The notes under the pieces: model-generated
What the model was told of the DNA's origin: nothing
The model's input: only the letters and a program-made list of their open reading frames with translations
The model's database searches: none
Shown: positions 1 through 64,000 of the stretch, one piece after another
Position numbering within the stretch: the first letter of the stretch is position 1
Layout of the letters: every line of letters begins with the position of its first letter
Made by a program: the position numbers and the translations under genes
IMG/VR virus record: IMGVR_UViG_3300032289_002472
Coordinates: 32,001 to 96,000 of that record
Direction: 5' to 3' (one strand)
Source of the DNA: a virus
Length of the DNA: 64,000 bases

Positions 1-2756
1 CCATCGCCATCGCCACCAGGAGCACCATTTAGATTAATATAACCAGCATTTCCTCCAGGCTCTATAGCGGAACTGTAGGCCACCGCATCCCCTCCCTTCA
101 TGAAAAGAGATCCATTTGTGCCACCTGTTAACACCTCACCAGTGTTTGTGTTTGTAGTAGTTCTACCCATCGAAATGTTGATGGCGTTAGTATTTGTCAG
201 CCAAGTCGCTCCGAGACCGAGGTTGGTGCGGGTGGTTGCAGCGCCATTAGTGTTATTTTGACTAAAACTTATTGCACCCTGTCCAGCCAGAGTAGTTCCT
301 ATTTCAAGCCCAGTCGCAGTAATCGCAACCGGAAAACCCAAAACTCCAATCCCAAACCTCATCCTTGTTGATGGATTTGTTAATACACTTATCTCAGCAA
401 TGTCAGACCCAGCAGCAGAAATAAAAGACAGTCTTCCATACTCACCAAGACGAAGACCGTTAAATGTCACATTGTCAGTTCCTCCAAGACCAAGGTTGGT
501 TCGGGTCATAGCCTTGTATGACGGCATGTCCGGACCTACGGGATCAGTCACATTTAAAGGCATTCGAAAATCCCAAGTTCCTGAAGACCAACTTGCCACT
601 ATTGAATAGATAGACGGGCCTCCAGTGACGATGTATTTGTTTGTCGTAAACATATCGTTCTGAAATGCCTCGCGGGTAGTGTTCGTAAGCCATGACGCCC
701 CTAGACCGAGGTTGGTGCGGGTAGCGGCAGCATTATTTGTTGTCTCAAAAGATATTGGAACACCAAACTTAAACTCATCTCTACTGATACTTGCTATATT
801 TAAGTTACCATTCTGTAATAATATTCTTGGAGTATATATTGGCTGTCCAGATATTGATCCGTTAAAATAGCTAGTGCCCTTGAATGATATAGTTTTATTT
901 GTTTCTGCAAACTGCCCAGTATTAAAATTAATAAATGGTTCTGTGCCACCAGGACTATCATAAGTTATGTTTAAATTAATATCACGTGCTTCAATCTTTT
1001 GTAATACAGAATTTGGAGCCTCAAAATACCTTTCTGTATTTGTGGTATTTCCAATATACCTCCACCTGGCACCCCATACTCTCGATCCACTAGAGTGAAA
1101 ACTCCATTCGTCAGTTCCTGTGCCAGTACCTGCGGCACTATCCTTGATAAATCCACTATTAGTTTGACCAAGAGTTAAAGTATAAGTAGTTGAACCGAAT
1201 TGCTGAGCAAACCCTAAGTGCATTTTACTAAAAGTAACGTCACTTGAGTTACCCAAACCAAGATTAGTACGAGTAATCCCAGCACCAGTTGAATTAGTAG
1301 AAGCAAATGAAATTGCACCATTTGACCCAATCATTTCTATTCCTGGAGAATAAAATTTACCAGTACCGTCCATTTCGGAAATAACTTGATTACCAAGAAG
1401 AGTAAATTGAATTCTATTGTTAGTGCCCCCCCTTATAGCAAGAGTAGTGGTACCCATTGCATAAGCGTCTCCTTGAATAGCATTTGTAAAAAAAATGCTG
1501 CCAAATGTAACAGAACTTGATGTCCCTAATCCGATGTCGCTTCTAAAGTTCGTGACATTGTTGTTTGTCAACCATGCGGCACCCAAGCCAAGATTAGTGC
1601 GAGTAATTGCGGCACCTGTTCCTGAAAATTGTAAAGGTATGTTGCTTCCTAATTCTATAGAGGTTGGAAACATACTCATTACAGCAATTCCACCAGAAAC
1701 AGCGGTCAATCTTTCTGGGTCAGATATTGAGAAAAATCCTCTAGTTGCGGCTCCAATACTAATTCCAAGGTTTGTAAGACGCCCGCCTGTGACAGTTAAG
1801 TTAGAAAATGAAACAGAAGTTGCTGAATTAAAGCCAAGATTAACTCTAGTACTTTCAGCAATCTCTGGAGTAAAAAAATTAATTGGAGCAAAAGCTGTTA
1901 TTTGATTAGTGGACCAAGAAAGTGCCAAAGAGCCTCCATCAAGTAATCCACCCTGCTCTAAAGAAACTCCTTTATTCCAACCACTAATACCCGTCTCATC
2001 CAAAGTTGATTTATTGGCTGTGTTACTGTTGCTGGCAGTGACACTTAAAAAAGTCATGCTGTTAGTGACTCCCAACCCGAGATTCGTACGAGTAGGGCCA
2101 GCATCATTAAAAGTAATAGATCCTCCTACACCAATATTTAGAGTGGTTGCAGAAAATTCCGTTGCGGTAATTGGACCATTTGTGCCTATTGCCAGCGTAT
2201 TACCTTTATTGTTTATATACAGAATGTCTGTTGATGTAGCTCTATATAAACCTACATCATTTGTTCCAAGCTGAATTGCGTTTGCGGAAGAACTTCCAGA
2301 AGAAACAAGCAAAGTATTAAAGTTAACATTATCGGAAGAACTAAGACCCAAATTTACTTTTGCGCCACTAACGTTAGTTGCTCCCGTTCCTCCACTAGAA
2401 ATTGATAATGTGCCCGATACGTTTGTTGAACTTGTTGGAAGGTTAATAAAATTAGATCCATCGAGCGGAGACCAAGTAACTGGCGAAAGAGACGTTAGTC
2501 TGTAGAAGAGTCCTGTATCTCGAGCATACCCAAGAGAACCTATTTCCAGCCTGGAAGGTGGAATACTTGCCAAACCAGTTAAATCTGCTGCAGTAAATGG
2601 TCCACCCTTGATTTCATTTGCGATAGCCGTCGGAAATGTGTCCTGAACGGCAAAAGGACGTATTGGAGCCGTGACAAGGGTTCCGCCCTGATTGTTCTGA
2701 GCAGATACCGTGCTAACCAACAGCAAGGTTAATAAACTTAATAATCTTAATTTCAT
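1..2756 (-). CDS. Long RTNLGLG-repeat fibre/adhesin-like protein with signal peptide (3' end beyond the window; missing from the ORF track)
   Basis: ATG at 2756 reads MKLRLLSLLTLLLVSTVSAQNNQGG...NEIKGGPFTAADLTGLASIPPSRLEIGSLGYARDTGLFYRLTSLSPVTWSPLDGSNFIN; the same frame reads ...NGAPGGDGD at the left edge; recurrent (T/V)RTNLGLG modules. The + strand PRPRLVRV ORFs are its antisense shadow. Confidence 0.8.
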   Translation of the reverse strand, partial: MKLRLLSLLTLLLVSTVSAQNNQGGTLVTAPIRPFAVQDTFPTAIANEIKGGPFTAADLTGLASIPPSRLEIGSLGYARDTGLFYRLTSLSPVTWSPLDGSNFINLPTSSTNVSGTLSISSGGTGATNVSGAKVNLGLSSSDNVNFNTLLVSSGSSSANAIQLGTNDVGLYRATSTDILYINNKGNTLAIGTNGPITATEFSATTLNIGVGGSITFNDAGPTRTNLGLGVTNSMTFLSVTASNSNTANKSTLDETGISGWNKGVSLEQGGLLDGGSLALSWSTNQITAFAPINFFTPEIAESTRVNLGFNSATSVSFSNLTVTGGRLTNLGISIGAATRGFFSISDPERLTAVSGGIAVMSMFPTSIELGSNIPLQFSGTGAAITRTNLGLGAAWLTNNNVTNFRSDIGLGTSSSVTFGSIFFTNAIQGDAYAMGTTTLAIRGGTNNRIQFTLLGNQVISEMDGTGKFYSPGIEMIGSNGAISFASTNSTGAGITRTNLGLGNSSDVTFSKMHLGFAQQFGSTTYTLTLGQTNSGFIKDSAAGTGTGTDEWSFHSSGSRVWGARWRYIGNTTNTERYFEAPNSVLQKIEARDINLNITYDSPGGTEPFINFNTGQFAETNKTISFKGTSYFNGSISGQPIYTPRILLQNGNLNIASISRDEFKFGVPISFETTNNAAATRTNLGLGASWLTNTTREAFQNDMFTTNKYIVTGGPSIYSIVASWSSGTWDFRMPLNVTDPVGPDMPSYKAMTRTNLGLGGTDNVTFNGLRLGEYGRLSFISAAGSDIAEISVLTNPSTRMRFGIGVLGFPVAITATGLEIGTTLAGQGAISFSQNNTNGAATTRTNLGLGATWLTNTNAINISMGRTTTNTNTGEVLTGGTNGSLFMKGGDAVAYSSAIEPGGNAGYINLNGAPGGDGD

Positions 2757-2759
2757 CGT

Positions 2760-4610
2760 TTAGTTAATTGTAATGGGTATGTTTGATCCAAACTGGATGT
2801 CGGTACTTCTATAAATATAGAACTGAGAAACATTACCCCTAGCATTAGTATAAGAAACTTGTGTATTTGTCCAAGCTGTATTTGGTGCATTATTTACAAT
2901 AAACGATGCTGTACCCCAGCTGACTGGGTACGCAAAGTAAATATATTGTCCACTACCAGAAATGCTTACACTTTTTCCTTTGCTATCCCTAAATTCTCTG
3001 CCTGCTCCTACGCCTGAACTTGTATGAAGATTTCTTATCTGGCTATTATCAAGAGTAGGAGTTGATGCAATCCCCCAAGATAAATAATGCCTAAATGCTA
3101 TTGATGTTTGAGCAGTTACGGTTGATCCTGGTAACCCTGTTCCATCATTTACAGTAAGAGTCCAAGTTGTATCAGTAGTAAATGGAGTATTTGGGAATCC
3201 AATAGGCCCAGGAATGAATGCTGTAGTCGTTCTACTATTAGTATTTATGGGGTTAAATGTTCCCTGAGAGGCAGAAATTGATTGTGAGGCTACTGGAGTG
3301 TTCGTGGGGGAAATTGACCACGACAAACTCACACTCATTATCGTTGAACCAATTTCAACGGTACCAGTCGTATTGCCAAACGAAACTGATGGAGCAACAC
3401 GAGTGAATAGCCCAAAGACATAAGCCCTAGTTGCCGCATCGTTATCATTTACTGGTGTAGCTAAGTTTGTAATTCTTTGCCCTTGAGCATTTAATGAATT
3501 TGAGTTGAATAATGCCTCTTGGAAGCCTGCAGCATTCGTGTTTGTAAGCCCACTCCACCTCAAGCCAAGATTTGTTCTAGTAGCGTTTGCGGCTGGCGCT
3601 AAAGTTCCGGCAGGAATTGGCGCAGCTGCGTTGAATGAAATTCCACTTGAAGATAAAGTAACGCCATCACTTGTCACAACACCAAGTGAACCGTTTGTAG
3701 AAATTGAATACCCATCTCCAACAGTAACCGCCTTAAAGTTTACGTTATTTGTTTCCCCAAGTTCTATTCCAATCCTAAAAAATAATGGATTAGTGTTGGT
3801 AAGGACATTCCAACCCAAACTTAAGTTTGTTCTTGTCTTAGCTGCCGAATCAGTACTAAATTGAATTCCAAATTCTGGATCAATAGTTATACCATCCCAC
3901 ACACTAGAGTTTAGTGTGACCGCACGAAAAGTAACACGATTGCTTTGCCCCAGCCCCAAATTTGATCTAGCTGTAGATACGTCTTGAGCTCCAGTTCCAC
4001 CATTTGCTAAGCTAATTGGATATGTAACTGCTGGATTAGTTCCAGACCCTGGGACATTGATAAAGTTTGACCCATCAATTGAAGCCCACGTCACTGGAGA
4101 AGTAGAGGTAAGTCTATAATATAATCCAGGAGATGTGGCATATCCAAGTGCGCCTACAGTAAGCCTTTCAACAGCAATGTTAGATAAACCCGCCAAATTC
4201 GACGAAGTAAATGGCCCACCTTTTATTTCATTGGAGTCTAACTGAAGAGCAGTCTTGAAAGAAGATGCATTCGAGTTAGTCAATCCACTCCAGGAGAGTC
4301 CGAGGTTAGAACGAGCTGTATCTGCATTGGTCGCACCCGTTCCACCGTTTAATAGTGATACTACCCCATTTGTGGATAGCTTTTGATTTAAAGCTGTTTG
4401 TAAGCCTGTAACATTACTAATAGTAATATTACTTATGGAAATGTTACTTAAGTTTAAAAATGGGGCTATACCAGTAGCTAAGATGTTGGCATTTGAGGTA
4501 GTCAAGAAACTTGATCTAACTTCATCATTGCCATCCAAGATATATTTAATGCTTTGTCCATACAGAAGATTGGGCAAAATGATTAAAAGGGCCAACGTTA
4601 ACTTACGCAT
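2760..4610 (-). CDS. RTNLGLG-repeat fibre/adhesin-like protein with signal peptide
   Basis: MRKLTLALLIILPNLLYG leader; GGTGAT..ARSNLGL and TRTNLGL repeats; RITNLATPVNDNDAATRAYV fibre/adhesin neck motif; beta-rich C-terminal domain. Confidence 0.75.
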   Translation of the reverse strand: MRKLTLALLIILPNLLYGQSIKYILDGNDEVRSSFLTTSNANILATGIAPFLNLSNISISNITISNVTGLQTALNQKLSTNGVVSLLNGGTGATNADTARSNLGLSWSGLTNSNASSFKTALQLDSNEIKGGPFTSSNLAGLSNIAVERLTVGALGYATSPGLYYRLTSTSPVTWASIDGSNFINVPGSGTNPAVTYPISLANGGTGAQDVSTARSNLGLGQSNRVTFRAVTLNSSVWDGITIDPEFGIQFSTDSAAKTRTNLSLGWNVLTNTNPLFFRIGIELGETNNVNFKAVTVGDGYSISTNGSLGVVTSDGVTLSSSGISFNAAAPIPAGTLAPAANATRTNLGLRWSGLTNTNAAGFQEALFNSNSLNAQGQRITNLATPVNDNDAATRAYVFGLFTRVAPSVSFGNTTGTVEIGSTIMSVSLSWSISPTNTPVASQSISASQGTFNPINTNSRTTTAFIPGPIGFPNTPFTTDTTWTLTVNDGTGLPGSTVTAQTSIAFRHYLSWGIASTPTLDNSQIRNLHTSSGVGAGREFRDSKGKSVSISGSGQYIYFAYPVSWGTASFIVNNAPNTAWTNTQVSYTNARGNVSQFYIYRSTDIQFGSNIPITIN

Positions 4611-4945
4611 ATTAACTAATGGTATATTTTATTAAATAAACGAGCAAGCAAGTAATAGTATAATTGTCTGGTAGCTAAAAAAAACTATTTATTGTTTCCC
4701 AAGAACTTTGCGAGCTCCTTCTTAATTGGTAGCTCATCAGAGATCATTGCCATCTTTTCCTGAATTGTATTAATTACGGCATTTATACTGTTGGTCATCA
4801 TCTGACTTCCCTCATTTAATTGTTGTTGCATGCTTTTCAGGTCAGCAGAAGACAGTCCTTCTTGTTTTTTTTCTTTTTTCATACGTTTTGTGATGTTGCA
4901 GCAGCTGGGGTTGGAACCCAATACTGCTGCAAAATCAATAAGTGG

Positions 4946-5857
4946 TCAAGGAATCGATTTTATTTTTTTGATTACGCTTTTGAAGTTACCTCCAGCATAA
5001 GCAATGACATCGTTGCAGATGCAAAAAATCATTTCAATTTCTTTTATAATATCTTTAATATCAGTCTGTTGTCTTTCAGATAGATCCGAACTAGTCTTTT
5101 CAAGAAGCTTGGCTACCACCACAGATAACATCTGTGCTGCACCCTCTAACTCGTGAAGATACTTAACCGTCACTGGATTATCAAACTCTAAGACGATTCC
5201 AGGTGGTGTACCACTGGCTTCAAACAATTGGCGTTCATTAAACTCTGAAAGAATATGGTGCATACTTGTTAATACAGATAATGCTCCATAAATCAATTCA
5301 TGCTCCTTCATTTCTTCGGCAAAGTAATTAAACCCAAGAAACTGCTGAAGAAGATGAGCTGCCGCAGTATTGGCTCCGACACAGTGTTCGACAATCCTTA
5401 TCTGTGGATCGACCACAGGAAAATCTAAACCTTTAATGTAAGAAATTGTGGATTTAAAAAGCTCTGATTCGAATGAATAGAAATTTTCTGTCGCAACTTC
5501 CTCGCCTAAAACAGTTGGCTTTAGTTCATCATCAAACAGCACAAGATCATCGTCATCCAGAATTAAAAGAAAGTCTTCTACCTCTTTGATGATGTTCTCA
5601 ACCTTACTTAAATATTGAATATTATCTAACGTTTCTGGACCAACTAACTCTCCCCATCCAACGCCCATTTTTTCTTCTAGGGCCGTCAAGAAAGCATCAA
5701 AATCTTCGACCATGAACATTGGTATATCTACCAATAAATCTGTGGTCCAGTTAATGAAGCTTGATGCTGGTGGCGTAGATGGGAATGTTTCGTCAACCGT
5801 TGTCTTGATCAGCTCCAGTATCTCTGGGCGTGTCATTATCCCCGTGCTGTTGTTCAT
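4946..5857 (-). CDS. Acidic hypothetical protein; N-terminus weakly resembles an acyl-carrier-protein fold
   Basis: 303-aa ORF in the operon direction; TTDLLVDI...FLTALEEKMGV...IQYLSKVENII has ACP-like spacing but no DSL serine. Confidence 0.55.
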   Translation of the reverse strand: MNNSTGIMTRPEILELIKTTVDETFPSTPPASSFINWTTDLLVDIPMFMVEDFDAFLTALEEKMGVGWGELVGPETLDNIQYLSKVENIIKEVEDFLLILDDDDLVLFDDELKPTVLGEEVATENFYSFESELFKSTISYIKGLDFPVVDPQIRIVEHCVGANTAAAHLLQQFLGFNYFAEEMKEHELIYGALSVLTSMHHILSEFNERQLFEASGTPPGIVLEFDNPVTVKYLHELEGAAQMLSVVVAKLLEKTSSDLSERQQTDIKDIIKEIEMIFCICNDVIAYAGGNFKSVIKKIKSIP

Positions 5858-6104
5858 TGCGTATTTCTTGGTGCCTTAGTGTGCGTTTGTTATATCTATC
5901 TACTTCGTTCTGAACAGCTGCTACAATTTGAATTACTTCCGGTTCGTCGGCGACGATATTTTTATTGTCTTCGTCGACCATAGACCAGCTAGTCATCTTT
6001 CCATCTTCTCCTACAAAATCTATATATCGATAGGTTTTGTCTGAAAAGCTAACCTCGTACTCTTCCTCAATAAGGGTACGTACCGTTTTTGATTTAATTT
6101 CCAT
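5793..6104 (-). CDS. Hypothetical protein
   Basis: ORF coupled to its neighbours. Confidence 0.55.
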   Translation of the reverse strand: MEIKSKTVRTLIEEEYEVSFSDKTYRYIDFVGEDGKMTSWSMVDEDNKNIVADEPEVIQIVAAVQNEVDRYNKRTLRHQEIRNEQQHGDNDTPRDTGADQDNG

Positions 6105-6394
6105 TATGTGTGTGCTTCTAAGTATGTGCGAGTTCTAGCTGCATCGCGTTCATATTCTATCCAGCTGTCGTGCAGCCGTTGCTCTGTTTGATAGTATGCT
6201 ATTTTTTCTGCTAATGTTTGTTTGTCTTGTTCAAAGCTAGATTGATTGCCAAACATTAACTTTGCCAAACTTTGGCCAATTTCAAATTCGCGCTCGACTA
6301 TTTCTTGCGCAACTTTAATTGCCAATGCATTTTTTCCTGCCATCTCTCCCAAGCCTGACTTGATGGCATCCACCAATAGATTGGATTTGTTCAT
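6104..6394 (-). CDS. Hypothetical protein
   Basis: ORF whose stop overlaps the next start. Confidence 0.6.
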   Translation of the reverse strand: MNKSNLLVDAIKSGLGEMAGKNALAIKVAQEIVEREFEIGQSLAKLMFGNQSSFEQDKQTLAEKIAYYQTEQRLHDSWIEYERDAARTRTYLEAHT

Positions 6395-6501
6395 TTATAT
6401 TTTATTATAGTTTGTAACGAACAGCGTGGATTAGTTAAAAAATATTTATAAGTAGTTTTATACCATAACCATACAATTAGTCAACAAACAATAATAAAAT
6501 A

Positions 6502-6681
6502 TTATTGTTCGTTGTCGGGGGGTTCGTCGTCTCTGACGGCGACGAACCACCCCAAACAAGTCAATGCCTCTTGAGCAGCATCCTCGTAACTAGACGCCTC
6601 AACCATAAAAATATGGTTGGGATCATCTTCGTTAACGACCCTATACTCCTTTATGGTCGTTCCTTGTTGCCCTGATGCCAT
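6502..6681 (-). CDS. Small hypothetical protein (59 aa, below the track cut-off)
   Basis: MASGQQGTTIKEYRVVNEDDPNHIFMVEASSYEDAAQEALTCLGWFVAVRDDEPPDNEQ* read manually. Confidence 0.5.
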   Translation of the reverse strand: MASGQQGTTIKEYRVVNEDDPNHIFMVEASSYEDAAQEALTCLGWFVAVRDDEPPDNEQ

Positions 6682-6896
6682 TGGAATATTTCATTCATTG
6701 CGGTAGAGCGGATTTGCTCTGCCACAAAAAATGCAGCTAAACTTTGACGAAGCTTGTCAACCTCTACTGGAAGCTGGGGGCCTCTTTCTATGGTTGACTT
6801 TAGGCTTTTTATTTTCCTTTTGAGAAGGAGATTTTCTTTTTTGAGATCTATTTTTTGAGCCTTGACCTTTTGAGGCTTTGTTTTTGTGCTTGGCAT
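6651..6896 (-). CDS. Basic coiled-coil hypothetical protein
   Basis: ORF in the operon direction. Confidence 0.55.
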   Translation of the reverse strand: MPSTKTKPQKVKAQKIDLKKENLLLKRKIKSLKSTIERGPQLPVEVDKLRQSLAAFFVAEQIRSTAMNEIFQWHQGNKERP

Positions 6897-6919
6897 TTTT
6901 AGAATTAATTTTGATAAGA

Positions 6920-7573
6920 TTAATTAGCTGTTAATATTGGTTTATCCGACTTTCTCCAAAAGCCTTGAATGCTTAACCTTGGTTCCGTCATGGAATTACT
7001 GCACATAGTTGTAGCATGCCAAACTGGTGGCACAAACCAACATAGCTGATTGTGTACAGGACACACCCATTTTCCATTAACTAAGCCTGGGGTCCCGCTA
7101 TATAAAAATAAACCACCCCAATCTGGGCTCCAGTTTTTATTAAGATATATTGTTGTAGTAAGCTCCTCCCACTCGGAGTTATGAATATCGTCATGCCAAT
7201 TTATCTGGCTGCCTGGCTCCCAAACATGCAAGAATAAGCTGTAAGGATAATACCCCTCAAACTGCGGAAGATTTTTCCAAACCTTCTCCTGAATTGTTTC
7301 GGCATATTCGTCAAGGGGAAGCATATACACAGGACCAAAGGATCCTTTCGCCAACCCCTTACCCCAGAATCCATAATGATTAATCCTGAAGGATGCTTTG
7401 TCTTTGGAAGCTTCGTATTTTTTAATTATAGAGTCTATGGTAGATCCATCCAAAAAATTGGGGATAAGATTTACCAATTCATCTTGATTTAACTCAGTTT
7501 CGGGCGCTTTATTCTCAATAGTAGAATTTTTAAGTTCGTCCAAAGCTTGTTGTATTTCTTCTAGTGTCTTCAT
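6920..7573 (-). CDS. 2OG-Fe(II) oxygenase (prolyl-hydroxylase-like)
   Basis: INWHDD (HxD), TIYLNKNWSPDWGG, VWHAT (distal His), RLSIQGFW (RxS). Confidence 0.85.
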   Translation of the reverse strand: MKTLEEIQQALDELKNSTIENKAPETELNQDELVNLIPNFLDGSTIDSIIKKYEASKDKASFRINHYGFWGKGLAKGSFGPVYMLPLDEYAETIQEKVWKNLPQFEGYYPYSLFLHVWEPGSQINWHDDIHNSEWEELTTTIYLNKNWSPDWGGLFLYSGTPGLVNGKWVCPVHNQLCWFVPPVWHATTMCSNSMTEPRLSIQGFWRKSDKPILTAN

Positions 7574-7873
7574 TTAATTTGTTTCCATATCTAACATTGC
7601 GGCTTTTAATGCTCTGCCTAGAGCAATTTTATTTCCAATCTTTCTGTTGTAGTTGTCTTTTTGACTGCAATACGATGCACCTACATACTCAATTCCTTCG
7701 GGTGAGCGCAACTCTATTCTTGTAAATTTATACGCTAACTCCAAAAACTCTAGGGGGTGTGTTTCATCAACATCACCATGAATTACCCGAACCTTCCATC
7801 CAAGCTTTCTTAAATCGTGAATGCTTGGATCATACGAAATAAATTGATGGTATTTGTGTACTAACTTTTCCAT
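7574..7873 (-). CDS. Conserved phage hypothetical protein
   Basis: CSQKDNYNRKIG..IALGRA motif, seen often in phage small proteins. Confidence 0.6.
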   Translation of the reverse strand: MEKLVHKYHQFISYDPSIHDLRKLGWKVRVIHGDVDETHPLEFLELAYKFTRIELRSPEGIEYVGASYCSQKDNYNRKIGNKIALGRALKAAMLDMETN

Positions 7874-7883
7874 ACGGGCATTG

Positions 7884-8219
7884 CTATTGAGTAGGGTTTA
7901 CGGTTTCGCTAAAGACTTTTTTGTCTTCATTTGTCCAAAGAGACATGAATTCTGATATATACTCTCGTGTACTATGAGCAAGTTTATTTTCTTCATTTTG
8001 TTCGTAATAAATAGACTGACACAGCTTCCAGGCTGCCTCCTGGTATTGACCTAATTTATACTCCAATTCATCAACCCCATGACAAAGAGTTTCATTGTTG
8101 TCTTTAGTAAGTCCCAAAAGCTTTTTGAGCTTTTGGTTTTCTTCTCGAAGTTGCTCAACCCTATTTTTATGAATTTCAATCGTGTCAGCAAACTGCTGAT
8201 AAGATGCTATTAGGCTCAT
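7884..8219 (-). CDS. Coiled-coil hypothetical protein
   Basis: ORF coupled by an ATGA overlap. Confidence 0.55.
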   Translation of the reverse strand: MSLIASYQQFADTIEIHKNRVEQLREENQKLKKLLGLTKDNNETLCHGVDELEYKLGQYQEAAWKLCQSIYYEQNEENKLAHSTREYISEFMSLWTNEDKKVFSETVNPTQ

Positions 8220-8387
8220 TGTTGATTTTTATATTTGTTATATGTTTTGTGTAGTTTTTCGCAATCTTCATACCATTGCCCCTTTGCCCAGACAGGCATG
8301 TATTCATCGATACCAAGATTACACCAGGCCATAACTATAGAAAGTACTTCTAGAAGCTCTTCTTTTTCCTTTTTTAATTTTTGTATT

Positions 8388-8636
8388 TCAGAGTTCATTA
8401 TCTAGTTTGAGCCCATTATACATGACCTCTTGCCTCAAAAATTCTCTAACCTTTTCTAATGCATGTGCTGGGGTTGTCAATGAATCAAGCTTTACCCCAT
8501 CAGCAGAGTTATAGTGCAACATATTCCTAATCCATTGATCTACCTCTTGGACCACCGAATACCATTTGAATGCATCAATACACAGTCTGTAATCACTTTC
8601 TTCTGTGGGCAGTTCGAATTCTAGTTTAGCTTTCAT
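8388..8636 (-). CDS. Conserved phage hypothetical protein
   Basis: MKAKLEFELP.E start typical of a widespread small phage family. Confidence 0.6.
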   Translation of the reverse strand: MKAKLEFELPTEESDYRLCIDAFKWYSVVQEVDQWIRNMLHYNSADGVKLDSLTTPAHALEKVREFLRQEVMYNGLKLDNEL

Positions 8637-9468
8637 TGTTTGTATACGTAGTTGAATTCAACATTGTTTTCAACATTTAGATATCCCATTTTTGCCAAAG
8701 CTTTTTCATCCTTAGTTGAATTATCGTAAGGATTTAGGGCCATGTTAATTTCTTTGTGTGTCTTTATCTTTGGTATCGCAATTTGCGATAGCTCAAGCTC
8801 TATGGGTTGCCCCAAAGAGAGAGTTGCGTAAACAATTAAAAACTTCATTTGGCTTTAGTGAACTCAACGTTTATCCACCATCCCTCTGGAAGTTCTCTTG
8901 TTTGATCTTTATCAAACAATCGAATGCTTGTTATACCCATTCTTACCAAATCTTTAATGGTTAGGTTTTGATCCAACTCCATTGTTTCGGCATGTTTGTT
9001 TTTAAATAACAGCTTCATCTTAATATTTAATGTTGTTTACCCAAGATACTTCAAACAAGTATCCCATCCATGTAATTCCGCATTTACCCCCAACCTCCAT
9101 ACAGTAACCATCAAATCTAGGAACATATTTCTTATCGGGAAACGGCCAAAGGCCAAAGTTGTATTTGTTGAAAAGAAACCAATTGAAGTAGGGGCAACAA
9201 GGACAGTTTTTTTTACGGGATTTTTTCATTTAGTTCTTTCTGTATTCTTTCTATGCGTTTGAGGAAAAAATCTACTTCTTTATATTTTTTGAAATAGATT
9301 GGTTTGCGTATTTTACTTTCTCTATAAACACACCAGACTTTTTTGGGAGCAGGACCACAACAGTCATAATCATCTGAACCAAATAAATATTCATCCGAAT
9401 TGTCAATTCGTTCTATTACATAACTACCAACTTGTTTTTTGTTTAATATCTTTTTTTTAGCTACCATC

Positions 9469-10146
9469 TTAAGAAAAGGGGGTGTTGCCAGAAGCATCAT
9501 GCCTGTCTGGAGAAAACCATTCTTTCTGCCTCATCTCTGCATGTATCTCTCCATAGCTTAGTGGGCTAGGAGCCTTCTCTATAGATACCTCTCTGTTATA
9601 TCCTTTCAGGATATAGAGATGTCCTACCTCACTTCGGCTAAGAGATCCATGCACATGCGAAAACAGCATCCAGGAGCCCTTGCCTTGCCCATTCCAAGAC
9701 AGAATAGGGTAATGGCTCATTACGATGGGCTGACCATTTACATAGGCTTCTAGGTAGTTAGGAACAAAGATTAGTTCCCCGCCGTGAGATGCCCTATAAA
9801 CATTCTGGTCAACTGACTCAAACAATTGTTTCCAGCCAGCCTGGTGATTCCCTGGCATAATATAGATCCTGGAATATTGAAGATTCTCAGCCAAAAACAA
9901 TAAATCGTTTGTGGCATTCCTTCCAAAAACTACATCCCCCAGTAGAAAACCAATGGTCTCATGACTGGCTTTATTGTTCCAGTTTTGAACTATTGCTAGG
10001 TCATGCTCTTCTGAGCTATTGAATCCACGCATTTTCCAAATGGGATTTTCCCACGAAGGATTGTGCTTATAATGAAGACATCCCCAGAATAGAACTTGAT
10101 GATTTTTAGCTGTCTCTTTTACTGGACTATAGAAGAGAGATTTCAT
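9469..10146 (-). CDS. Calcineurin-like metallophosphoesterase
   Basis: GCLHYKH, LLGDV, MPGNH, MSHYP, FSHVHG motifs. Confidence 0.85.
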   Translation of the reverse strand: MKSLFYSPVKETAKNHQVLFWGCLHYKHNPSWENPIWKMRGFNSSEEHDLAIVQNWNNKASHETIGFLLGDVVFGRNATNDLLFLAENLQYSRIYIMPGNHQAGWKQLFESVDQNVYRASHGGELIFVPNYLEAYVNGQPIVMSHYPILSWNGQGKGSWMLFSHVHGSLSRSEVGHLYILKGYNREVSIEKAPSPLSYGEIHAEMRQKEWFSPDRHDASGNTPFS

Positions 10147-10508
10147 ACTTCTTTTATTGATAAATCAGGGTTTTCAAAAATGTTGCCCACAACTTCTATA
10201 GTCTCGGGCATAATTTTATCTAGTATTTGAAACTGATGCTTTGTTCCAAAATAGAATCCAGCATATTCTTCATCATAGAATACTTCTTGGTTTCCCCACT
10301 GGACAACGTCTACATCACTACTGTCTATCGTATAGTCACAAGAAAATGTAATGAGGTCACCTTCATAGACATCTTTTCCATTTTTATCTATGAGCCCCGT
10401 GAACTGTTGAATAATTCCTGGAATACCTGAATTGGTTCCTTCGTAGATATCAAAGTATTTAAATTGCCTGCTAAAGGTCAACCAAACTCTAAATTTTAGT
10501 TTTCTCAT
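10143..10508 (-). CDS. YopX family protein
   Basis: KFRVW...QFTGLIDKNGKDVYEGDL...EVVGNIFENPDL. Confidence 0.9.
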   Translation of the reverse strand: MRKLKFRVWLTFSRQFKYFDIYEGTNSGIPGIIQQFTGLIDKNGKDVYEGDLITFSCDYTIDSSDVDVVQWGNQEVFYDEEYAGFYFGTKHQFQILDKIMPETIEVVGNIFENPDLSIKEV

Positions 10509-11007
10509 TTCTGCTTTCTAGTTGTTTTATTAACTGATTGATTAGCTCGTCCTGAGCCATTCTTTCTCTGCGCAATTTGGTGACTACCTCTCGTGCCCTA
10601 TATAAAGCCTTTTCTGTTTCAGTAATCTCTGGCTTGTCGGATAAAGCTTTTTCTAGTTCGACAAGATTATTATTTTCAATATCTTCGAGCGATTGATTAA
10701 ATGATTCTGGAATATTTTCAAACACATCCCCAATTACTTCTATATCCCATGTAGTCGTCGAAACAGTATCACCACAAGAATCACAGGGCTCTCTATCGTA
10801 TTCATAATCTGTATACTCAAAGATATTAACAATAGACATAAGATCTATTTGTTTGGTTCTATATTGTTCTTTTATCTTTAGCAAAAGATAGTCTAGGATT
10901 TCATCTTGTTCTTCTTGAGAAATCTCATTTAGATCTTTGTCGTTTACTGTGACCCCTCCAGCAATACACCCTTGGGTTTCAACTATCCTGAATTTTAGTT
11001 TTCTCAT
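10489..11007 (-). CDS. Hypothetical protein with YopX-like termini and a CxxC insert
   Basis: Same MRKLKFR start and IEVIGDVFEN motif as its neighbour; CDSC in the middle. Confidence 0.6.
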   Translation of the reverse strand: MRKLKFRIVETQGCIAGGVTVNDKDLNEISQEEQDEILDYLLLKIKEQYRTKQIDLMSIVNIFEYTDYEYDREPCDSCGDTVSTTTWDIEVIGDVFENIPESFNQSLEDIENNNLVELEKALSDKPEITETEKALYRAREVVTKLRRERMAQDELINQLIKQLESRNEKTKI

Positions 11008-11224
11008 TTGTATTTATTGGTGTTTGTTGAAGAATTCTAGGAACTTGCTTATGGGAAATACATTGTTAATGGACATACCCTGTTCAGTAATCCAGACAAC
11101 GCGAATCCACTCTGCAGAAAAATAAACGTCAATCAACTGCAAATTAAAACAAAACTGTGATTCAAATTCTTCTATGTTGTCTTGTATGCAGTCTTCCCAA
11201 GCTTTAAGCCCAGTTATCGTAGGA

Positions 11225-11509
11225 TTATTGCTTGAGCGATTCCAACGTTTCTTTGGCATACTTGATAACCAACTTGATAAATTCTGCGCTTGGCTCATCG
11301 TTTTCTCCATTGATCCAAGCTTCACAGTCTTCCACAATTAGTTCAAGGGCTCTACGCATCTTTCCATTTTTTTTATTTAACTCATCAAGCCTTTGAGCTC
11401 CCTCTAGGATAGCAGTATTTGCTATTCCATCTTCAGATTCAATTTCATTAGAAAGAATCTTCAACGCATGAATTAATATTTCTGTTTTAGTTCTAATTGC
11501 TGTTTCCAT
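11225..11509 (-). CDS. Hypothetical protein
   Basis: ORF in the operon direction. Confidence 0.55.
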   Translation of the reverse strand: METAIRTKTEILIHALKILSNEIESEDGIANTAILEGAQRLDELNKKNGKMRRALELIVEDCEAWINGENDEPSAEFIKLVIKYAKETLESLKQ

Positions 11510-11822
11510 TAATATCTTTTTTAACTTCGTCTAATTGTTGTCGAACCATATAAGATTCTTGAAGATAAGACTGTGCTACTTCTAAGAGGTCTCTAAGTTC
11601 AGTACGCAGGTTATTGGCATAAACTGTGGCCCTATTAACGTCTTCTCTAGTTTTATCTATTCCAACTCGCAGCTCGCTAATATGAAATATTGCGGTATCC
11701 AAGAGCGACATCAAACTATCTTCATCGCTCGGCAACTCTTTTGATTTTACCTTTATTACAGCTTCAAGTAACTCAGGTACACTCATATAATCTTTTTTTG
11801 TTATTTCTTGTTCTGTGCTCAT
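11493..11822 (-). CDS. Coiled-coil hypothetical protein
   Basis: ORF in the operon direction. Confidence 0.55.
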   Translation of the reverse strand: MSTEQEITKKDYMSVPELLEAVIKVKSKELPSDEDSLMSLLDTAIFHISELRVGIDKTREDVNRATVYANNLRTELRDLLEVAQSYLQESYMVRQQLDEVKKDINGNSN

Positions 11823-12261
11823 AATTTTTATGATTTTCTAAGAGGACATATAGTCACGAACTATCTTTAAAGCCTTTAAATACTTAGAGTGGCTCTCAAG
11901 ATCTTCTTTCTGAAACCATTGAAGTTTCTTTTTTCTTTTCAACTCTTGAATGTCTTTTGAGATGCCCTTAATTTCTGTCTTTAAGTGCTCAAAAACAATT
12001 TTGTCGACCATCTCATAATCGTTTATTTCAATTTTCATTTTTTCTTTTTAGATGTTTCTTTTTGAAGCCTGTCGTGAAGTTTAAAGGTTTTCTTATTTAT
12101 TACTTGAAATGTCTTGTACAATTCTTTGTCAATAAAACAAGAATAGTTGTCTCCAAGATCTTGAGAGATATTAATGTCACCGACTAATTCGAGAGCAATA
12201 TCTCTAAGCTCGTCAAAAGCATCATCCAATTTTTGATTTGTTGTCTTTTTCATAATGTTTA

Positions 12262-12776
12262 ATTAACGCTCTTCCTTAATGGGTTTCTGGAGGAAAATGG
12301 CTCACTTTCTTGGGCTGGTTGTCTTTGTTGACCTGGTTCACTACACAAACATGGGTTACTTGGATTTTTTGATTAGCTGAATTCCTCTGGATTTCTACTG
12401 CCACAATGGCTCACTTGATAGATGTGGTTTGATGATGTTCAATGGTTCACTGGCTCTGTGTGGTTGTCTAGCTTTCGATGGTTAACTGGCGATCTTTGGG
12501 TATCTTGACTTACCGTGGTTCACTCTCATGCAGCGGGTGTCTAACGAATTCTGGTTAACTAATGTTCATCGGGTGTCTATCATCCACAGGTTCACTTATT
12601 CATAATGGGTTTCTAAAAACCAATGGTTCACTGGACCGGTCTGGGTTTCTCATTTGAGATGGTTCACTGATCTTCAGTGGGTGTCTACTTCATTTTGGTT
12701 CGCTGTCGTAATCTGGGTGTCTGCGATGCTGTGGCTCACTATGTCGTGTTGGGTGTCTTATGATACAAGGTAAATT
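12262..12776 (-). repeat. TIGR-like dual-repeat array 1 (14 units of about 36 nt)
   Basis: Plus strand alternates TGGTTCACT-like and TGGGT(G/T)TCT-like 9-mers separated by unique 9-nt spacers (two are 10 nt). First to last loop repeat is 12280 to 12750 = 13x36+2 nt. Minus strand reads AGTGAACCA-N9-AGA(C/A)ACCCA-N9. An in-phase stop and the 10-nt spacers argue against coding. Confidence 0.85.
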
Positions 12777-12779
12777 AAA

Positions 12780-13007
12780 TTAATGAGAGCAGCTACGAAT
12801 TGGACCATTACAACTTTCGCACCAATTAATAATGTCCGATACTCTTTGTTGCTCTGCTTGACTAAGGGGTCTCCCTGAGTCCATTTTTTCCATGGCACTC
12901 TCAAACACCCCATCTGTCTTTTTGTTGTTGCCCCCACTTGCCATAATAGCAATGAAAGCCAAAAACATTCCTGCGAACAGGAAGTATTTAATGTTTTCTT
13001 CGTTCAT
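12780..13007 (-). CDS. Small membrane protein with C-terminal CxxC..C.H, lying between arrays
   Basis: Hydrophobic YFLFAGMFLAFIAIMA; WCESCNGPIRSCSH. Confidence 0.55.
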   Translation of the reverse strand: MNEENIKYFLFAGMFLAFIAIMASGGNNKKTDGVFESAMEKMDSGRPLSQAEQQRVSDIINWCESCNGPIRSCSH

Positions 13008-13148
13008 GTGTTTATTGTATGTCGTGCAATTCTCTTAAAATATCCTCTATGTATTCTTCCCACTCCTCTTTTGTGATAAGCACTTCATGGCCTTCACACA
13101 AGATGTCGTGGATCTCTTTGAGGAGATCGTCAGAGATGTTTAGCTTCA

Positions 13149-13499
13149 TTAAAGCTTGGTAACGTAACTAAGACGGTAAAAAGCCATAGACTCTTTAGCG
13201 TCCACATCAACGAACTTTCCAGAAGAGTTGTCTTTTGAGATAGTTGTCCATTCTCCTGACTCAAGCGACAAGCACTTTTGGATATTTACAGGGTGACTGT
13301 ATCCAGTCCAAGTAATAGTGGTATACCCATCCTTGTGACTAATAAAAGTCTTGGGTGGAGTTACACTAAGGCTCTGAACCGATACAGGCCAATAAATATC
13401 CTGTCTGGGTTGAATCCTTGTTGAGTAGTGGTTGACCAGCAAAAAGCTGGCAATTAATAGCGTAATAAATGCTAAGTATTTTCTAATTTCTAGTTCCAT
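13149..13499 (-). CDS. Membrane-anchored or secreted protein with a Verrucomicrobia-type C-terminal beta domain
   Basis: N-terminal hydrophobic helix; TITW...IQKCLSLESGEWTTI...FVD.....AFYRL pattern. Confidence 0.55.
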   Translation of the reverse strand: MELEIRKYLAFITLLIASFLLVNHYSTRIQPRQDIYWPVSVQSLSVTPPKTFISHKDGYTTITWTGYSHPVNIQKCLSLESGEWTTISKDNSSGKFVDVDAKESMAFYRLSYVTKL

Positions 13500-13610
13500 G
13501 GTGTTATTTTTTTAGTATTGGTAGTTCAGCCATAAAAGGCCCAACACTGAATAGATAATGATGGCTACTATGGCTACATAATATTTGTTAATTTTTGTTT
13601 TCATAATTAA

Positions 13611-13691
13611 TGGGACACTTCACAATCTTGGGTTACTTGCGACTGGTGGTTCGCTGAAGCGGACTGGTTTTCTAGCCTGTGGTGGCTTTTG
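13611..13691 (-). repeat. TIGR-like dual-repeat array 2 (2 units)
   Basis: tgggacact-N9-tgggttact-N9-tggttcgct-N9-tggttttct-N9-tggc on the + strand. Confidence 0.7.
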
Positions 13692-13764
13692 TCGTTATAA
13701 ATGCGACGTCAAATTTATAACAAGTTCTAAGTATTTCTAGCTACTTTAAGTTAGAAATTAATAT

Positions 13765-13936
13765 AGAATCACTAACAATATCTGGGTATCTTTCGTTCAT
13801 CGGTTCACTTTACGGAACGTGGTTTTCTAGGACGTACTGGTTCACTCGATCTGACTGGGTTTATGGGCATCGGTGGTTCACTCTTCAACTCTGGTTTACT
13901 TGGGCTTTTTGGTTCGCTGGGCACCCGTGGTTGTCT
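13765..13936 (-). repeat. TIGR-like dual-repeat array 3 (about 5 units)
   Basis: Same alternating 9-mers (cggttcact, tggttcact, tggttcgct / tgggtatct, tggttttct, tgggtttat, tggttgtct) with unique 9-10-nt spacers. Confidence 0.8.
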
Positions 13937-14077
13937 TTTATTTTTAAGCAAGGTTTTATAAAACCTTAAAAATAAAGCAGTTATGTATTCAGACATGTCT
14001 GAAGATGCAACTGCTTTAAATTGAACTACTTACAAAAAGTAATATTAAACTTTTGTAAGTAGTTTATTTTAAAGTAT

Positions 14078-14431
14078 TTATTCAGTAGGAATATCAATTC
14101 CAAGCCTCATTGACCGAAATTTATCTAAACTTTCCTTAGCTGAATCTATCACTGGAATAGTCTCTACGCTTTCGTTTGTAGCTAAAAGCTCAATCATGCT
14201 CTTAAGGTCACTTGCTAACATATATGCAGCTTTCTTCCAGTTATCGGCTTCTGTCTCTTGCCTTTGAAGCTCCGCCAGCCGATCCATTGCTGTCATGTCG
14301 ACAATTGGTTCGTTATCTTTTTTTAGTATTTCCGAAACAAGTACCGACAAGTTTTCGGTAGTTTGTTCCAACTTTGATTCAAGCTCCTTAACTTCTTCGT
14401 TAAGTTGCTCTACTTCGTTTTCTTTTTTCAT
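14078..14431 (-). CDS. Coiled-coil hypothetical protein
   Basis: ORF with an AT-rich leader. Confidence 0.6.
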   Translation of the reverse strand: MKKENEVEQLNEEVKELESKLEQTTENLSVLVSEILKKDNEPIVDMTAMDRLAELQRQETEADNWKKAAYMLASDLKSMIELLATNESVETIPVIDSAKESLDKFRSMRLGIDIPTE

Positions 14432-14459
14432 GAATTATTAATTAAAACATATTTTAATA

Positions 14460-14507
14460 CAAAAGTGAAGAGGGGATAGCTACGGCGCAAACAATAGCTA
14501 TCCCCTC
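14460..14507 (-). terminator. Probable intrinsic terminator
   Basis: gaggggatagcta / tagctatcccctc 13-bp stem followed by a T-rich tract on the minus strand. Confidence 0.6.
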
Positions 14508-14590
14508 AATGCAGGCAGTCTTTTACACTTACTTTTCATGTGTCAAACCAATAACACATTTACCCATAAGTGCCGACTGAAGTTCCCACA

Positions 14591-15346
14591 TCAAACTATT
14601 TGTTTAGGTAATCTAGCTTGATTAGCTATCAACAAATTTTTCACTTTAGTGCTACCAAAAAATGCCAACTCAGAGAGCGTCTGAGCCTGCTTTCGGTAAT
14701 TAAGGGCACTTGTCCTATTTCTAGGTTTTAGCCCAATTGTTCTAGGCTTTGACAATATAGAAACCATACTCTTGTTTAAAAGAGGTCCATTATTGTGATA
14801 AAGATCAAGGACTCTATCTATCCACAGTACTTTCTCGCTGTGGTTCTTGGGAAGTATAAGTAACATTCTAGATGCCTTTGCCCATCTAGTGCCCCCATAT
14901 TGATCTTCCCAGGAAACACTCTTGAATGAATCTGCTATCTCTTCAAAGCTCCACTCAAGGGGAAGCTTAAAGACTTGCCGTAAGAACTGAAACTGATTGC
15001 GATACTTTTCTGGAAGATCCTCATACTCTTCAAATAATCCATTCTTGTTTACTTTAAATAAAACATTAACGGCTTTTGAAAGTCTTTTGAGTTTTTTAGA
15101 ACGACCTAAAAGGCCCTTACTGTTTAAATGTCTAAACTCTCTGAGTACGGCGTATTGTAAGGCACTCAACACCATTTCATAGAGTTCATCGACAATTTTC
15201 ACACATGTCTCAGAAACTCTTCTGCCTTTGTTAGCATAGTTCAATGTGGATTCTCCGCAGAATACGTCTAGGGCGGTAATAACATAAAAATCAAAAAAAG
15301 TTTTTAATACATTAATGTTATGATTGGTCATCTTTCTTAATTTCAT
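14591..15346 (-). CDS. Conserved phage hypothetical protein
   Basis: YGGTRW...WIDRVLDLYHNNG motif. Confidence 0.65.
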   Translation of the reverse strand: MKLRKMTNHNINVLKTFFDFYVITALDVFCGESTLNYANKGRRVSETCVKIVDELYEMVLSALQYAVLREFRHLNSKGLLGRSKKLKRLSKAVNVLFKVNKNGLFEEYEDLPEKYRNQFQFLRQVFKLPLEWSFEEIADSFKSVSWEDQYGGTRWAKASRMLLILPKNHSEKVLWIDRVLDLYHNNGPLLNKSMVSILSKPRTIGLKPRNRTSALNYRKQAQTLSELAFFGSTKVKNLLIANQARLPKQIV

Positions 15347-15549
15347 CTCCGTGATCTATATCTCGATAGGTCAGCCCCTCTATCTCTGCAAGTTTTCGAT
15401 AGCAGGAAAATAGTTCAGCTTGCTGTTCCCTAAGGCGGTTAGCTGCCGTTACCAAAAGAAATATTCCCTTAGGTTCTAGAACGTTCTCAAGCACTTTAGC
15501 AATGGTCTCAAGAGCTTCTGACAGTTCACCTACCTTAACGGAACTAAGA

Positions 15550-16089
15550 TCATTCATTGCAAGAATCTTCCGAAACCGTCACTTTTTTCCTATTGTTGAA
15601 ATAACTAGAACCATAGTGAACAAAGATTTCTTGATCAGCTTTAATTGATTTTCTAGCCACTACATCTCCAATAAGGTTTGCATAATTAAACTTCCATTCA
15701 GTATTGGGGTCGTCTTGATGGTTGTAGATCATCCCGTACCCCAAGACCATAAACATGTGGTGTCCATGAATCTTGCAGCTCATACACTGACACCCTTTGT
15801 CGCTATATAAGTATTTAGTAATTTGTGGATCTCCATGATACTTGCTGCGCCAAGTCATTTGTATCATTGGACATCTTTCAATCAACTCACCAGCTTCGAT
15901 ATCTTCAGTGGCAAAAACTCCCAACCCCATTTGTGGGCTAGACATTCTTACAACTATTTTTTTGGGCTGAGAGTATTCGTTTTTTTCGAACCTCTCGTTT
16001 GGATTAAACTCAGGAGCTTTTTCCTCAGAAGGTTCGGACTTTGAAACTAATGTTTGTGTGTCTACGTTTTCCATATTTTTTACCACCAA
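15550..16089 (-). CDS. SET-domain lysine methyltransferase-like protein
   Basis: GLGVFATEDIEAGE (motif I), YNHQDDPN, ARKSIKADQEIFVHYG; CQCMSC..H insert. Confidence 0.9.
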   Translation of the reverse strand: MVVKNMENVDTQTLVSKSEPSEEKAPEFNPNERFEKNEYSQPKKIVVRMSSPQMGLGVFATEDIEAGELIERCPMIQMTWRSKYHGDPQITKYLYSDKGCQCMSCKIHGHHMFMVLGYGMIYNHQDDPNTEWKFNYANLIGDVVARKSIKADQEIFVHYGSSYFNNRKKVTVSEDSCNE

Positions 16090-16478
16090 GAGTCATAATA
16101 GACATTGTATCCACTTTCAATAGATTCTTTTGCCTTTTTAATGAAGTCTAGGTCATGTTTTTTCTCTTCATTATCTCCAAGGCTGTTTCCAAAAAAGAAC
16201 CCAGCAGTTTTGGGCAATATATCATTTTCAATGGCTTTTTTAAGATCATTAAGGTCATCTTCAAATAGCTGAAGAGGGACGCAATTGAATGAATCTTTAC
16301 CCCCTCTCTCTATATAAAGTTCCTCCATCCAACCATGAAGGTTGGGGTGCTTTCTCCAATAACTAATTTCTTCTTTATTGGCCTCAGCAAAATTAGTCTC
16401 AGAAGCTTTTACTCTGTATGCGTATTGATCTAATCCCATAACGTTAATAATTTGGTTGATTGATGACAGAAAGGACAA
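16080..16478 (-). CDS. Conserved phage hypothetical protein (likely start MGLDQY)
   Basis: MGLDQY..., YWRKHPNLHGWM, GFFFG, YYDSWW. Confidence 0.7.
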   Translation of the reverse strand: MSFLSSINQIINVMGLDQYAYRVKASETNFAEANKEEISYWRKHPNLHGWMEELYIERGGKDSFNCVPLQLFEDDLNDLKKAIENDILPKTAGFFFGNSLGDNEEKKHDLDFIKKAKESIESGYNVYYDSWW

Positions 16479-16801
16479 AGCTCAAGGTTGGGCTCTGCTG
16501 GCTTACAGTAAAAGTAAATACCAACAGAAACCACAACCAGAGCAAATGCCCACCATATCAAGGCAGGCTTTGATTTCATCCCTTGTAGTTTGGGCCATTA
16601 ATTGTTTGCATAGCCCACTCAACCCCAGACTCCCATCCATTCAAAAAGAGTGTTTTAGGCTCTGATGAAATAAAGAAGCTGGGTGTGATAGCCAAGTACT
16701 CAAGCCAAGCATCCTTACAAGCAGCGCTAGCTCCTTTTGGGAGAGTGCTATTGCTCTTAGGTTTTGAAGCTTTTTTCTTTGAGGCTGGTTTAATTGCCGC
16801 C

Positions 16802-17092
16802 TTACATCGGTAGCTCGTGCTTGAACCTTGGAGTTTCTTCTTCGTCGCTTTCATTTGTTTCGGTAGGTGTTTCTTTCTTTTTAACATAAGACCAATTCCC
16901 AATAATAGGACCCTTCTTTCCGGCTTCACGATCTTCTTTACTTACATCTTGAACAATGAATCCATTGTTGCCGTATTGATTGGTACCTTCTCTGTTTTCA
17001 AACATTGCACCAAAGAGCCAAACTCCTTGCTCTCCATCCAATAAAAGTTTTTTGTCTACCTTACTTAAGTTTATTTTATATTTTACCATCAT
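16802..17092 (-). CDS. Small protein with acidic tail, possibly ssDNA-binding
   Basis: INLSKVDK...NQYGNNGFIVQDVSKEDREAGKKGPIIGN; acidic C-terminus. Confidence 0.5.
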   Translation of the reverse strand: MMVKYKINLSKVDKKLLLDGEQGVWLFGAMFENREGTNQYGNNGFIVQDVSKEDREAGKKGPIIGNWSYVKKKETPTETNESDEEETPRFKHELPM

Positions 17093-17124
17093 AGTTTTGT
17101 TGTTGTTTATGTGTTGTTGTTGAG

Positions 17125-17195
17125 AGCGGGATGACGGAATCGAACCGACGTCTCCTGTTTGGAAGACAGGGGTTTTACCATTAAACTAATCCCGC
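17125..17195 (-). tRNA. tRNA-Gly(TCC)
   Basis: GCGGGATTAGTTTAATGGTAAAA...CCTGT-CTTCCAA-ACAGG...GGTTCGATTCC GTCATCCCGCT. Confidence 0.92.
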
Positions 17196-17395
17196 AAGTT
17201 TTGTGGCTCGAATGCTGACTGTTACACCACGGGCCACATTAAAATCCTAAAAGTCTCTTTAACAAAAAAATCATTACCCATCCCATAAAAAAGAACCATC
17301 CCATTACCCATACAAAAAGAGTAATGTACACAGCTCTTACTATTAATAAGTCTTTCTTGTTTAGTTTTCCACTAGAATTCATTTTTTATATTAAA

Positions 17396-17473
17396 TGGTC
17401 GGGATGGCGGGATTTGAACCCACAGTCTTTCGCTCCCAAAGCGAACGCGATAACCAAGTTACGCTACATCCCG
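17396..17473 (-). tRNA. tRNA-Pro(TGG)
   Basis: CGGGATG acceptor, TTCGC-TTTGGGA-GCGAA anticodon arm, GGTTCAAATC T-loop, encoded CCA. Confidence 0.92.
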
Positions 17474-17574
17474 TTTATTTTATTATAGTGTACTTTTCTG
17501 TGGCAATTTGCACACAAAAATAAAATTAAATGACTTGGTCAATACTATTTGATCCCAAGTCATTGTTGTTTAAA

Positions 17575-18264
17575 CTATTTTAATGCATCAACATACATCT
17601 GCTTCAAAGACCTTAAAACACTAATTTCAATATTTTTCCTGAATCTGGAATCTTCGACCTTATCTTGCATATATGCTTGAATCTCGTCATCAACTACTCG
17701 GGCAGCATACCCCATCTCCATTACGTTTTTCTTGAGCTGCTTATATTGAGCGGGTAAACCTTTTTTAATTCTTTTTGTTACCCCATCAACAAGCTTCCTG
17801 TATTTTAGGTCAGTATAGTATTTGGCATGGCGAATCTCGTGATTGAATAGATCGCCCTCTGTCTTGTCAGTTCCTATAATATATCCATTCAGGCAGTTAT
17901 GATATCCGACCTCAATAGTTATATCTGCAAGAATATTAGACAATACTTCGTCGTAAGGGGTCTCATAGGTCTCAGTATTCTGTAATGGCATCCAGTGTTC
18001 ACTGTAACACTTCACAATAACTTCTACCGGAATATTGAATCCTGACCAGTCACCAGGATAACTAAATTTACTGTGATGATTTTTAGCGTACCAATCCATG
18101 TAGTCCCAAATTGAAAAACCTTTATCCCTAAATTTACGATTTGGAGATTCGTAAAATTCTTGAACACGGCAAAACGTCATACCGCGCTCATATTGATCTT
18201 TAATTACTACCGCAAATATACGGGGTTCGATAATGCTGATAGTATAATTAACCAAGTGTTTCAT
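17575..18264 (-). CDS. Conserved phage protein with HExxH motif
   Basis: FCRVQEFYESP, DWSGFNIP, NHEIRHA, DEIQAY. Confidence 0.65.
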   Translation of the reverse strand: MKHLVNYTISIIEPRIFAVVIKDQYERGMTFCRVQEFYESPNRKFRDKGFSIWDYMDWYAKNHHSKFSYPGDWSGFNIPVEVIVKCYSEHWMPLQNTETYETPYDEVLSNILADITIEVGYHNCLNGYIIGTDKTEGDLFNHEIRHAKYYTDLKYRKLVDGVTKRIKKGLPAQYKQLKKNVMEMGYAARVVDDEIQAYMQDKVEDSRFRKNIEISVLRSLKQMYVDALK

Positions 18265-19262
18265 TAGTCTTTATAGTTTCTGTTAATTATTTTAAAGCTG
18301 AGGGGACGACCATTTCCTGAGGTTTTGTAGGTTACTGGACGAACTACAATACCTTCTGCTGGCGTTCCATGAAGCGTAACAGTTGAGTCTGCCAGCTCTT
18401 GAAGAGATTCAATACCAGACTGTACACCATCAAGGGTTTTGAACCCTATCAATGGCACCATATTCATTCTGTTGTTAATACAGAAGTCGGCCATCTCATT
18501 GAAGTCGTAATACTCATAGTCTTTTTCTTTGACCTGAAATACATACAACGTTGGCTGCATCAGCTTGAGTTGATTGCCCTGAATTCCAGGACCCATTAAC
18601 TCTCCCTGAATATATCCACTCCAATCTTCTTGTATTTCGAGCTTCTTGGCAGCAATCCAAAATGCATTTGTATCACTCTCTTTTAAAGAAAGCCTTCTGC
18701 TGCAAACCTGTGTTATTTTCCCCTTTTCAATAATGATTGTACAAGAGCTACCATCTAATTTTTGAGTAATAGTGACTCCACCCTCATTAACTTTGAGGAT
18801 TTCTTCAACTATATCAAAGTTAGAGAGACCATTGTCTTCGTCAGTAGAGGAAATTAAATAGCTAGGAAAAGGTCCTAGCACCTCTCCAGACAAGCAGGCA
18901 GGGATCTCTTTTTCGTATTTCTTAATTCCTAAAGCTCCACCTACGTCTGCTCCTATGTGCCAAGACTGAACATTCTCTGGTAGAACACTCAGTGGCAACA
19001 ATAAGCCTTGAGAGTATTGGCCACGCAACTTTATTGTTTTGAGCCTAATCGATTTTTCTGGATCGTTCTTGTGCGCCAAAAACTCAGACCAATCAGCTGC
19101 TGGGAGAATGGTGTCAATAACGACAAAGACAACCTTATCCCCCACTTTAAATTCGTTTTTTTTAACTATCGACTGCCATCCCAATACTTTAGCTATCTCT
19201 AAACTATCAGCATTGTTGTGTGGCACTATTTCTTTGACTACTTCAATTGAGGCAAGTTTCAT
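18264..19262 (-). CDS. ATP-dependent RNA ligase (Rnl2/DRB0094-like with N-terminal OB domain)
   Basis: HNNADSLEIAKV.GWQ, KLRGQYSQGL; nucleotidyltransferase motifs KLDGSS, QGELMG, EGIVVR, SFKIIN. Confidence 0.9.
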   Translation of the reverse strand: MKLASIEVVKEIVPHNNADSLEIAKVLGWQSIVKKNEFKVGDKVVFVVIDTILPAADWSEFLAHKNDPEKSIRLKTIKLRGQYSQGLLLPLSVLPENVQSWHIGADVGGALGIKKYEKEIPACLSGEVLGPFPSYLISSTDEDNGLSNFDIVEEILKVNEGGVTITQKLDGSSCTIIIEKGKITQVCSRRLSLKESDTNAFWIAAKKLEIQEDWSGYIQGELMGPGIQGNQLKLMQPTLYVFQVKEKDYEYYDFNEMADFCINNRMNMVPLIGFKTLDGVQSGIESLQELADSTVTLHGTPAEGIVVRPVTYKTSGNGRPLSFKIINRNYKD

Positions 19263-19468
19263 TTCTTGTGTGTTTCCGTATTTATATTAAAGGTAGCATT
19301 CTTCCAGATTTTGATCTGTTCGCTAGTGAAGTGTTTAATGTGCCCTCCATCTTCTAATACAACCGCAAAGATGTCGTTTTCCCACATTCCACCATCTTTT
19401 ACATAAAGAACGTATCCAGGACCAATAGGAGTTACCACTGGGATTGGATTCCTGAACTCGTAGATCAT
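19259..19468 (-). CDS. Conserved phage hypothetical protein
   Basis: PIPVVTPIG.GY...END. Confidence 0.6.
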   Translation of the reverse strand: MIYEFRNPIPVVTPIGPGYVLYVKDGGMWENDIFAVVLEDGGHIKHFTSEQIKIWKNATFNINTETHKK

Positions 19469-19871
19469 TGACGAAATCTACCTAATTCAGTAAGTTTCGT
19501 CCAGCAGAAGAATCGGGCATCATAAAGCCACTGATAACCATGTTATGCTGGTGGGCATACCCATGGGCATCATTCCAATTATGAGCCCAAATTGTCACAT
19601 TCCATAGTGCATCATTAAATGTGTAATATGCATTAAATGGTTTTATCTTATCGTGTGGCCCCTCTTTAATGTCTTCGAGGTTTTCTTCGTCCTCAGTTCC
19701 ATCATATCCAAAGTGACCATATAGTCGGTTTGTGTTAATATTCATAAATGTTTGAAGATGTTAAAGATATTGTAAAAGGGATTAGATCATTCGGCAGTCG
19801 ACGAATACTAATATACAAGAATTTCACTTTTGATATTGCAAAAGACGCCAACAATACTGAAAAATAGATAC

Positions 19872-20537
19872 ATGATACTTGTCATTTCTGACATTCATTT
19901 AGGTGCTCCAGTTTGCCAAGCAGAGTTAACTCTAAAGCTTCTTGAAGAAGAAGAGTACGACACACTGATTATATGTGGCGATTTACTGGACAGCTATCAC
20001 CTACACAGGCTTTGCAAGAAGCAATGGAAGGTGCTTTCCACACTTAGAAAGATTTCAAAGAATAAAGAGTGTATCTTCATCAAAGGCAACCACGACCAGC
20101 ACATAGAGACAATCACTGCGCTGCTAGGTTTTGAATTCTATGAAGAATTCATTAAGACCATAGGAGATAAAAAGATTCTTTTTGTCCATGGTGATAGATG
20201 GGATCATTTTGTGATGGCAAAACCAATATTGACAAGCATAGCCTCCTTTTTTTATCATCTGCTCCAATTATTTGACAGCAAACAAAAGCTAAGCAGGAAA
20301 TTAAAAAGAATCATTAAAACTTGGCACAATTCAGCCGATACACTCATGGAGCGTATCTCTAAGTATTGCGTCGAACACAAATATAATGCAGTATGCTTTG
20401 GTCATTCACACATCCCTAAAAAACATTTTTATCACGGCATAGAATGCGTAAACTTAGGATCTCAGTGCGATCTTCCAGTTACATATGCTGTGATAGATCA
20501 TATAGGAAACATAATTCTTAAAAACAAAGATTATTAA
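19872..20537 (+). CDS. Metallophosphoesterase, UDP-2,3-diacylglucosamine hydrolase (LpxH)-like
   Basis: ISDIHLG, ICGDLLD, KGNHD, HGDRWD, FGHSH; likely start MILVISD at 19872. Confidence 0.8.
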
Positions 20538-20542
20538 TTAAA

Positions 20543-20630
20543 GGATAGGTGGCAGAGTGGTCTATTGCATCGGTCTTGAAAACCGAAGGGCTGAAAGGCT
20601 CCGTGGGTTCGAATCCTACCCTATCCGCCA
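20543..20630 (+). tRNA. tRNA-Ser(TGA)
   Basis: GGATAGG acceptor, TCGGT-CTTGAAA-ACCGA, long variable arm, GGTTCGAATCC, GCCA end. Confidence 0.93.
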
Positions 20631-20641
20631 CTTTAAAAAAT

Positions 20642-20714
20642 GCCCGTATAGCTCAGTTGGTAGAGCACCTCACTTGTAATGAGGATGTCGTTGGTTCGAA
20701 TCCGACTGCGGGCT
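20642..20714 (+). tRNA. tRNA-Thr(TGT)
   Basis: GCCCGTATAGCTCAGTTGGTAGAGC, CCTCA-CTTGTAA-TGAGG, GGTTCGAATCC. Confidence 0.93.
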
Positions 20715-20730
20715 CTTTTTTAAATAAAAA

Positions 20731-20874
20731 GTACGGCTGCTTCTCATACAACCTTGCGGGTGAGAAAGCTAACGCGAGCCGTTCACGGGTCGATGGTGAC
20801 CATCCCCCTTATTACAGGCATGACCTGCTTCTTTTCATCAGTGGGTTCTGACTAGCGGCTCATTACGCCACAGC
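20731..20874 (-). ncRNA. Candidate structured ncRNA (about 145 nt)
   Basis: GC-richer intergenic stretch; stems GAGCCG/CGGCTC, GCAGG/CCTGT, GATGG/CCATC, TTCTCA/TGAGAA enclosing a CC-GCAA-GG GNRA hairpin; G.U pairs favour the minus strand. Confidence 0.5.
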
Positions 20875-20882
20875 AACTTTTT

Positions 20883-21743
20883 CTACTCAGCGGAAATCTT
20901 TGTAGAACACTTTCCTCCACAGCATTTCTTTCCCTTGCTCTCTTTGTCAATTTCCAATATAGCAGCAACGTGATTTTTTTGGACGTCAATACCTCCGCGC
21001 ACAAGAGCATCTGTTAATTCACAGACGGAAGGGCATCTACCAAGCTTTTCTTCAAGCTCCTCTGCTCCAAAGATAATGTTTTGAACACGTTGATGAAAGT
21101 TAAGGTTGATCATACCTTCTTCGGTTGGATCCTCCTCTTGGTTTTTCATTTCAACAACTGCTCTTACCTGGTTCTCAGAAAATGAAGAGCCGTAGCTGAT
21201 GCTTAAAAACTCTGCCATCGTACGTAAGTTAGGTTCAGTTCTAAATCCTAACGTCTGTTTTCTTGAGTTATATTCACTAATGATTCTTTCAAGCTTTGTG
21301 TAAACATTCATAGGAATGAAAGCTAATCCTTCATCAAACTCATCATTGGATTCATCATCAAAATCGCTTAAATCTTCGTTTGAATCTTCAGGAGTTTGAT
21401 AGTCATCAAAATCTTCCTCGTCTTCGTCAATGAATTCACCATCACGAGTGTATCCATTAATTTCTAAGAACTCTGCCAAGACGTCGTTGATGACTTCATT
21501 AACACTTACATCTTTCTCACAAGAAACTTTGATGAGATGTTCAAGAATGTCCCTGGGCCATTCTTCTGTCTCAAGCTCCAGAGTAACGAACTTTTCGAGA
21601 AGAATAGATCCGTCATTTTGATGATAAACGCTAAATTTATCTCCCTGATTCAATCCTAGGACTCCTAACTCCTCTTCCGTAAAGGAAATTAAAAGGTCTG
21701 TGGATTGTTGCAATTTCTTTGTAATAGTCTGTCGTTTGTTCAT
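20883..21743 (-). CDS. Putative DNA-binding regulator (AbrB-like N-terminus, acidic linker, sigma region-3-like segments)
   Basis: LISFTEEELGVLGLNQGDKF....DGSILL; EELEEKLGRCPSVCEL; likely start MNKRQ at 21743. Confidence 0.5.
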   Translation of the reverse strand: MNKRQTITKKLQQSTDLLISFTEEELGVLGLNQGDKFSVYHQNDGSILLEKFVTLELETEEWPRDILEHLIKVSCEKDVSVNEVINDVLAEFLEINGYTRDGEFIDEDEEDFDDYQTPEDSNEDLSDFDDESNDEFDEGLAFIPMNVYTKLERIISEYNSRKQTLGFRTEPNLRTMAEFLSISYGSSFSENQVRAVVEMKNQEEDPTEEGMINLNFHQRVQNIIFGAEELEEKLGRCPSVCELTDALVRGGIDVQKNHVAAILEIDKESKGKKCCGGKCSTKISAE

Positions 21744-22005
21744 ATTTTTGCTTTTCGTATTGGTTGTATATTTCTTCCGCCTCAACAACCTCTGGTGAGA
21801 GCGGAATCCAGCAAGATGACAGAGAAGGAACGTGAGCGCCAGTTATTTTTTCGATATAGGCATGGTCCTCCTCCTCAATAGTTACTCTATTAAGAGCTTT
21901 AATTACTTGGGAGTTTTTAATTTTTACTTTTAGCATATTTTGGTTTGTCAAAAAAAGTAGTTGAATGGTGCCTTGAAATATGCAAAATGCATCATTGAAA
22001 GTAAA

Positions 22006-22078
22006 GGGGGTTTAGCTCATTTGGTAGAGCGTCTGCTTTGCAAGCAGAGGGTGAGGAGTTCGAATCTCCTAACCTCCA
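22006..22078 (+). tRNA. tRNA-Ala(TGC)
   Basis: GGGGGTT/AACCTCC-A acceptor with G3.U70, TCTGC-TTTGCAA-GCAGA. Confidence 0.93.
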
Positions 22079-22098
22079 AACTAAAACACAAACACAAA

Positions 22099-22671
22099 AT
22101 GAGCGAAAAAGTACTAAAAAAAGTAATGTCTCCAAAAGACTTCATTGAACATAAAATCACTCTCGATCAATACAATTTAATTGAAGAATACGAGAAACAC
22201 TTAAGAAGAGAAATTGGTAATAGGAATACTCTATTTACTGATGAAAAAGATGACGCAAAACTTAAGGGTGCCGCCGTTGAGGTTATCTTAAGTTTATATG
22301 AAAATATGGTGTTTGGTGATGGGCAAGATTGTGATCTTTATTACAAGGGGTGGGGAGTAGAAGTGAAAGGTCAAGGATGCAACTCTAAACCAAGCATAGA
22401 CTTTGAAGTTTGGATGAAGAAATCCCAATCAATTATTACTCCTGCAAAACTATTGGTTGCTGCAAGGGTTTTAAATAGAAAGAACGAGAACGAAAGGCTT
22501 CACACAGCTTGGATATGTGGAATTATTCCAATGGAAGAATTTATATCAATTGCAGACTATATTCCAAAAGGAACAATGAAAAACTATGGCCCTGTCAAGA
22601 TAGATAAAATTGAAACGCCGTATAAAAATTTATACGCCCCTAAACAATTTTTTAGAGCGCGGTTAGCTTAG
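22099..22671 (+). CDS. PD-(D/E)xK restriction-endonuclease-like protein between two tRNAs
   Basis: GAAVE...DCDL....VEVKG, AWICG; real start MSEKV at 22099; stop codon lies inside tRNA-Val. Confidence 0.6.
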   Translation: MSEKVLKKVMSPKDFIEHKITLDQYNLIEEYEKHLRREIGNRNTLFTDEKDDAKLKGAAVEVILSLYENMVFGDGQDCDLYYKGWGVEVKGQGCNSKPSIDFEVWMKKSQSIITPAKLLVAARVLNRKNENERLHTAWICGIIPMEEFISIADYIPKGTMKNYGPVKIDKIETPYKNLYAPKQFFRARLA

Positions 22672-22728
22672 CGGTAGAGCAGGTCCTTTACACGGACAAG
22701 GTCGGGGGTTCGATCCCCTCACCGCGCA
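22657..22728 (+). tRNA. tRNA-Val(TAC)
   Basis: GCGCGGT/ACCGCGC-A acceptor, GTCC-TTTACAC-GGAC, GGTTCGATCCC. Confidence 0.9.
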
Positions 22729-22729
22729 T

Positions 22730-22951
22730 TTAATTTGAAGCTAAAGCAGAAACTTGCTTTGAGGCCTCAAGCTCTTTAACTCTTTTTAAGTAAGTATATG
22801 GACTACTAGCAAAAACTCCATGAGTAGGACGAGTAAACAAATCCTTAATCTTTCTCTTGATTAAGCCGTATGCTGATTGATTACTTTCCCCCTCAGCATT
22901 TGCAATCTTAGAGGAAAGCTCAATCAAGTATGTTTCAGCATACTTATTCAT
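22730..22951 (-). CDS. MNKY-family small protein
   Basis: Likely start MNKYAETYLIELSSKIA. Confidence 0.6.
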   Translation of the reverse strand: MNKYAETYLIELSSKIANAEGESNQSAYGLIKRKIKDLFTRPTHGVFASSPYTYLKRVKELEASKQVSALASN

Positions 22952-22952
22952 T

Positions 22953-23681
22953 TTAGCCCCCAACTGGATATAGTGGTGGTGGTGGTGGAACGGCTTTTCC
23001 TGTGTTGGGATCAATTTTATAGAAATTTTGTTTCATTTTATTTCCCAATGGCGTTACTGCATTGGGACCCGATACAGAGCCTGGGCCATAATTTGCTAAA
23101 TCCATCTGCCCCTCATTAATCATTTGCTGTTCTGAAGGCATGATCATTTGACCATTTGGAATTTTTTCAACCCTCAATTGAGGTAAACTATCCTTTAATC
23201 TCATTTGAGGTGCGGATGAATTAATGCTTTTAGCTGCGTTTTCAACCCTCAATTGAGGTAAACTATCCTTTAATCTCATTTGAGGCGCGGATGAATTAAT
23301 GCTTTTAGCTGCGCTCCCAATGCCTCCAAACATGGCCCCCAGGCCACCTCCAATAGCGCTTCCAGCTGCACCCAGAGCGGCTGCAGGATTAACCATAGGA
23401 TTAGTTGCCAAACCTTTTATGTTCCCAAAAGCAGAACTTACCTGGTTGCCAATTGAATTTGCAACAGAGCCTAAAATACTGGGCTGTGAATTACCCATAT
23501 AATTACCTCTTCTGCTTGGAGGAACACCACGAGAAACTGTTTTAGGGTTAAGCAACCCACCTCTTCCAACTAAGCCGCCTCTATTGCTATAGGGGACTCC
23601 CATAACAGTAGGAGGAGTATAAGGATCGGCTGCAGTCTTTTGGCTCAGCTCATTTAAATAGGTTTTTGTATATTTATTCAT
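22953..23681 (-). CDS. MNKY-family Gly/Pro-rich low-complexity protein
   Basis: MNKYTKTYLNELSQKTA; Gly/Ala-rich hydrophobic segment; internal 25-aa duplication. Confidence 0.7.
   Translation of the reverse strand: MNKYTKTYLNELSQKTAADPYTPPTVMGVPYSNRGGLVGRGGLLNPKTVSRGVPPSRRGNYMGNSQPSILGSVANSIGNQVSSAFGNIKGLATNPMVNPAAALGAAGSAIGGGLGAMFGGIGSAAKSINSSAPQMRLKDSLPQLRVENAAKSINSSAPQMRLKDSLPQLRVEKIPNGQMIMPSEQQMINEGQMDLANYGPGSVSGPNAVTPLGNKMKQNFYKIDPNTGKAVPPPPPLYPVGG
23164..23313. repeat. 75-nt tandem duplication (2 copies, one synonymous difference)
   Basis: ttttcaaccctcaattgaggtaaac...tagctgcg begins at 23164 and again at 23239. Confidence 0.9.
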
Positions 23682-23693
23682 AGCTCAAATTAT

Positions 23694-23912
23694 TCAGTTT
23701 ACAGAAGTCCCCTGTGTTATAGCGCTAGCACTAACTTGTGGAATGTTTTTGGTCGGGTCCATTGTAGCTCCTAGGCCACGTGCTTCTCTACGCTCTTTTC
23801 GATAATCTGCGACCATTGTCATTAGCTTATCAAAGTTAGGAATTACTTTGGAAAGCAACCCATCTTGAGCAGCTTTAAGGTGTCCAAAATAAATATCTGC
23901 GTATTTATTCAT
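23694..23912 (-). CDS. MNKY-family small protein
   Basis: MNKYADIYFGHLKAA. Confidence 0.6.
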   Translation of the reverse strand: MNKYADIYFGHLKAAQDGLLSKVIPNFDKLMTMVADYRKERREARGLGATMDPTKNIPQVSASAITQGTSVN

Positions 23913-24686
23913 TTAATAAAGTTTAACAGATAAGACCCCATCGTCAACAACTCCATAATGCTTTTCTGTGTCCAAACACCAAGATTCATGTGCCTCACCT
24001 TGAGCATATATCTCTGGATCAACAAAGGTTGTGTGACCAAAGATTTGCTTACCAATATGCTTTGAAGGAGTAAACTCATGTCTTCCATCCAGCCAAAGAA
24101 GCCCACCTATTTGAGCGCTTCCATATCTGCATCGGCCCACATCGGTAATGAAGTAATTACGATTATGAGAAAAATTTCTAAAGTTTGACCAAACATCTGG
24201 CAATACTTTATCAATTAATTCATCAATTGATTCATTAAAATTAAGATGGTCGGGCATTATTCCAGCATGTGAATAAATAATACCCTGAGACTTGTAAGCT
24301 AATTTTATATTTTTTGCGAAGAATTCATCTCTCAAGTTGTTATCAAAAAACACCTTACGAAATTGCTTGGCTTTATTTTTGGTAAAGCCTGAACAATAGT
24401 ATTCTCTGACTGGAACAATATTAGTGTGGGAGTGAGCCTTGTTTAAATAGATATATTGTACGTCATGGTTGCCCAACAAGAACACGAACTTGTCCCTTTC
24501 GGGATGATCCGTCATTAGGTCTCGCAAGAATAGACAGGTATCTAAAAAAGACGCGACATGCGGAGGTTCAAAAAAGGAGTCAAACCAGTCACCCAGAAAG
24601 ACTACCTCATCATAGCTTTCTTTTTTAAGCACATCCTCAACCAAAACAACTCTTTGATGTATATCAGGGATTATTAAAGTTTTCAT
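23913..24686 (-). CDS. Calcineurin-like metallophosphoesterase
   Basis: IPDIHQ, LGDWFD, LGNHD, SHAG, FGHT; likely start MKTLII at 24686. Confidence 0.85.
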   Translation of the reverse strand: MKTLIIPDIHQRVVLVEDVLKKESYDEVVFLGDWFDSFFEPPHVASFLDTCLFLRDLMTDHPERDKFVFLLGNHDVQYIYLNKAHSHTNIVPVREYYCSGFTKNKAKQFRKVFFDNNLRDEFFAKNIKLAYKSQGIIYSHAGIMPDHLNFNESIDELIDKVLPDVWSNFRNFSHNRNYFITDVGRCRYGSAQIGGLLWLDGRHEFTPSKHIGKQIFGHTTFVDPEIYAQGEAHESWCLDTEKHYGVVDDGVLSVKLY

Positions 24687-24689
24687 AAA

Positions 24690-25155
24690 AAATCGGCTGT
24701 CGTGTCTCAAGGTCTACGACGAATACTTTCGAACAGATAGGTCTATAGTTAGCGCCCTATCCTAGGTATATCAACTCGCCTCGCCTGAAGAAAGTCAAAT
24801 GAATGACTTTCTAACTCTCGGTGGCCGTCACCGTGCTTATGGTTACAACACCCCATTTTTGCGGAAACCATCCGCTTCTATCGTGAGTAGGATCTCACTA
24901 GAAGGCTAGTTATGCCCTCACGAATTAATTGAATGGCCCTAAACTATAACGGCGTCGGCTTGCGCTACTAACCTCTTTTTCTAGACTATGGTTAGTAGAC
25001 CATTCAAAGTAAAGAGACGGAAGGCCGTGTACTGTGGCACTCTATACTATAGGTATAGCGCCAAACCAGCTTCCCGAAATATATTTCGGGAACCCCGAAG
25101 CACCGCAACCTTCACCCATTTGGGCAGCTCGGTCTGCCGAATACTCAGCAGCATC
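24690..25155 (-). ncRNA. Candidate large structured ncRNA (about 460 nt)
   Basis: No credible ORF; many hairpins (TTCCCGAAAT/ATTTCGGGAA, CTACTAACC/GGTTAGTAG, TGGCGCT/AGTGCCA, AGAAAGTCA/TGACTTTCT, GATAGG/CCTATC, GTCGT/ACGAC); G.U pairs on the minus strand. Confidence 0.55.
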
Positions 25156-25331
25156 TCAAAGTATCTGTAACAAATTCATTCGGAACCCATAATGTCTGCA
25201 AAGTATCTTCATGATAATAGCAAACACAGCTTTGAGTATCACCTTTATCTAAGATAGATTGTAGCTGAAATTCTGTATAATCAGGAAATATACAAAACTT
25301 TTTAATTTGTGTATTTGTATTCATTTTAAAA

Positions 25332-25409
25332 TGGAGGTGGTCGGAATCGAACCGACGTTATGAGAACTATTGATTTGTGTCAACACTCATACGAAGCCAA
25401 TGCACCCCC
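25332..25409 (-). ncRNA. Miniature tmRNA-like RNA (tRNA-like domain only)
   Basis: GGGGGTG-CATTGGCTTCG-TATGAG...CTCATA-AC-GTCGG-TTCGATT-CCGAC-CACCTCC-A: G3.U70/A73 alanine identity, no D-stem, tmRNA-type GG.TTCG loop, no tag frame. Confidence 0.7.
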
Positions 25410-25414
25410 CTAAA

Positions 25415-25969
25415 TTAGTCTTCTTCGGGCACAGGAGTATAATCTAACTCTTTTGCCTTTTCGGAGCAAAGAGTTTTAAACCACCCACCCCTAGAGTGCA
25501 AGCTTCCAGGAGCTCCTGTCACTTCACACGTTCTGCCAGAAATATATTCGGCAAAGTCTACAGCGCTTTGAATTCTTTGATCCAATTGCCAGTAGTATGC
25601 TTCTACTTTATCTAAGTCTAATTTTTCCCTTCCAGGAAAGTCTTGTTGCATTGCCTTTATGTAAAAATAGACCCTAAGAGTAGCATACTTTTCTTTTATC
25701 TGTGTGAATATGACCTCAGGAGCTGGAAGATAAACTATATTATCTTCCCAGTGCTCTTTGTCTTTTTTATAAAACTCATCTTTGACCCCCATGGTATGAT
25801 TACTTGTAACCATGCGCTTTATATATCCACAAAGGTCATCAAGTATTTTATACCAACCATCGTCGCATTCGCACCCAAAACACATTAATGATTCTGTGGG
25901 TGGAAGTTTATGTCCTTGAAAAAACTCGGGGTATTTTTCAGTTAGTGACTTTTTTAGCTCTTCTTTCAT
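25415..25969 (-). CDS. Conserved phage hypothetical protein
   Basis: ECDDGWY, QIKEKYATLRVY, TCEVTGAPG, GWFKTLC. Confidence 0.7.
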   Translation of the reverse strand: MKEELKKSLTEKYPEFFQGHKLPPTESLMCFGCECDDGWYKILDDLCGYIKRMVTSNHTMGVKDEFYKKDKEHWEDNIVYLPAPEVIFTQIKEKYATLRVYFYIKAMQQDFPGREKLDLDKVEAYYWQLDQRIQSAVDFAEYISGRTCEVTGAPGSLHSRGGWFKTLCSEKAKELDYTPVPEED

Positions 25970-26235
25970 TTTTTCGAAGAATGGTTATTAGCAGACTTTT
26001 GCCAAACTTCATAATGTATTCCTACACACCCCTTCTTTTTTCTCTTTTTAATTCGTTGAACTAAAGCCGCATGTCGACAATTTCGTTTAACTTCGTCCAT
26101 GATTTTGTAAGCCATGGTCATCTCTCCTTCAAGAAAGGGACCAGCTAAAATGTGAAAACCATTAGACCTAGCCTCTTTTTCTGTAATGTATTTGTGATTA
26201 ATTAATTCGCTCATGTTGTTGTTCTTTAAAATAAA

Positions 26236-26316
26236 TAGCGTAGGAGGGACTCGAACCCTCAAGACTTTCGTCGACAGATTTTAAGTCTGTTGTGTATGCC
26301 ATTCCACCACTACGCC
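26236..26316 (-). tRNA. tRNA-Leu(TAA)
   Basis: GGCGTAG acceptor, GGTGGAATGGCATACAC D-arm, ACAGA-CTTAAAA-TCTGT, GAC-GAAA-GTC variable arm, GGTTCGAGTCC. Confidence 0.92.
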
Positions 26317-26467
26317 CAAATTTACTATTTAGCTATGCCCCGCTTTTGTAATCTCTTGAGTCTTGCCTTGCGAGCATATTTGCTCTCGTGCATTGGATCC
26401 TCTTCAAGCATTTTGCGACGACGTTCTTCTTTTTCTTTTTGTATCTGTTCTCGTTTCTTAGACATGT

Positions 26468-27337
26468 TTAAAACATACGTGTAAAGGCGAGCGTCCCCAT
26501 TGGTATTTGAGGTACTCCATTGCCATAATTTCTCGATCCGTAATAGATGTGTGGGCTGTGAATATAAAAATGCCCAGCCTTGTTATTTGAGTTTGTCTCT
26601 GCCATTTGCCTGATCTCTAAAGCTAGTGCTTTTAATATATTTTTTGTGTTGGGGGAATAAGTATTCTTATCCACCCTTTTCCACATGTGATCATCATCAA
26701 CTTGTATATCCTTGAAGGTCGGTGTGTGCTCCCATTTACGAATTAAGTCCGCACAGAAATAAACAGAATTTCTAGACTTTAATCCAAGGGTTAACATCAA
26801 AACTGAACGAGGACCACTATTTATATCTTTAGACAAAATAGCGTTTATATCATTCATGACAGAAGGACAAACATAACCCAAATAATCAGCATAAATAATA
26901 TCAAAATGATGATCACTAGGAATACCTGTCTGTGGGCTTCTGATTAAAGCTTCTGACAGGTGTCCATGCTGATGGGTCATGTTGAATGTAGCTCTACCCC
27001 CATAATCGTTTGACAACTGTTCAGCCACAGAAGTAGCCATAGAATGAATACTAGGATTGTTTTCGCATCCCCAAAAACAAAATCTGTTCTCAGGAAAACT
27101 TTCAACAATGCTTCTTTCATGTGCCCACTCTTGGGCTGGTAGTGTCAGAAAATTAACTGTCTGTCCCTTTTCAAGGGCTGAAGCTAGTAAGGGAGCGATA
27201 AATCTATTACTGTAATCTTGATCCAATCTTTTATTACGATTCTTTTCTGGGCATGATACAAATGACATGTTTCTTTGAAATAGACTTGATGCATTTTTCA
27301 ATTTCTTTCCAGCTACACCCTTGAAGACTGCACCCAA
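26468..27337 (-). CDS. SAM-dependent methyltransferase-fold protein (start probably downstream, MSFVS)
   Basis: FLTLPA...E, FWGCENNPSI, FDIIYADYLG Rossmann-like strands. Confidence 0.5.
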   Translation of the reverse strand: MGAVFKGVAGKKLKNASSLFQRNMSFVSCPEKNRNKRLDQDYSNRFIAPLLASALEKGQTVNFLTLPAQEWAHERSIVESFPENRFCFWGCENNPSIHSMATSVAEQLSNDYGGRATFNMTHQHGHLSEALIRSPQTGIPSDHHFDIIYADYLGYVCPSVMNDINAILSKDINSGPRSVLMLTLGLKSRNSVYFCADLIRKWEHTPTFKDIQVDDDHMWKRVDKNTYSPNTKNILKALALEIRQMAETNSNNKAGHFYIHSPHIYYGSRNYGNGVPQIPMGTLAFTRMF

Positions 27338-27683
27338 GCTTGTATGGAAAATAAAGATTAATATTAGGAAATGCTTCGACGATCTTTGATAAAGATTGCT
27401 TAAATGCTAAATATTCAAACTTGTTTTGATTGTTATTGGGCATCAAACAATAAATATTAGCGACACTAAGCTCATCAGTTACACGAACAACAGAAGACTG
27501 ACCCAACACATCCAATGGAGATCTCTTGAGTGTAGTTTCAATATGTTCCTGCAAAACCTTAGGGAATTTTTTGGTAACCTGGAAAGAAAACCCGCCTGAC
27601 ATTTGATCACCGCAGCTCACGGGGTGAACAATCACCCCAGAGCTAACGGTAAGAACGTCTTTTACTACTGTAGCCATGGTCAC
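27234..27683 (-). CDS. Macro-domain (ADP-ribose binding/processing)-like protein
   Basis: VVKDVL..VIVHPVSCGDQMSGGFS...KKFP, VANIY, FPYKLGCSLQGCSWKEI. Confidence 0.75.
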   Translation of the reverse strand: MTMATVVKDVLTVSSGVIVHPVSCGDQMSGGFSFQVTKKFPKVLQEHIETTLKRSPLDVLGQSSVVRVTDELSVANIYCLMPNNNQNKFEYLAFKQSLSKIVEAFPNINLYFPYKLGCSLQGCSWKEIEKCIKSISKKHVICIMPRKES

Positions 27684-28051
27684 ATAGCTCCAACAGTTTT
27701 GATTAGATCTTTCTGTTTGCCATAAGTGTAAACAGCATCCAGAGGAATAACTCCATTCTCAAGACCCTTTACCATGGCATTGAACCCTGTCGATTCGCGC
27801 AGTCTTTCATAAGCTAAAATCCAGATCTCTCTGGGCGTAAGCCTTTTTTGAAGCGCTATTGTTTTGATCATTTTGTTAAGTCGTTTGCGGTCAGAGTTGG
27901 TCTTCTCAGACACTAGCTTCTTAGCAATCTTCTTTTGTTGTTTAGGCAAATTAGATTGATAAATTAACTGCAGTGAATCAACAACCTCAGTCGAGGCATC
28001 AGAAAATTTTTTAATAGAATTATTTAAGTCTAGTAGTAGTTGTTCAGGCAT
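27680..28051 (-). CDS. Hypothetical protein
   Basis: ORF with an ACACAC-type leader. Confidence 0.6.
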   Translation of the reverse strand: MPEQLLLDLNNSIKKFSDASTEVVDSLQLIYQSNLPKQQKKIAKKLVSEKTNSDRKRLNKMIKTIALQKRLTPREIWILAYERLRESTGFNAMVKGLENGVIPLDAVYTYGKQKDLIKTVGAM

Positions 28052-28112
28052 AATGTGTGTTTTTGTTTATTGTGTAGAAATTAGATCTTGGCGATAAGTC
28101 ACCAATAAAATT

Positions 28113-28565
28113 TTAAAAACACCCAACAATTTGGTTAGATATTTTAGGTATCTTTGTTGGATGAAGCTTTAAAGAAATCGATATTGGAGATTTCCTAGAA
28201 ATAGCTGTAGATATACTTGGACTAATTTTTAGTCCGGTTGGGCAAGTGACAATAAGGTCTTGGTTGCTATTCCAAAAACCTTGAGATAAAAAATTAATAA
28301 TTAACTTAGCCTTAGACTGATTAAAAAGCTCTGCCTCAGGATAATCAAAGGGATCTCCATCAAAGCAGTTAATGCTCAAAATTTCTCTAGGACTAATCTT
28401 AAAAGCTTTCTGCAAAAGATCTGCATTGTAAAAATGTGAAGACCTCCAGCCTATTTCGCTTGAAGAAACAAAAACCACCCATGGGGGTTTCCCATGGGTG
28501 GCATTAGAATCTTGAATCGCACGATTTAGACCTTGATAACAGATAGCCTGAATCGTTCTATTCAT
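28113..28565 (-). CDS. Degenerate Cys-based (dual-specificity) phosphatase-like protein
   Basis: LSINCFD..., AKLIINFL, LIVTCPTGLKISPSIS aligns with HCxAGxSRS but lacks the Arg. Confidence 0.45.
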   Translation of the reverse strand: MNRTIQAICYQGLNRAIQDSNATHGKPPWVVFVSSSEIGWRSSHFYNADLLQKAFKISPREILSINCFDGDPFDYPEAELFNQSKAKLIINFLSQGFWNSNQDLIVTCPTGLKISPSISTAISRKSPISISLKLHPTKIPKISNQIVGCF

Positions 28566-28566
28566 C

Positions 28567-29580
28567 TTAGTAGTTAGACAATATATGATTTAGCAGAGAG
28601 TTAGATTCCGACTCATCCATCCTATGCATTGGAATAACATAGAACTGTGTCGTGGTGTCCACCTCGGGATTGTCTTGGCAATTTGGGAAGATAAAGAAAT
28701 CTCCCTTCATCTCTACCTGACAATAGTTTTCGTGATTTAGAGCGTCCTTAGATTCTGCAAGCAGAACCATGTCGTTTGTCTCACAAAGCCAATGATCATG
28801 TGAAACCCCCAACAACTCTCCAGATTCATATAGCGTGAAGTCCTCGCCAAGTCTGATTGGCTCTAAATTTAATTTAAGAGTAACACCTTCATTGGGTCCG
28901 ACCTTCAATGATCCAGCTGACTGATTCAAAATATGGCGAGTTGCCAAAGTTTTGAAATCATCAAGCTTTTCTTGAATTACTTCCTGAACAGTTATTGAAA
29001 GATCAGAAGTCTCAATGAAATCTAAGTACTTTTCTTTAATCTGTTCTTTCTGTTCAGATGTCAGCGTAAAACCCTTGTGCCTCAATTCAACAATAACATT
29101 TTCCCAAGGATTAAACATGCCGTAAACAATTGAATCAGGGTAGCCATCTTCAATTTCTTTGATCTTATTGTCAAATGCTTGAGATTCTGAAATATCTACT
29201 AGATCGGACCACTTGATTGGTTTAATCTCAAGATTTTCATCCAAATTCTCATGGACTGATTTTGACGAAATGAGATGTGTCCTAAAGTTGTCAGCAATCT
29301 GTGAAAGATCTGTGGTAAAAACCATCAACGACTTTTCAAAAGCTTCAGTAAGTTTAAAGTCACAAAGATTCTGTAACGAAATAATAATTCCTGATTCAGC
29401 TAATTTAGTGCTGATAACTGCTACAGTAGAAAGAGAAACTTCAGGAAATAATTGCTCAAATTTTTTGCTGTCAATTTCTTGCTCAAGAAATTCACTTTTA
29501 ATTTCCACTTCATAAGGAAGTATGTCTCTGGTTGTGTTCCAAAGCTGATTAAAAAGATAGTGTTTAATATTTGTTCTCAT
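28567..29580 (-). CDS. Hypothetical protein
   Basis: Long ORF; likely start MRTNIK at 29580, downstream of the terminator. Confidence 0.7.
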   Translation of the reverse strand: MRTNIKHYLFNQLWNTTRDILPYEVEIKSEFLEQEIDSKKFEQLFPEVSLSTVAVISTKLAESGIIISLQNLCDFKLTEAFEKSLMVFTTDLSQIADNFRTHLISSKSVHENLDENLEIKPIKWSDLVDISESQAFDNKIKEIEDGYPDSIVYGMFNPWENVIVELRHKGFTLTSEQKEQIKEKYLDFIETSDLSITVQEVIQEKLDDFKTLATRHILNQSAGSLKVGPNEGVTLKLNLEPIRLGEDFTLYESGELLGVSHDHWLCETNDMVLLAESKDALNHENYCQVEMKGDFFIFPNCQDNPEVDTTTQFYVIPMHRMDESESNSLLNHILSNY

Positions 29581-29585
29581 TTTGT

Positions 29586-29621
29586 AAAAGAAAAGGGAGG
29601 GGGACAAATGCCCCCCTCCCC
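29586..29621 (-). terminator. Intrinsic terminator closing the Ubl operon
   Basis: gggaggggg / ccccctccc stem plus TTTTCTTTT on the minus strand. Confidence 0.7.
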
Positions 29622-29644
29622 ATTAGTTAATCTTAATATTAAGA

Positions 29645-29848
29645 TTATTCGGCCATTTCAGCTCCGCTCGGCTTTTTGCCTGGAAGCTTCATTTGAGCCC
29701 TTTTTAAAGGCTCAAAAATTCCGACCTTAACTTTTTCGATAATCTCATCAGAGATATCGTTCGCTTCGGCGGAATTAATTAATTCTTCGACGCCAGTCAA
29801 GGCAAGCTCGACTGAACCTCTAAGACTAGATGTTGATTTTTTTCTCAT
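29645..29848 (-). CDS. Small hypothetical protein, last gene of the Ubl operon
   Basis: 67-aa ORF between JAB and the terminator. Confidence 0.55.
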   Translation of the reverse strand: MRKKSTSSLRGSVELALTGVEELINSAEANDISDEIIEKVKVGIFEPLKRAQMKLPGKKPSGAEMAE

Positions 29849-29854
29849 ATTTTT

Positions 29855-31048
29855 CTAATAGTAGCCGTACATTCCGTCATAGCTTCGAGCCATTAAATAC
29901 TTGCGCTCGTTAATCCACGACTCAATTGTATCGGCAAGTTTCTCTTTTGAGATGCCCCATGTAGCTAAAATATTAGCGTCCACAGCGGTAAGCACCTCAA
30001 GTTTCGTTTCATCTAACTGATGGTCGAAAGTAGTCAAAATGTCACATAGCTCAGCTTGTGTCATCCTAAAGTTTCGACATATTTTATCTACTGACGGCTC
30101 CAATAGGTCTTTAGTTTGTTCCTCCCCAAGACCTAAAGAACCCTGATGGGGGCTTTGGGAATATCCCACCTTTTTCTTTTTTTTGTTTTTTTTTGAGGCT
30201 TTTTTGGACTCCCACCACTCCCAGTATGGATTTGTGGATCCAGAAGAATAATTGGAAGCATATTCAGAAGAACCTCCGTAGTTATTAACTACAGTAAAAC
30301 TCTTCTTTGGTGGCTCCACTCGATTCTTCATCCATTCTTCAATCAAGCCCTCTTCAGCCAACTCTTCAGTGTTTTGTTTCACCAAAAAATTAGTTGTATA
30401 TTCTTGAATAGCTTTAGGAGCCCTAGAACCAATGTAGTCACTGGGAATTTCGATGAAGTCACTCATCTTAACAGGACAGAAAAAGACTTGAGCTTTTTCT
30501 ACTGTCTCCTCCCCCTCCTCATTGACGACAATTTTCCCAGGAATAACTACCGTAAAACGAACGTGAACATCTACTTCTTTCTCGTCAATTTTACCAATAG
30601 TTATGTGAATACCTGGAGAATTTTGCTCATCGTTTTTGTCGGTTCCAGATTGGAATGCGCCCATATTACAGTGTGAGTGGCATGTCCCCCACTGATAATA
30701 TTTACCGCCCTCCAATACCTCATTCATTTGAGCCTGAAAGGTTTCATGGTCTGGCAACTCTTTAGTTGTCATTCCAGTATCCTTTTCTTGAGGGAAGGCC
30801 CAAGCCTTCCACTCTTTGGTAACATCACTATAAAAAAGCCTAACTTGTGCCTCAGCTTTTTCATCTTTATTTACCTTGCGAAAAAAGGAAGCAATTGTCC
30901 TCCATAGAGACAGCTTCATCTTTCCACATCTCAACTCCAATGCTGGATCTTCTTTTATTTCTTCATATTCCACAGGAAAAAACCCCGACAACTTATCGTT
31001 AATTTCTTTTTTGATTAGTGGCTTACCACTATGAATGAATAATTTCAT
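29855..31048 (-). CDS. JAB/MPN+ metallo-isopeptidase (prokaryotic JAB, PRTRC protein A-like) with C-terminal extension
   Basis: AEAQVRLFY (catalytic Glu), WGTCHSHCNMGAFQSGTDKNDE (HxH-x7-S-x2-D), GIHITIG. Confidence 0.88.
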   Translation of the reverse strand: MKLFIHSGKPLIKKEINDKLSGFFPVEYEEIKEDPALELRCGKMKLSLWRTIASFFRKVNKDEKAEAQVRLFYSDVTKEWKAWAFPQEKDTGMTTKELPDHETFQAQMNEVLEGGKYYQWGTCHSHCNMGAFQSGTDKNDEQNSPGIHITIGKIDEKEVDVHVRFTVVIPGKIVVNEEGEETVEKAQVFFCPVKMSDFIEIPSDYIGSRAPKAIQEYTTNFLVKQNTEELAEEGLIEEWMKNRVEPPKKSFTVVNNYGGSSEYASNYSSGSTNPYWEWWESKKASKKNKKKKKVGYSQSPHQGSLGLGEEQTKDLLEPSVDKICRNFRMTQAELCDILTTFDHQLDETKLEVLTAVDANILATWGISKEKLADTIESWINERKYLMARSYDGMYGYY

Positions 31049-32639
31049 TTACTTTGATACTAGAGAGGTTGACTAGGATTTTTATTTCACCACTAGAACG
31101 AGTTTTTTGATGTGTCATCTCAGATGTCTTTTTGTAGCGATCCAATTGATACTCATGGATGTTTTCGTTAAAAGAATTGGCAACATACTGTTTCACAGCA
31201 GTCTCCCCCTTCCTAATCACAAACTCAGGAACCATGACTGATTGAGTCTCTTTAGGCTCAATTGTGTATCTCTGAATAACAGGTCTCTCAACGGTTGCCG
31301 AAAAACTCACCGAAACCTTTTTCTGTAAACTATCTTTAACATCGTTGGCGTTTATCCCAAAATGATAATGACCATACATGTTAGTAACTGCTGCTGATGA
31401 ACTAACCTGAAACCCAGCAGCCATCAAAGCCTTTTTGAAATAGCTACTCCACTTGTTGTTTAGCATAGTGTCGACACCCCAAAATAAAGGAGTGCCATCC
31501 TTAGCTGCTGCAACCGCAAACTCTGATAGCCAGTCGGAATGAACCTTGTCCAAAAGAACTGCTACAAGAGGAGAAGACTTTTTAGCCAAGGCAAGAGCGA
31601 ACTCACCAAAGGATGACATGTTTTTGTACTCTGTCGATTTTAGTAGGTTCATCTTGTATGGATCTAAAAACTCAGATTTAAAGTTTTTAGCTATCATACT
31701 CAACAGTTGAGATCGTGGTTGAACAGCTACACGATTATTGGTTATTTCAGAAAACGACCTAAAAGCTATCCTCAGTTCATCTTGATCCAGAAGCTTTGAG
31801 ATTCTTTTGTGTACCTCAATTTCTTTGCCATTAATTTCCAATAGACACGTTTTTTCCAGAAGAACCCCCTGGGAATCTGTGTCAATTTCTGTAAATTTTG
31901 TGCAAAAAGAATTTTTAGCCTTGCGACAGAACGTAGTGGAAACTTTAACAGTTTTCCATTTACCGTCATGCCACAGCCAAGTGACAGACCCATTCGGCAA
32001 CAAAACCAAACCAACTTGTTCTGCGGCGGAAAAGGCCTTTACTGGAATAAAAATATTCTGGACACTAAATCGATCTATAGTCCATCTAGAGTCAAAAACC
32101 TTAAACATCTTGGTTGCATTACCCAAAACCTCGATAGCCTCAAAGAATGGAGTTCGAATAGATCCAGTGCTTTGTAGTGCTTCATTGTTTTCCGGGCCTT
32201 GAACCGTACCCACACTAAAATAACTACCATTTGGCAAGATATTTCCTGTTCCAGACAGTGATTTAATATTTTTAATCACACGAAACGGAACTAGTGGAAC
32301 AGTCGTAAGAAGCTCAATTATTTTTTGATCATAATGCTTAAACCAATGCCCAGCTGGTTGAGTTAAATAAAACAACTTTTCGCTAACTTTTGGGTTTATG
32401 GGGTAGCCACAAAAAGAAGGGTTTAAACGTTTCCTTTGTGCAGTGTAATTAACGTATGGACGATCACACAGAGTTAAACACTCAACACTATCTTCGACAA
32501 AGATGTGTTTTGAGTTTCTGAGATTTAAAGCCTCTTGTATGAAGCTTTTGCGTTCCTCCTGAACATCATGGGGTGTTCTGTATGCCAAATTCTCAAAGTA
32601 TTGACCCTGAGAAAATGGATAGACTGGTTTATTACTCAT
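31029..32639 (-). CDS. Uncharacterised 536-aa protein in the Ubl operon
   Basis: Overlaps both E1 and JAB, suggesting translational coupling; no motif recognised. Confidence 0.75.
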   Translation of the reverse strand: MSNKPVYPFSQGQYFENLAYRTPHDVQEERKSFIQEALNLRNSKHIFVEDSVECLTLCDRPYVNYTAQRKRLNPSFCGYPINPKVSEKLFYLTQPAGHWFKHYDQKIIELLTTVPLVPFRVIKNIKSLSGTGNILPNGSYFSVGTVQGPENNEALQSTGSIRTPFFEAIEVLGNATKMFKVFDSRWTIDRFSVQNIFIPVKAFSAAEQVGLVLLPNGSVTWLWHDGKWKTVKVSTTFCRKAKNSFCTKFTEIDTDSQGVLLEKTCLLEINGKEIEVHKRISKLLDQDELRIAFRSFSEITNNRVAVQPRSQLLSMIAKNFKSEFLDPYKMNLLKSTEYKNMSSFGEFALALAKKSSPLVAVLLDKVHSDWLSEFAVAAAKDGTPLFWGVDTMLNNKWSSYFKKALMAAGFQVSSSAAVTNMYGHYHFGINANDVKDSLQKKVSVSFSATVERPVIQRYTIEPKETQSVMVPEFVIRKGETAVKQYVANSFNENIHEYQLDRYKKTSEMTHQKTRSSGEIKILVNLSSIKVNEIIHS

Positions 32640-33342
32640 TTTTTAAGTCTCCTATTGTTATTGTTCCAAGCTTTGAAAAAGTATTGTTTAATTCAAGAGG
32701 CCAGAACTGTAAGGACTGAGTCTCATCTAGAGTCTTAGATTCAATCATCCAAAAATTCCAAAGATGCAAAGCATGAGAAGCTGCAAACTGATTTGCCAGT
32801 GCAGTTTGAGGAACTTCACTCAAACGCTTCTCCGTGTTACACCCATCGGCCCTAATTGGAGAGCCACTATCAGTTGTAAGAATTTCAGGATAACGGACCC
32901 TAGGATCCAGCGATGTATTTGCCCAAGCTGAGTCATAATAAAATGCTTGAGCACCTATCGTACTGTTAGCAGCAAAAATAACTTTTGCCTTGTGACGATC
33001 TGCAACGGCAAGTAAATCGCGTCGTGCAGGATGATTGTCCACAAACCCCATAATTAAAGACTTGTTCTCCGGAGAAAACGAATCGTTAATATATTCATTA
33101 AGTACATCAATAAAAATACTAGGATGTTGTTGACGATACTGTGATGCCAATGCTTCGGCCTTGTATTGACCAACAGATTCTTGAGCGAATAGTTGTCGAT
33201 CAAGATTCTTGGTCTCGAACATGTCGCCATCAACAAGCGTGATTTTACTTTTTTTGAACTGCTTAAGGTGATTAATGGTTTTAAAGAAGGATGGCAGAAA
33301 ATAGGTGCAGACTCCGCCGCACCCAACAATGTAATGATTCAT
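32632..33342 (-). CDS. E1/ThiF-family ubiquitin-activating enzyme
   Basis: IVGCGGV, LVDGDMFETKNLDRQ, KAEALA, FVDNHPAR, candidate catalytic Cys in DGCN, PQTALAN. Confidence 0.9.
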   Translation of the reverse strand: MNHYIVGCGGVCTYFLPSFFKTINHLKQFKKSKITLVDGDMFETKNLDRQLFAQESVGQYKAEALASQYRQQHPSIFIDVLNEYINDSFSPENKSLIMGFVDNHPARRDLLAVADRHKAKVIFAANSTIGAQAFYYDSAWANTSLDPRVRYPEILTTDSGSPIRADGCNTEKRLSEVPQTALANQFAASHALHLWNFWMIESKTLDETQSLQFWPLELNNTFSKLGTITIGDLKNE

Positions 33343-33445
33343 GAATTAATGGTTTGAAATGTGTTTAAAAAGAAGAAGGGTTAGTTGAGATGAAAAACAA
33401 ACAAAAACTCTCAACAAAACTACATAGTTCTGTCCCCTCCTAAAG

Positions 33446-33898
33446 TTACCAGTTATTCTCTTGATCGTCCTCGTCGTCGTCCTCTTCGTTGTCGTCTTCG
33501 TCGTCTTCAGGAACTGCATGAGATCGACTTGATGCTGATTCCAATATTTGTTCTTGGGGCTCGAACCTCTGCCCAACAGAAGCTGGCAGTGTCACGGCGC
33601 TTTCAGAACAAAAAATTGGAACCCCAAACGACATAGAGTCTTCCGCTTGAGGATCTATAAAAGATAGATATCGTGAAACAAAGCTCTTTAGAGAAAATTC
33701 TGCAGGAACTTCTAAAGACTTTTCCTCTATACCTTTAGTTAAGTCTGTGCATCGAAAAAATGACCACGTAGACCTGTAAAAAACATAATCATTGTATAAT
33801 GATAAATGACGCTCTTTTGAGGTGCTGCCAAAAACTGACTCCATTGAGACAGGCAAGGTAGGAGCCTTCAAAAGATGCTGATACAGCTCTTTACTCAT
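33446..33898 (-). CDS. Uncharacterised protein with an acidic tail, in the Ubl operon
   Basis: ATGA overlap with E2; EDDEDDNEEDDDEDD tail. Confidence 0.7.
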   Translation of the reverse strand: MSKELYQHLLKAPTLPVSMESVFGSTSKERHLSLYNDYVFYRSTWSFFRCTDLTKGIEEKSLEVPAEFSLKSFVSRYLSFIDPQAEDSMSFGVPIFCSESAVTLPASVGQRFEPQEQILESASSRSHAVPEDDEDDNEEDDDEDDQENNW

Positions 33899-34731
33899 AT
33901 TGTTGGCAATCCATCGATGAAGTAGTTACCCACCTTTTTAACAAATGTTTTTTCGTTAATATGAACCAAAGACCGAACTTGATTCTTGTTGCAGTCCCAC
34001 CCAAAAATATTGGATGCAATGGGTGCCCTGGAAACCTCAGACTCAAGAAGGTCTCTATTCATTTTGGATTCAAAGAACCAAGTAACCGCTCTTTGAATGT
34101 TTTTATCAATTTGATTGTCTGAAATACTGGCGTCAAAGTTATGCCCCATACAAATACTTCCATCATTGTAGATGTTAGGCAGACAAGGCAAATAGTTACC
34201 TAGAAGTTTATTTTCCCTAGCGTTAATCACTTGAAAAAGCAGATGACACTTCATACTGAATCCCCTTGAGTTAATCCCAGCTCGTTTAGCTCCTGAAGAG
34301 CCTCTGTGATTAATCAAAACGGCAAACAACATTTTCATCACAATATCAGACGCACTCAGTGTGTTTTGTGTGTCAACACTCCAATAAAGTTTGTCGCTAA
34401 TAGAGTCTGGATTCGACCCAGACAAGTCTGTGATTATCCTGGTTTGACTACCGTGCTCAACTAGGGAGAACTTCGTGTCAAAAATTAATCCAGGAATATG
34501 AGACCAATAAATACAGTCTCCATTATTTGAAAGAGAAAAGTGAAAGGGATGCATGGCATAAGATATTTCGCCGCGCTGGCATCCAACAGCTACATTGTAT
34601 TGAGCATAATTATCAATACTGGCAAATTTTTGATTGGCAATTTTTTGAATGACGTCGTCAACATTGTAAATAGCACTAGGGTCTAGTCGATAAACAATGT
34701 TATCTTCGCCAAGGACGATAAGAGGATTCAT
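33895..34731 (-). CDS. Prokaryotic E2 (UBC-fold, E2 family D / PRTRC protein B-like)
   Basis: LPNIYNDGSICMG with catalytic Cys; WFFESKMNRDL. Confidence 0.8.
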   Translation of the reverse strand: MNPLIVLGEDNIVYRLDPSAIYNVDDVIQKIANQKFASIDNYAQYNVAVGCQRGEISYAMHPFHFSLSNNGDCIYWSHIPGLIFDTKFSLVEHGSQTRIITDLSGSNPDSISDKLYWSVDTQNTLSASDIVMKMLFAVLINHRGSSGAKRAGINSRGFSMKCHLLFQVINARENKLLGNYLPCLPNIYNDGSICMGHNFDASISDNQIDKNIQRAVTWFFESKMNRDLLESEVSRAPIASNIFGWDCNKNQVRSLVHINEKTFVKKVGNYFIDGLPTI

Positions 34732-34751
34732 GTGATGTTATTGAATTGTTG

Positions 34752-34792
34752 AAAAAAAGAGCCCCCAAGCTCGGCGCATCGAGCTTGGGGGC
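34752..34792 (-). terminator. Intrinsic terminator or attenuator between Ubl and E2
   Basis: Perfect 13-bp stem gcccccaagctcg/cgagcttgggggc plus TCTTTTTTT on the minus strand. Confidence 0.8.
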
Positions 34793-34832
34793 AAAAAATT
34801 AATTATGAGAAATAAACTTCTCTAGATACAAA

Positions 34833-35060
34833 TTAGGCGAGAGCCTTTTCGTGGGAACGATTCTGGACAGAAACCAGATCGCCCTCCGAAAGAACCACGT
34901 CATCGGAAGCAATGCTTCCATTGACAATGTACTGGACATTGTCAGAGCTGTAGCCGAGGGCTGCAGCGATGTTGCGGTTGTTACGAAGGCAGCCGAGGTT
35001 GCTTCCATTGGGAAGCTCCAAGGTCATGCTATTACCAGCGAAGCCAATATTAACTTGCAT
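34833..35060 (-). CDS. Ubiquitin-like beta-grasp protein (75 aa)
   Basis: MQVNIGF...TLELPNGSNLG.L...YIVNG....DVVLSEGDLVSV matches the ThiS/MoaD/Ub pattern; C-terminus RSHEKALA; first gene of the E2-E1-JAB operon. Confidence 0.8.
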   Translation of the reverse strand: MQVNIGFAGNSMTLELPNGSNLGCLRNNRNIAAALGYSSDNVQYIVNGSIASDDVVLSEGDLVSVQNRSHEKALA

Positions 35061-35200
35061 GATGTTATATAGTTTTGCTTTGAACGCCAAAGCGAACGGA
35101 AGTTTTGTACTGGATCTTCAACCAAGCAGCCCCACTTTGAAACTGCTGGGCAAGTATTCGCTATTTGCGAATAGCGAATACTTGCAATAGCAATCTCAAA

Positions 35201-35452
35201 TTAGTGCGTGAACTCCAACTTAATGCCATACTTTTTGATGGCTTGCCTTAATGTCATTTTATTAACCCCTGGTTCTATTTCGGACTTATGAGTGAGGAAA
35301 AATTTGATGTGTTTACGTTCCTTTGCAGGAATAGAAGAAAGAAAAGTGGTGTAATTGGCGGAACCAGCTATGACGGCTAAAGGCTGAATAGTAACTTTAA
35401 CGTTTTGCTTCGATAGTATTTTATAAACAAACGCTTTTTCAGGCTTAGCCAT
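35201..35452 (-). CDS. Hypothetical protein
   Basis: Coupled ORF. Confidence 0.55.
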   Translation of the reverse strand: MAKPEKAFVYKILSKQNVKVTIQPLAVIAGSANYTTFLSSIPAKERKHIKFFLTHKSEIEPGVNKMTLRQAIKKYGIKLEFTH

Positions 35453-35912
35453 TTTCGTTGTTTGTCGTAATTGGCAAGTTCAAAGACTTCAAAACTAAAG
35501 CGCTTTCCTTGGTGTATATTTTCCTAGGAAACATATCGCAATGTTTTTTGGGTTTTAGTGTATCAAAGGTTTCGCCAAGCCTTCTGATATGAGAAGATCG
35601 ACGCTTTGATTGATTATTAAAATCTCTGGCCTTTTGAATCAAGTGAGGGATTAAAGTATTGTGATCAGTTTCTGTGTCAATTTGAACAGTGAAAGCTGAA
35701 AGCTCATCTGTATTGATGCTTGATAAAGTTTCTTCTGAACCCATCAAAATAGTAACGTTGCGAGTCTCAGGACGAACCTCAGGTTCTACTTCTTGTTCGT
35801 CTGTGTCTGTCAAAAACTCTCTAACGGTTTCAATGATACGTCTTCTTGTTGCTTCGTCGTTTAATTGTTGTGTTAAGATTTGTTCTAAATCTTCTAGTTT
35901 TATTTTATTCAT
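35445..35912 (-). CDS. Hypothetical protein
   Basis: Coupled ORF. Confidence 0.6.
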   Translation of the reverse strand: MNKIKLEDLEQILTQQLNDEATRRRIIETVREFLTDTDEQEVEPEVRPETRNVTILMGSEETLSSINTDELSAFTVQIDTETDHNTLIPHLIQKARDFNNQSKRRSSHIRRLGETFDTLKPKKHCDMFPRKIYTKESALVLKSLNLPITTNNENG

Positions 35913-36108
35913 AATAGTTTATCTTCCCATTCTTGGCATTTATCTCTCAATTGTTTTATATTTTCTTGAGATGGAATTAGCTCTAGCTCAGTGCAAGCCT
36001 CAAATAATTGTGCCTGACCAAAATCTCGACATAAATTTGCAGCCTCTACTGATCGAAATGTTTTTCCATTTATCCTGAAACCGTCCCACTCAAGTGCAGG
36101 GCTATACA

Positions 36109-36903
36109 TTAGTATGGAGTATCTTCGTATTCTTCAACGTAAAAAACACGTTTATCTTTTCTGCAGTCTACGATGATTCTCCAAAGTCCACCACGATATC
36201 CAATCTCCCAGTCAACATGGGGGGCTTCTTCACCAACAAACTTTTTAATAAATTTGTCGGCGACTTTTTTGCAATCGCTTCCATGCACAGAAAACTTTAT
36301 CTGTGGAGAAGAGTCTTCAGATCTTCTTCCCACCCAAGTTCTTGGGGAGTTTTCTATCCTAGCTTTACCAAGCCTAATAACTCCCAGCCTAGTCAATAAT
36401 TCTATTCCCAGCGTAGTCATGTCATCCTCCCACTGTCTTTCTATCACATCACTATCTACATAATGTGAATAAAACTCAGAAAAGGATTTTAACTGATGTT
36501 CAGAAAGTCCATTTAAAATCGTCTGTAAAGATTCTCCTTCTGCCGTCATTACCCAGGTTGAATATTCTGGCTCAAGGAGTGGGTGAATTAAAAATTGTTC
36601 AGCCCAAATTCTGAATGTCTTGGGTTTAACTAAGTTACCTGAAGAAATGTTATTTTTGACCACATTAAGCTTTGACCAAACTAAAATAGTCTCAAAGCTT
36701 TTGTATGTATCTAAAGGAATTTCTTCTTCAAAAGAAATAGGAGACCCATGTATTTTAGCACTTTTATCTAACTCAAACTCTGAGTTGTAAAACACTTGCT
36801 TTTCTTCTTCTTGAACAAGTTCATTTTCTGATTCTTCAAAAACCTCTTCTTGATTTTCTTTTTTATCTAATTCTAGATGTAACTGATCTTTTAAGTTTTT
36901 CAT
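36109..36903 (-). CDS. Hypothetical protein
   Basis: 264-aa ORF. Confidence 0.65.
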   Translation of the reverse strand: MKNLKDQLHLELDKKENQEEVFEESENELVQEEEKQVFYNSEFELDKSAKIHGSPISFEEEIPLDTYKSFETILVWSKLNVVKNNISSGNLVKPKTFRIWAEQFLIHPLLEPEYSTWVMTAEGESLQTILNGLSEHQLKSFSEFYSHYVDSDVIERQWEDDMTTLGIELLTRLGVIRLGKARIENSPRTWVGRRSEDSSPQIKFSVHGSDCKKVADKFIKKFVGEEAPHVDWEIGYRGGLWRIIVDCRKDKRVFYVEEYEDTPY

Positions 36904-37123
36904 TGTTATTTGATTGTTGTACCTGGATTTCGGGAAAAACCATATACACTCTGGCGGTCCCGCTAATACTTGCTGAAAATGCTGCGCTCGCTTCGCTTCG
37001 CTTGAATTTTCACCAAGTATTGGCGGTCCCGCAAGCTTCCGCGCCTGCGCGAAGCAGTTTAAGCCTCCTAAAATTGGCCTTCAAGTATAAACTTACGGTC
37101 TTTCTAAAATAGTTTTAAATCAT

Positions 37124-37744
37124 TCATCCAGAAATACCTACAGGGACAAAAGATTTGATTAACTCAGTAATTTTATTACAAACCGCAGTTGCCTTCATGC
37201 TCGGACTAAGACCCAATGGAAAATCCTTGGAACGATAAAATACGTGTACGTCAACCCCCTTATTGATAGGATCAAAGGCCATCTTAAGTATTGTATCGTC
37301 CTGCACTAAACGAACAATCGGAATATGTATTGAAAGCTTTGGAGTATCTTCTCTGCGCAAAATACGGTTAATCCCATTCTGTAGTTCTTGTATATGCAGA
37401 ATTAAATTTTCCCAATCTTTTTGGCAAAAAGCTTTCCAGCATTTTGCATCCCAGTCCGCAAACCATTCTTCTTGTTTAGAAACATGTTTGCTGTGAGTAA
37501 AGAGCTTTCCAACTATGTGGGTTTCGTTTGCAGTTACATAAGAAATAGATTTTGCTTCTTTTGCTTTTGGCAAAGATTGATTTTTAGGTGGTCTACCCCG
37601 TTTTTTAATGAGAGTTGCTGAAGCCTGTTGAATGACAGCTTTGTTTTTGGGAGGTCTTCCCCTTTTTCTTTTGACGATCACAGGCTCTTGAATTGCTACA
37701 ACCTTATTCTTGGGGGGTCTGCCCCTCTTGCGTTTGATTGTCAT
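37124..37744 (-). CDS. AT-hook DNA-binding protein
   Basis: Three (K/R)KRGRPPKN AT-hook motifs. Confidence 0.8.
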   Translation of the reverse strand: MTIKRKRGRPPKNKVVAIQEPVIVKRKRGRPPKNKAVIQQASATLIKKRGRPPKNQSLPKAKEAKSISYVTANETHIVGKLFTHSKHVSKQEEWFADWDAKCWKAFCQKDWENLILHIQELQNGINRILRREDTPKLSIHIPIVRLVQDDTILKMAFDPINKGVDVHVFYRSKDFPLGLSPSMKATAVCNKITELIKSFVPVGISG

Positions 37745-38441
37745 CGATTTGTGTATTGTTATGTTTTGCTTCTCTTTGTTCTAAATATTTTGGAAACTCT
37801 CCATTAGATATCATGTTCAGTTGAAGAGTTTGCCTTATAGTCTCCAAAAGACTTTCTAGCTTTTTTTTATTTTTGATACCTAACTTAAGTTTTCCGCTAT
37901 CTTCCTTAAAAGAAGAGAAAAAGTCAATGGCAACAGCCTGTCCATTTCCAGGAGATGTGTTTACAAATTCATGTAAGTTAATGCTTACTAAATATTTAGA
38001 TTTTTTAGATTCGCTTAATTCATACTCTTGAATTAAAGAATTCAATATTTGAGGAACAAAAAAACTAGTACAAACAATTTTTGTTTTGTCTTCTACAAGC
38101 TGTTTTATTTCTTTTGTTTCTTCTGGAAATTGTTCCTCAATGGCTGTCAAAGTTTGAGACAGTCTTTCGTCAAAACGTTTTCCTCCTGCTTGTCGTTTAA
38201 CAGAGTTTACAACATTTTTAACTGTTTCAACAGTATCAGACAGGATGTATGGCTGAGAAAAGTCTGTTTCATAGTCTTCGTCGTTAAAGCTAAGAATAAC
38301 TTGGGACACCAAGTATGAATGCAACAAGTCTATTTTATCCATTTTGCGAAATGTATCTGAGTCGCATTCAAAGCTAAATACTGCGCTAAAGAGTCCTCCC
38401 GATTTGTAGTCGGTGGTAATTACATATTTTTTATTTTTCAT
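37704..38441 (-). CDS. Hypothetical protein
   Basis: 245-aa ORF. Confidence 0.65.
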   Translation of the reverse strand: MKNKKYVITTDYKSGGLFSAVFSFECDSDTFRKMDKIDLLHSYLVSQVILSFNDEDYETDFSQPYILSDTVETVKNVVNSVKRQAGGKRFDERLSQTLTAIEEQFPEETKEIKQLVEDKTKIVCTSFFVPQILNSLIQEYELSESKKSKYLVSINLHEFVNTSPGNGQAVAIDFFSSFKEDSGKLKLGIKNKKKLESLLETIRQTLQLNMISNGEFPKYLEQREAKHNNTQIDDNQTQEGQTPQE

Positions 38442-38619
38442 AAGTTAAAGTGGCCAGTAGATAAAAAGATGTCGCACTTTTTATTTTTAAGTTAAATGCT
38501 ATAACCTCAACACTCAAGTAAGTTTAAGTGTTAAGATTATAGCAAAGTATAATCAACCCTTTTTGCAGATTTCTTGTATTCTTAAAAAATTTTCTTGAAA
38601 CACGATAATTTAATAGCAA

Positions 38620-38658
38620 GAAAAAAGAGGGGGGAAAGAATAAATCTCTCCCCCCTCC
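38620..38658 (-). terminator. Intrinsic terminator
   Basis: gagggggga / tcccccctc stem plus T-tract. Confidence 0.6.
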
Positions 38659-38679
38659 AGCTTCCCCCACAGGAACTAT

Positions 38680-39714
38680 TTATGCAGTAACTTCCATTTC
38701 TTGGCAAATATCAGAAGGACTTGTTTTAGAGATCACTTCTTCTGCCTCGAATGGAGAAGTTTTCCAGGTTAATGGAAACTTCCAATTATTTGGAAGGTCG
38801 ACCTGCCCCACAACTACAGGACTGCCGACAACTCCAACTGCAAGAGGTGTGTTTACTTCGTCTACGCTTGCACATCTTTGTAGCTTTATAGGTCCCTCTG
38901 CAACGAGGTCCTGATAAAAATCTATTATTCTGTTTAATTTTGCGCCATGATCAGCAAACCATGGAAACTTCAGTTTGCCGGATTCATCACACCACCTAGA
39001 CTGTGCATGCTCAACAATTTGTTGCCTCAAGCCTTCTTGAATTGCTTCAAGCTGGATCGAGGCTTCGTGGCCAACCATATACTGTTTGAGCTGCTGTCCG
39101 CGAACAACGGCATTCCTCCAAGACTGAGACAGAGAGGGATTGTGTCCCCAGAGATTACTCAGAAAACGATTTGTCACCAAAAGGCGAAGTTTTTCTGAGT
39201 TCATCTCAAACTCTTCTATTGGATTTGGAGCTCCAATTTCATCTACCACCCATATGTCAAATGGGATCGAGACTGCGGCAGGCGTCAAAAGATCAGCAAG
39301 CTGGACACATGACTTAAGATTTAGGGAGAGCTTTAGAGTGTCAATGCTGATCGTTTTGAGGTTCTTTAAGGACAGGTAATAACTGCCCTCGTTGAGCTTG
39401 CCGGTTGTCGCTCTTTCCAAGGTTCCTTGAAGCCAATTAATTGGGGCCGCATGGTCAGGGAAGGCAACTTTAATTCCATTGGCTCCACCACGATAGTAGA
39501 ACTTAGAAAGACGAGGAATACCATTTATTATTTTGTAAATACCAAACTGTGTTTTAAGTGTCTTTTGATTGTGGACGCCAAATCCAACAAAAATATTTTC
39601 TTCATTGTGGATCAACGAAGAAGCATTCTTGTCATCTTTTTTGACATCCAAACTGATCGGAGTTTTGTTCCTTCTGGAGACGATGGTACGAACGGTTGTG
39701 CAGTTGTGTGACAT
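38680..39714 (-). CDS. Hypothetical protein (likely start MSHNC)
   Basis: Long ORF after an A/C-rich leader, bounded by terminators. Confidence 0.65.
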   Translation of the reverse strand: MSHNCTTVRTIVSRRNKTPISLDVKKDDKNASSLIHNEENIFVGFGVHNQKTLKTQFGIYKIINGIPRLSKFYYRGGANGIKVAFPDHAAPINWLQGTLERATTGKLNEGSYYLSLKNLKTISIDTLKLSLNLKSCVQLADLLTPAAVSIPFDIWVVDEIGAPNPIEEFEMNSEKLRLLVTNRFLSNLWGHNPSLSQSWRNAVVRGQQLKQYMVGHEASIQLEAIQEGLRQQIVEHAQSRWCDESGKLKFPWFADHGAKLNRIIDFYQDLVAEGPIKLQRCASVDEVNTPLAVGVVGSPVVVGQVDLPNNWKFPLTWKTSPFEAEEVISKTSPSDICQEMEVTA

Positions 39715-39839
39715 GGACTTAGTTTGTTTTATGTGTTTTGTTTTTGGGCTTTGGGGATGATGAAAAAAAACAAGCACTAGCGAGTAATTTAATCACCAAT
39801 ATATTATGGTTAATTTTTTAGAAAAATTATTGACCCCAT

Positions 39840-39871
39840 AAAAAAACTGGGGGGCAGTTTTGCCCCCCAGT
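39840..39871 (-). terminator. Intrinsic terminator
   Basis: actggggggca / tgccccccagt stem plus T7. Confidence 0.75.
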
Positions 39872-39909
39872 AAAATACTAATAATGAAAAATAAACTTAA
39901 ACGTATGAA

Positions 39910-40419
39910 CTATAGAATTCCCGACGGGTGAAAAAATAATCTTTTTGAATCAGAGATATTTAAACTTTTGCAAATTTCTGAAATTTGATTGTGAGCGTGT
40001 GAAGGAACATTAGATAAGAATTCAACTTCAAGGATTGCACGAGAGGACTCTTTGGGTTGTCCAATTCTTGCAAAACAATAAGCACTGTTTGCAGCCTTGA
40101 TTAATACATAAGTAATGTTGTTGCTAACCTTAGCAATTTGAGCGGTTAATCCATTGCCAGATTTTTTAAACTCAGAATTTAGTGTGTTGGTAAGCTGAGC
40201 CATGTTGTCATTGCTGGACTCAGCAACGTACTCATGTACTTGAGTAGGGACCAACAATGGTTCAGGCTGCGGATCAATAGCAATTGTTTCCTCTGCGGCT
40301 GAAGTAATTTCAGTTGTTTGAGCCTCTGCAACTTCTTCTAAACCTTGTGCGGCAGAACTCAGGGAAAGTTCTGTTTCAGTTACTTCTACTTCTTTTTCTT
40401 TTTTCTTTCTTTTGAGCAT
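39910..40419 (-). CDS. Hypothetical protein
   Basis: ORF in the operon direction. Confidence 0.6.
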   Translation of the reverse strand: MLKRKKKEKEVEVTETELSLSSAAQGLEEVAEAQTTEITSAAEETIAIDPQPEPLLVPTQVHEYVAESSNDNMAQLTNTLNSEFKKSGNGLTAQIAKVSNNITYVLIKAANSAYCFARIGQPKESSRAILEVEFLSNVPSHAHNQISEICKSLNISDSKRLFFHPSGIL

Positions 40420-40440
40420 AATACTTAAGGTGTGTTGGAT

Positions 40441-40782
40441 TTATTCTAAATCAAGATAAAAAGCGATAGCTTCATTTACGATATCTTGAACTGCCTTGAC
40501 TTTATATTCATAGGTTATGGGTGTCAACCCAGATTTTGTGAATTTAAAGATTTCTACATGAAACTCTACTTTTTCGTATCCTTCTTCCTTTAGTAATAGC
40601 TCGGCATCTTCGTCGATATCTTCGTCGTCTTCAGATTCATCTGGATCAATCACTCCATTAAATTTAATTAAATATTGTGGGGATGAAGTATAGAGAATGT
40701 ATTCATTTTCTTCTTTGTCTACCCCATAAATAAATTGTGGTATTTTAGAAGAAAAAACAGATGTAACGACGGTATTATTCAT
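40441..40782 (-). CDS. Acidic hypothetical protein
   Basis: ORF in the operon direction. Confidence 0.6.
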   Translation of the reverse strand: MNNTVVTSVFSSKIPQFIYGVDKEENEYILYTSSPQYLIKFNGVIDPDESEDDEDIDEDAELLLKEEGYEKVEFHVEIFKFTKSGLTPITYEYKVKAVQDIVNEAIAFYLDLE

Positions 40783-40783
40783 A

Positions 40784-41272
40784 CTAAAAGTTGTTTCTTC
40801 TAATATATTCAGCGATCAACAAAGAGTCAGCATCATTTTTAAACTTATCTTGAAGATGTTTAAATAATCTTTGTCCAACGGCCAAAGATGCAGTTTTAGT
40901 TTCGGGACCCTTTACGCCATTTGGCAACATAACCTTTTGCCATTCTTTAGAGTCAATAAAACGATAAGACAATTTTAGATCTTCCATTAGACACTCTTGA
41001 GCTTCAAGGACTCTAATGCCGGATGCAGTAGCTTTAAACCTTCCTGGGTTGACCATTGGGCGTTCTATTGCAATGCATGGCATATAACCATCAATCCACT
41101 CCAAGAAAATGTCTTTGGTCTTCTCCCTGTCCAATCTAGAAATGTACGACACTTTTTTTGTGTAGTTTAAACACTTCTTGATTGGAGTTATCTTATACTC
41201 TGCTGGCTTGTCGGGCCATATGGCGCTTATATTACCAATACCGTTATCCCATCCAATCCATACCTTATTCAT
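40784..41272 (-). CDS. RuvC-like Holliday junction resolvase
   Basis: WIGWDNG, IAIERP, KEWQK, NDADSLLIAEY. Confidence 0.8.
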   Translation of the reverse strand: MNKVWIGWDNGIGNISAIWPDKPAEYKITPIKKCLNYTKKVSYISRLDREKTKDIFLEWIDGYMPCIAIERPMVNPGRFKATASGIRVLEAQECLMEDLKLSYRFIDSKEWQKVMLPNGVKGPETKTASLAVGQRLFKHLQDKFKNDADSLLIAEYIRRNNF

Positions 41273-41276
41273 AAAA

Positions 41277-41855
41277 TTATTCCTTAACGCTATCTATAAA
41301 ATTTTTAAGATTAGCTACAAAAAACTTTTGATGTACGCCAGGAATAACAATATACGGTAGGCCAAAAGTTTCACAAGGATTGTTTTCGATAGGGCCTGAT
41401 ACGTAAATGACGTCTAGTAAAGTATTTGTATGAACAAATACTATATTTTTTCTAGTATTAAACCTTCGATATTGATCATTGCACTCTTCAAGTCTCTGGC
41501 TCATTAACTTCTCAAAGTCTCTAAAAGGAGACTTTTTAGAAGGAGCAAGAAACTCTGAAACAGACCCCACAAAGAACAGCTGGGTAGCTGAAGACTCAAA
41601 TACCAGTTCTGATATATGAAAGTTTTCAGCTAGTATTTCCCAGACATGTTCATTGTGAGCAATCTGATAGTTTAGAGTGTAAAATGGATCATTGCTTTCA
41701 CGTATTAAGCTCGTTGGTATCTGAAGCTTCAGTTGACTCAATAGCTTCAGAACCACTTTCTGTTTCTTCGCTATCGGTATCTGTTGTTGATCCTCTGGAT
41801 GGAGTTGACTCTGTTGAAGGTATAGATCCCTCGGATCCAGTTCTTGCGATTTCAT
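41277..41855 (-). CDS. Hypothetical protein (overlaps the RecA 3' end)
   Basis: 192-aa ORF; start uncertain. Confidence 0.5.
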   Translation of the reverse strand: MKSQELDPRDLYLQQSQLHPEDQQQIPIAKKQKVVLKLLSQLKLQIPTSLIRESNDPFYTLNYQIAHNEHVWEILAENFHISELVFESSATQLFFVGSVSEFLAPSKKSPFRDFEKLMSQRLEECNDQYRRFNTRKNIVFVHTNTLLDVIYVSGPIENNPCETFGLPYIVIPGVHQKFFVANLKNFIDSVKE

Positions 41856-42957
41856 ATTTTAATACTTTGTCTTCCATTACTATTCTAAGTTCTTGTTGGC
41901 ATATTTCATAATACTCTTTGCTGTGAGCTAATTTATAGACTTCTTCCGCTGTTATAGCTTCAGATTTGTCGATGCCTAGCTCTTCGCTATAGTAACGCCC
42001 ACCTTTGGCTTCTTTAATTCCTAGTATCTGTGCTAGTGCCAAAAAATTGGCAGTTGACTCACTAAAATTAAGTGTGTCTCCCCATTTAACGCCGAAGTGA
42101 AAAACTCTCTTAGGTTCTCCTAATTTGTTCTTTTTGAAGATACCCTTAACTTTGAATCCAGAGATTTCTCCGCCTTCTTTTGTTGATGCGTGTTTCTTTA
42201 GCATTAACCAGTAGGTTGCCGCAAATGGAATGGCTCTTCCTCCAGAACCAATCATTTTGTCGTCATCTGGGATGAGTGCTTGAAAGCCAGTTTGAATTAA
42301 GTCTCTGCCTTGGTTTAAGACGACCCAAAGAGTATTGGTCTCTTTGAGCTTATACTTAATTAAGTTGGTGGCATCTTTGATTACCTTTGCAGATCCGCCA
42401 ACTTTGGCTTGAACAAAGTTTTCTTCATCTTTTTGTGCTCTAGCATCAGTTGCTCCGGCAAGACTATCTAGAATTAATACCTTTGGAATCTTTCCTTGTG
42501 GATCTATTTTTAAGAATAGATTTAACTGATCGATAGTCATTTGAAGCGCTTCTTCAATTGACTCAGCATGAAAAATCCTGAACTTTTCAGGGCTCTTGAG
42601 ATAGTTAAGCATGTGCTTAGTGGAGCTAGCCATTTCGGTTTCAACCATTGCTGCAATTCCACCAGACTGCATACACAGATTGGCAATCCATAGGGCAAAG
42701 CTGCTTTTGCTTGAGCCCTCAAAACCCATTACTTGCATGATTCTTCCTAGTGCAAATCCCTTGCGACCAAGAGTCCATTGAAGCCCTAAGTCTGGTACCT
42801 CCAAATATTGAATATTGGCATCTTCTTCAAGGGCAGAGCTTACATGGTCACCGCCATATTTTTCTAAAATGTTCGATCCAGATTGATAAAAATATTGATC
42901 AATAGGATTTAAAAACTCTTCGTTTTCTTCTTTTTTTATTTTTCTTGGTCTTGGCAT
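41698..42957 (-). CDS. recA: RecA/UvsX-like recombinase
   Basis: GRIMQVMGFEGSSKS Walker A, VETE, LILDSLA Walker B, VLNQ, SGGRAIPFAA, KNK. Confidence 0.88.
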   Translation of the reverse strand: MPRPRKIKKEENEEFLNPIDQYFYQSGSNILEKYGGDHVSSALEEDANIQYLEVPDLGLQWTLGRKGFALGRIMQVMGFEGSSKSSFALWIANLCMQSGGIAAMVETEMASSTKHMLNYLKSPEKFRIFHAESIEEALQMTIDQLNLFLKIDPQGKIPKVLILDSLAGATDARAQKDEENFVQAKVGGSAKVIKDATNLIKYKLKETNTLWVVLNQGRDLIQTGFQALIPDDDKMIGSGGRAIPFAATYWLMLKKHASTKEGGEISGFKVKGIFKKNKLGEPKRVFHFGVKWGDTLNFSESTANFLALAQILGIKEAKGGRYYSEELGIDKSEAITAEEVYKLAHSKEYYEICQQELRIVMEDKVLKYEIARTGSEGSIPSTESTPSRGSTTDTDSEETESGSEAIESTEASDTNELNT

Positions 42958-43619
42958 AATTTGTAATAAATGTTGCTCTTCCATTCAAGTGCTTCAGAAA
43001 TTACCGGAAACTCTTTTATGAGTATGTCCTGAATTCTGTTTGCAATTTCACGGTGGTCTGTTTGTGTGTCTTTAGATGTTCTTAGGTCTATGTAGTGGAT
43101 CCAACTTCTAATTGTTCCACTCATATACAGCGTTGTAGAGGTAGAGAGAGGCAGGACCATTCTTGCACATTCTCTTGCTACGCCCTTTTCTAATAGTTTT
43201 TTGTATAAGTTTTGGCAAGCTAATTGAAGTGTTCCAATTTCTTCTCCCATCTCTACGTAATCACCAAAGTCAATTAAATCTTCTCCAACCTGCCTATTGG
43301 TTTTTCCCTGTTTACGTAACTCAAATTTTTCAAATTCTGTAGCCATAGAATATCTTTGACTAAATTCTTGAAAAGAAAAACTTCGATGCCTTAAAATTTG
43401 TGCAGCGATTGCTCTTGAGGTTTTTATCTGAAACGTGGCCGATACCATCTCAAATGGAGACCAATGTTTGTTTTTTATCAGATATTTTATAAGCCTAGGA
43501 GCCGTCTCGGTAGACATTTGATTTTCTGGATTCGAGACTCGTGCACAATAACTTATTAAGTCTTCTGGTGTACTTATTCCTTCAATAACAGGCTTTGTTA
43601 TAGATACTAATTTTACCAT
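42936..43619 (-). CDS. thyX: Flavin-dependent thymidylate synthase
   Basis: CARVS, HWSPFE, QILRHRSFSFQEFSQRY, ARMVLP, TQ.DHR. Confidence 0.95.
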   Translation of the reverse strand: MVKLVSITKPVIEGISTPEDLISYCARVSNPENQMSTETAPRLIKYLIKNKHWSPFEMVSATFQIKTSRAIAAQILRHRSFSFQEFSQRYSMATEFEKFELRKQGKTNRQVGEDLIDFGDYVEMGEEIGTLQLACQNLYKKLLEKGVARECARMVLPLSTSTTLYMSGTIRSWIHYIDLRTSKDTQTDHREIANRIQDILIKEFPVISEALEWKSNIYYKLCQDQEK

Positions 43620-43658
43620 AAAAAAAGAGAGGGAGGGCGAGAATCGCCCTCCCCCTTT
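43620..43658 (-). terminator. Intrinsic terminator
   Basis: gggagggcga / tcgccctccc stem plus T-tract. Confidence 0.75.
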
Positions 43659-43668
43659 GTTGTAGATA

Positions 43669-44850
43669 TTAATCCATTAAGTCTTTCATGCTCAATTTTT
43701 TAGAGCTATCAGACCCAATTTTTTTACGTTTAGGAACAGTGATTTCTTCCTCATCATCATCATCGTCCAAAGAGGATTGTGAAGATGGAGGTGGAAGATC
43801 GTCTTCTTGCGGTGCAAAACTACGATCCTCTTCTGAAGCAGTGTCCCTAGGGGCACGTTTAATTTTAGGCGCAGATACAAAAGACTCTTCAGATCCGCCA
43901 TCATCTTCCTCTTCTTCAGACACTTTTGTGCTGTAGACAGCTGTGGCTTTAGAGAGAACCTTGTCGATGTTTGGAACCCTAGAGGCAAAAGCTCTACGAA
44001 GCAGCTTGGGAACGTCACCAAAGTAATAGATTAATCTGTCAATGATTTCTCCTTCGGAGACTTCATGAAATATTTCATCCAAGTTATAGCGAGTTTCCAA
44101 TACAGCTTTGTTGATTGAAACTGGCTCTTCGTCATCAACAGGAACCATGTTGTAAATTGAGATTCCACCAGCTGGATTTGGTGTAAGCTTCAAGCAGCAC
44201 GGGATCATGCCTCTTGGGTCGGTAACGTCTCCCCAATAATAGCTGTCAGCGCCATCGCCTTCAGACTTTCTGTTCTTTCTTTGAAGTTCAGATAAAAGCC
44301 CCCAAGACTGAGCAGAATCTTTGGAAGCTTTTCCACTCTTTCTGAAGGCAGTACCAGGAATCTGCAATATGATTGCTTTATCTGCATCAATTTCTCGATC
44401 AAATAAAACTAAGGCATTTACTGCATATCCCGACCACTTTGAGTTGAGCCTAACCTCTGGATTTTTGTACGCATTCAACATGCGTTTTCCATCTGGAGTA
44501 TAGCCAGCAATGTGACAAAGATCTGGATCAGACTTTGCAACTTTAATGAGATCATCAACAGGGTCATACGCTTCGGGATCGAAAGTATGAGGACTAATGA
44601 TGTTTTGTTCTTTGTTCACGAAAGGGTGGAACTTTAGTCCAACCGCCCACTTCGTAAAAAGACTTGGATTTTCTTCATCTCTGTATTTAAGGTAGCTAGC
44701 CTTGTCTTTTGGGTCAGCTATCGCTGGTAAGATACAGGCTACGATCTCTTTGTCTTTAGATGGATATCTAATCCTAACTCCATCACGATAGACTAAATGC
44801 TTAGATTTGTATGTTTCGTTTTCTAATGTTTCGTTAATTCCTAGTGCCAT
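43669..44850 (-). CDS. Putative single-stranded DNA-binding protein (gp32-like)
   Basis: Follows the DNA polymerase; ACILPA, WGDVTDP; long acidic disordered C-terminus. Confidence 0.55.
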   Translation of the reverse strand: MALGINETLENETYKSKHLVYRDGVRIRYPSKDKEIVACILPAIADPKDKASYLKYRDEENPSLFTKWAVGLKFHPFVNKEQNIISPHTFDPEAYDPVDDLIKVAKSDPDLCHIAGYTPDGKRMLNAYKNPEVRLNSKWSGYAVNALVLFDREIDADKAIILQIPGTAFRKSGKASKDSAQSWGLLSELQRKNRKSEGDGADSYYWGDVTDPRGMIPCCLKLTPNPAGGISIYNMVPVDDEEPVSINKAVLETRYNLDEIFHEVSEGEIIDRLIYYFGDVPKLLRRAFASRVPNIDKVLSKATAVYSTKVSEEEEDDGGSEESFVSAPKIKRAPRDTASEEDRSFAPQEDDLPPPSSQSSLDDDDDEEEITVPKRKKIGSDSSKKLSMKDLMD

Positions 44851-44895
44851 AATTTTGTGTTTTGTTTTATGTTGTGTTATTTGGGTTTTAATAAG

Positions 44896-47649
44896 TTAAA
44901 TCAAATCATCTACATCGAAAAATTTGATCGATTCTGCGATGACAGATTTGCGATTGTTATATACATTTATAGTTCCGTTAATTAATACAGCTTTTTCTTC
45001 TTTAATTTTTCCAGAAAGCTCCGCATATAATCTAGGGAAACAAGTAATACTGACTTCATGTTCTTTATTGGCAATGTCAATAAAGCACATTTCATCATTT
45101 TTCTTTGTTTTTATTCTTTTGATCCTGGAAATTATTCCGGCAGTGCAAACATTCATATCAGCACTTATTAACATAAGTGATGGAATGTCTTTGCATTCTT
45201 TGTAGCCTTTCTCTTGAAAGTATTCGACAACGTTTGGGCTGCCTATACAAAGACTTTTGCTTTCTAAAATTTCAACCTTTGTTTTTGCTATCTTTTCGGG
45301 AGGTTTTTCGCCCCTCATTTTGTGATACAAAAAATTTAATTCATTTCTGATGTCGGAGATTTCGGTTAATTCACCGCTGTATAATGCATCAAAAGCCCCC
45401 GACCAAATCAGTGCAGATACAACCCTCTTGTTGACGGATTTTTTATCAACCCTCTCATAAAAGTCTTCAAAAGATTTGTATGGCTTGTTGTTAAAAACTT
45501 CCGCAGAGGCAGTCTTTACCCCCTTAATCATTGTTAGTGGATAAACAATTTTTTTGTCGTTGTCATCGATGATGTAAAAGTCAATTGCGCTAACGTTTAC
45601 ATCTGGCTTTTTGACAACGTGACTAAAATATTTTGCATGTGTCTCTAGGTCTTCATGACTAGAGTTTTGCAAAATAGCTGTCCACCATTCCAATGGATAA
45701 TGGGACTTAAGCCACATACAAACATATGCCATATAGGAATATGCTACACTGTGGCTTAGGTTAAAGGCATAGTTACTACTGGATCTGCACAAACTTACAA
45801 ATGCATTGATCTGTTGAATGTTCCAGCCATTTTTACTCAAACGATCTTTGATGTCGGGCAGGATCTTGTTCATTTGATCCATTTTCTTTTTACCAATAAT
45901 CTCTCGAATTTCGTCAGCCTGTTCTGCATTATAGTTGCAGGACTTTTGGAACATGGCAGATATTTGCTCCTGAAAAAGAACGATGCCATGAGTTGACGAC
46001 AAAATTTCTTTAAGGTCATCGTGTAAAAATTTGAATCCTTTATTATTTTGTCTTCTCTTAACCCACAAATTTATAAGTGTAAATTTTTCTCCTTCGTCCT
46101 CCATTTCAGCATACATAGTTCCTGGTCTACAGGCTGCTGTAATTGATGCTAAGTCTAGAATGCTTTGCGGCTTTATGCTTTTGCAAATATTCGTGGGAAT
46201 AGCGCCATTGAATTGAAAGATCGTCTCAGTTTTACCCTTAGAAAATTCTTCAAAGATTTCGGGTTCTTCTTCTAGAGAATAAATATCGATATCTATGTTG
46301 TGTCTTTGTTTAATTAAATTAATGCAGTTACCAATGTCTTTGAGTGTATTGAGCCCCAGTAAGTCAAATTTGACCAACCCCATGGCTTCAACTGCTTCCA
46401 TAGTAAACTGGGTACAATCCTCTTCATTGATTCTGCAAATTGGAACAACCTCACTCAGTGGAATATCTGCCAAGCAGTATGCACTTGCATGACGTCCAAG
46501 AGACTTGGGAATACCCAATACTTGTTCAACAAGCTCTTGTATTGCAGGGTGTTCTTCAAAGAAGGTTCTCAGGGCCTGATTAGTTGTTAGCTCGCCAGGA
46601 TGATTCCCTTCTTCGTCTTCCCATCCATGCAGCCATTTGACCAGGTCACTAAACCCTTGAGGAACGTTAGATATAGTTTTGCAAACATTATCTACATGTA
46701 GTTTTGCCTCTTCGTCGTTTTTGGTATCAAGCAATACCCTGCTGACATCTCTGATGGCGCTTTTGATTTTATTTGTTCCCGTGGTACATATTCTTGCAAA
46801 TTTGTCTCCATGCTTTGCTTTTAAGAACTCAGCAATCCTGTCTGGTTCACTAAAGTCTATGTCGATGTCAGGAAGTTTTCCACGATTGATACGACCAGAA
46901 GATAAAAAGCGCTCAAAAGATAATCCATATTGAATTGGATCAATGTGAGTTATCTTTAGTAAGTAAGCTAGCAAGCATCCTCCCGCACTGCCTCGACCAG
47001 CACCAATCCAAATGTTTAGCTGCCTAGCACTTTCACAGATATCGTGAAGTGCAAAAAAGTAAGGCAATAAATTGATTTTTCCATTACTTGCTATAATAGA
47101 AATTTCTTTTTTAAGCCTTTCCACATATTGAGGATCGTCAGGCATTCTTCCGTGTTTGTTGATAAGCTCAAGTGCATAGTGCTTGCACCGTTTATCGAAG
47201 GAATCACAAACTTCTATGGTCTCACGAGGAAATGTAACTTCTGGAAGTCTGTATTCTTTTTGAAGTTCAATTCTTTCGCATAACCCAGCTAAGTTGTGAT
47301 TGTTTTCAACAGCCTCGACAAACTCAGAAGAATATTCAGTTCCATGAACTTGAAGCCATTTATTCCAGGCTTCAGGAGTATTCATCTGATAATATTTGGT
47401 ATAAAATTTTAATCCTTTTTCTTCTGTCCTTCCGTTTTGAAGAAGAAGGTCTTGTACAATCTTCTGATCCTTTTCAACAAAGTGAGCGTCAAGAGTCAAC
47501 AAAAGAGGAACATTTAAGTTTTTGGCAACCTTCATTATAAGCTCGTTGCCAGCTTTTTGAATATCTCCACTTTTAGCTAATGGTGTACACTCCTTTCGAA
47601 CAAAAACCCCTGTGTTAACTTGTTGCCAAGTATTCTTATTAACCCTCAT
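44896..47649 (-). CDS. dnaE: DNA polymerase III alpha (family C), C-terminal part including the end of the PHP domain
   Basis: TLDAHF, GAGRGSAGG, FERFL, PDIDIDF, GRHAS, KFDLLGL, FQEQI, YAFNLSH, OB domain. Confidence 0.93.
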   Translation of the reverse strand: MRVNKNTWQQVNTGVFVRKECTPLAKSGDIQKAGNELIMKVAKNLNVPLLLTLDAHFVEKDQKIVQDLLLQNGRTEEKGLKFYTKYYQMNTPEAWNKWLQVHGTEYSSEFVEAVENNHNLAGLCERIELQKEYRLPEVTFPRETIEVCDSFDKRCKHYALELINKHGRMPDDPQYVERLKKEISIIASNGKINLLPYFFALHDICESARQLNIWIGAGRGSAGGCLLAYLLKITHIDPIQYGLSFERFLSSGRINRGKLPDIDIDFSEPDRIAEFLKAKHGDKFARICTTGTNKIKSAIRDVSRVLLDTKNDEEAKLHVDNVCKTISNVPQGFSDLVKWLHGWEDEEGNHPGELTTNQALRTFFEEHPAIQELVEQVLGIPKSLGRHASAYCLADIPLSEVVPICRINEEDCTQFTMEAVEAMGLVKFDLLGLNTLKDIGNCINLIKQRHNIDIDIYSLEEEPEIFEEFSKGKTETIFQFNGAIPTNICKSIKPQSILDLASITAACRPGTMYAEMEDEGEKFTLINLWVKRRQNNKGFKFLHDDLKEILSSTHGIVLFQEQISAMFQKSCNYNAEQADEIREIIGKKKMDQMNKILPDIKDRLSKNGWNIQQINAFVSLCRSSSNYAFNLSHSVAYSYMAYVCMWLKSHYPLEWWTAILQNSSHEDLETHAKYFSHVVKKPDVNVSAIDFYIIDDNDKKIVYPLTMIKGVKTASAEVFNNKPYKSFEDFYERVDKKSVNKRVVSALIWSGAFDALYSGELTEISDIRNELNFLYHKMRGEKPPEKIAKTKVEILESKSLCIGSPNVVEYFQEKGYKECKDIPSLMLISADMNVCTAGIISRIKRIKTKKNDEMCFIDIANKEHEVSITCFPRLYAELSGKIKEEKAVLINGTINVYNNRKSVIAESIKFFDVDDLI

Positions 47650-48496
47650 GAATTATACTTCTTTTAATTGTTGTTGTGTGAACCTCAGATTCTTCTTCAG
47701 AAAGCTCGACTGGAGCATCTATATTACGGCTTGATATTGGGAAATCTTGAGGCCGATTAGTGATCGACAAATATATTTCCTCAACCTTCAACTCACAAGC
47801 TTCTTTTGCTGTCATCGGGCCTTCTTCGGTTTCTATTAAATCTTTTTCCTTAAAGGTGTATTTGACGCCATTCTCTCCCTCAACCTGGATTATACCTTTG
47901 GTCTCCCAGTCTCTGTCGACTGAGTGCGGCATCACTTCCATGAAGAGTCTATCCCTTTTGCCGAAAAGATCCATAAGCAACTCTAAGTTGTAGGTTGCCA
48001 TATCTTTTTCGTTTCTCAGGTAGGGTTTTACTATAGGACCCTCAATGCAGCCGCTTCCACAAATTATGCCTTCATTGTATAGGTCTAAGTCTTCCCAAAA
48101 TACTCTGGGCTTTGGTTGACCAAATTTTTTAACTACTCTTCCAGGACCCCAAGAGGCACTAGAAATTGCTAAAAGGTTTTTATAGCCAACCTGATTCTGA
48201 GCCCAAAGAGTTATGTGAAAATAGTCAAATTTCCTCAGATCATCATTAAATGTGTATTTATCGTGTGGAGCCAAATAAGCCTCAAGGCCAGGAATGCCTT
48301 TGACGCTGGTATCTTTGGTTTTTGTTATTAGGTCATATAGACCCAAAATATATCCGTGGTCTGTACAGCTACATGCCTCCATGTCGTTTTCTACGCAATA
48401 TTTAACATACTGCTGAACGTCAGATACTCCATCCATTAAGCTATATGCCGTATGGGTATGAAGAGGCAAAATTGTTTTTGTTGTTGGAACTTTCAT
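47639..48496 (-). CDS. dnaE: DNA polymerase III alpha N-terminal PHP fragment
   Basis: LHTHTAYSLMDG, CTDHG, GLEAY, HITLWAQNQVGYKNL, SGCIEG, FMEVMPH; start MKVPT at 48496. Confidence 0.9.
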   Translation of the reverse strand: MKVPTTKTILPLHTHTAYSLMDGVSDVQQYVKYCVENDMEACSCTDHGYILGLYDLITKTKDTSVKGIPGLEAYLAPHDKYTFNDDLRKFDYFHITLWAQNQVGYKNLLAISSASWGPGRVVKKFGQPKPRVFWEDLDLYNEGIICGSGCIEGPIVKPYLRNEKDMATYNLELLMDLFGKRDRLFMEVMPHSVDRDWETKGIIQVEGENGVKYTFKEKDLIETEEGPMTAKEACELKVEEIYLSITNRPQDFPISSRNIDAPVELSEEESEVHTTTIKRSIIHEG

Positions 48497-48504
48497 AAGT
48501 GTGT

Positions 48505-49089
48505 GATTTCTGCGAACGAATCCTGAATGAAGCCCGCGAGCAGCCGGAGTCTGCTCCGGCAAGCGCGGGATACATTCAGGAAGAGTGAAGGCCTTTGAAT
48601 TCTGAATCTCGAGGATGCCCACGGCAGCCTCGAGAGGAAGAAAGGCGCTCGGGATTAGATCTTTCCCGAAGACATTACGGCGCGTAATGTCTTTGGAAGG
48701 ACGATCTCCCGAAGCCGGTTCAAAGGACCCCTTTCTCAGTGTTGTTGCATTGAGATAAGCTACCCATCGGGTAGCGAAAAGCCAGAAATCTTTTCAAATG
48801 TCTTGCGGAAGATAGAGGGAGGGAGCACGTCGTCACAAGAGAATACTTGTGACGACGCTGCGACTGAGCGATATCGCACCAGCCCCGCCCCTTGAGTTCG
48901 GAAGTCTTCTCCCTGGAGGCCCAGAGCTGCTGGGGCCAGCTGAGGGAGTGCGTAGCCGACTGAAGATGGACCCAGCAGCTCTGGGCCTCCAGGGAGAAGC
49001 CTGAAGAACTCAAAAGAGCAGCGGGGTTCCATTCTCCATGACGTAGCATCCGAAAATGAGCAACATCGTTGCTCTAAAGCCAAGACATT
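48505..49089. other. GC-rich, extensively base-paired intergenic island (candidate origin or structured RNA/ssDNA)
   Basis: Perfect 29-bp inverted repeat 48906-48934/48971-48999; closing helices 48505-48512/48783-48790 and 48797-48805/49081-49089; at least eight further hairpins. Confidence 0.75.
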
Positions 49090-49091
49090 AT

Positions 49092-49349
49092 CTAAAACAC
49101 AGGAAGATCTGTTGGATCAAATTTAATACCTTTGTATAAATTGTTTCCAATCTTCTCTGCCATTCCTTCGTTACATAAGCGCTGTATAAATCCAAACAGC
49201 ACTTCGCTATCAATTTCTGTATCAAGCTTTTTCTTTAGCATCCCCGACAGGTCGGCGATGCTAATTCCATTGCTTGGGTTTGGGATTGAGAGTAGTGATT
49301 GATAAATCACATCCTCAAAATCATCGGGATATTTATGGGTGATAGTCAT
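49092..49349 (-). CDS. Small winged-helix protein
   Basis: GISIADLS...IQRLCNEGMAEKIGNNLYK wHTH pattern. Confidence 0.55.
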   Translation of the reverse strand: MTITHKYPDDFEDVIYQSLLSIPNPSNGISIADLSGMLKKKLDTEIDSEVLFGFIQRLCNEGMAEKIGNNLYKGIKFDPTDLPVF

Positions 49350-50382
49350 TTAGATCTCCAAATTTTTCTGTTATTTGTTTCCATATTTCTCCTGAAGATG
49401 CTTCTCCTGGATCGTCAAATCCATGAAGTTTCATATAATTAAAGTAAACCCCATCGAAAGATTTTTCAAGCATCTTGAACCAATCTTCTTTTTCGTCAAC
49501 TTCTCCATCAAGAAGCATCAACACATGCGACCAATTTGAACATAAAATTCTTATTTGGTCTTTCGTTAATCTCTTTCCGAAGGTTGCAACTGAGTTTTTA
49601 CCTACCTTTATGCAATCAATTGGTCCTTCAACGACTACAACAAATTTTTTGTTTTTAATTGCTGAATCGAAGTTTAATAGAGACCGCGAGCGTTGCATTC
49701 CTGGACATGTATAATACTTAGGGACTTCATAGTCTTGATATTTTATATCATTAGTGGAGGTTGTAATTTTGGGTACATTCCACCAACCAAAGTCATCCCC
49801 TTTCCATACATATCTATTTTTTTTAGTATTCAGCTCAATTTGACGAGCTTGCCATCCAGTCAATTTATTGCTCATAAAGACTGGAAAAATTAATCTCCCA
49901 GAGGTTGTTCCCATTTTTGATGAAAAATGAAAATAACCATTATGGCAGTATTTTATTCCAAAGTTATCTGCTTGATCTGGAGATATGTCTCTTAGCTCTA
50001 AGTATTCAACAGCGGGATGATCTAAGGCCAAAGAAGATATTTTTTTAAGTATCCCAGGGCTTGGTACTCCATCCTTCCACTCTTTTCGGTGCCTTATAAA
50101 GGGCAACCTGCCATTCTGTAAGCTTTGTGTAGTGTCAGATCTGTTAATCTTGAATCCACGAAAAAATTGTGCACCAAGATCAAAAAACTCTACAAATGCG
50201 TTACCAGTATAGCCACAGTCGTGACAAATAAAAGCTCCCGTATCTCCATTGATAGAAAGCTTATATTTTCCACCTTTTCTGTGGAATTTGGGACAATTAA
50301 CAATATATTCTAAATGTCCACTTGATGTTGAAGTTCGAACCTCGGGAAATATCTCAGAAACAGTTTCTATTTCTAAAGACAT
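49333..50382 (-). CDS. dnaG: DNA primase (zinc finger plus TOPRIM)
   Basis: CPKFH...CHDC, RLIFP, GWQAR, VVEGPID, LLDGEVD, DDPG. Confidence 0.88.
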   Translation of the reverse strand: MSLEIETVSEIFPEVRTSTSSGHLEYIVNCPKFHRKGGKYKLSINGDTGAFICHDCGYTGNAFVEFFDLGAQFFRGFKINRSDTTQSLQNGRLPFIRHRKEWKDGVPSPGILKKISSLALDHPAVEYLELRDISPDQADNFGIKYCHNGYFHFSSKMGTTSGRLIFPVFMSNKLTGWQARQIELNTKKNRYVWKGDDFGWWNVPKITTSTNDIKYQDYEVPKYYTCPGMQRSRSLLNFDSAIKNKKFVVVVEGPIDCIKVGKNSVATFGKRLTKDQIRILCSNWSHVLMLLDGEVDEKEDWFKMLEKSFDGVYFNYMKLHGFDDPGEASSGEIWKQITEKFGDLNDYHP

Positions 50383-50383
50383 T

Positions 50384-51772
50384 TTAATTTTCAGTATTTC
50401 TTTGATTTATTGGTGTGAAGTTAGCTAGCTCGGGAGTTGCATGATCTAGGTCTGGAGGTACGTCCTCAAAGGTTTGTTTATCAAGCCTAGCTTGAATCTG
50501 AGTTTCAAAAACAGCTCCATCTCTCATCTTTGTGGCCTTTACAGTCAGCCTACCGTTTTCACGGTCCTGGTCTGTTGCGCCTATCCCTAAGAATGCAGAA
50601 CATCTCCAAGCCTTGCTAAAACCTTCTGCAGCGTTCGACATTCTGATCTGTCTTTTGTTGTCGCCGCTAGAGTTAGCCTGAGTTGTAGCCCAGAGAGCAA
50701 TATTGTATTTTTTTGCCAAGTCAGAGCATCCACGAGAATAATTTTGTAGTTGATGCCTTAACTCTCTAGCAACAAATCCATTATTTCTATCACTAGGATC
50801 TGTTTCAAGTGCATCTAGCCAGTCCAAGAATAACATGTCTGGTAATACGCCATTTTTCTGTGCTTCTGCTAATCTCCTGTCTATATTTTTAAGGGAACAG
50901 GGACGATCAGCAAAATCCCAAACGTCAAAGTTAGATTTTGTTTGATATGGAATCTTGGCAAGTGCTTCTTCAATTTCTCGATTAACTGCTGTCATGTCCC
51001 CATTGTCCCCAAACCGCACCCTATTATAATCTATCTGTGCTACCTTTGAATAAACCCTTTCAGATATTTTCTTTCCAGGAATTTCCAATGTCACAAGCAC
51101 CGCCCTATTGTAAGTGGCTGCACCCCAGCAAAAATTAGTAGCTAGAGTAGTTTTTCCAAGCCCAGATATTCCGCAAATTACACCAAACTCTCCCTTACCC
51201 AATCCACCATTCATTCTAGAATCAATTGCACTAATACCGCATGGAACAACCTGTACAGGTTTGCTGGTCAACTGTAAATCGATCAGAGGTTTAAATATAA
51301 TGGGGCCATCATCTTCTGGTCGGGTAGTTTCAATTACTTGACTAACTTTGCTGGCAAATTCTTGAACATTTCCACCACGATAATTTTTAATTAATTTTTT
51401 TATTTTTATTTCAGAAAGATATATGGGCAATATATTTTCGAAGTATGATGGATTTAGATCTATTCCATACATCTGATCTACTTCAATGCACAATGCCTGT
51501 TTTTCTTCTTGGTAGATCGCTCCAGCATTTAACATGGATTTCAGCTGTAAGGCCAAGATACTCATAGGTACCCCATGGTCTTCCCCAAAGTCGTGAACCT
51601 TGAGAACCTCAAACCCAGCCTGTAAAACCGCCTTATGAATTGGCGAGTCTACGTCGCTTTGGGACACCTTCCCTGATCGAAGATGTTGAAGTAGGCTCGG
51701 GCAGCGAATCGTGTGAGCCACTATCGATCTTTGAAAGTCTTTGTGGAAATAATCTTTGGTATCTTGAGACAT
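50384..51772 (-). CDS. dnaB: Replicative DnaB-like helicase
   Basis: GISGLGKT, TLE, FLDWLD, WATTQAN, KMRDG. Confidence 0.88.
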   Translation of the reverse strand: MSQDTKDYFHKDFQRSIVAHTIRCPSLLQHLRSGKVSQSDVDSPIHKAVLQAGFEVLKVHDFGEDHGVPMSILALQLKSMLNAGAIYQEEKQALCIEVDQMYGIDLNPSYFENILPIYLSEIKIKKLIKNYRGGNVQEFASKVSQVIETTRPEDDGPIIFKPLIDLQLTSKPVQVVPCGISAIDSRMNGGLGKGEFGVICGISGLGKTTLATNFCWGAATYNRAVLVTLEIPGKKISERVYSKVAQIDYNRVRFGDNGDMTAVNREIEEALAKIPYQTKSNFDVWDFADRPCSLKNIDRRLAEAQKNGVLPDMLFLDWLDALETDPSDRNNGFVARELRHQLQNYSRGCSDLAKKYNIALWATTQANSSGDNKRQIRMSNAAEGFSKAWRCSAFLGIGATDQDRENGRLTVKATKMRDGAVFETQIQARLDKQTFEDVPPDLDHATPELANFTPINQRNTEN

Positions 51773-52280
51773 AATTTTCTTTTATATATTTTTCAATAGA
51801 TGGATTACTTTTTATCTCTGCATACGCCAACTTGCCGTATTTTTGATAAATTTCTGATAACACTTTCTCTTCACAAAGCAGAACTCTAATATATGCTTTG
51901 ATCGGTAAAAAATCTAACAGCAAAACTTCATCCAATGAGTTTTCTTTATTTTTTGCGTATATCCTTAAACTTTCGTGCACAAGCCTAACTTGATGCATAA
52001 ATTCTTTTTCGCCAACAGTTTGTCCACTATACAAATATTTTTCATATATTTGTCTAGCTCGCGCCGAACAGAGTTGATGAGGAAATGGGGTATTACCCCA
52101 ACCCTCAAATAAAGACTCTAAATAAATAATTGGGCAAGCCTTAGTTGACTCTAAAAGTTTAGATAATTTATACCATTCTTCGTCAAACTTGGGCCCACAA
52201 TAATAACCTGGAGTGCTTTTTTTTCTAAATTTTTCGTAAATCTTTTGAATGTTTCTTGGAGCGTATTCTGTTGAATTCAC
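51633..52280 (-). CDS. Hypothetical protein in the replication block
   Basis: ORF between the two helicases. Confidence 0.6.
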   Translation of the reverse strand: MNSTEYAPRNIQKIYEKFRKKSTPGYYCGPKFDEEWYKLSKLLESTKACPIIYLESLFEGWGNTPFPHQLCSARARQIYEKYLYSGQTVGEKEFMHQVRLVHESLRIYAKNKENSLDEVLLLDFLPIKAYIRVLLCEEKVLSEIYQKYGKLAYAEIKSNPSIEKYIKENYVSRYQRLFPQRLSKIDSGSHDSLPEPTSTSSIREGVPKRRRLANS

Positions 52281-52284
52281 TTTA

Positions 52285-53724
52285 TTATTTTTCTACGAAC
52301 TTAATGTTGGATGGCGCACAATCTTTAACAACGGTATAACCTTTATTTTTGTAATGTTTAATTCTGTTATTTGCTTTTCTGGACATTTTTTCATTCCAGC
52401 CATCGTTGAAGTCAATTACCACGCCAAAATTTTTACCCTCAGATAATCGTCTATTTCTGCCAGCTTTCTGAAGGACAGATACATCTGACTGCATCCAGTT
52501 GGCATTGATCATAATAAACAGATTGCTAGGGTCCACCCCTTCAGCAAGACAGTCGGTAGAAATAATTCTTTTAATCGATCCGTCGTTGAAGCCCTTTAAG
52601 ATTCTATCTTTTTCAGACTTAGTTAACTTACCGTGAAATATCTCAAAGCCTTCTGGCAAGAAGTTTGATATCAACTCTTCTAAGTGTGCAAGCGTTCTAA
52701 CATAAATTATAAGTTGTTGATCGGCTGGGGACATTTCAACGCACTCACGAATTAGCTTGTTCCTGTGACGATTGTACCAAACGCCATTTTTTTCCATTGT
52801 CAAATCTTGACTTTTTTCTGTGAAGTTTGGTCCGTTTGGAACATCTAACGCATAAACATTTAAAGGGGTTGCTCGATTCATGGCTTCAAGCTGTTGATCT
52901 GTAAGCTCAAAAACAATTGGCCCAAAAATAGCTTCAAGATAATTTTCTATTCCCTTGAAGCCTGTTCTTATTGTTGCTGACAAACCATATCGCACGGCTT
53001 TCTTGAATCTTAAAAGATCCTGAGACCGTACATTGCTTCCAGCCCCGTGTGCTTCATCATAGATGATAAAATCAACTTCACTGGCGTTGAATTTCTTAAG
53101 TGATGCCGAAGTGATCACCAGTGTCCTTCCTTTCTTTTTGTTGTTAGAAAGATAGACCCCAGGATCACATTCCGGTGCAAGCTCTAACAAATCTTTATAC
53201 AGTTTGTTGGCCACAGATTGTCGGTTAGTGACCACCAAACCCTTGCCTTTGTGATATGCTCTGCATAGGGCGGCAATAATTCTAGTCTTTCCAGTATTTG
53301 TTGCCGCCTCAACCATACATCCCCCATCGTGGGAGATCATTAGCTCTACGGCACAGCGTTGGTCTGGATATAGCCCTTCAAAAATACGTTCACTGATTTC
53401 TGGAACGGCATAAAAGTCTTCGGGCTCTACAATTTCAAAGTCTATTGAGTTTAGAGACAGGTAATTCTTAACACGATGAAGCAAGCCATCGTATGTGATA
53501 ATGGCAGAGTCATCTGCATTGAAGGAGTATAGATTTTTTTTGATGACCCTAAGTGGACCATCCATGACTATGTCACGCATCAAACCCGTTCTTCGGTCAA
53601 AGATTCTCTTCTTAATCTTGTCTTTAAACCTATAAAAAAATGACAGTTGTTCTAGCAAGTCAGGATAAATAGGTTCAATTTTTAGCAAACCCGAAGAACG
53701 GGTGATGGTGATTTTATGACTCAT
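52285..53724 (-). CDS. SF2 DExH helicase (UvsW-like)
   Basis: ATNTGKT, DEAH, SAT, EGVD, QKAGRNRR. Confidence 0.9.
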   Translation of the reverse strand: MSHKITITRSSGLLKIEPIYPDLLEQLSFFYRFKDKIKKRIFDRRTGLMRDIVMDGPLRVIKKNLYSFNADDSAIITYDGLLHRVKNYLSLNSIDFEIVEPEDFYAVPEISERIFEGLYPDQRCAVELMISHDGGCMVEAATNTGKTRIIAALCRAYHKGKGLVVTNRQSVANKLYKDLLELAPECDPGVYLSNNKKKGRTLVITSASLKKFNASEVDFIIYDEAHGAGSNVRSQDLLRFKKAVRYGLSATIRTGFKGIENYLEAIFGPIVFELTDQQLEAMNRATPLNVYALDVPNGPNFTEKSQDLTMEKNGVWYNRHRNKLIRECVEMSPADQQLIIYVRTLAHLEELISNFLPEGFEIFHGKLTKSEKDRILKGFNDGSIKRIISTDCLAEGVDPSNLFIMINANWMQSDVSVLQKAGRNRRLSEGKNFGVVIDFNDGWNEKMSRKANNRIKHYKNKGYTVVKDCAPSNIKFVEK

Positions 53725-53916
53725 TGAATATCTTCTTCTAGCAAAAATTGAGGTATATCTTTTTGTGTGGAGCCTGGACTGTCAATTGTTTTTATGCAGT
53801 CGTATAGATCGCCATATTTGTAGGCGCTCATTATATCTTCGTAAAAGCACTGCTGTGCTTCTTGTATCATCTCGTGATTTTCAGGGTCAACAACATACCC
53901 TAGATCTATAACAAGC

Positions 53917-54273
53917 CTAGCGTATTTTTTTCTTTTTTTTCTTTGTGACTTCATATGGCTTTACTAGTCGAATCCATTCGGACAAGAACCATATTCCCCC
54001 CTGAGAGGCTGGGCGGTTGAATGTCTTTTTATTGCATATTTCAACCTCCCACCATTGTCTTCCATTATTCGTCAGGTGTGGTGCCAAGGGTGTTTTCATA
54101 GTGTGCCAGCCAGGTCTATGCTTAAAACCTTTGGTCTTGTGGTCCTCAGCTTTAAGCCATACGTTAACTGGTAACACTTTTTTGTTGTCAATAAAAAGAG
54201 AGCTTATTCCCTTTTGTTTTTTTCTAACCTTAAATAATTTATATGCTTTTTTGGGTGGTTCTATTTTAATCAT
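53917..54273 (-). CDS. Conserved phage hypothetical protein
   Basis: AYKLF..RK, RPGWH, APHL, SQGG.W. Confidence 0.6.
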   Translation of the reverse strand: MIKIEPPKKAYKLFKVRKKQKGISSLFIDNKKVLPVNVWLKAEDHKTKGFKHRPGWHTMKTPLAPHLTNNGRQWWEVEICNKKTFNRPASQGGIWFLSEWIRLVKPYEVTKKKKKKIR

Positions 54274-56054
54274 TAAAATTCTATAGTTTGTCTAAAATAT
54301 GGCATCAAAGATCTTTCATGTGTCACAATTAGAACCTGCAAATTTTGACTGTCAGAAAGCTCAGAAATACTTTCAATAATTGCTTGAAAGCTGTCTACGG
54401 TTTCTTTGTCGAGCCATGTTGTAGGTTCGTCAAGAACGATAAGATTGACTCCCGTCGAAAAAACCTCACAGGAAGCAAATCGAAACGCCAGTGAAAGAGT
54501 GACCTTTTGTCCACAAGATAGATCGCTGGATGGTCTAATCTTGTCCCCAAAGTCACACATGAATTCATTGTCTTCTCCAAGCAAGACTCGGTATGCAGCA
54601 TTAAAGCTTTGCAAATACTGGTTTATGGAAGAACACATCTGATTCATGCGCTGATTTACGTATCTCCCACTCACCCCATCATGCCTAAAGATATCTCTAA
54701 TCCTAGAGATCCTAGATTCATGTATCTTGGTATTGTCAAAAACAGACTTAACTCTTTGAGCAATATCAATGTCTTTGAAGTGCTTCTCTATTTGTGTATT
54801 TAACTGAACGTTATTTTCCTCTAAAGACCTAATCTGTGTCTTTAATAATCTAATGGAAGATTGTGTGGCCTCAATCTGTTTAATTCCTTCTAAATACCTT
54901 TCAGAAGAAAACTGAGGAAATTCAGTCTCGGCCAAAACCCTTTCTATTTCAGATTGCTTCTGTTTGGCTTGCGTAATATATCCCTCATAGACCAGCAAAT
55001 TTGAGCTATATTTCTGTAGTTGTCTTTTATCGTTCCTAAGCTGATCCTGTGTCTCACTTATTTCTTTGTTAATTTTTACAAGTTCTTCTTCTGAAGCACG
55101 TTGGCGAGCCAACATATTTTCAATTGAATCCTCATTAAGCTTAGAGTCACAAATTGGACAGGAGCTTTTGCAGTCTTTTGCTGAATCTAACAATTTAATA
55201 ATCTTCTGAAAACTTCCAGACAAAGAATTTAATGTATTTAGTTCTTTAGATAATTTATCAATGCTTTCTTGGTCGACCTTGGGCTTTTCAAGATCTCTAA
55301 TTGCATCGGAATATCTAATAAGGTCAGTTACGGTAGAATTTAATGAAGAAATTAATCCCTCTTTCTCAAGAGCCAATTCATAGTTCTTTTTAATTTTTTC
55401 GGGAACGATGTTTTGGGTTTCTTCTTCCGTTAAAGACAATTCTTCTAAAATATTTTTTAGGTCTGCATTATTCTTTTCAATAATTTTTTCTAAGTTTTCT
55501 ATGGCACTTCTAGATTGCTGCTCATCTATAATTGCTGGATAGGAAATATTCGACTTCCATTGTCCTAGTGTCAATTCGAGCTTTGCAGCCTTCTCAAGGC
55601 CAAAAAACTTTTGAAGCATCTTGTTTCGCTCAGAGGGCCTACCAAAAAGAATCCCAAGTATGTCGGTTTGACTAACAAAAACCATGTTTGGCAAAAATGC
55701 TTTGTCACAACCCAACATGTCCAAAATCTTAGGATTTACAGAATCTGCACCATCAACTGTCGAGCCATCATACTCAAGACTGCAATCGTTTAAATTCAGG
55801 GATCTTTTGATTATAAAATTCTTGGAGTTGATAATTCCCTCAACATGTATTTCTCCAGATTTTTCTCCAAACGTTATGTATTCTTTTTTCTTCTTTTTGC
55901 CAAACTCTCCGCTTATCGCTATAGAGATGGCTGAAGCGAAGTTGCTTTTGCCAGAACCATTTCTGCCAACAATTCCTACAATATTTTCCGTCAAGTATTG
56001 ATCAACAAATTTATGTTGAGCAAAATTTTTAAGTAAAACTCTAGTTATTTGCAT
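54273..56054 (-). CDS. sbcC: SbcC/Rad50-like ATPase
   Basis: GRNGSGKS, Q-loop, coiled coil with CPIC zinc hook, LSCGQ, LDEPT, VTH. Confidence 0.92.
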   Translation of the reverse strand: MQITRVLLKNFAQHKFVDQYLTENIVGIVGRNGSGKSNFASAISIAISGEFGKKKKKEYITFGEKSGEIHVEGIINSKNFIIKRSLNLNDCSLEYDGSTVDGADSVNPKILDMLGCDKAFLPNMVFVSQTDILGILFGRPSERNKMLQKFFGLEKAAKLELTLGQWKSNISYPAIIDEQQSRSAIENLEKIIEKNNADLKNILEELSLTEEETQNIVPEKIKKNYELALEKEGLISSLNSTVTDLIRYSDAIRDLEKPKVDQESIDKLSKELNTLNSLSGSFQKIIKLLDSAKDCKSSCPICDSKLNEDSIENMLARQRASEEELVKINKEISETQDQLRNDKRQLQKYSSNLLVYEGYITQAKQKQSEIERVLAETEFPQFSSERYLEGIKQIEATQSSIRLLKTQIRSLEENNVQLNTQIEKHFKDIDIAQRVKSVFDNTKIHESRISRIRDIFRHDGVSGRYVNQRMNQMCSSINQYLQSFNAAYRVLLGEDNEFMCDFGDKIRPSSDLSCGQKVTLSLAFRFASCEVFSTGVNLIVLDEPTTWLDKETVDSFQAIIESISELSDSQNLQVLIVTHERSLMPYFRQTIEF

Positions 56055-57135
56055 TAATTTGGCTTTCTAAATCTTTTCTCAAAACCTCTTCAACGTTTTC
56101 GGTATTTGAGTTGTTCCAAATGTCATTAATCAGATCTACGTCTCTGTCTTCCAAGAATTTTTCTTTCTTAACCAAAGACATGAAATCTGTGTCTTCATCA
56201 ACTTCTTGAGTTGAATCATCTTTTGTTGCTTTTACTTTTTCGCGATACAGATGAAAACAAAGATTTGTGAATTCTTCTTTTAATTTTTCTAGATCTTTAT
56301 TCAGGACCTCATGATCCTTAGATAAATATCTAAAAATGTAAAATCCTTCTGGATCTTTTAGTATAGTTTTTCTTAGGTCACTGCTTTCAGAAAATTTTAT
56401 TACCTGAGTCTTTTGTGTCGGCTCAAATGGTATACTTTTGATTGAAGGATTCTCGTCTTCATTGAAATCAATTTCTAAATATTTAAATTCAGAGTATGGG
56501 TCACAAAGTCTCAAAAAGTCTATGTTTCCTGGGTAAGCAACAACGTTGTTCTTCGAAACTTTCATGACCTTATGTATATGTAAATCTCCAAGAGCAACAT
56601 ATCTTGCCTTTTTGGAAACCAATCCTAAAGACTCTTCGTCAATCTCTGGACGCATAATTGAAGACATGAAACCAGCGCAGGATTGATGCATCATTAAAAT
56701 GTCTGACTCTGGAATCTTTTCTATAACATCTTTTAGGTCTCTACGCTTTACGTGATCCAAGTAGTTTACTGTAATATTTTTTACTTTAATAGACCCGTAA
56801 AGTTGATTGGATTCATAATGATACCTTTTTGCAATAAATGGGCTTAAGTCAACCCACTGACGGGCTGAATCATATAGCTTGTCGTGATTTCCTACGCTGA
56901 CAATTGGTATACATCCTTGAGAGTTTACTATTTCTGTAAACCTGAGCCACAAGGAAATGTCATCGGGAGAAGGAAACGGAGAATCGAAAACATCTCCAGC
57001 AATTAAACATATATCGTATTTTTTTAGTTCAGAAGCTAGCTTCAATAAAGTTTCTTTTTGATTAGCTTTTCTCAAGCTTAATCCATACTGATTGCTGCCG
57101 ATATGTAAATCTGCAACGTGAGATATTTTAGGCAT
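56041..57135 (-). CDS. sbcD: SbcD/Mre11-like nuclease
   Basis: ADLHIG, AGDVFD, GNHD, MHQ, LGDLH, YPG; start MPKIS at 57135. Confidence 0.9.
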   Translation of the reverse strand: MPKISHVADLHIGSNQYGLSLRKANQKETLLKLASELKKYDICLIAGDVFDSPFPSPDDISLWLRFTEIVNSQGCIPIVSVGNHDKLYDSARQWVDLSPFIAKRYHYESNQLYGSIKVKNITVNYLDHVKRRDLKDVIEKIPESDILMMHQSCAGFMSSIMRPEIDEESLGLVSKKARYVALGDLHIHKVMKVSKNNVVAYPGNIDFLRLCDPYSEFKYLEIDFNEDENPSIKSIPFEPTQKTQVIKFSESSDLRKTILKDPEGFYIFRYLSKDHEVLNKDLEKLKEEFTNLCFHLYREKVKATKDDSTQEVDEDTDFMSLVKKEKFLEDRDVDLINDIWNNSNTENVEEVLRKDLESQINANN

Positions 57136-57138
57136 AGT

Positions 57139-57172
57139 AAAAAATCCGACCACAATGCGCTGTGGTCGGTTT
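57139..57172 (-). terminator. Intrinsic terminator after the RT unit
   Basis: ccgaccaca / tgtggtcgg stem plus ATTTTT on the minus strand. Confidence 0.65.
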
Positions 57173-57180
57173 GTTTGATT

Positions 57181-57648
57181 TTAGGCGTTTTCCATGTCAG
57201 GAAACATTGGTAATTCCTCGTGGTCCGAGGAGTGTGTAAGGCTTTCGGAGGAAACGGCGTCCACCTTAAAAACCTGATCCAGTTCAATGTCCCTGTCAAT
57301 AATTCTGACGTTTATGGGCTCAGTTTTGCCATCTGTGCGCCATAAACCTGTAATAGTCCCGCTAGCAATTTCTAGTGTCAATTCCGAACTAATGCCGTTT
57401 ATAGTTGATGGTATAACAGAAATAATATGAGACTTTGGAAGCTCAACTATTTCTCCAGGAACTATTTGCGACGGACCCCTAGACAAAACCACAACATCCA
57501 TAACTTGACAGACAAAATGATCCGCTTTTTTGGATTTCTTGTCTAGTACCCTTACGGAACACGTTGTGCTTTGTTTTGGTTGGTTTCTTGGAATTCTCAT
57601 CACCAGAGTATCACCAGGCACTATTTTTATCATGTTTGTACTACTCAT
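57181..57648 (-). CDS. Hypothetical beta-rich protein directly downstream of the RT
   Basis: Overlaps the RT stop codon; SH3-like beta pattern; acidic tail. Confidence 0.6.
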   Translation of the reverse strand: MSSTNMIKIVPGDTLVMRIPRNQPKQSTTCSVRVLDKKSKKADHFVCQVMDVVVLSRGPSQIVPGEIVELPKSHIISVIPSTINGISSELTLEIASGTITGLWRTDGKTEPINVRIIDRDIELDQVFKVDAVSSESLTHSSDHEELPMFPDMENA

Positions 57649-59158
57649 GATCTAGGCTCACCTCAATTCTGCGAGTCTCCGAACCACTCGGAGGACTCAG
57701 TGTGTTAAATAAGACCAATAATTTTTGAGCTTTTTCTGGGCAGGCAGATTGTATAAAGCTAATTTTGCCACGTATACTTTCAAGAGAACTCTGATAATTC
57801 AGCAAACTCTTATGTTTAGTGGTGGCACTATTCAGGCTTAATATTTCTTTTCTGACTGCTTCTATGTATCTGGAAGACACAGTGGGTTTACCGGAGTTTA
57901 TGATATACCCGACAATGTCCATTCTACCACCAGTACCCAAGATCCTTGTTTTCTTGTTATTAAGCTCAAAGCCATGGTTTTTAATAATCCCTTGGATAGA
58001 AGAAATAAATATATTTATTCGTTTCTTCCCCATGCGTTCTGTCCATGTGAATGACATGTCGTCCGCATAGCGGGAATATATTGCCCCATGCTTTTGCGCA
58101 AATCCAGTCAACCTATAGTCCATTCTTTTAACGGCAATGTTACTTAGTGTTGGACTGGTTGGAGATCCTTGCGGTAGAAATCTGTGGCCTGGTTTTATCT
58201 GACTTCCTAAATTTAATAGGTCTTTAAAAGCATCAAAAACAGATGATTTATCTATCCATTTGTTTTTAATGGCTATCTCTATGATCCAACAAATATATTT
58301 TGAGAGAAAAGATTTAAAAACAGTACTACTTGTAAGTACCGAATTACCTCTCATATACACCGGAAGCTGAGCTACCATTTGTTGACTAAAAAAATTGTGT
58401 ACGTAATTCCAACTTAAAAGAGAAAAACATGCATCAACCATCAGTTTGATGGCATTTTTTTGTGTAAATAGAATGGTTGAATTATGTAAAATATATTTTG
58501 TATTATCTTTGTCAAAGCCATGAGCTGACAGAGCATTAGTTAGATCACTGCTCAAAACACTTCCGAAAAAGTTTTTAATGTCTAGGTTCACTAACAATTC
58601 TATTTTTTTTTCGTGACCCAATAAATGAAAATTAGCACAGTCAAAAGCAGACCTATTTATTGCAAATCCAAATGCGCTTGAATGTACATTAATATAGCTT
58701 AGGTCTCTTTGTATCTTAGACTGAACGGCTTTTAGCTCATTAAAAGGAGCTAAAATTATCCTGCAATTTTCAGTTTGCTCTTTTGCTTTAGATAAAAATC
58801 CAAATACACTAGAACAAATTTCATACAATTCTTTTTCAGTAGTTTTGTTTTTATCTGCCTTTAGCGCTTTGCTTAGTTTTTGTCTAAACGAAACAAACAG
58901 CTTTTCGGCAATGTGTTTATCTATCTTTTCTTTTTCATAGACATTTGTCGTTAAGTCTCTTTTGGCTAGCTCCTCTATCCTCCATATTGAATACAGAGAA
59001 TTGTTAAGATGGGAAACAAACCTTGGATAAAAACTTTTGCCAACGAACAAAGATCCTATCAATAGCTCAGACAAAGATGTGGGAGACGCTGTGCGTCTCC
59101 CACTCTTGGGCAAAGAAAAAACCCTATAATTTAAGTTGTTTTCATTATGCGTCGACAT
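57641..59158 (-). CDS. Retron-type reverse transcriptase with two large insertions
   Basis: YRVFSLPKSGRR...RIILAP..LKAVQ, SAFGF, SAFDCANFH (region X-like), LDIKNFFGS, LPQGSPTSPTLSN, YSRYADD, GFELNNKKT, IVGYIIN (region Y-like). Confidence 0.92.
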   Translation of the reverse strand: MSTHNENNLNYRVFSLPKSGRRTASPTSLSELLIGSLFVGKSFYPRFVSHLNNSLYSIWRIEELAKRDLTTNVYEKEKIDKHIAEKLFVSFRQKLSKALKADKNKTTEKELYEICSSVFGFLSKAKEQTENCRIILAPFNELKAVQSKIQRDLSYINVHSSAFGFAINRSAFDCANFHLLGHEKKIELLVNLDIKNFFGSVLSSDLTNALSAHGFDKDNTKYILHNSTILFTQKNAIKLMVDACFSLLSWNYVHNFFSQQMVAQLPVYMRGNSVLTSSTVFKSFLSKYICWIIEIAIKNKWIDKSSVFDAFKDLLNLGSQIKPGHRFLPQGSPTSPTLSNIAVKRMDYRLTGFAQKHGAIYSRYADDMSFTWTERMGKKRINIFISSIQGIIKNHGFELNNKKTRILGTGGRMDIVGYIINSGKPTVSSRYIEAVRKEILSLNSATTKHKSLLNYQSSLESIRGKISFIQSACPEKAQKLLVLFNTLSPPSGSETRRIEVSLDHE

Positions 59159-60158
59159 TGAGAAGGCGTGTTACAGTTGAGGTTACTTCATCCCCGTCAT
59201 CCTCCTCGACATCACTGGTCATGATGGCTCGCTTGAAGACAAGGAGCTCTTCTGGATTTTTCTCAATTTCGTTCACTTCATTTCTAAGGCTGCGAACCAA
59301 GTCACTTAATTTAGACTCGATATCTGTCTCATCAACATCCTCTTTTTTCCAGCTGGAAATAGAAGTAAGAGACCTTTCGGCTCCGCTTAAGATATTGTTG
59401 ATCTCAGGGTCGGCAAATAAGTTAAGTTGCTTTAATTGATTCATTCTCTGCGTAAAAGCATTAACTGCTTTTATGTTAACGGTATTTTTTCCGTTTTTGA
59501 TCGCAGAAACAATAGACTCAGTAGCATCAATGATGTGGCGACGAATTTGTAATCCTGATTGATAGATAAGTTCCGTAGAACGTTCTATCAATTTAGATTT
59601 AGCGTCAGCCGCAATTTCGGCTATTTCAGTGTGAGACCAAGAATATGGAGTCCAAGCATAAGAAAACTTTCCGTGCAGCTCTCTCACCGTTGGATACAAT
59701 GTATTCATTGTTCCAGCATGATCGGGATATCTTGCATCAAACTTTTCTATCTGCTCTTTGATGAGGCTTGGGTATTTTTCTAGGAATCTATCTCTTTGTT
59801 TAAAGAATTCTGTCTTCTCAGACTCTACGAAGTTTTTGATACTTTCATAAGCATTCTTTGGCACAAACCTAGACCCACGCATTCCAGGTACCGGATAAGA
59901 AAATCGATCCATGGCTGTGTTTAGCCTAGAACGATACCTTCTAAAGGGACGAGTATGAATTGGAGGAATAAGCCACTTGAACCCTGGAGCATAAATATCG
60001 TTGTCGATATCTGCATTCAATACTTCAACATCTTGAGAGGTTTGATGAACTTTTCCCTCCCAAAAGCCTATTGTTACGTTTATTAATGCTCCTTGCTTAA
60101 AGATATCTGTAGACAGCTTTTGTGCCCAGGGCAATTCAGATACGTTTGTTTTATCCAT
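59145..60158 (-). CDS. DUF3150-like protein, coupled to the RT
   Basis: GALINVTIGFW, G.K.LIPP, RFVPK; helical C-terminal half; overlaps the RT start. Confidence 0.6.
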   Translation of the reverse strand: MDKTNVSELPWAQKLSTDIFKQGALINVTIGFWEGKVHQTSQDVEVLNADIDNDIYAPGFKWLIPPIHTRPFRRYRSRLNTAMDRFSYPVPGMRGSRFVPKNAYESIKNFVESEKTEFFKQRDRFLEKYPSLIKEQIEKFDARYPDHAGTMNTLYPTVRELHGKFSYAWTPYSWSHTEIAEIAADAKSKLIERSTELIYQSGLQIRRHIIDATESIVSAIKNGKNTVNIKAVNAFTQRMNQLKQLNLFADPEINNILSGAERSLTSISSWKKEDVDETDIESKLSDLVRSLRNEVNEIEKNPEELLVFKRAIMTSDVEEDDGDEVTSTVTRLLNVDA

Positions 60159-60588
60159 CTTTTTTTGTTGTATGTAAATTTTTTGAAGCTTGATTAAGAA
60201 ATTCCGTAAAAGCTACAAACTTTCTGATTTCAGGAGGAATTACCCCATAAACATTTTTTTTGTGGGTCATTTGCTCAACAGGAGATTTCTTTTCCTGAAG
60301 TCTGCGCATGGCGATTTTTCTCATTTTTCCTTGTAAGTCTAAGCCTATAACGAAATCTTTCCCTTGGCCTTTAAAATGATCCACTGGCTTTTTAGAAGCA
60401 CGACTGAGTTTTTTCTTTTTCTCAGTTAAGGATCTTTTAACGCCCCTTAATTTATCGGGGTTTAATTGGGAAAACATTTTAATGATTTCATAGTTGTCAT
60501 TGACTTCATTTTGTATGAATACATTGACGACTTCACACAATATTCTTTGATTTTCTTTTTTGCTTAGTTTTTTAATTTTTTGTTTCAT
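60151..60588 (-). CDS. Basic hypothetical protein
   Basis: Coupled ORF. Confidence 0.6.
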   Translation of the reverse strand: MKQKIKKLSKKENQRILCEVVNVFIQNEVNDNYEIIKMFSQLNPDKLRGVKRSLTEKKKKLSRASKKPVDHFKGQGKDFVIGLDLQGKMRKIAMRRLQEKKSPVEQMTHKKNVYGVIPPEIRKFVAFTEFLNQASKNLHTTKKDG

Positions 60589-60871
60589 ATGGTTTTATGT
60601 CCTTTCCTTGAAAAAGCATTTCTTGAACTATCCTTGCTTCTTCGTTTAGTACGTCTTCACGTTTTTTGCCCGTAGCGATTATTTCTCCCGTCTTAATTAG
60701 TTTCGCTACCCACTGTTGATTTTCGTTATCAAACTCTACATCAGTAACACGATTTACCACCATCTTACCGATCAACTTTCCATCACGATCAAAAACGTCG
60801 TCATGGTAAATGGAAGATATGGTTCCATCAGGCAGAAAAACTACAGAACGTTGGTTATTTTTTTTATCCAT
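60572..60871 (-). CDS. Conserved hypothetical protein
   Basis: PDGTISSIY.D, R.TDVEFD..QQW.A, REDVL.EE. Confidence 0.6.
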   Translation of the reverse strand: MDKKNNQRSVVFLPDGTISSIYHDDVFDRDGKLIGKMVVNRVTDVEFDNENQQWVAKLIKTGEIIATGKKREDVLNEEARIVQEMLFQGKDIKPYETKN

Positions 60872-61061
60872 TTAGTTTGATGTCTGAACCACAAGATGCA
60901 CCTTCGTAAAGCTCAGGCTTTTCTTGATAGTCGATAGTATTTGAATAAATTTTTTCAAACACTTTGGTTGCATCCTTACAGCTTTCACCTTTGAATCCTT
61001 CAGCTTCGATAGAAGCCTCTCCTTTTTGTGTAATTGTGATTTTTACGATTTTTTCGCTCAT
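60864..61061 (-). CDS. DUF2997-like protein
   Basis: ITITQKGEASIEAEGFKGESCKDATK..E, KPELY; start MSEKI at 61061. Confidence 0.75.
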   Translation of the reverse strand: MSEKIVKITITQKGEASIEAEGFKGESCKDATKVFEKIYSNTIDYQEKPELYEGASCGSDIKLNG

Positions 61062-61100
61062 AAAAGAAAAAGGGGGAAGACAGTTTCCTGCCTTCCCCCT
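61062..61100 (-). terminator. Intrinsic terminator or attenuator
   Basis: ggggaag / cttcccc stem plus TTTTTCTTTT on the minus strand. Confidence 0.55.
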
Positions 61101-61117
61101 CATTGTGGTAGAAGTTT

Positions 61118-61504
61118 CTAAATTTTAACTTTCAGTTCGATATTGCCATTAGAGGGATTTACTCTTTCTCCAATGATTTCATATCCTTTTTCTCTAGCAA
61201 TCTTGCGATGCATTTCAATTTGATAAGCTTGACTTAGCTTTCCGGCGTTGTTGCCGACAATTTCCCTAAGTCTAGAATCATAAAGATCTGCTTGAATTTC
61301 ATAATTGTTGCCCTTTTTGAGGACGGCAATTTCATATGTACTCTCATTAGAAGAGATGACTGCATCACACTGGAGGTTTTGCCCAGCATAATACTTAGCC
61401 TGCTTTTTATTGAGGTCCAATTTAAGTCCTATTCTTTTGCATGCCTTTTCCAAGACCTTAAGGTCTGTGATTTCTGGCATACTCATTACTACCATATGTG
61501 ACAT
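61118..61504 (-). CDS. DUF1257-like protein
   Basis: MSH...ITDLKVLEKACKRIG, Y.I.AD, LSQAY, G.IEL. Confidence 0.75.
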   Translation of the reverse strand: MSHMVVMSMPEITDLKVLEKACKRIGLKLDLNKKQAKYYAGQNLQCDAVISSNESTYEIAVLKKGNNYEIQADLYDSRLREIVGNNAGKLSQAYQIEMHRKIAREKGYEIIGERVNPSNGNIELKVKI

Positions 61505-61671
61505 ATTAGTTTTTGCAGATTTCTGCTATCTCCTGTTGAATTTCTTTTTTTGTTTTTAGCCTATAATATCCCTTTGGTTTTTCGACAACCATTCCTTCGG
61601 AAATGAAATAATCTAAGACCGCTTGGATATCTTGACGTTGTTCTTGATCTTCTTTTGAAGAACTTAATTTA

Positions 61672-63408
61672 TTAAATTTCCGACTCATCTATTGATATCT
61701 TTCTTCCAGTCTCTATCTTACCCGAGACATTGAGAATTGGGGTAGACTTAGGCTTAGGCTTAGTCGCACTATCGTCATCTTTGTTTGCCATCATGACTTT
61801 ATGGCTTTTAGCCCAATCATAGAGGCTTTTCGCCTCTTCAGGATTGAGCTCTGCCATAATTTTAACATCATCAATCGCGGCAACAAGATGCTTGCTCTGA
61901 ATTGGAAACTTTTTTCCGAATCCAAGTTCTTTGCCTTTCCTTATCAACCCTTCAATAACAATTTGCTCTATTTCAGATCCAGTTCGATGTGGTGTCTTTT
62001 GAGCTAGGGTAGTGATATCTAATTTATATTCGTTTGGATCCCATCCCCTCTTTTTGAGGTGAATAGAGAATATTTCTTCACGTTGAGACAGTCCAGGTAA
62101 TCCAACATACATAACTTCATCAAACCTGCCCTTACGAAGAGCGGGAGCGGGAATATTTTGTATGTTGTTTGTGGTAGCTACGACGAACACGTCACTTTTT
62201 TTGGATTGGGTCCAGGTAAGCCATGTTCCGTACATTCGTTGGAATGTACCACCGTCAGTTACACTTCCGTTAGCTCCAGCAAATAGTTTCTCGAACTCGT
62301 CGACAAAGAGAATACAAGGAGACTGTGCTTCGGCATCTTTGAGCGCTTTTATAAGCTTTCCCTCAGACTCACCAAGTAGACTGCCCATGCATGCACCAAT
62401 GTCTAAGCGTAATACTGTGCGGTCCCACTCTTTTCCAAGAGCTTGTGCCACCCAACTTTTTCCTGTACCACCAGGGCCGACAACACACAAACCTTTGGGT
62501 AGGTCGATTCCATCTTCTCTTGCCTCATGCTTGAATATAAGGGATCGATCCTTAGCCCAATCTTTTAGGTTTTCCATGCCACCGACTTGGTCCATTCCCC
62601 AGCTGCAATCAACGATTTGAAGAACGCCAGATTTTTGAATTAATCTAGATTTCTCACGTCGTATGACCTCATTCTTAAAAGTACGATTACTTTCTTCTGG
62701 TTTTTTAAGATAGTCCAAAATGTTTTCTCTGTTTGCCAAAGACAAGACATTCTCAGCCTGTAACTGTGTTAGACCTGTAAGCTGCTGAGCAATAACATCC
62801 AATTCATCTTCTGTAAGAGACATCTTAGGAATGTTTTCTCCGACAATAGATGTTTGACTACCCTTAGCGATAGACTTCATCTTTTTTACATCGGGAAGCT
62901 TATGCTCAACGTATGTAACAATATGTTCCAACTCAATTGGAATGTCTGGATGGTGATTAACAAATACAATACTCTTGCCTTGTTGTATAAGGCTAGGCAT
63001 TGAATTCTTAATACACCTCGTTAGACGGGCATTGGTATGCTTGATTTTGCTTGGATCCGTCATATAGAACGGAGCATCCAACATAATCATCACAGACTTT
63101 TGTGGAAAGCCATGCTCATTAATATCCCAGGTTGACTGTCCATCAATTACAAACTCCTCAAACTTATAATTTGAGTTTTTTGTGAAAAGTTGTATTGCGT
63201 CAACTGGAGAATCAATCTCTATTAATTGATTATCTTTGCGTTCAATGTCTGCTATTTGATTGGTAGCATCATAAACGTAAACTTTATTTCTCATTCTTTT
63301 AGACAGAAGAATGCTCGACTCTTCGTTGAGCAACCTGTCCTCTTCAATGCTGTAAACCCAAATAATCGGTATGCCTGAGGAAATGAATTCCCTAAGTATT
63401 GATGCCAT
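61672..63408 (-). CDS. Ycf46-like AAA+ ATPase
   Basis: Degenerate first domain (EEDR); VGGMENLK.W, GPGGTGKS, GESE, FVDEFEK, ATTN, RKGRFD. Confidence 0.9.
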   Translation of the reverse strand: MASILREFISSGIPIIWVYSIEEDRLLNEESSILLSKRMRNKVYVYDATNQIADIERKDNQLIEIDSPVDAIQLFTKNSNYKFEEFVIDGQSTWDINEHGFPQKSVMIMLDAPFYMTDPSKIKHTNARLTRCIKNSMPSLIQQGKSIVFVNHHPDIPIELEHIVTYVEHKLPDVKKMKSIAKGSQTSIVGENIPKMSLTEDELDVIAQQLTGLTQLQAENVLSLANRENILDYLKKPEESNRTFKNEVIRREKSRLIQKSGVLQIVDCSWGMDQVGGMENLKDWAKDRSLIFKHEAREDGIDLPKGLCVVGPGGTGKSWVAQALGKEWDRTVLRLDIGACMGSLLGESEGKLIKALKDAEAQSPCILFVDEFEKLFAGANGSVTDGGTFQRMYGTWLTWTQSKKSDVFVVATTNNIQNIPAPALRKGRFDEVMYVGLPGLSQREEIFSIHLKKRGWDPNEYKLDITTLAQKTPHRTGSEIEQIVIEGLIRKGKELGFGKKFPIQSKHLVAAIDDVKIMAELNPEEAKSLYDWAKSHKVMMANKDDDSATKPKPKSTPILNVSGKIETGRKISIDESEI

Positions 63409-63410
63409 TT

Positions 63411-63803
63411 TTATTGTGCTTGTCTTGGTTCAAAATGTCCGTCTTCAAAAATTTGCATAGATCTGTTTTTGAATACTCCAGCTGTCCTAGAAAATTCTAG
63501 GGCTGCGAGCATAGTAGATTTAGCATTGTTTAGCGCTAATTCATTTGCCTCTTCTTCAGACGACTTTTGTGTAGGAATTTGATAGAAGGGAAAAGTGCAA
63601 CTAAATTTGTCGTCAACAATTACAGTTAGAGCAGCAAAAGATATTTTGCCTGCCATGATTTCTCGCGCTATTGCGGGTGAAATTGCGGCAGCCAGTCTGC
63701 CAGCAATCTGTCCCTGAGGTGATGCATTTTCCAGACCAGGCGGTAAATTACCATCCGCTGGAATATTAGTTTCTTCGTTGTTTGATTCTTTTTCTTTTGC
63801 CAT
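63411..63803 (-). CDS. Hypothetical protein
   Basis: ORF in the operon direction. Confidence 0.6.
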   Translation of the reverse strand: MAKEKESNNEETNIPADGNLPPGLENASPQGQIAGRLAAAISPAIAREIMAGKISFAALTVIVDDKFSCTFPFYQIPTQKSSEEEANELALNNAKSTMLAALEFSRTAGVFKNRSMQIFEDGHFEPRQAQ

Positions 63804-63807
63804 AATT

Positions 63808-64000
63808 TTATTTTTCGTATCCGTGATCGATGTTTTTTGCGTTTCTTAGGGCGCTAGTTGCTAGCTTATCGCATTCTTCGTTTTCGTAGTGTCCAAAATG
63901 CCCCCTAATCCAATACAGTTCAATTTTGTGTTTTTTGTACAAATGCAAAAACTTTTTCCATAAATCAGAGTTTTTAACTCCGATAAAGTTTGTCTTTACC
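63808..64000 (-). CDS. rnhA: Ribonuclease HI (3' part; 5' end beyond the window)
   Basis: Manual translation: VKNSDLWKKF...WIRGHFGHYENEECDKLA...GYEK*. Confidence 0.9.
   Translation of the reverse strand, partial: VKTNFIGVKNSDLWKKFLHLYKKHKIELYWIRGHFGHYENEECDKLATSALRNAKNIDHGYEK

Follow-up and report, generated by a model that had tools for sequence, protein, structure and literature searches.

The locus analysed here raises the question of where the effector of its guide-RNA arrays is encoded. The window, a stretch of 64,000 nt, corresponds to bases 32001-96000 of a 113,067-bp IMG/VR phage contig that is rated about 72% complete. A first-pass annotation had described in it three arrays of the TIGR type, with about 21 units (14, 2 and about 5) of alternating 9-nt repeats, and no Tas protein in the window; the effector was supposed to act in trans from elsewhere in the genome or to be too divergent to spot, unless the arrays served as decoys. 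TIGR-Tas systems were described in 2025 (Faure et al., Science 2025, PMC12045711). Published surveys annotate arrays only around tas; of 20,096 tas loci, about one in three was given an array, and the guide source of the "arrayless" tas loci was left open by Xu et al. 2026 (bioRxiv 10.64898/2026.09.09.750476). In the TIGR papers that could be searched, no description of orphan TIGR arrays was found. Besides the features treated below, the contig carries genes for a DnaE-type polymerase, DnaB, UvsX, tail fibres and a split RNA-polymerase beta-like protein, together with 12 tRNAs. Its leaders are without a Shine-Dalgarno sequence, a hint of a host in the Bacteroidota.

Anatomy of the arrays in the window

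Three array blocks, named A1, A2 and A3, lie on the minus strand of the window (Table 1). They are made of 36-nt units, 14 in A1, 2 in A2 and 4-5 in A3, which gives a total of 20-21. Each unit consists of an edge repeat of the AGTGAACCA type, spacer A, a loop repeat of the AGA(A/C)ACCCA type and spacer B, and the spacers are 9 nt long with three exceptions of 10 nt. In the 64-kb window there are 24 instances of the pattern CCA-N9-AG-NN-A-N-CCA, all on the minus strand and within 12280-13930, against a mean of 0.43 and a maximum of 2 in 100 shuffles. The arrays agree with the dual-repeat sequence definition of TIGR arrays, which asks for two alternating repeats of 8-12 nt, spacers of about 9 nt and a 36-nt unit (Faure et al. 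2025), and the type and the unit count given by the first-pass annotation are thus confirmed. The truncated edge copy by which array ends are recognised (Faure et al. 2025) is present in A1, A2 and A4 (the fourth array, see below), and in A3 at the 3' end only. At the 5' boundary of A1 the edge copy keeps only its 3' part (AATTTACCT) and at the 3' boundary only its 5' part (AGCGTTAAT), and A2 is bounded likewise by a 5'-truncated edge, CAAAAGCCA, and a 3'-truncated edge, AGTGTCCCA.

Table 1. Features of the arrays, the tas gene and their surroundings; positions are those of the window or of the whole contig, as marked.
Feature	Position	Strand	Description
Array A1	window 12262-12776	minus	14 units of 36 nt, truncated edge at both ends
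Array A2	window 13611-13691	minus	exactly 2 units, both edges truncated
Array A3	window 13765-13936	minus	leading loop repeat, 4 full units, 3'-truncated edge AGTGATTCT
Array A4	contig 4879-5427	minus	15 near-perfect units; 26.6 kb before window start
Three small ORFs between A2 and A1	window 12780-13499	minus	same orientation as arrays
ORF	window 13149-13499	minus	116 aa, N-terminal transmembrane helix
ORF	window 13012-13149	minus	45 aa, acidic
ORF	window 12780-13007	minus	75 aa, transmembrane helix and C-terminal Cys motif
Intergenic motif TAGCCATA(A/G)TA	window 13566-13576	minus	candidate phage promoter, -10-like CATAAT
tas gene (TasA)	contig 108284-109465	minus	393 aa; 12.3 kb past window end

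Among the 43 repeat copies of the window, positions 1, 2, 5, 7, 8 and 9 (AG..A.CCA) are kept in 88-98%, and positions 3, 4 and 6 are free to vary. Both repeat types share this feature, with CCA in 88-98% and AG in 91-95% of the copies. Such conservation of the box positions beside variable positions 3, 4 and 6 is the pattern expected under selection for Tas binding and, as far as sequence can tell, argues for its continued action. Since half of each unit is not conserved, Tandem Repeats Finder did not report the window arrays; no Rfam family matches them either. Several spacers had also been called GC-rich and taken as pointing to targets outside this genome. The first statement applies to the six units of A2 and A3 (49-58% GC) and not to A1, with 41% against 39% in the contig (39% also in A4), and since the overall spacer GC equals that of the phage itself, the suggestion of foreign targets is weak.

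A fourth array elsewhere in the contig

A motif-chain scan over the whole contig located a further array, A4, which contains a 3-unit, 108-nt tandem duplication whose copies are identical at 98 of the 108 positions; segmental duplication is therefore a route by which TIGR arrays can grow. The array is followed by a hairpin without U-tract, and 1.7 kb downstream lies a gene for a 277-aa protein with a weak ParB/Noc/Srx-like fold (pLDDT 64, Foldseek E 0.01-0.3). A lag-36 signal at the right end of the contig was rejected as an array, being a collagen-like coding repeat.

A single tas gene in the contig

A search of the whole contig with a Tas family profile gave only one match, which lies outside the window, in ORF 108284-109522 of the contig; the real start is the ATG at 109465, giving a protein of 393 aa. 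As a single sequence this ORF matches the TasR cryo-EM chain 9MTY (E 6e-9) and TasH (E 5e-7), and with a 46-sequence Tas profile the only PDB hits are 9MTY (E 3.9e-24) and TasH (E 6e-20). Moreover, it scores 112.2 bits with NCBIfam NF052498 TIGR_Tas_endo ("TIGR-Tas system RNA-guided endonuclease"), for which the cut-off is 100, and has more than 780 homologs. In a Foldseek search with the AlphaFold model (pLDDT 85, pTM 0.80), ranks 1-10 are all TasH/TasR cryo-EM chains (probability 1.00), followed by Nop5 and IS621. An identical protein is also encoded by a 168-kb contig, together with an identical ParB-like protein, and diverged relatives have a TasA of 71-87% identity. Neither single proteins nor a 7-sequence alignment of close homologs picked up anything close in scans of viral, metagenome and genome collections.

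The alignment with the Tas profile starts at about the equivalent of TasR residue 122 and leaves only about 23 residues ahead of it, all helical, where there is no room for RuvC or HNH, and Pfam found no nuclease domain in the protein. Judged by its sequence and predicted structure, it is a nuclease-free Tas protein, that is, a TasA. Relative to the usual members of about 286 aa it has two insertions, of 49 and 37 aa. A Tyr/His processing dyad in the C-terminal loop is typical of dual-repeat systems (Y289/H296 in SpTasH; PMC13421893). In the alignment the Tyr is kept (Y393 in ORF numbering, equivalent to SpTasH Y289), the column of SpTasH H296 holds Met400, and two residues after it comes His402, which is invariant in 46 homologs. 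The tas gene is flanked by terminator hairpins, and no Rfam family matches the non-coding stretch of about 500 nt downstream of it. No parB-like gene, as would mark the TasA-TasParB subtype (Faure et al. 2025, fig. S14), was found beside tas.

Pfam Nop (PF01798) has no match in the whole contig, a misleading negative, as the Tas clade is too far from this family. The genome-wide profile check proposed in the first-pass annotation succeeded with the Tas profile, which finds the one gene. The ORFs beside the arrays were rejected as effector candidates: Pfam, PHROGs, NCBIfam, the PDB, the ESM Atlas and hhalign against the Tas profile linked neither window ORF 14591-15346 (251 aa) nor contig ORFs 4316-4786 and 5698-6195 to Tas. 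The window is thus without a Tas protein, as had been reported, and the effector lies elsewhere in the genome, as one of the proposed options had it; with a TasA found in the contig, the other two (an effector too divergent to spot, arrays as decoys) are unnecessary.

Pairing of the arrays with TasA

IMG/VR was scanned for two consecutive units with N spacers in order to find the same repeats, and they were found in seven other viral contigs. In four of the seven, the gene abutting the arrays is a homolog of the Tas ORF of the present contig, and these four phage contigs otherwise share almost nothing with the present phage. The TasA proteins that accompany the same repeat type are only 30-38% identical, and one 40-kb contig, G003, has the same repeats and no tas. 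Of 80 homologous IMG/VR loci, at least 65 have a lag-36 array directly next to tas; in most of the other 15 a weaker signal is seen there. The consensus repeats at the tas-adjacent arrays are AGA(A/C)A(A/C)CCA together with A(G/A)CGAG(T/C)CA or AGTGAACCA, separated by 9-nt spacers. Furthermore, every loop variant of the window is found among the tas-adjacent arrays of the clade, and the AG...CCA boxes are likewise present in arrays adjoining TasA homologs. We consider it probable that the window arrays belong to the single TasA, whose gene lies on the same strand at a distance of about 62 kb.

By the published description, TIGR arrays lie directly upstream and/or downstream of tas (Faure et al. 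2025), and a position beside tas is also the case for all arrays of the five relatives with the same repeats, whereas here the distance to tas is 62 kb for the window arrays and 103 kb for A4. There is no array within 6 kb of tas, where the lag-36 maximum of 0.43 equals the background (contig 102-112.7 kb), so the guides must act in trans.

Surroundings of the arrays

A1 begins 4 nt past the stop codon of ORF 12780-13007 and ends 9 nt ahead of the ATG of ORF 12035-12253. Since these gaps are so short and no terminator lies between, A1 is probably co-transcribed with the three small ORFs (Table 1) as part of an operon; none of the three matched a known family. No intrinsic terminator, as listed for TIGR arrays (Faure et al. 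2025), was found after A1, A2 or A3, and terminator-like hairpins at 13950-14075 precede A3. No recognisable sigma-70 promoter flanks the window arrays, in a scan that yielded fewer sites than in shuffles and is therefore uninformative for this phage. A candidate promoter is the intergenic motif TAGCCATA(A/G)TA, whose window copy sits between A2 and the small-ORF operon. The minus strand carries further copies at contig positions 6250 and 18284, as well as one immediately past the tas terminator and one that precedes A4 by 180 nt.

Search for targets

The first-pass annotation had proposed to join paired spacers into 18-mers in both orders and to search for their targets, but no excess over controls came out of this in the contig or in related phage DNA. 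When 30 guides, built as A+rc(B) and as rc(B)+A, were compared with the array-masked contig, the best sites had 2-5 mismatches, the same as for mis-paired and wrong-geometry controls, and neither geometry gave an excess in related phage DNA, 1.18 Mb made up of five whole contigs and 80 tas loci. One pair of A4 guides has 8 nt in common in reverse complement; the "tiled targets" derived from this pair, a 28-mer and a 26-mer, have no exact match in IMG/VR, and overlaps from spacer to spacer are no commoner than in shuffles. The duplicated A4 guide has exact 18-mer matches in IMG/VR, 4 and 11 depending on the geometry, in 3 independent contexts each; they were rejected as targets and attributed to chance, because no other guide matches those contigs.

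Proposed mechanism and implications

The array definition, the 36-nt tigRNAs and the two-strand targeting (PMC12045711), the self-processing of SpTasH by Y289/H296 (PMC13421893) and the role of TasA as an RNA-guided repressor (bioRxiv 10.64898/2026.09.09.750476) are known from published work, and from such relatives we infer how transcription, processing, DNA binding and repression may proceed in this phage. The arrays would be transcribed with the surrounding minus-strand genes, A1 probably within a polycistronic RNA that also contains the three small ORFs. TasA dimers would recognise both repeats by their conserved ends, AG at the box D position and CCA as box C, and the precursor would be cut within the edge repeats into 36-nt tigRNAs, probably by the C-terminal Tyr/His loop of TasA. 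The complex, free of nuclease, would then bind an 18-bp site via both strands with no cutting, and this binding would most likely repress transcription.

The remote position of the arrays reveals no new mechanism. Its significance is that the contig provides a clean counter-example to the assumption of adjacency, in that it has a single TasA gene and its cognate guides, about 36, are spread over four blocks at two loci; array searches need to cover whole genomes, and guides and effector can be transcribed separately, possibly at different stages of infection. A more far-reaching proposal, which we put forward only tentatively and regard as on the unlikely side, is that large phages regularly have TIGR-TasA in this layout, with functional remote arrays whose guide blocks are scattered in operons of small genes, and that excision of the tigRNAs also cuts those mRNAs. 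If this were true, one stretch of DNA would be both a source of guides and a processing switch for the neighbouring genes, and the published "arrayless" tas loci would also be explained.

Alternative explanations

Some results speak against the assignment of the window arrays to TasA as working guide sources: the His of the processing dyad is shifted, neither a recognisable sigma-70 promoter nor an intrinsic terminator was found beside these arrays, and the target searches were negative. The assignment also has to be weighed against a loss of function. A1-A3 could be decaying relics that were split from tas by rearrangement, with only the clean A4 supplying guides. In this respect it is relevant that 28 of the 31 repeat copies of A4 match at all nine positions and only a minority of those in A1-A3 do, that several window copies have damaged boxes (AGTGAACCT, AGACACCCG, AGCTAATCA and ATCAAACCA), and that the 10-nt spacers and the ORFs between the blocks break the regularity of the arrays. 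However, the degeneracy concerns the non-box positions 3, 4 and 6, and the box positions are still conserved to the extent given above; each block has kept canonical truncated-edge boundaries, A3 at its 3' end, the tas-adjacent arrays in relatives are equally degenerate, and TIGR repeats are poorly conserved in general (10.64898/2026.09.09.750476). Decay of the three window arrays is quite unlikely in our judgement.

The arrays could also be intact and serve another Tas, encoded in the missing part of the genome (about 28%) or by a co-infecting element, and not the TasA at 108 kb. The contig is indeed incomplete, so a second tas gene or more arrays could lie in the missing part; the existence of contig G003, with these repeats and no tas, and the low identity among the TasA proteins that share this repeat type point in the same direction. 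On the other side, the 113 kb contain a single, intact TasA, a member of the very clade that goes with exactly these repeats, and nothing requires a second protein, which makes service to another Tas highly improbable. As for an array without any guide function, either a peptide repeat or a CRISPR-like or other tandem repeat, it could be said in its favour that one frame of A4 on the plus strand runs for 172 codons without a stop and that ORFs across the arrays of different phages match one another in BLASTP. But every one of the six frames of A1 contains 5-16 stop codons and the three 10-nt spacers break the frame, just as the first-pass annotation had argued against a coding repeat, and the conservation tracks the RNA box positions and not codons. 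CRISPR arrays are defined by one repeat sequence, 25-36 nt long, with spacers of about that length and accompanying cas genes, far from the two 9-nt repeats and 9-nt spacers found here, and the negative Rfam result bears on this reading too; we give it practically no weight. The window arrays as guide sources of the distant TasA thus remain the preferred reading.

Comparison with known systems

On the evidence of their sequences, the arrays are genuine TIGR guide-RNA arrays, a known kind of system in an unusual scattered layout. The closest known ones are dual-repeat TIGR-TasA systems such as FpTIGR of Flavonifractor plautii (PMC12045711), which have the same 36-nt unit of two repeats, edge and loop, and two spacers of 9 nt, the same CCA (box C) at the end of both repeats and the same truncated edges at the block ends. 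They are also phage-borne, with a solo effector of coiled coil and Nop domain without nuclease, and the A-rich loop repeat agrees with the published definition of TIGR arrays (PMC12045711). The main difference is that the arrays here are 62 kb and 103 kb from tas, in at least four blocks at two loci. Unlike in those systems, moreover, the window blocks are interleaved with small ORFs and not followed by a terminator, box D is AG instead of UG (UG being that of TasR arrays), and TasA has the two insertions of 49 and 37 aa.

The lack of a nuclease is shared with MbTasA and the catalytically dead TasR repressors (Xu et al. 2026, bioRxiv 10.64898/2026.09.09.750476), and by this likeness the present TasA would be expected to bind DNA and repress in a guide-dependent manner. 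SpTasH of Salicola phage CGphi29 (PDB 9W03/9W04/21KL; PMC13421893) has a homologous Nop core (profile E 6e-20), is the best structural match and shares the C-terminal loop motif Y-x3-KLG, with Y393 here in the place of Y289, whereas the present TasA is without HNH and has Met at the position of His296, the invariant His being two residues further on. The only relative found among deposited phage records is ORF034 of the Ralstonia jumbo phage phiRSL1 (NC_010811, annotated "transposase"), with 30.5% identity over 97%. The 1.4 kb after this ORF are an unannotated gap filled with AGTGANCC / AGACACCC dual repeats, so that in phiRSL1 the array abuts the gene, whereas here it is remote. In layout, the arrays can be compared with orphan CRISPR arrays: although neither the repeat architecture nor the protein family is related, and adaptation genes play no part, in both cases the guides are used in trans by an effector that is encoded elsewhere in the genome, which for the window arrays would be the distant TasA.

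Sequence features of the arrays and the surrounding contig

The array A4, which lies in the left part of the contig (L001), contains a tandem duplication of 108 nt (three units) at L001:5105-5320, the two copies of which are identical at 98 of 108 positions, with two spacers no longer the same in both. Growth of arrays by segmental duplication, followed by divergence of the spacers, is suggested by this. A coding repeat of the collagen-like Gly-Pro-X type with the same 36-nt period is located at the right end of the contig (L003:16803-17067), and it imitates an array in periodicity scans. The segment that holds it has a GC content of 53%, versus about 39% in the remaining contig. Moreover, a non-coding stretch of about 500 nt with hairpins is found downstream of the tas gene, past its terminator (L003:11770-12284), which has neither a match in Rfam nor a 36-nt periodicity.

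The intergenic motif TAGCCATA(A/G)TA recurs in the contig, often directly 3' of a terminator hairpin, and the similarity around it reaches about 40 nt in two copies (...ATGGAT..ATTTT..TATCC). The motif is a possible phage promoter. The gene starts at window positions 12253, 13007 and 13499 and at L003:13465 are preceded by leaders that are rich in CA (aaacacATG) and lack a Shine-Dalgarno sequence. They are compatible with a host not dependent on Shine-Dalgarno pairing and give a weak hint of, for example, Bacteroidota.

Features around the arrays and in Ralstonia phage phiRSL1
Feature	Location	Strand	Remark
Motif TAGCCATA(A/G)TA	window 13566-13576; contig 5605-5614, 6242-6252, 18276-18284, 108208-108218	minus	intergenic
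SET-domain protein, phage-encoded	window 15550-16089	minus	Pfam E 7e-13; few kb upstream of window arrays
RNA ligase with OB-fold domain	window 18264-19262	minus	few kb upstream of window arrays
277-aa protein	L001:2384-3217 (same in contig; outside window)	minus	1.7 kb downstream of A4
phiRSL1 Tas locus	L012, NC_010811: 13180-15643		

Comparison with known systems

The 277-aa protein near A4 has an invariant G-x-H-R motif. A structure model of low confidence (pLDDT 64) matches the folds of ParB, Noc, KorB and sulfiredoxin weakly but consistently (E 0.01-0.3). The protein may correspond to the ParB-like partner that has been reported for certain TasA systems, or it may simply be a ParB-like phage protein.

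In Ralstonia phage phiRSL1, ORF034 bears the annotation "transposase" but is homologous to Tas (30.5% identity), and 3' of it lies an unannotated 1.4-kb gap full of AGTGANCC / AGACACCC dual repeats. By this homology and the adjoining repeats, a TIGR-Tas locus, so far unannotated, is present in this cultured jumbo phage.

Follow-up and report, generated by a model that had tools for sequence, protein, structure and literature searches.

A block of seven genes in a viral genome probably encodes a cascade for attaching and removing a ubiquitin-like protein (Ubl), and as judged from sequences and structural models it belongs to a widespread phage branch that is distant kin to the PRTRC cassette of plasmids. 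The block occupies positions 29645-35060 of the window, a 64,000-nucleotide stretch of a 113,067-base IMG/VR virus record that CheckV places at 72% completeness. The first-pass annotation had proposed that a phage here carries a whole Ubl/E1/E2/JAB writer and eraser set and not a sulfur-carrier pathway, and this proposal withstood every in silico test that we ran.

Table 1. Features of the gene block and their positions in the window.
Feature	Positions	Strand	Basis or characteristics
Ubl, ubiquitin-fold modifier, 75 aa counted from ATG	34833..35060	-	fold model and profile
Intrinsic-terminator-like hairpin, Ubl-E2 gap	34761..34792	-	13 bp, 10 GC, T-run
E2-like carrier, 278 aa	33895..34731	-	PNIYNDGSIC with candidate catalytic Cys194 and oxyanion Asn186; motif, weak family and fold matches
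X, 150 aa	33446..33898	-	conserved N-terminal module of ~80 aa; variable tail, acidic here
E1, compact ThiF-type adenylating enzyme, 236 aa	32632..33342	-	Pfam ThiF
Y, 536 aa, lineage-specific	31029..32639	-	8-nt overlap with E1 stop, 20-nt overlap with JAB start
JAB/JAMM metallopeptidase, 397 aa	29855..31048	-	E66, H124-S-H126, S134, D137
Z, 67-aa ORF, lineage-specific	29645..29848	-	absent from the relatives examined
Terminator-like hairpin, block end	29594..29621	-	12 bp, 9 GC, T-rich tail

All seven open reading frames, whose coordinates were checked, are co-directional as first annotated. Their description as mostly overlapping holds for E1/Y, Y/JAB, and E2/X (4 nt shared by the X start and the E2 stop), but Ubl and E2, X and E1, and JAB and Z are separated by 101, 103, and 6 nt, respectively. 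The terminator said to close the operon corresponds to a GC-rich, terminator-like hairpin with a T-run. A GC-rich hairpin also occurs in the Ubl-E2 gap of four of the relatives compared (L002, L003, L009, and L016). A T-run comes directly after it in L002, L003, and L009, and in L016 its stem differs from that of the window by two compensatory pair changes. The phage setting was likewise borne out, with genes for tail fibers, DNA polymerase, DnaB, SbcC, and a UvsX-like protein elsewhere in the record. The phage is large and from freshwater, with a genome that extrapolates to ~160 kb, taking 113 kb as 72% of the whole.

The Ubl has the beta-grasp fold initially assigned to it, and this fold is of the ubiquitin type. 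Its AF2 model (pLDDT 85.2) has the order β-β-α-β-β-β, with residues 70-75 forming a disordered tail. Foldseek returned 331 PDB matches at E≤1e-3, the best being Caldiarchaeum ubiquitin (TM 0.74), ubiquitin, and SUMO; superposition on canonical ubiquitin and SUMO gives TM values of 0.70-0.74. The best sequence-level matches are ThiS-like proteins (E 0.016) and, by profile, MoaD (1vjk, E 0.008), but by fold the Ubl is nearer ubiquitin and SUMO than ThiS and MoaD. Unlike canonical ubiquitin, it has no Gly-Gly end. Its tail reads SHEKA followed by LA, with a predicted mature end at Ala73. A Lys-Ala (rarely Lys-Gly) site is aligned in all 32 distinct Ubls from 57 IMG/VR loci; this site is the native C-terminus in 14, and the other 18 continue past it for 1 to ~30 unconserved residues. 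Within the window's own clade, HEKA is followed by A, LA, SA, or VS. Because the site is common to all Ubls and the residues beyond it vary, the tag is probably trimmed to HEKA, and it would apparently react through an alanine at its end, where glycine is the norm. Ending in alanine is atypical for an E1 substrate, which counts against the explanation we favor.

The E1 matches Pfam ThiF with 53.3 bits (cut-off 28.1), the only family match across the cassette to exceed a curated threshold. Its best NCBIfam match is a ThiF model, followed by PRTRC_ThiF (3.1e-10, under cut-off). The nucleotide-binding motifs and cysteine noted earlier are present as a GxGG Rossmann motif, D38/D40, R49, K61, D102, and Cys168 in the crossover loop. 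Among 46 distinct relatives, G7, G9, D40, N46, K61, and D102 are conserved in all, R49 in 45, and C168 in 41. The JAB motif HSHCNMGAFQSGTD conforms to H-x-H-x7-S-x2-D, intact as originally read, and is found in 46/46 distinct relatives. The protein also contains a linker rich in Lys, and its C-terminal part is helical. Its matches to PRTRC_A (4.7e-7), the sole one in NCBIfam, and to Pfam Prok-JAB (3.1e-3) are both under cut-off.

The assignment of the E2, made here from motif and models, is less secure than those of the Ubl, E1, and JAB. Canonical E2s (UBC enzymes) have an HPN...Cys motif in which Asn lies eight residues before Cys. As in UBE2D and UBE2E, the phage protein has Pro-Asn...Cys with identical spacing, but it is ~120 residues longer and has extra strands. 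The PNIYNDGSIC motif that had led to its annotation as an E2 stands, and N186, C194, G196, and D227 are unchanged in 35/35 distinct relatives (Asn-x7-Cys-x-Gly). An N-x3-D-x3-C-x-G motif is common to this protein and Prok-E2_D/PRTRC_B-like proteins. The match to Pfam Prok-E2_D (E 2.1e-4) is under cut-off, and in hhalign the protein aligns (E 1.3e-4, probability 53%) with E2_D-like proteins from a plasmid and from other phages. For the UBC fold, matches are weak. The structural model is poor (pLDDT 54) and had no Foldseek match, and no sequence similarity to E2s of the PDB was detectable. A VIA search with this model gave a top list of mostly E2 and UEV folds, including the Cap2 E2 domain and the Citrobacter BubCD-BubB-BubA complex, all with Z≤4.7, and Z<5 is, according to the tool itself, a range common for chance arrangements. 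No RING or HECT partner or E3-like protein was seen with the cassette.

The two slots of the cassette that differ between lineages are filled by X and Y. X, with the acidic tail first described, has no family match in Pfam, NCBIfam, PHROGs, or PADLOC, and in other lineages its position is taken by small ORFs with little or no relation to it. Y, originally listed as a protein of no assigned family, has no match in these four databases, PDB sequences, or Atlas; it forms only 12 clusters at 50% identity in 1.84 billion representative proteins. Its alignment has no conserved Cys, and E273, D287, R290, and K329 are invariant. Z exists as an ORF, as annotated, but is not a conserved member of the operon. 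It has no match in the same four family databases and is missing from all relatives examined; in L002, L003, and L009, JAB leads straight to a homolog of the window gene at 28567-29607. Z is thus probably outside the conserved system.

The gene block is more than a chance assembly, as judged from its recurrent six-gene order, in-frame indels, and excess of synonymous changes. A synteny survey, as the first-pass annotation had suggested, found the order Ubl-E2-X-E1-Y-JAB in four further phage lineages that also carry Y, at 22-55% protein identity. A search with E1 retrieved 57 IMG/VR loci, typically arranged as Ubl-E2-small ORF-E1-variable slot-JAB, and the order Ubl-E2-...-E1-...-JAB is kept in 34. 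In lake metagenomes from four studies, indels within the cassette ORFs are in multiples of three only and synonymous changes are in excess. Among the differences listed, 6/6 in JAB are synonymous and 22/34 in Y fall at codon position 3.

By sequence, the closest known kin is the plasmid PRTRC cassette (ParB-Related, ThiF-Related Cassette; NCBIfam TIGR03735-03738 and neighbors), which appears to be operon type 6d of Iyer, Burroughs and Aravind 2006 (PMC1779556). Both are borne on mobile elements, and in both the small Ubl, the E2-like Cys protein of the Prok-E2_D/PRTRC_B type, the ThiF-type E1, and the JAB with an extra N-terminal part each have their own gene. The window E2 and JAB are linked to PRTRC_B and PRTRC_A through intermediate phage and plasmid proteins. 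However, the phage proteins score far under the curated cut-offs (29.6 versus 101.8; 39.8 versus 144.75), the Ubl has no PRTRC_C match and its tag ends in Lys-Ala, gene order differs, X and Y are lineage-specific, and the replicon is a large phage. No ParB gene was found in the 113-kb record, though absent genes could lie elsewhere because the record is only ~72% complete. No tested function for PRTRC was found in the searchable literature. Distant versions occur in cultured phages as E2_D-JAB-ThiF clusters in Salmonella phage Arash (OQ632216, gp249c-246c), Vibrio phages D69, D181, and D148, and Bacillus phage vB_BauM_KLEB27-3 (gp197-194); Acinetobacter phage ME3 has PRTRC_A and ThiF. These clusters share the three enzyme families and, in their E2-like proteins, the N-x3-D-x3-C-x-G motif, but have the order E2-JAB-E1 instead of E2-X-E1-Y-JAB and such low identity to the window that tblastn detects E1 only. 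Profile searches found no Ubl, X, or Y homologs in them.

The cassette could instead serve anti-phage defense or superinfection exclusion, tagging competitors' structural proteins so as to spoil assembly, as in Bil; we consider this unlikely. Phages often carry defense genes, and BilABCD (Type I/II) is likewise built from four parts, a Ubl, an E2, a JAB-type DUB, and an E1, conjugating its Ubl to the central tail fiber of the phage, as reported (10.1101/2023.09.04.556158). In Bil, the DUB serves both to pre-process the tail of the Ubl and to strip conjugates, and the Gly that precedes the variable tail of BilA is universally conserved (10.1101/2023.09.26.559546), where the phage Ubl has Ala. 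BilD combines inactive and active adenylation domains with a Cys-bearing helical insertion, whereas the phage E1 is a single domain. Bil also defends the host, whereas the cassette is a gene set of the phage backbone. CBASS Cap2/Cap3 likewise joins the chemistry of an E1 and an E2 to an eraser of the JAB type, and the phage E1 has weak partial matches to PADLOC Cap2 'E1-E2' models, but the Ubl, E2, and JAB match no PADLOC model. Cap2 is moreover a fused E1-E2 whose substrate is a CD-NTase, not a beta-grasp protein; the phage has separate genes and a true Ubl. Further against a defense role, the cassette keeps the same backbone position with syntenic flanks across the divergent lineages, which is the behavior of a core gene and not of an accessory island.

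Somewhat less probable still is that no protein is tagged, the E1 activating a carrier for sulfur transfer or small-molecule or peptide synthesis (as with ThiS/MoaD/CysO, QbsE, or MccB), with JAB merely maturing the carrier and the 'E2' acting as a scaffold. JAB-carrier pairs without E2 are known in sulfur pathways (PMC1779556), and the ThiS-like and MoaD matches of the Ubl and the ThiF match of E1 fit this idea; the Lys-Ala end and the fold of the Ubl do not. Neither ThiG, MoaE, nor other sulfur partners were found in the 113 kb, in agreement with the initial annotation, and in 39/57 loci the E1 is accompanied by an E2-like protein in which an invariant Asn precedes one invariant Cys by eight residues. 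The least probable alternative is an aid to virion assembly by processing and not conjugation, similar to the tail-assembly pair of lambda (Ubl-domain protein I and JAB/NlpC protein K). Phage Ubl and JAB pairs in tail-assembly modules have long been known (PMC1779556), and the E2-like and E1-like genes of Arash are annotated 'structural protein'. Yet the cassette lies in the replication and recombination region, ~25 kb from the tail-fiber genes, Pfam found no NlpC/P60 domain, and mere processing needs neither an E1 with a complete adenylation site nor an E2-like Cys protein.

For the favored cascade of Ubl attachment and removal, we propose the following sequence of events. The Ubl gene stands first, and read-through of the conserved hairpin (terminator-like here) would yield the translationally coupled groups E2-X and E1-Y-JAB; because of this gene order and hairpin, the tag is probably produced at higher levels than the enzymes. 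JAB would cut off the variable residues beyond the invariant His-Glu-Lys-Ala (here Leu-Ala), leaving Ala73 as the reactive end. The E1 would adenylate the Ala73 carboxylate and probably bind the tag to Cys168 through a thioester. The tag would then be handed to Cys194 of the E2-like protein, where Asn186 is placed as in HPN...Cys, and from there to an amino group of the target, from which JAB may also take it off again. X and Y, at their lineage-variable positions, are the most likely to act as specificity factors or to be substrates. The roles first suggested for the cassette, tagging of host or phage proteins or reversal of a Ubl-based host defense, are conjectural. Sequence comparisons indicate that such a distantly PRTRC-like cassette is widespread among uncultured phages and not a one-off. 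Because it is fixed in the backbone and adjoins replication and recombination genes, it may belong to the infection programme of the phage itself (establishment, replication, or counter-defense) and not be defense cargo, although this is the weakest point of the proposal.

The seven open reading frames of the cassette (Ubl, 75 amino acids; E2-like protein, 278; X, 150; E1, 236; Y, 536; JAB, 397; and Z, 67) agree in position with the first-pass annotation. The window covers bases 32001–96000 of an IMG/VR record (113,067 bases; CheckV completeness 72%). A large tailed phage is confirmed by PHROG, which matched genes for tail fibres, DNA polymerase, DnaB- and other helicases, SbcC, and a UvsX-like recombinase. 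Ubl is not joined to any neighbouring gene, and 40 nt separate it from a hairpin downstream. The E2-like and X genes overlap by 4 nt and are separated from E1 by a gap of 103 nt; E1 and Y overlap by 8 nt, Y and JAB by 20 nt, and Z follows JAB after 6 nt. That E2 is coupled to X, and Y and JAB to E1, suggests that the respective products form complexes.

Features in and around the cassette (window positions)
Feature	Position	Strand	Description
Terminator-like hairpin at end of block	29594–29621		after Z
Cassette (Ubl, E2-like, X, E1, Y, JAB, Z)	29645–35060	−	seven ORFs
Acidic-tail coding stretch of X	33465–33508		GAT/GAC/GAA repeats
Region before E2-like start	34732–34745		no Shine–Dalgarno; preceded by ATAACATC(A)
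Hairpin after Ubl gene	34761–34792		13 bp, 10 GC, T-run
Region before Ubl start	35061–35075		no Shine–Dalgarno; preceded by ATAACATC(A)
Palindromic hairpin	35150–35185		perfect 16 bp, 4-nt loop; ~90 nt upstream of Ubl start
AT-hook protein gene	37124–37744	−	206 aa; three RGRPPKN repeats; Pfam AT_hook 9.6e-8
Gene for 505-aa protein	57641–59158	−	PHROG polymerase 1.3e-46, reverse-transcriptase 6.6e-9

The order Ubl-E2-X-E1-Y-JAB is kept in four other lineages, as found in the synteny survey that the first-pass annotation had proposed: IMG/VR 3300034198_024209 (L002), 3300031963_000205 and its identical copies (L003/L005/L008), the 174-kb metagenome contig Ga0315901_10000038 (L009), and 3300030508_000022 (L016). 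Identity to the window in L002, L003, and L009 is ~53–54% for E1, 44–46% for JAB, 41–45% for Ubl, 31–34% for the E2-like protein, 33–36% for the N-terminal 80 residues of X, and 22–23% for Y. Z is absent from all four lineages, in which JAB runs directly into the homologue of the next gene. The flanking genes are also syntenic. Every relative has the AT-hook gene, which probably encodes a DNA-binding protein, conserved upstream of its cassette, and its product was the only one among those of ten flanking genes to which Pfam assigned a family. Closer variants occur on lake and freshwater metagenome contigs from four studies, which cover the whole operon at roughly 90–99% identity; no RNA dataset was among the public runs listed for it. 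Within the ORFs, indel lengths are divisible by three, and indels of a single base lie between genes only. Among the differences listed (40 of 586), all 6 in JAB are synonymous, as are 20 of 34 in Y, where 22 of 34 fall at third codon positions. The stretch encoding the acidic tail of X drew many unrelated contigs and false joints, and the spike in depth there is a low-complexity artefact.

A GC-rich hairpin occurs at the same site after the Ubl gene in all four relatives, with a T-run directly 3′ of it in three and further downstream in L016. The hairpin sequences of L002, L003, and L009 differ from that of the window, and the L016 hairpin departs from it by two compensatory pair changes. The simplest reading of this element is partial termination, which would yield more tag than enzymes. 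The palindromic hairpin upstream of the Ubl gene has no T-run and thus does not qualify as a standard terminator; possible roles are those of an operator or of an element for RNA stability or processing. The same short element precedes both the Ubl and E2-like starts in place of a Shine–Dalgarno sequence, and may hint at a Bacteroidota-like host with weak Shine–Dalgarno usage, which fits the 38% GC content and lake origin.

The Ubl was predicted with confidence by AlphaFold2 from seven sequences (pLDDT 85.2, pTM 0.70) to have the order β-β-α-β-β-β, with a disordered tail at residues 70–75. Foldseek matched this model to 331 PDB chains at E≤1e-3, the best being Caldiarchaeum ubiquitin (TM 0.74, rmsd 2.3), ubiquitin, and SUMO. 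The β-grasp assignment of the first-pass annotation is thereby upheld. The best match in a viral structure library was an uncharacterised protein of an uncultured tailed phage (TM 0.84), and sequence matches were weak (ThiS-like, E 0.016; MoaD 1vjk, E 0.008 with a four-sequence profile). The tail of the window Ubl, HEKALA, has no glycine, and tails in its clade consist of HEKA followed by A, LA, SA, or VS. Directly after the last strand, the survey alignment has Lys-Ala in 29 of 32 distinct Ubls and Lys-Gly in the remaining 3. This dipeptide is the natural end of the protein in 14 of the 32, and is followed by one residue in 10, by two in 1 (and in the window Ubl itself), and by five to ~30 unconserved residues in 7. 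A fixed site with a variable extension is the pattern of a precursor cut at that site, as in BilA, where a DUB trims the precursor and exposes a conserved glycine (10.1101/2023.09.26.559546). From this pattern, JAB is predicted to trim the window Ubl after Ala73, making alanine the predicted activated residue.

E1 alone among the cassette proteins passes a curated threshold, scoring 53.3 bits with Pfam ThiF (cut-off 28.1), and has one ThiF domain (residues 4–136). Its Rossmann glycines G7 and G9, along with D40, N46, K61, and the Mg-binding D102, are present in 46 of 46 distinct relatives, R49 in 45, and the crossover-loop Cys168 in 41. The nucleotide and Mg site thus appears intact, and a putative catalytic cysteine is present. 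This type of E1 forms 618 clusters at E≤1e-5 in a collection of 5.8 billion proteins, many of them on contigs of 50–214 kb; a pattern scan of one genome per prokaryote species recovered no relative. The JAMM motif of JAB (E66, H124-S-H126-x7-S134-x2-D137) is intact, as reported in the first-pass annotation, and occurs in 46 of 46 distinct relatives. The sole NCBIfam match of JAB is to PRTRC system protein A (4.7e-7, far under the cut-off).

The E2-like protein is the least secure part of the cassette, and the comparative evidence for it is stronger than the model. Its match to Pfam Prok-E2_D (21.5 bits, under the cut-off of 25) covers residues 180–231, a PDB sequence search with its profile gave nothing usable, and a model built from ten sequences reached a pLDDT of 54, with which Foldseek found no match at E≤1e-3. 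An exhaustive structural search (VIA) with this weak model returned mostly E2 and UEV proteins (among them UBE2E1, Tsg101, UbcH5c, Ubc13, the Cap2 E2 domain, CdnG-E2, and the Citrobacter BubCD-BubB-BubA complex), at Z scores of no more than 4.7, a range that the tool calls common. Asn186, Cys194, Gly196, and Asp227 are invariant in 35 of 35 distinct relatives (N186-x7-C194-x-G196). In the canonical HPN...Cys motif of E2 enzymes the asparagine and cysteine are eight residues apart, and the spacing of Asn186 and Cys194 is the same. In the pLDDT-54 model the last strand and a well-predicted helix (208–221) flank this motif, an arrangement also seen in UBC enzymes. An N-x3-D-x3-C-x-G motif is common to the E2-like protein and to Prok-E2_D/PRTRC_B-like proteins of a plasmid and of cultured phages, and hhalign joins these two groups locally (E 1.3e-4, probability 53%).

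A wider survey, in which a pattern scan was carried out with 14 diverse E1s, gave 57 IMG/VR loci. Iterated profiles detected JAB in 53, E2 in 39, and Ubl in 37 of these. In 34 of the 57, Ubl is followed by E2, then in most cases by a single small ORF, then by E1, by up to three unrelated ORFs (or none), and finally by JAB. X and Y were detected in only 4 loci, and therefore occupy the two lineage-variable positions. P0017 and P0011 yielded no IMG/VR locus. Small proteins at the X position in several unrelated-looking lineages (L017–L057) have similar opening motifs (for example LYQxLLxAP, LFQEMLELP, ELYQALLNSP, and PYEILMEAP), which could constitute a shared short docking helix. At 50% identity, a set of 1.84 billion representatives contains just 12 clusters of Y, which has no conserved cysteine and few invariant charged residues (E273, D287, R290, and K329); its alignment is too divergent to serve for a pattern scan. 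A PDB sequence search with the Y profile gave nothing usable, and the ESM Atlas held no model for Y or a Y homologue, only chance-level feature matches (0.82). Y showed no relation to two proteins of similar size that neighbour other phage cassettes, KLEB27-3 gp197 and the ME3 PcfJ-like protein (hhalign probability <1%).

The nearest named system is PRTRC, a cassette of plasmids and ICEs that appears to match operon type 6d of Iyer et al. 2006 (PMC1779556). JAB matches PRTRC_A, E1 matches PRTRC_ThiF, and the E2-like protein joins Prok-E2_D/PRTRC_B through intermediates. Membership as defined by NCBIfam TIGR03734-03742 nevertheless fails, because JAB (29.6 vs 101.8) and E1 (39.8 vs 144.75) score far under the curated cut-offs, the Ubl has no PRTRC_C match (NCBIfam gave neither it nor the E2-like protein any match), and ParB_N (PF02195) is absent from the 113-kb record, which is ~72% complete. 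Three other family assignments were weighed and rejected. BilABCD has a Ubl with a universally conserved glycine at the processing site and an E1 with inactive plus active adenylation domains (10.1101/2023.09.26.559546), whereas the site here is Lys-Ala in the window and in most of the distinct Ubls, and E1 has a single ThiF domain. Type II CBASS Cap2/Cap3 has a fused E1-E2 that acts on a CD-NTase; here the two are separate genes with X between them, PADLOC matched the E1 part only, and no nucleotidyltransferase was detected by Pfam in 17 scanned cassette and neighbouring proteins. The ThiS/MoaD pathway, with its Gly-Gly end, does not fit the HEKALA tail, and the claim that sulfur-transfer genes are lacking holds for ThiG and MoaE throughout the 113-kb record.

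A tblastn search of 50,697 GenBank phage records with the E2-like protein, Y, and JAB gave no match, and neither did blastn with the region. Starting from tblastn hits of E1, distant versions of the cassette were traced in large phages that have been cultured (Salmonella phage Arash, Vibrio phages D69/D181/D148, Bacillus phage KLEB27-3, and, in part, Acinetobacter phage ME3). In Arash (OQ632216, 1519–4539), gp248c (E2-like) and gp246c (E1-like) are annotated as 'structural protein'; if virion proteomics underlies this annotation, the enzymes may be carried in the particle and injected. Distant versions also occur on Firmicutes megaplasmids. On Lysinibacillus sphaericus plasmid pSSII-1 (4895–9607), JAB-ThiF immediately precedes dnaX and a delta-prime subunit gene, and on Thermoanaerobacterium plasmid pMU3262 (2760–6717) an E2_D-ThiF cluster comes after an ArdC-like gene. 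These contexts suggest that such genes are linked to functions by which mobile elements enter or replicate.

We consider the best reading of the cassette, and a fairly probable one, to be a conjugation cascade. The Ubl precursor would be trimmed by JAB, adenylated by E1, and held as a thioester on Cys168; the tag would then be transferred to Cys194 of the E2-like protein and joined to amines of a target, with removal by JAB as the reversal. The variability of X and Y suggests that these proteins have roles in target choice, or are themselves targets. To our knowledge, studies of ubiquitin-like tagging in bacteria have to date dealt with it only as a weapon of the host against phages (Bil, CBASS Cap2/Cap3). 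We found no paper that treats phage-encoded E1/E2/JAB cassettes, PRTRC occurs in the literature searched only as an annotation label, and a survey of jumbo phages does not mention such cassettes (PMC7824862). Between carriage as defence cargo and a function that serves the phage itself (establishment, replication, or counter-defence), we would favour the latter, since the cassette is located among replication and recombination genes and away from tail genes, is stable across lineages, and has plasmid relatives that accompany entry and replication genes. A more specific possibility, which we hold only tentatively, is that tailed phages, in lakes and elsewhere, have a ubiquitin-like tagging system of their own with a JAB-exposed C-terminal alanine (Lys-Ala-COOH) as the point of attachment, aimed by E3-like X and Y at host or phage proteins so as to secure infection, for example by disarming host immunity.

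If true, prokaryotic viruses would possess a writer-eraser system with a chemistry unlike that of every studied Ubl pathway. What appears to be the whole kit is a stable part of the viral backbone, dozens of phage contigs in IMG/VR share the design, and the E1 type is found in hundreds of metagenomic protein clusters. The Lys-Ala site predicts an alanine-linked tag, from which trypsin would leave a single alanine (+71 Da) attached to the modified lysine. Target choice may reside in the two variable gene positions, and the distant versions in culturable Salmonella, Vibrio, and Bacillus phages make genetics possible. Should host defence or replication proteins prove to be tagged, the cassette would be a new class of phage counter-measure, and would also offer an independent route to understanding the PRTRC cassettes of plasmids.
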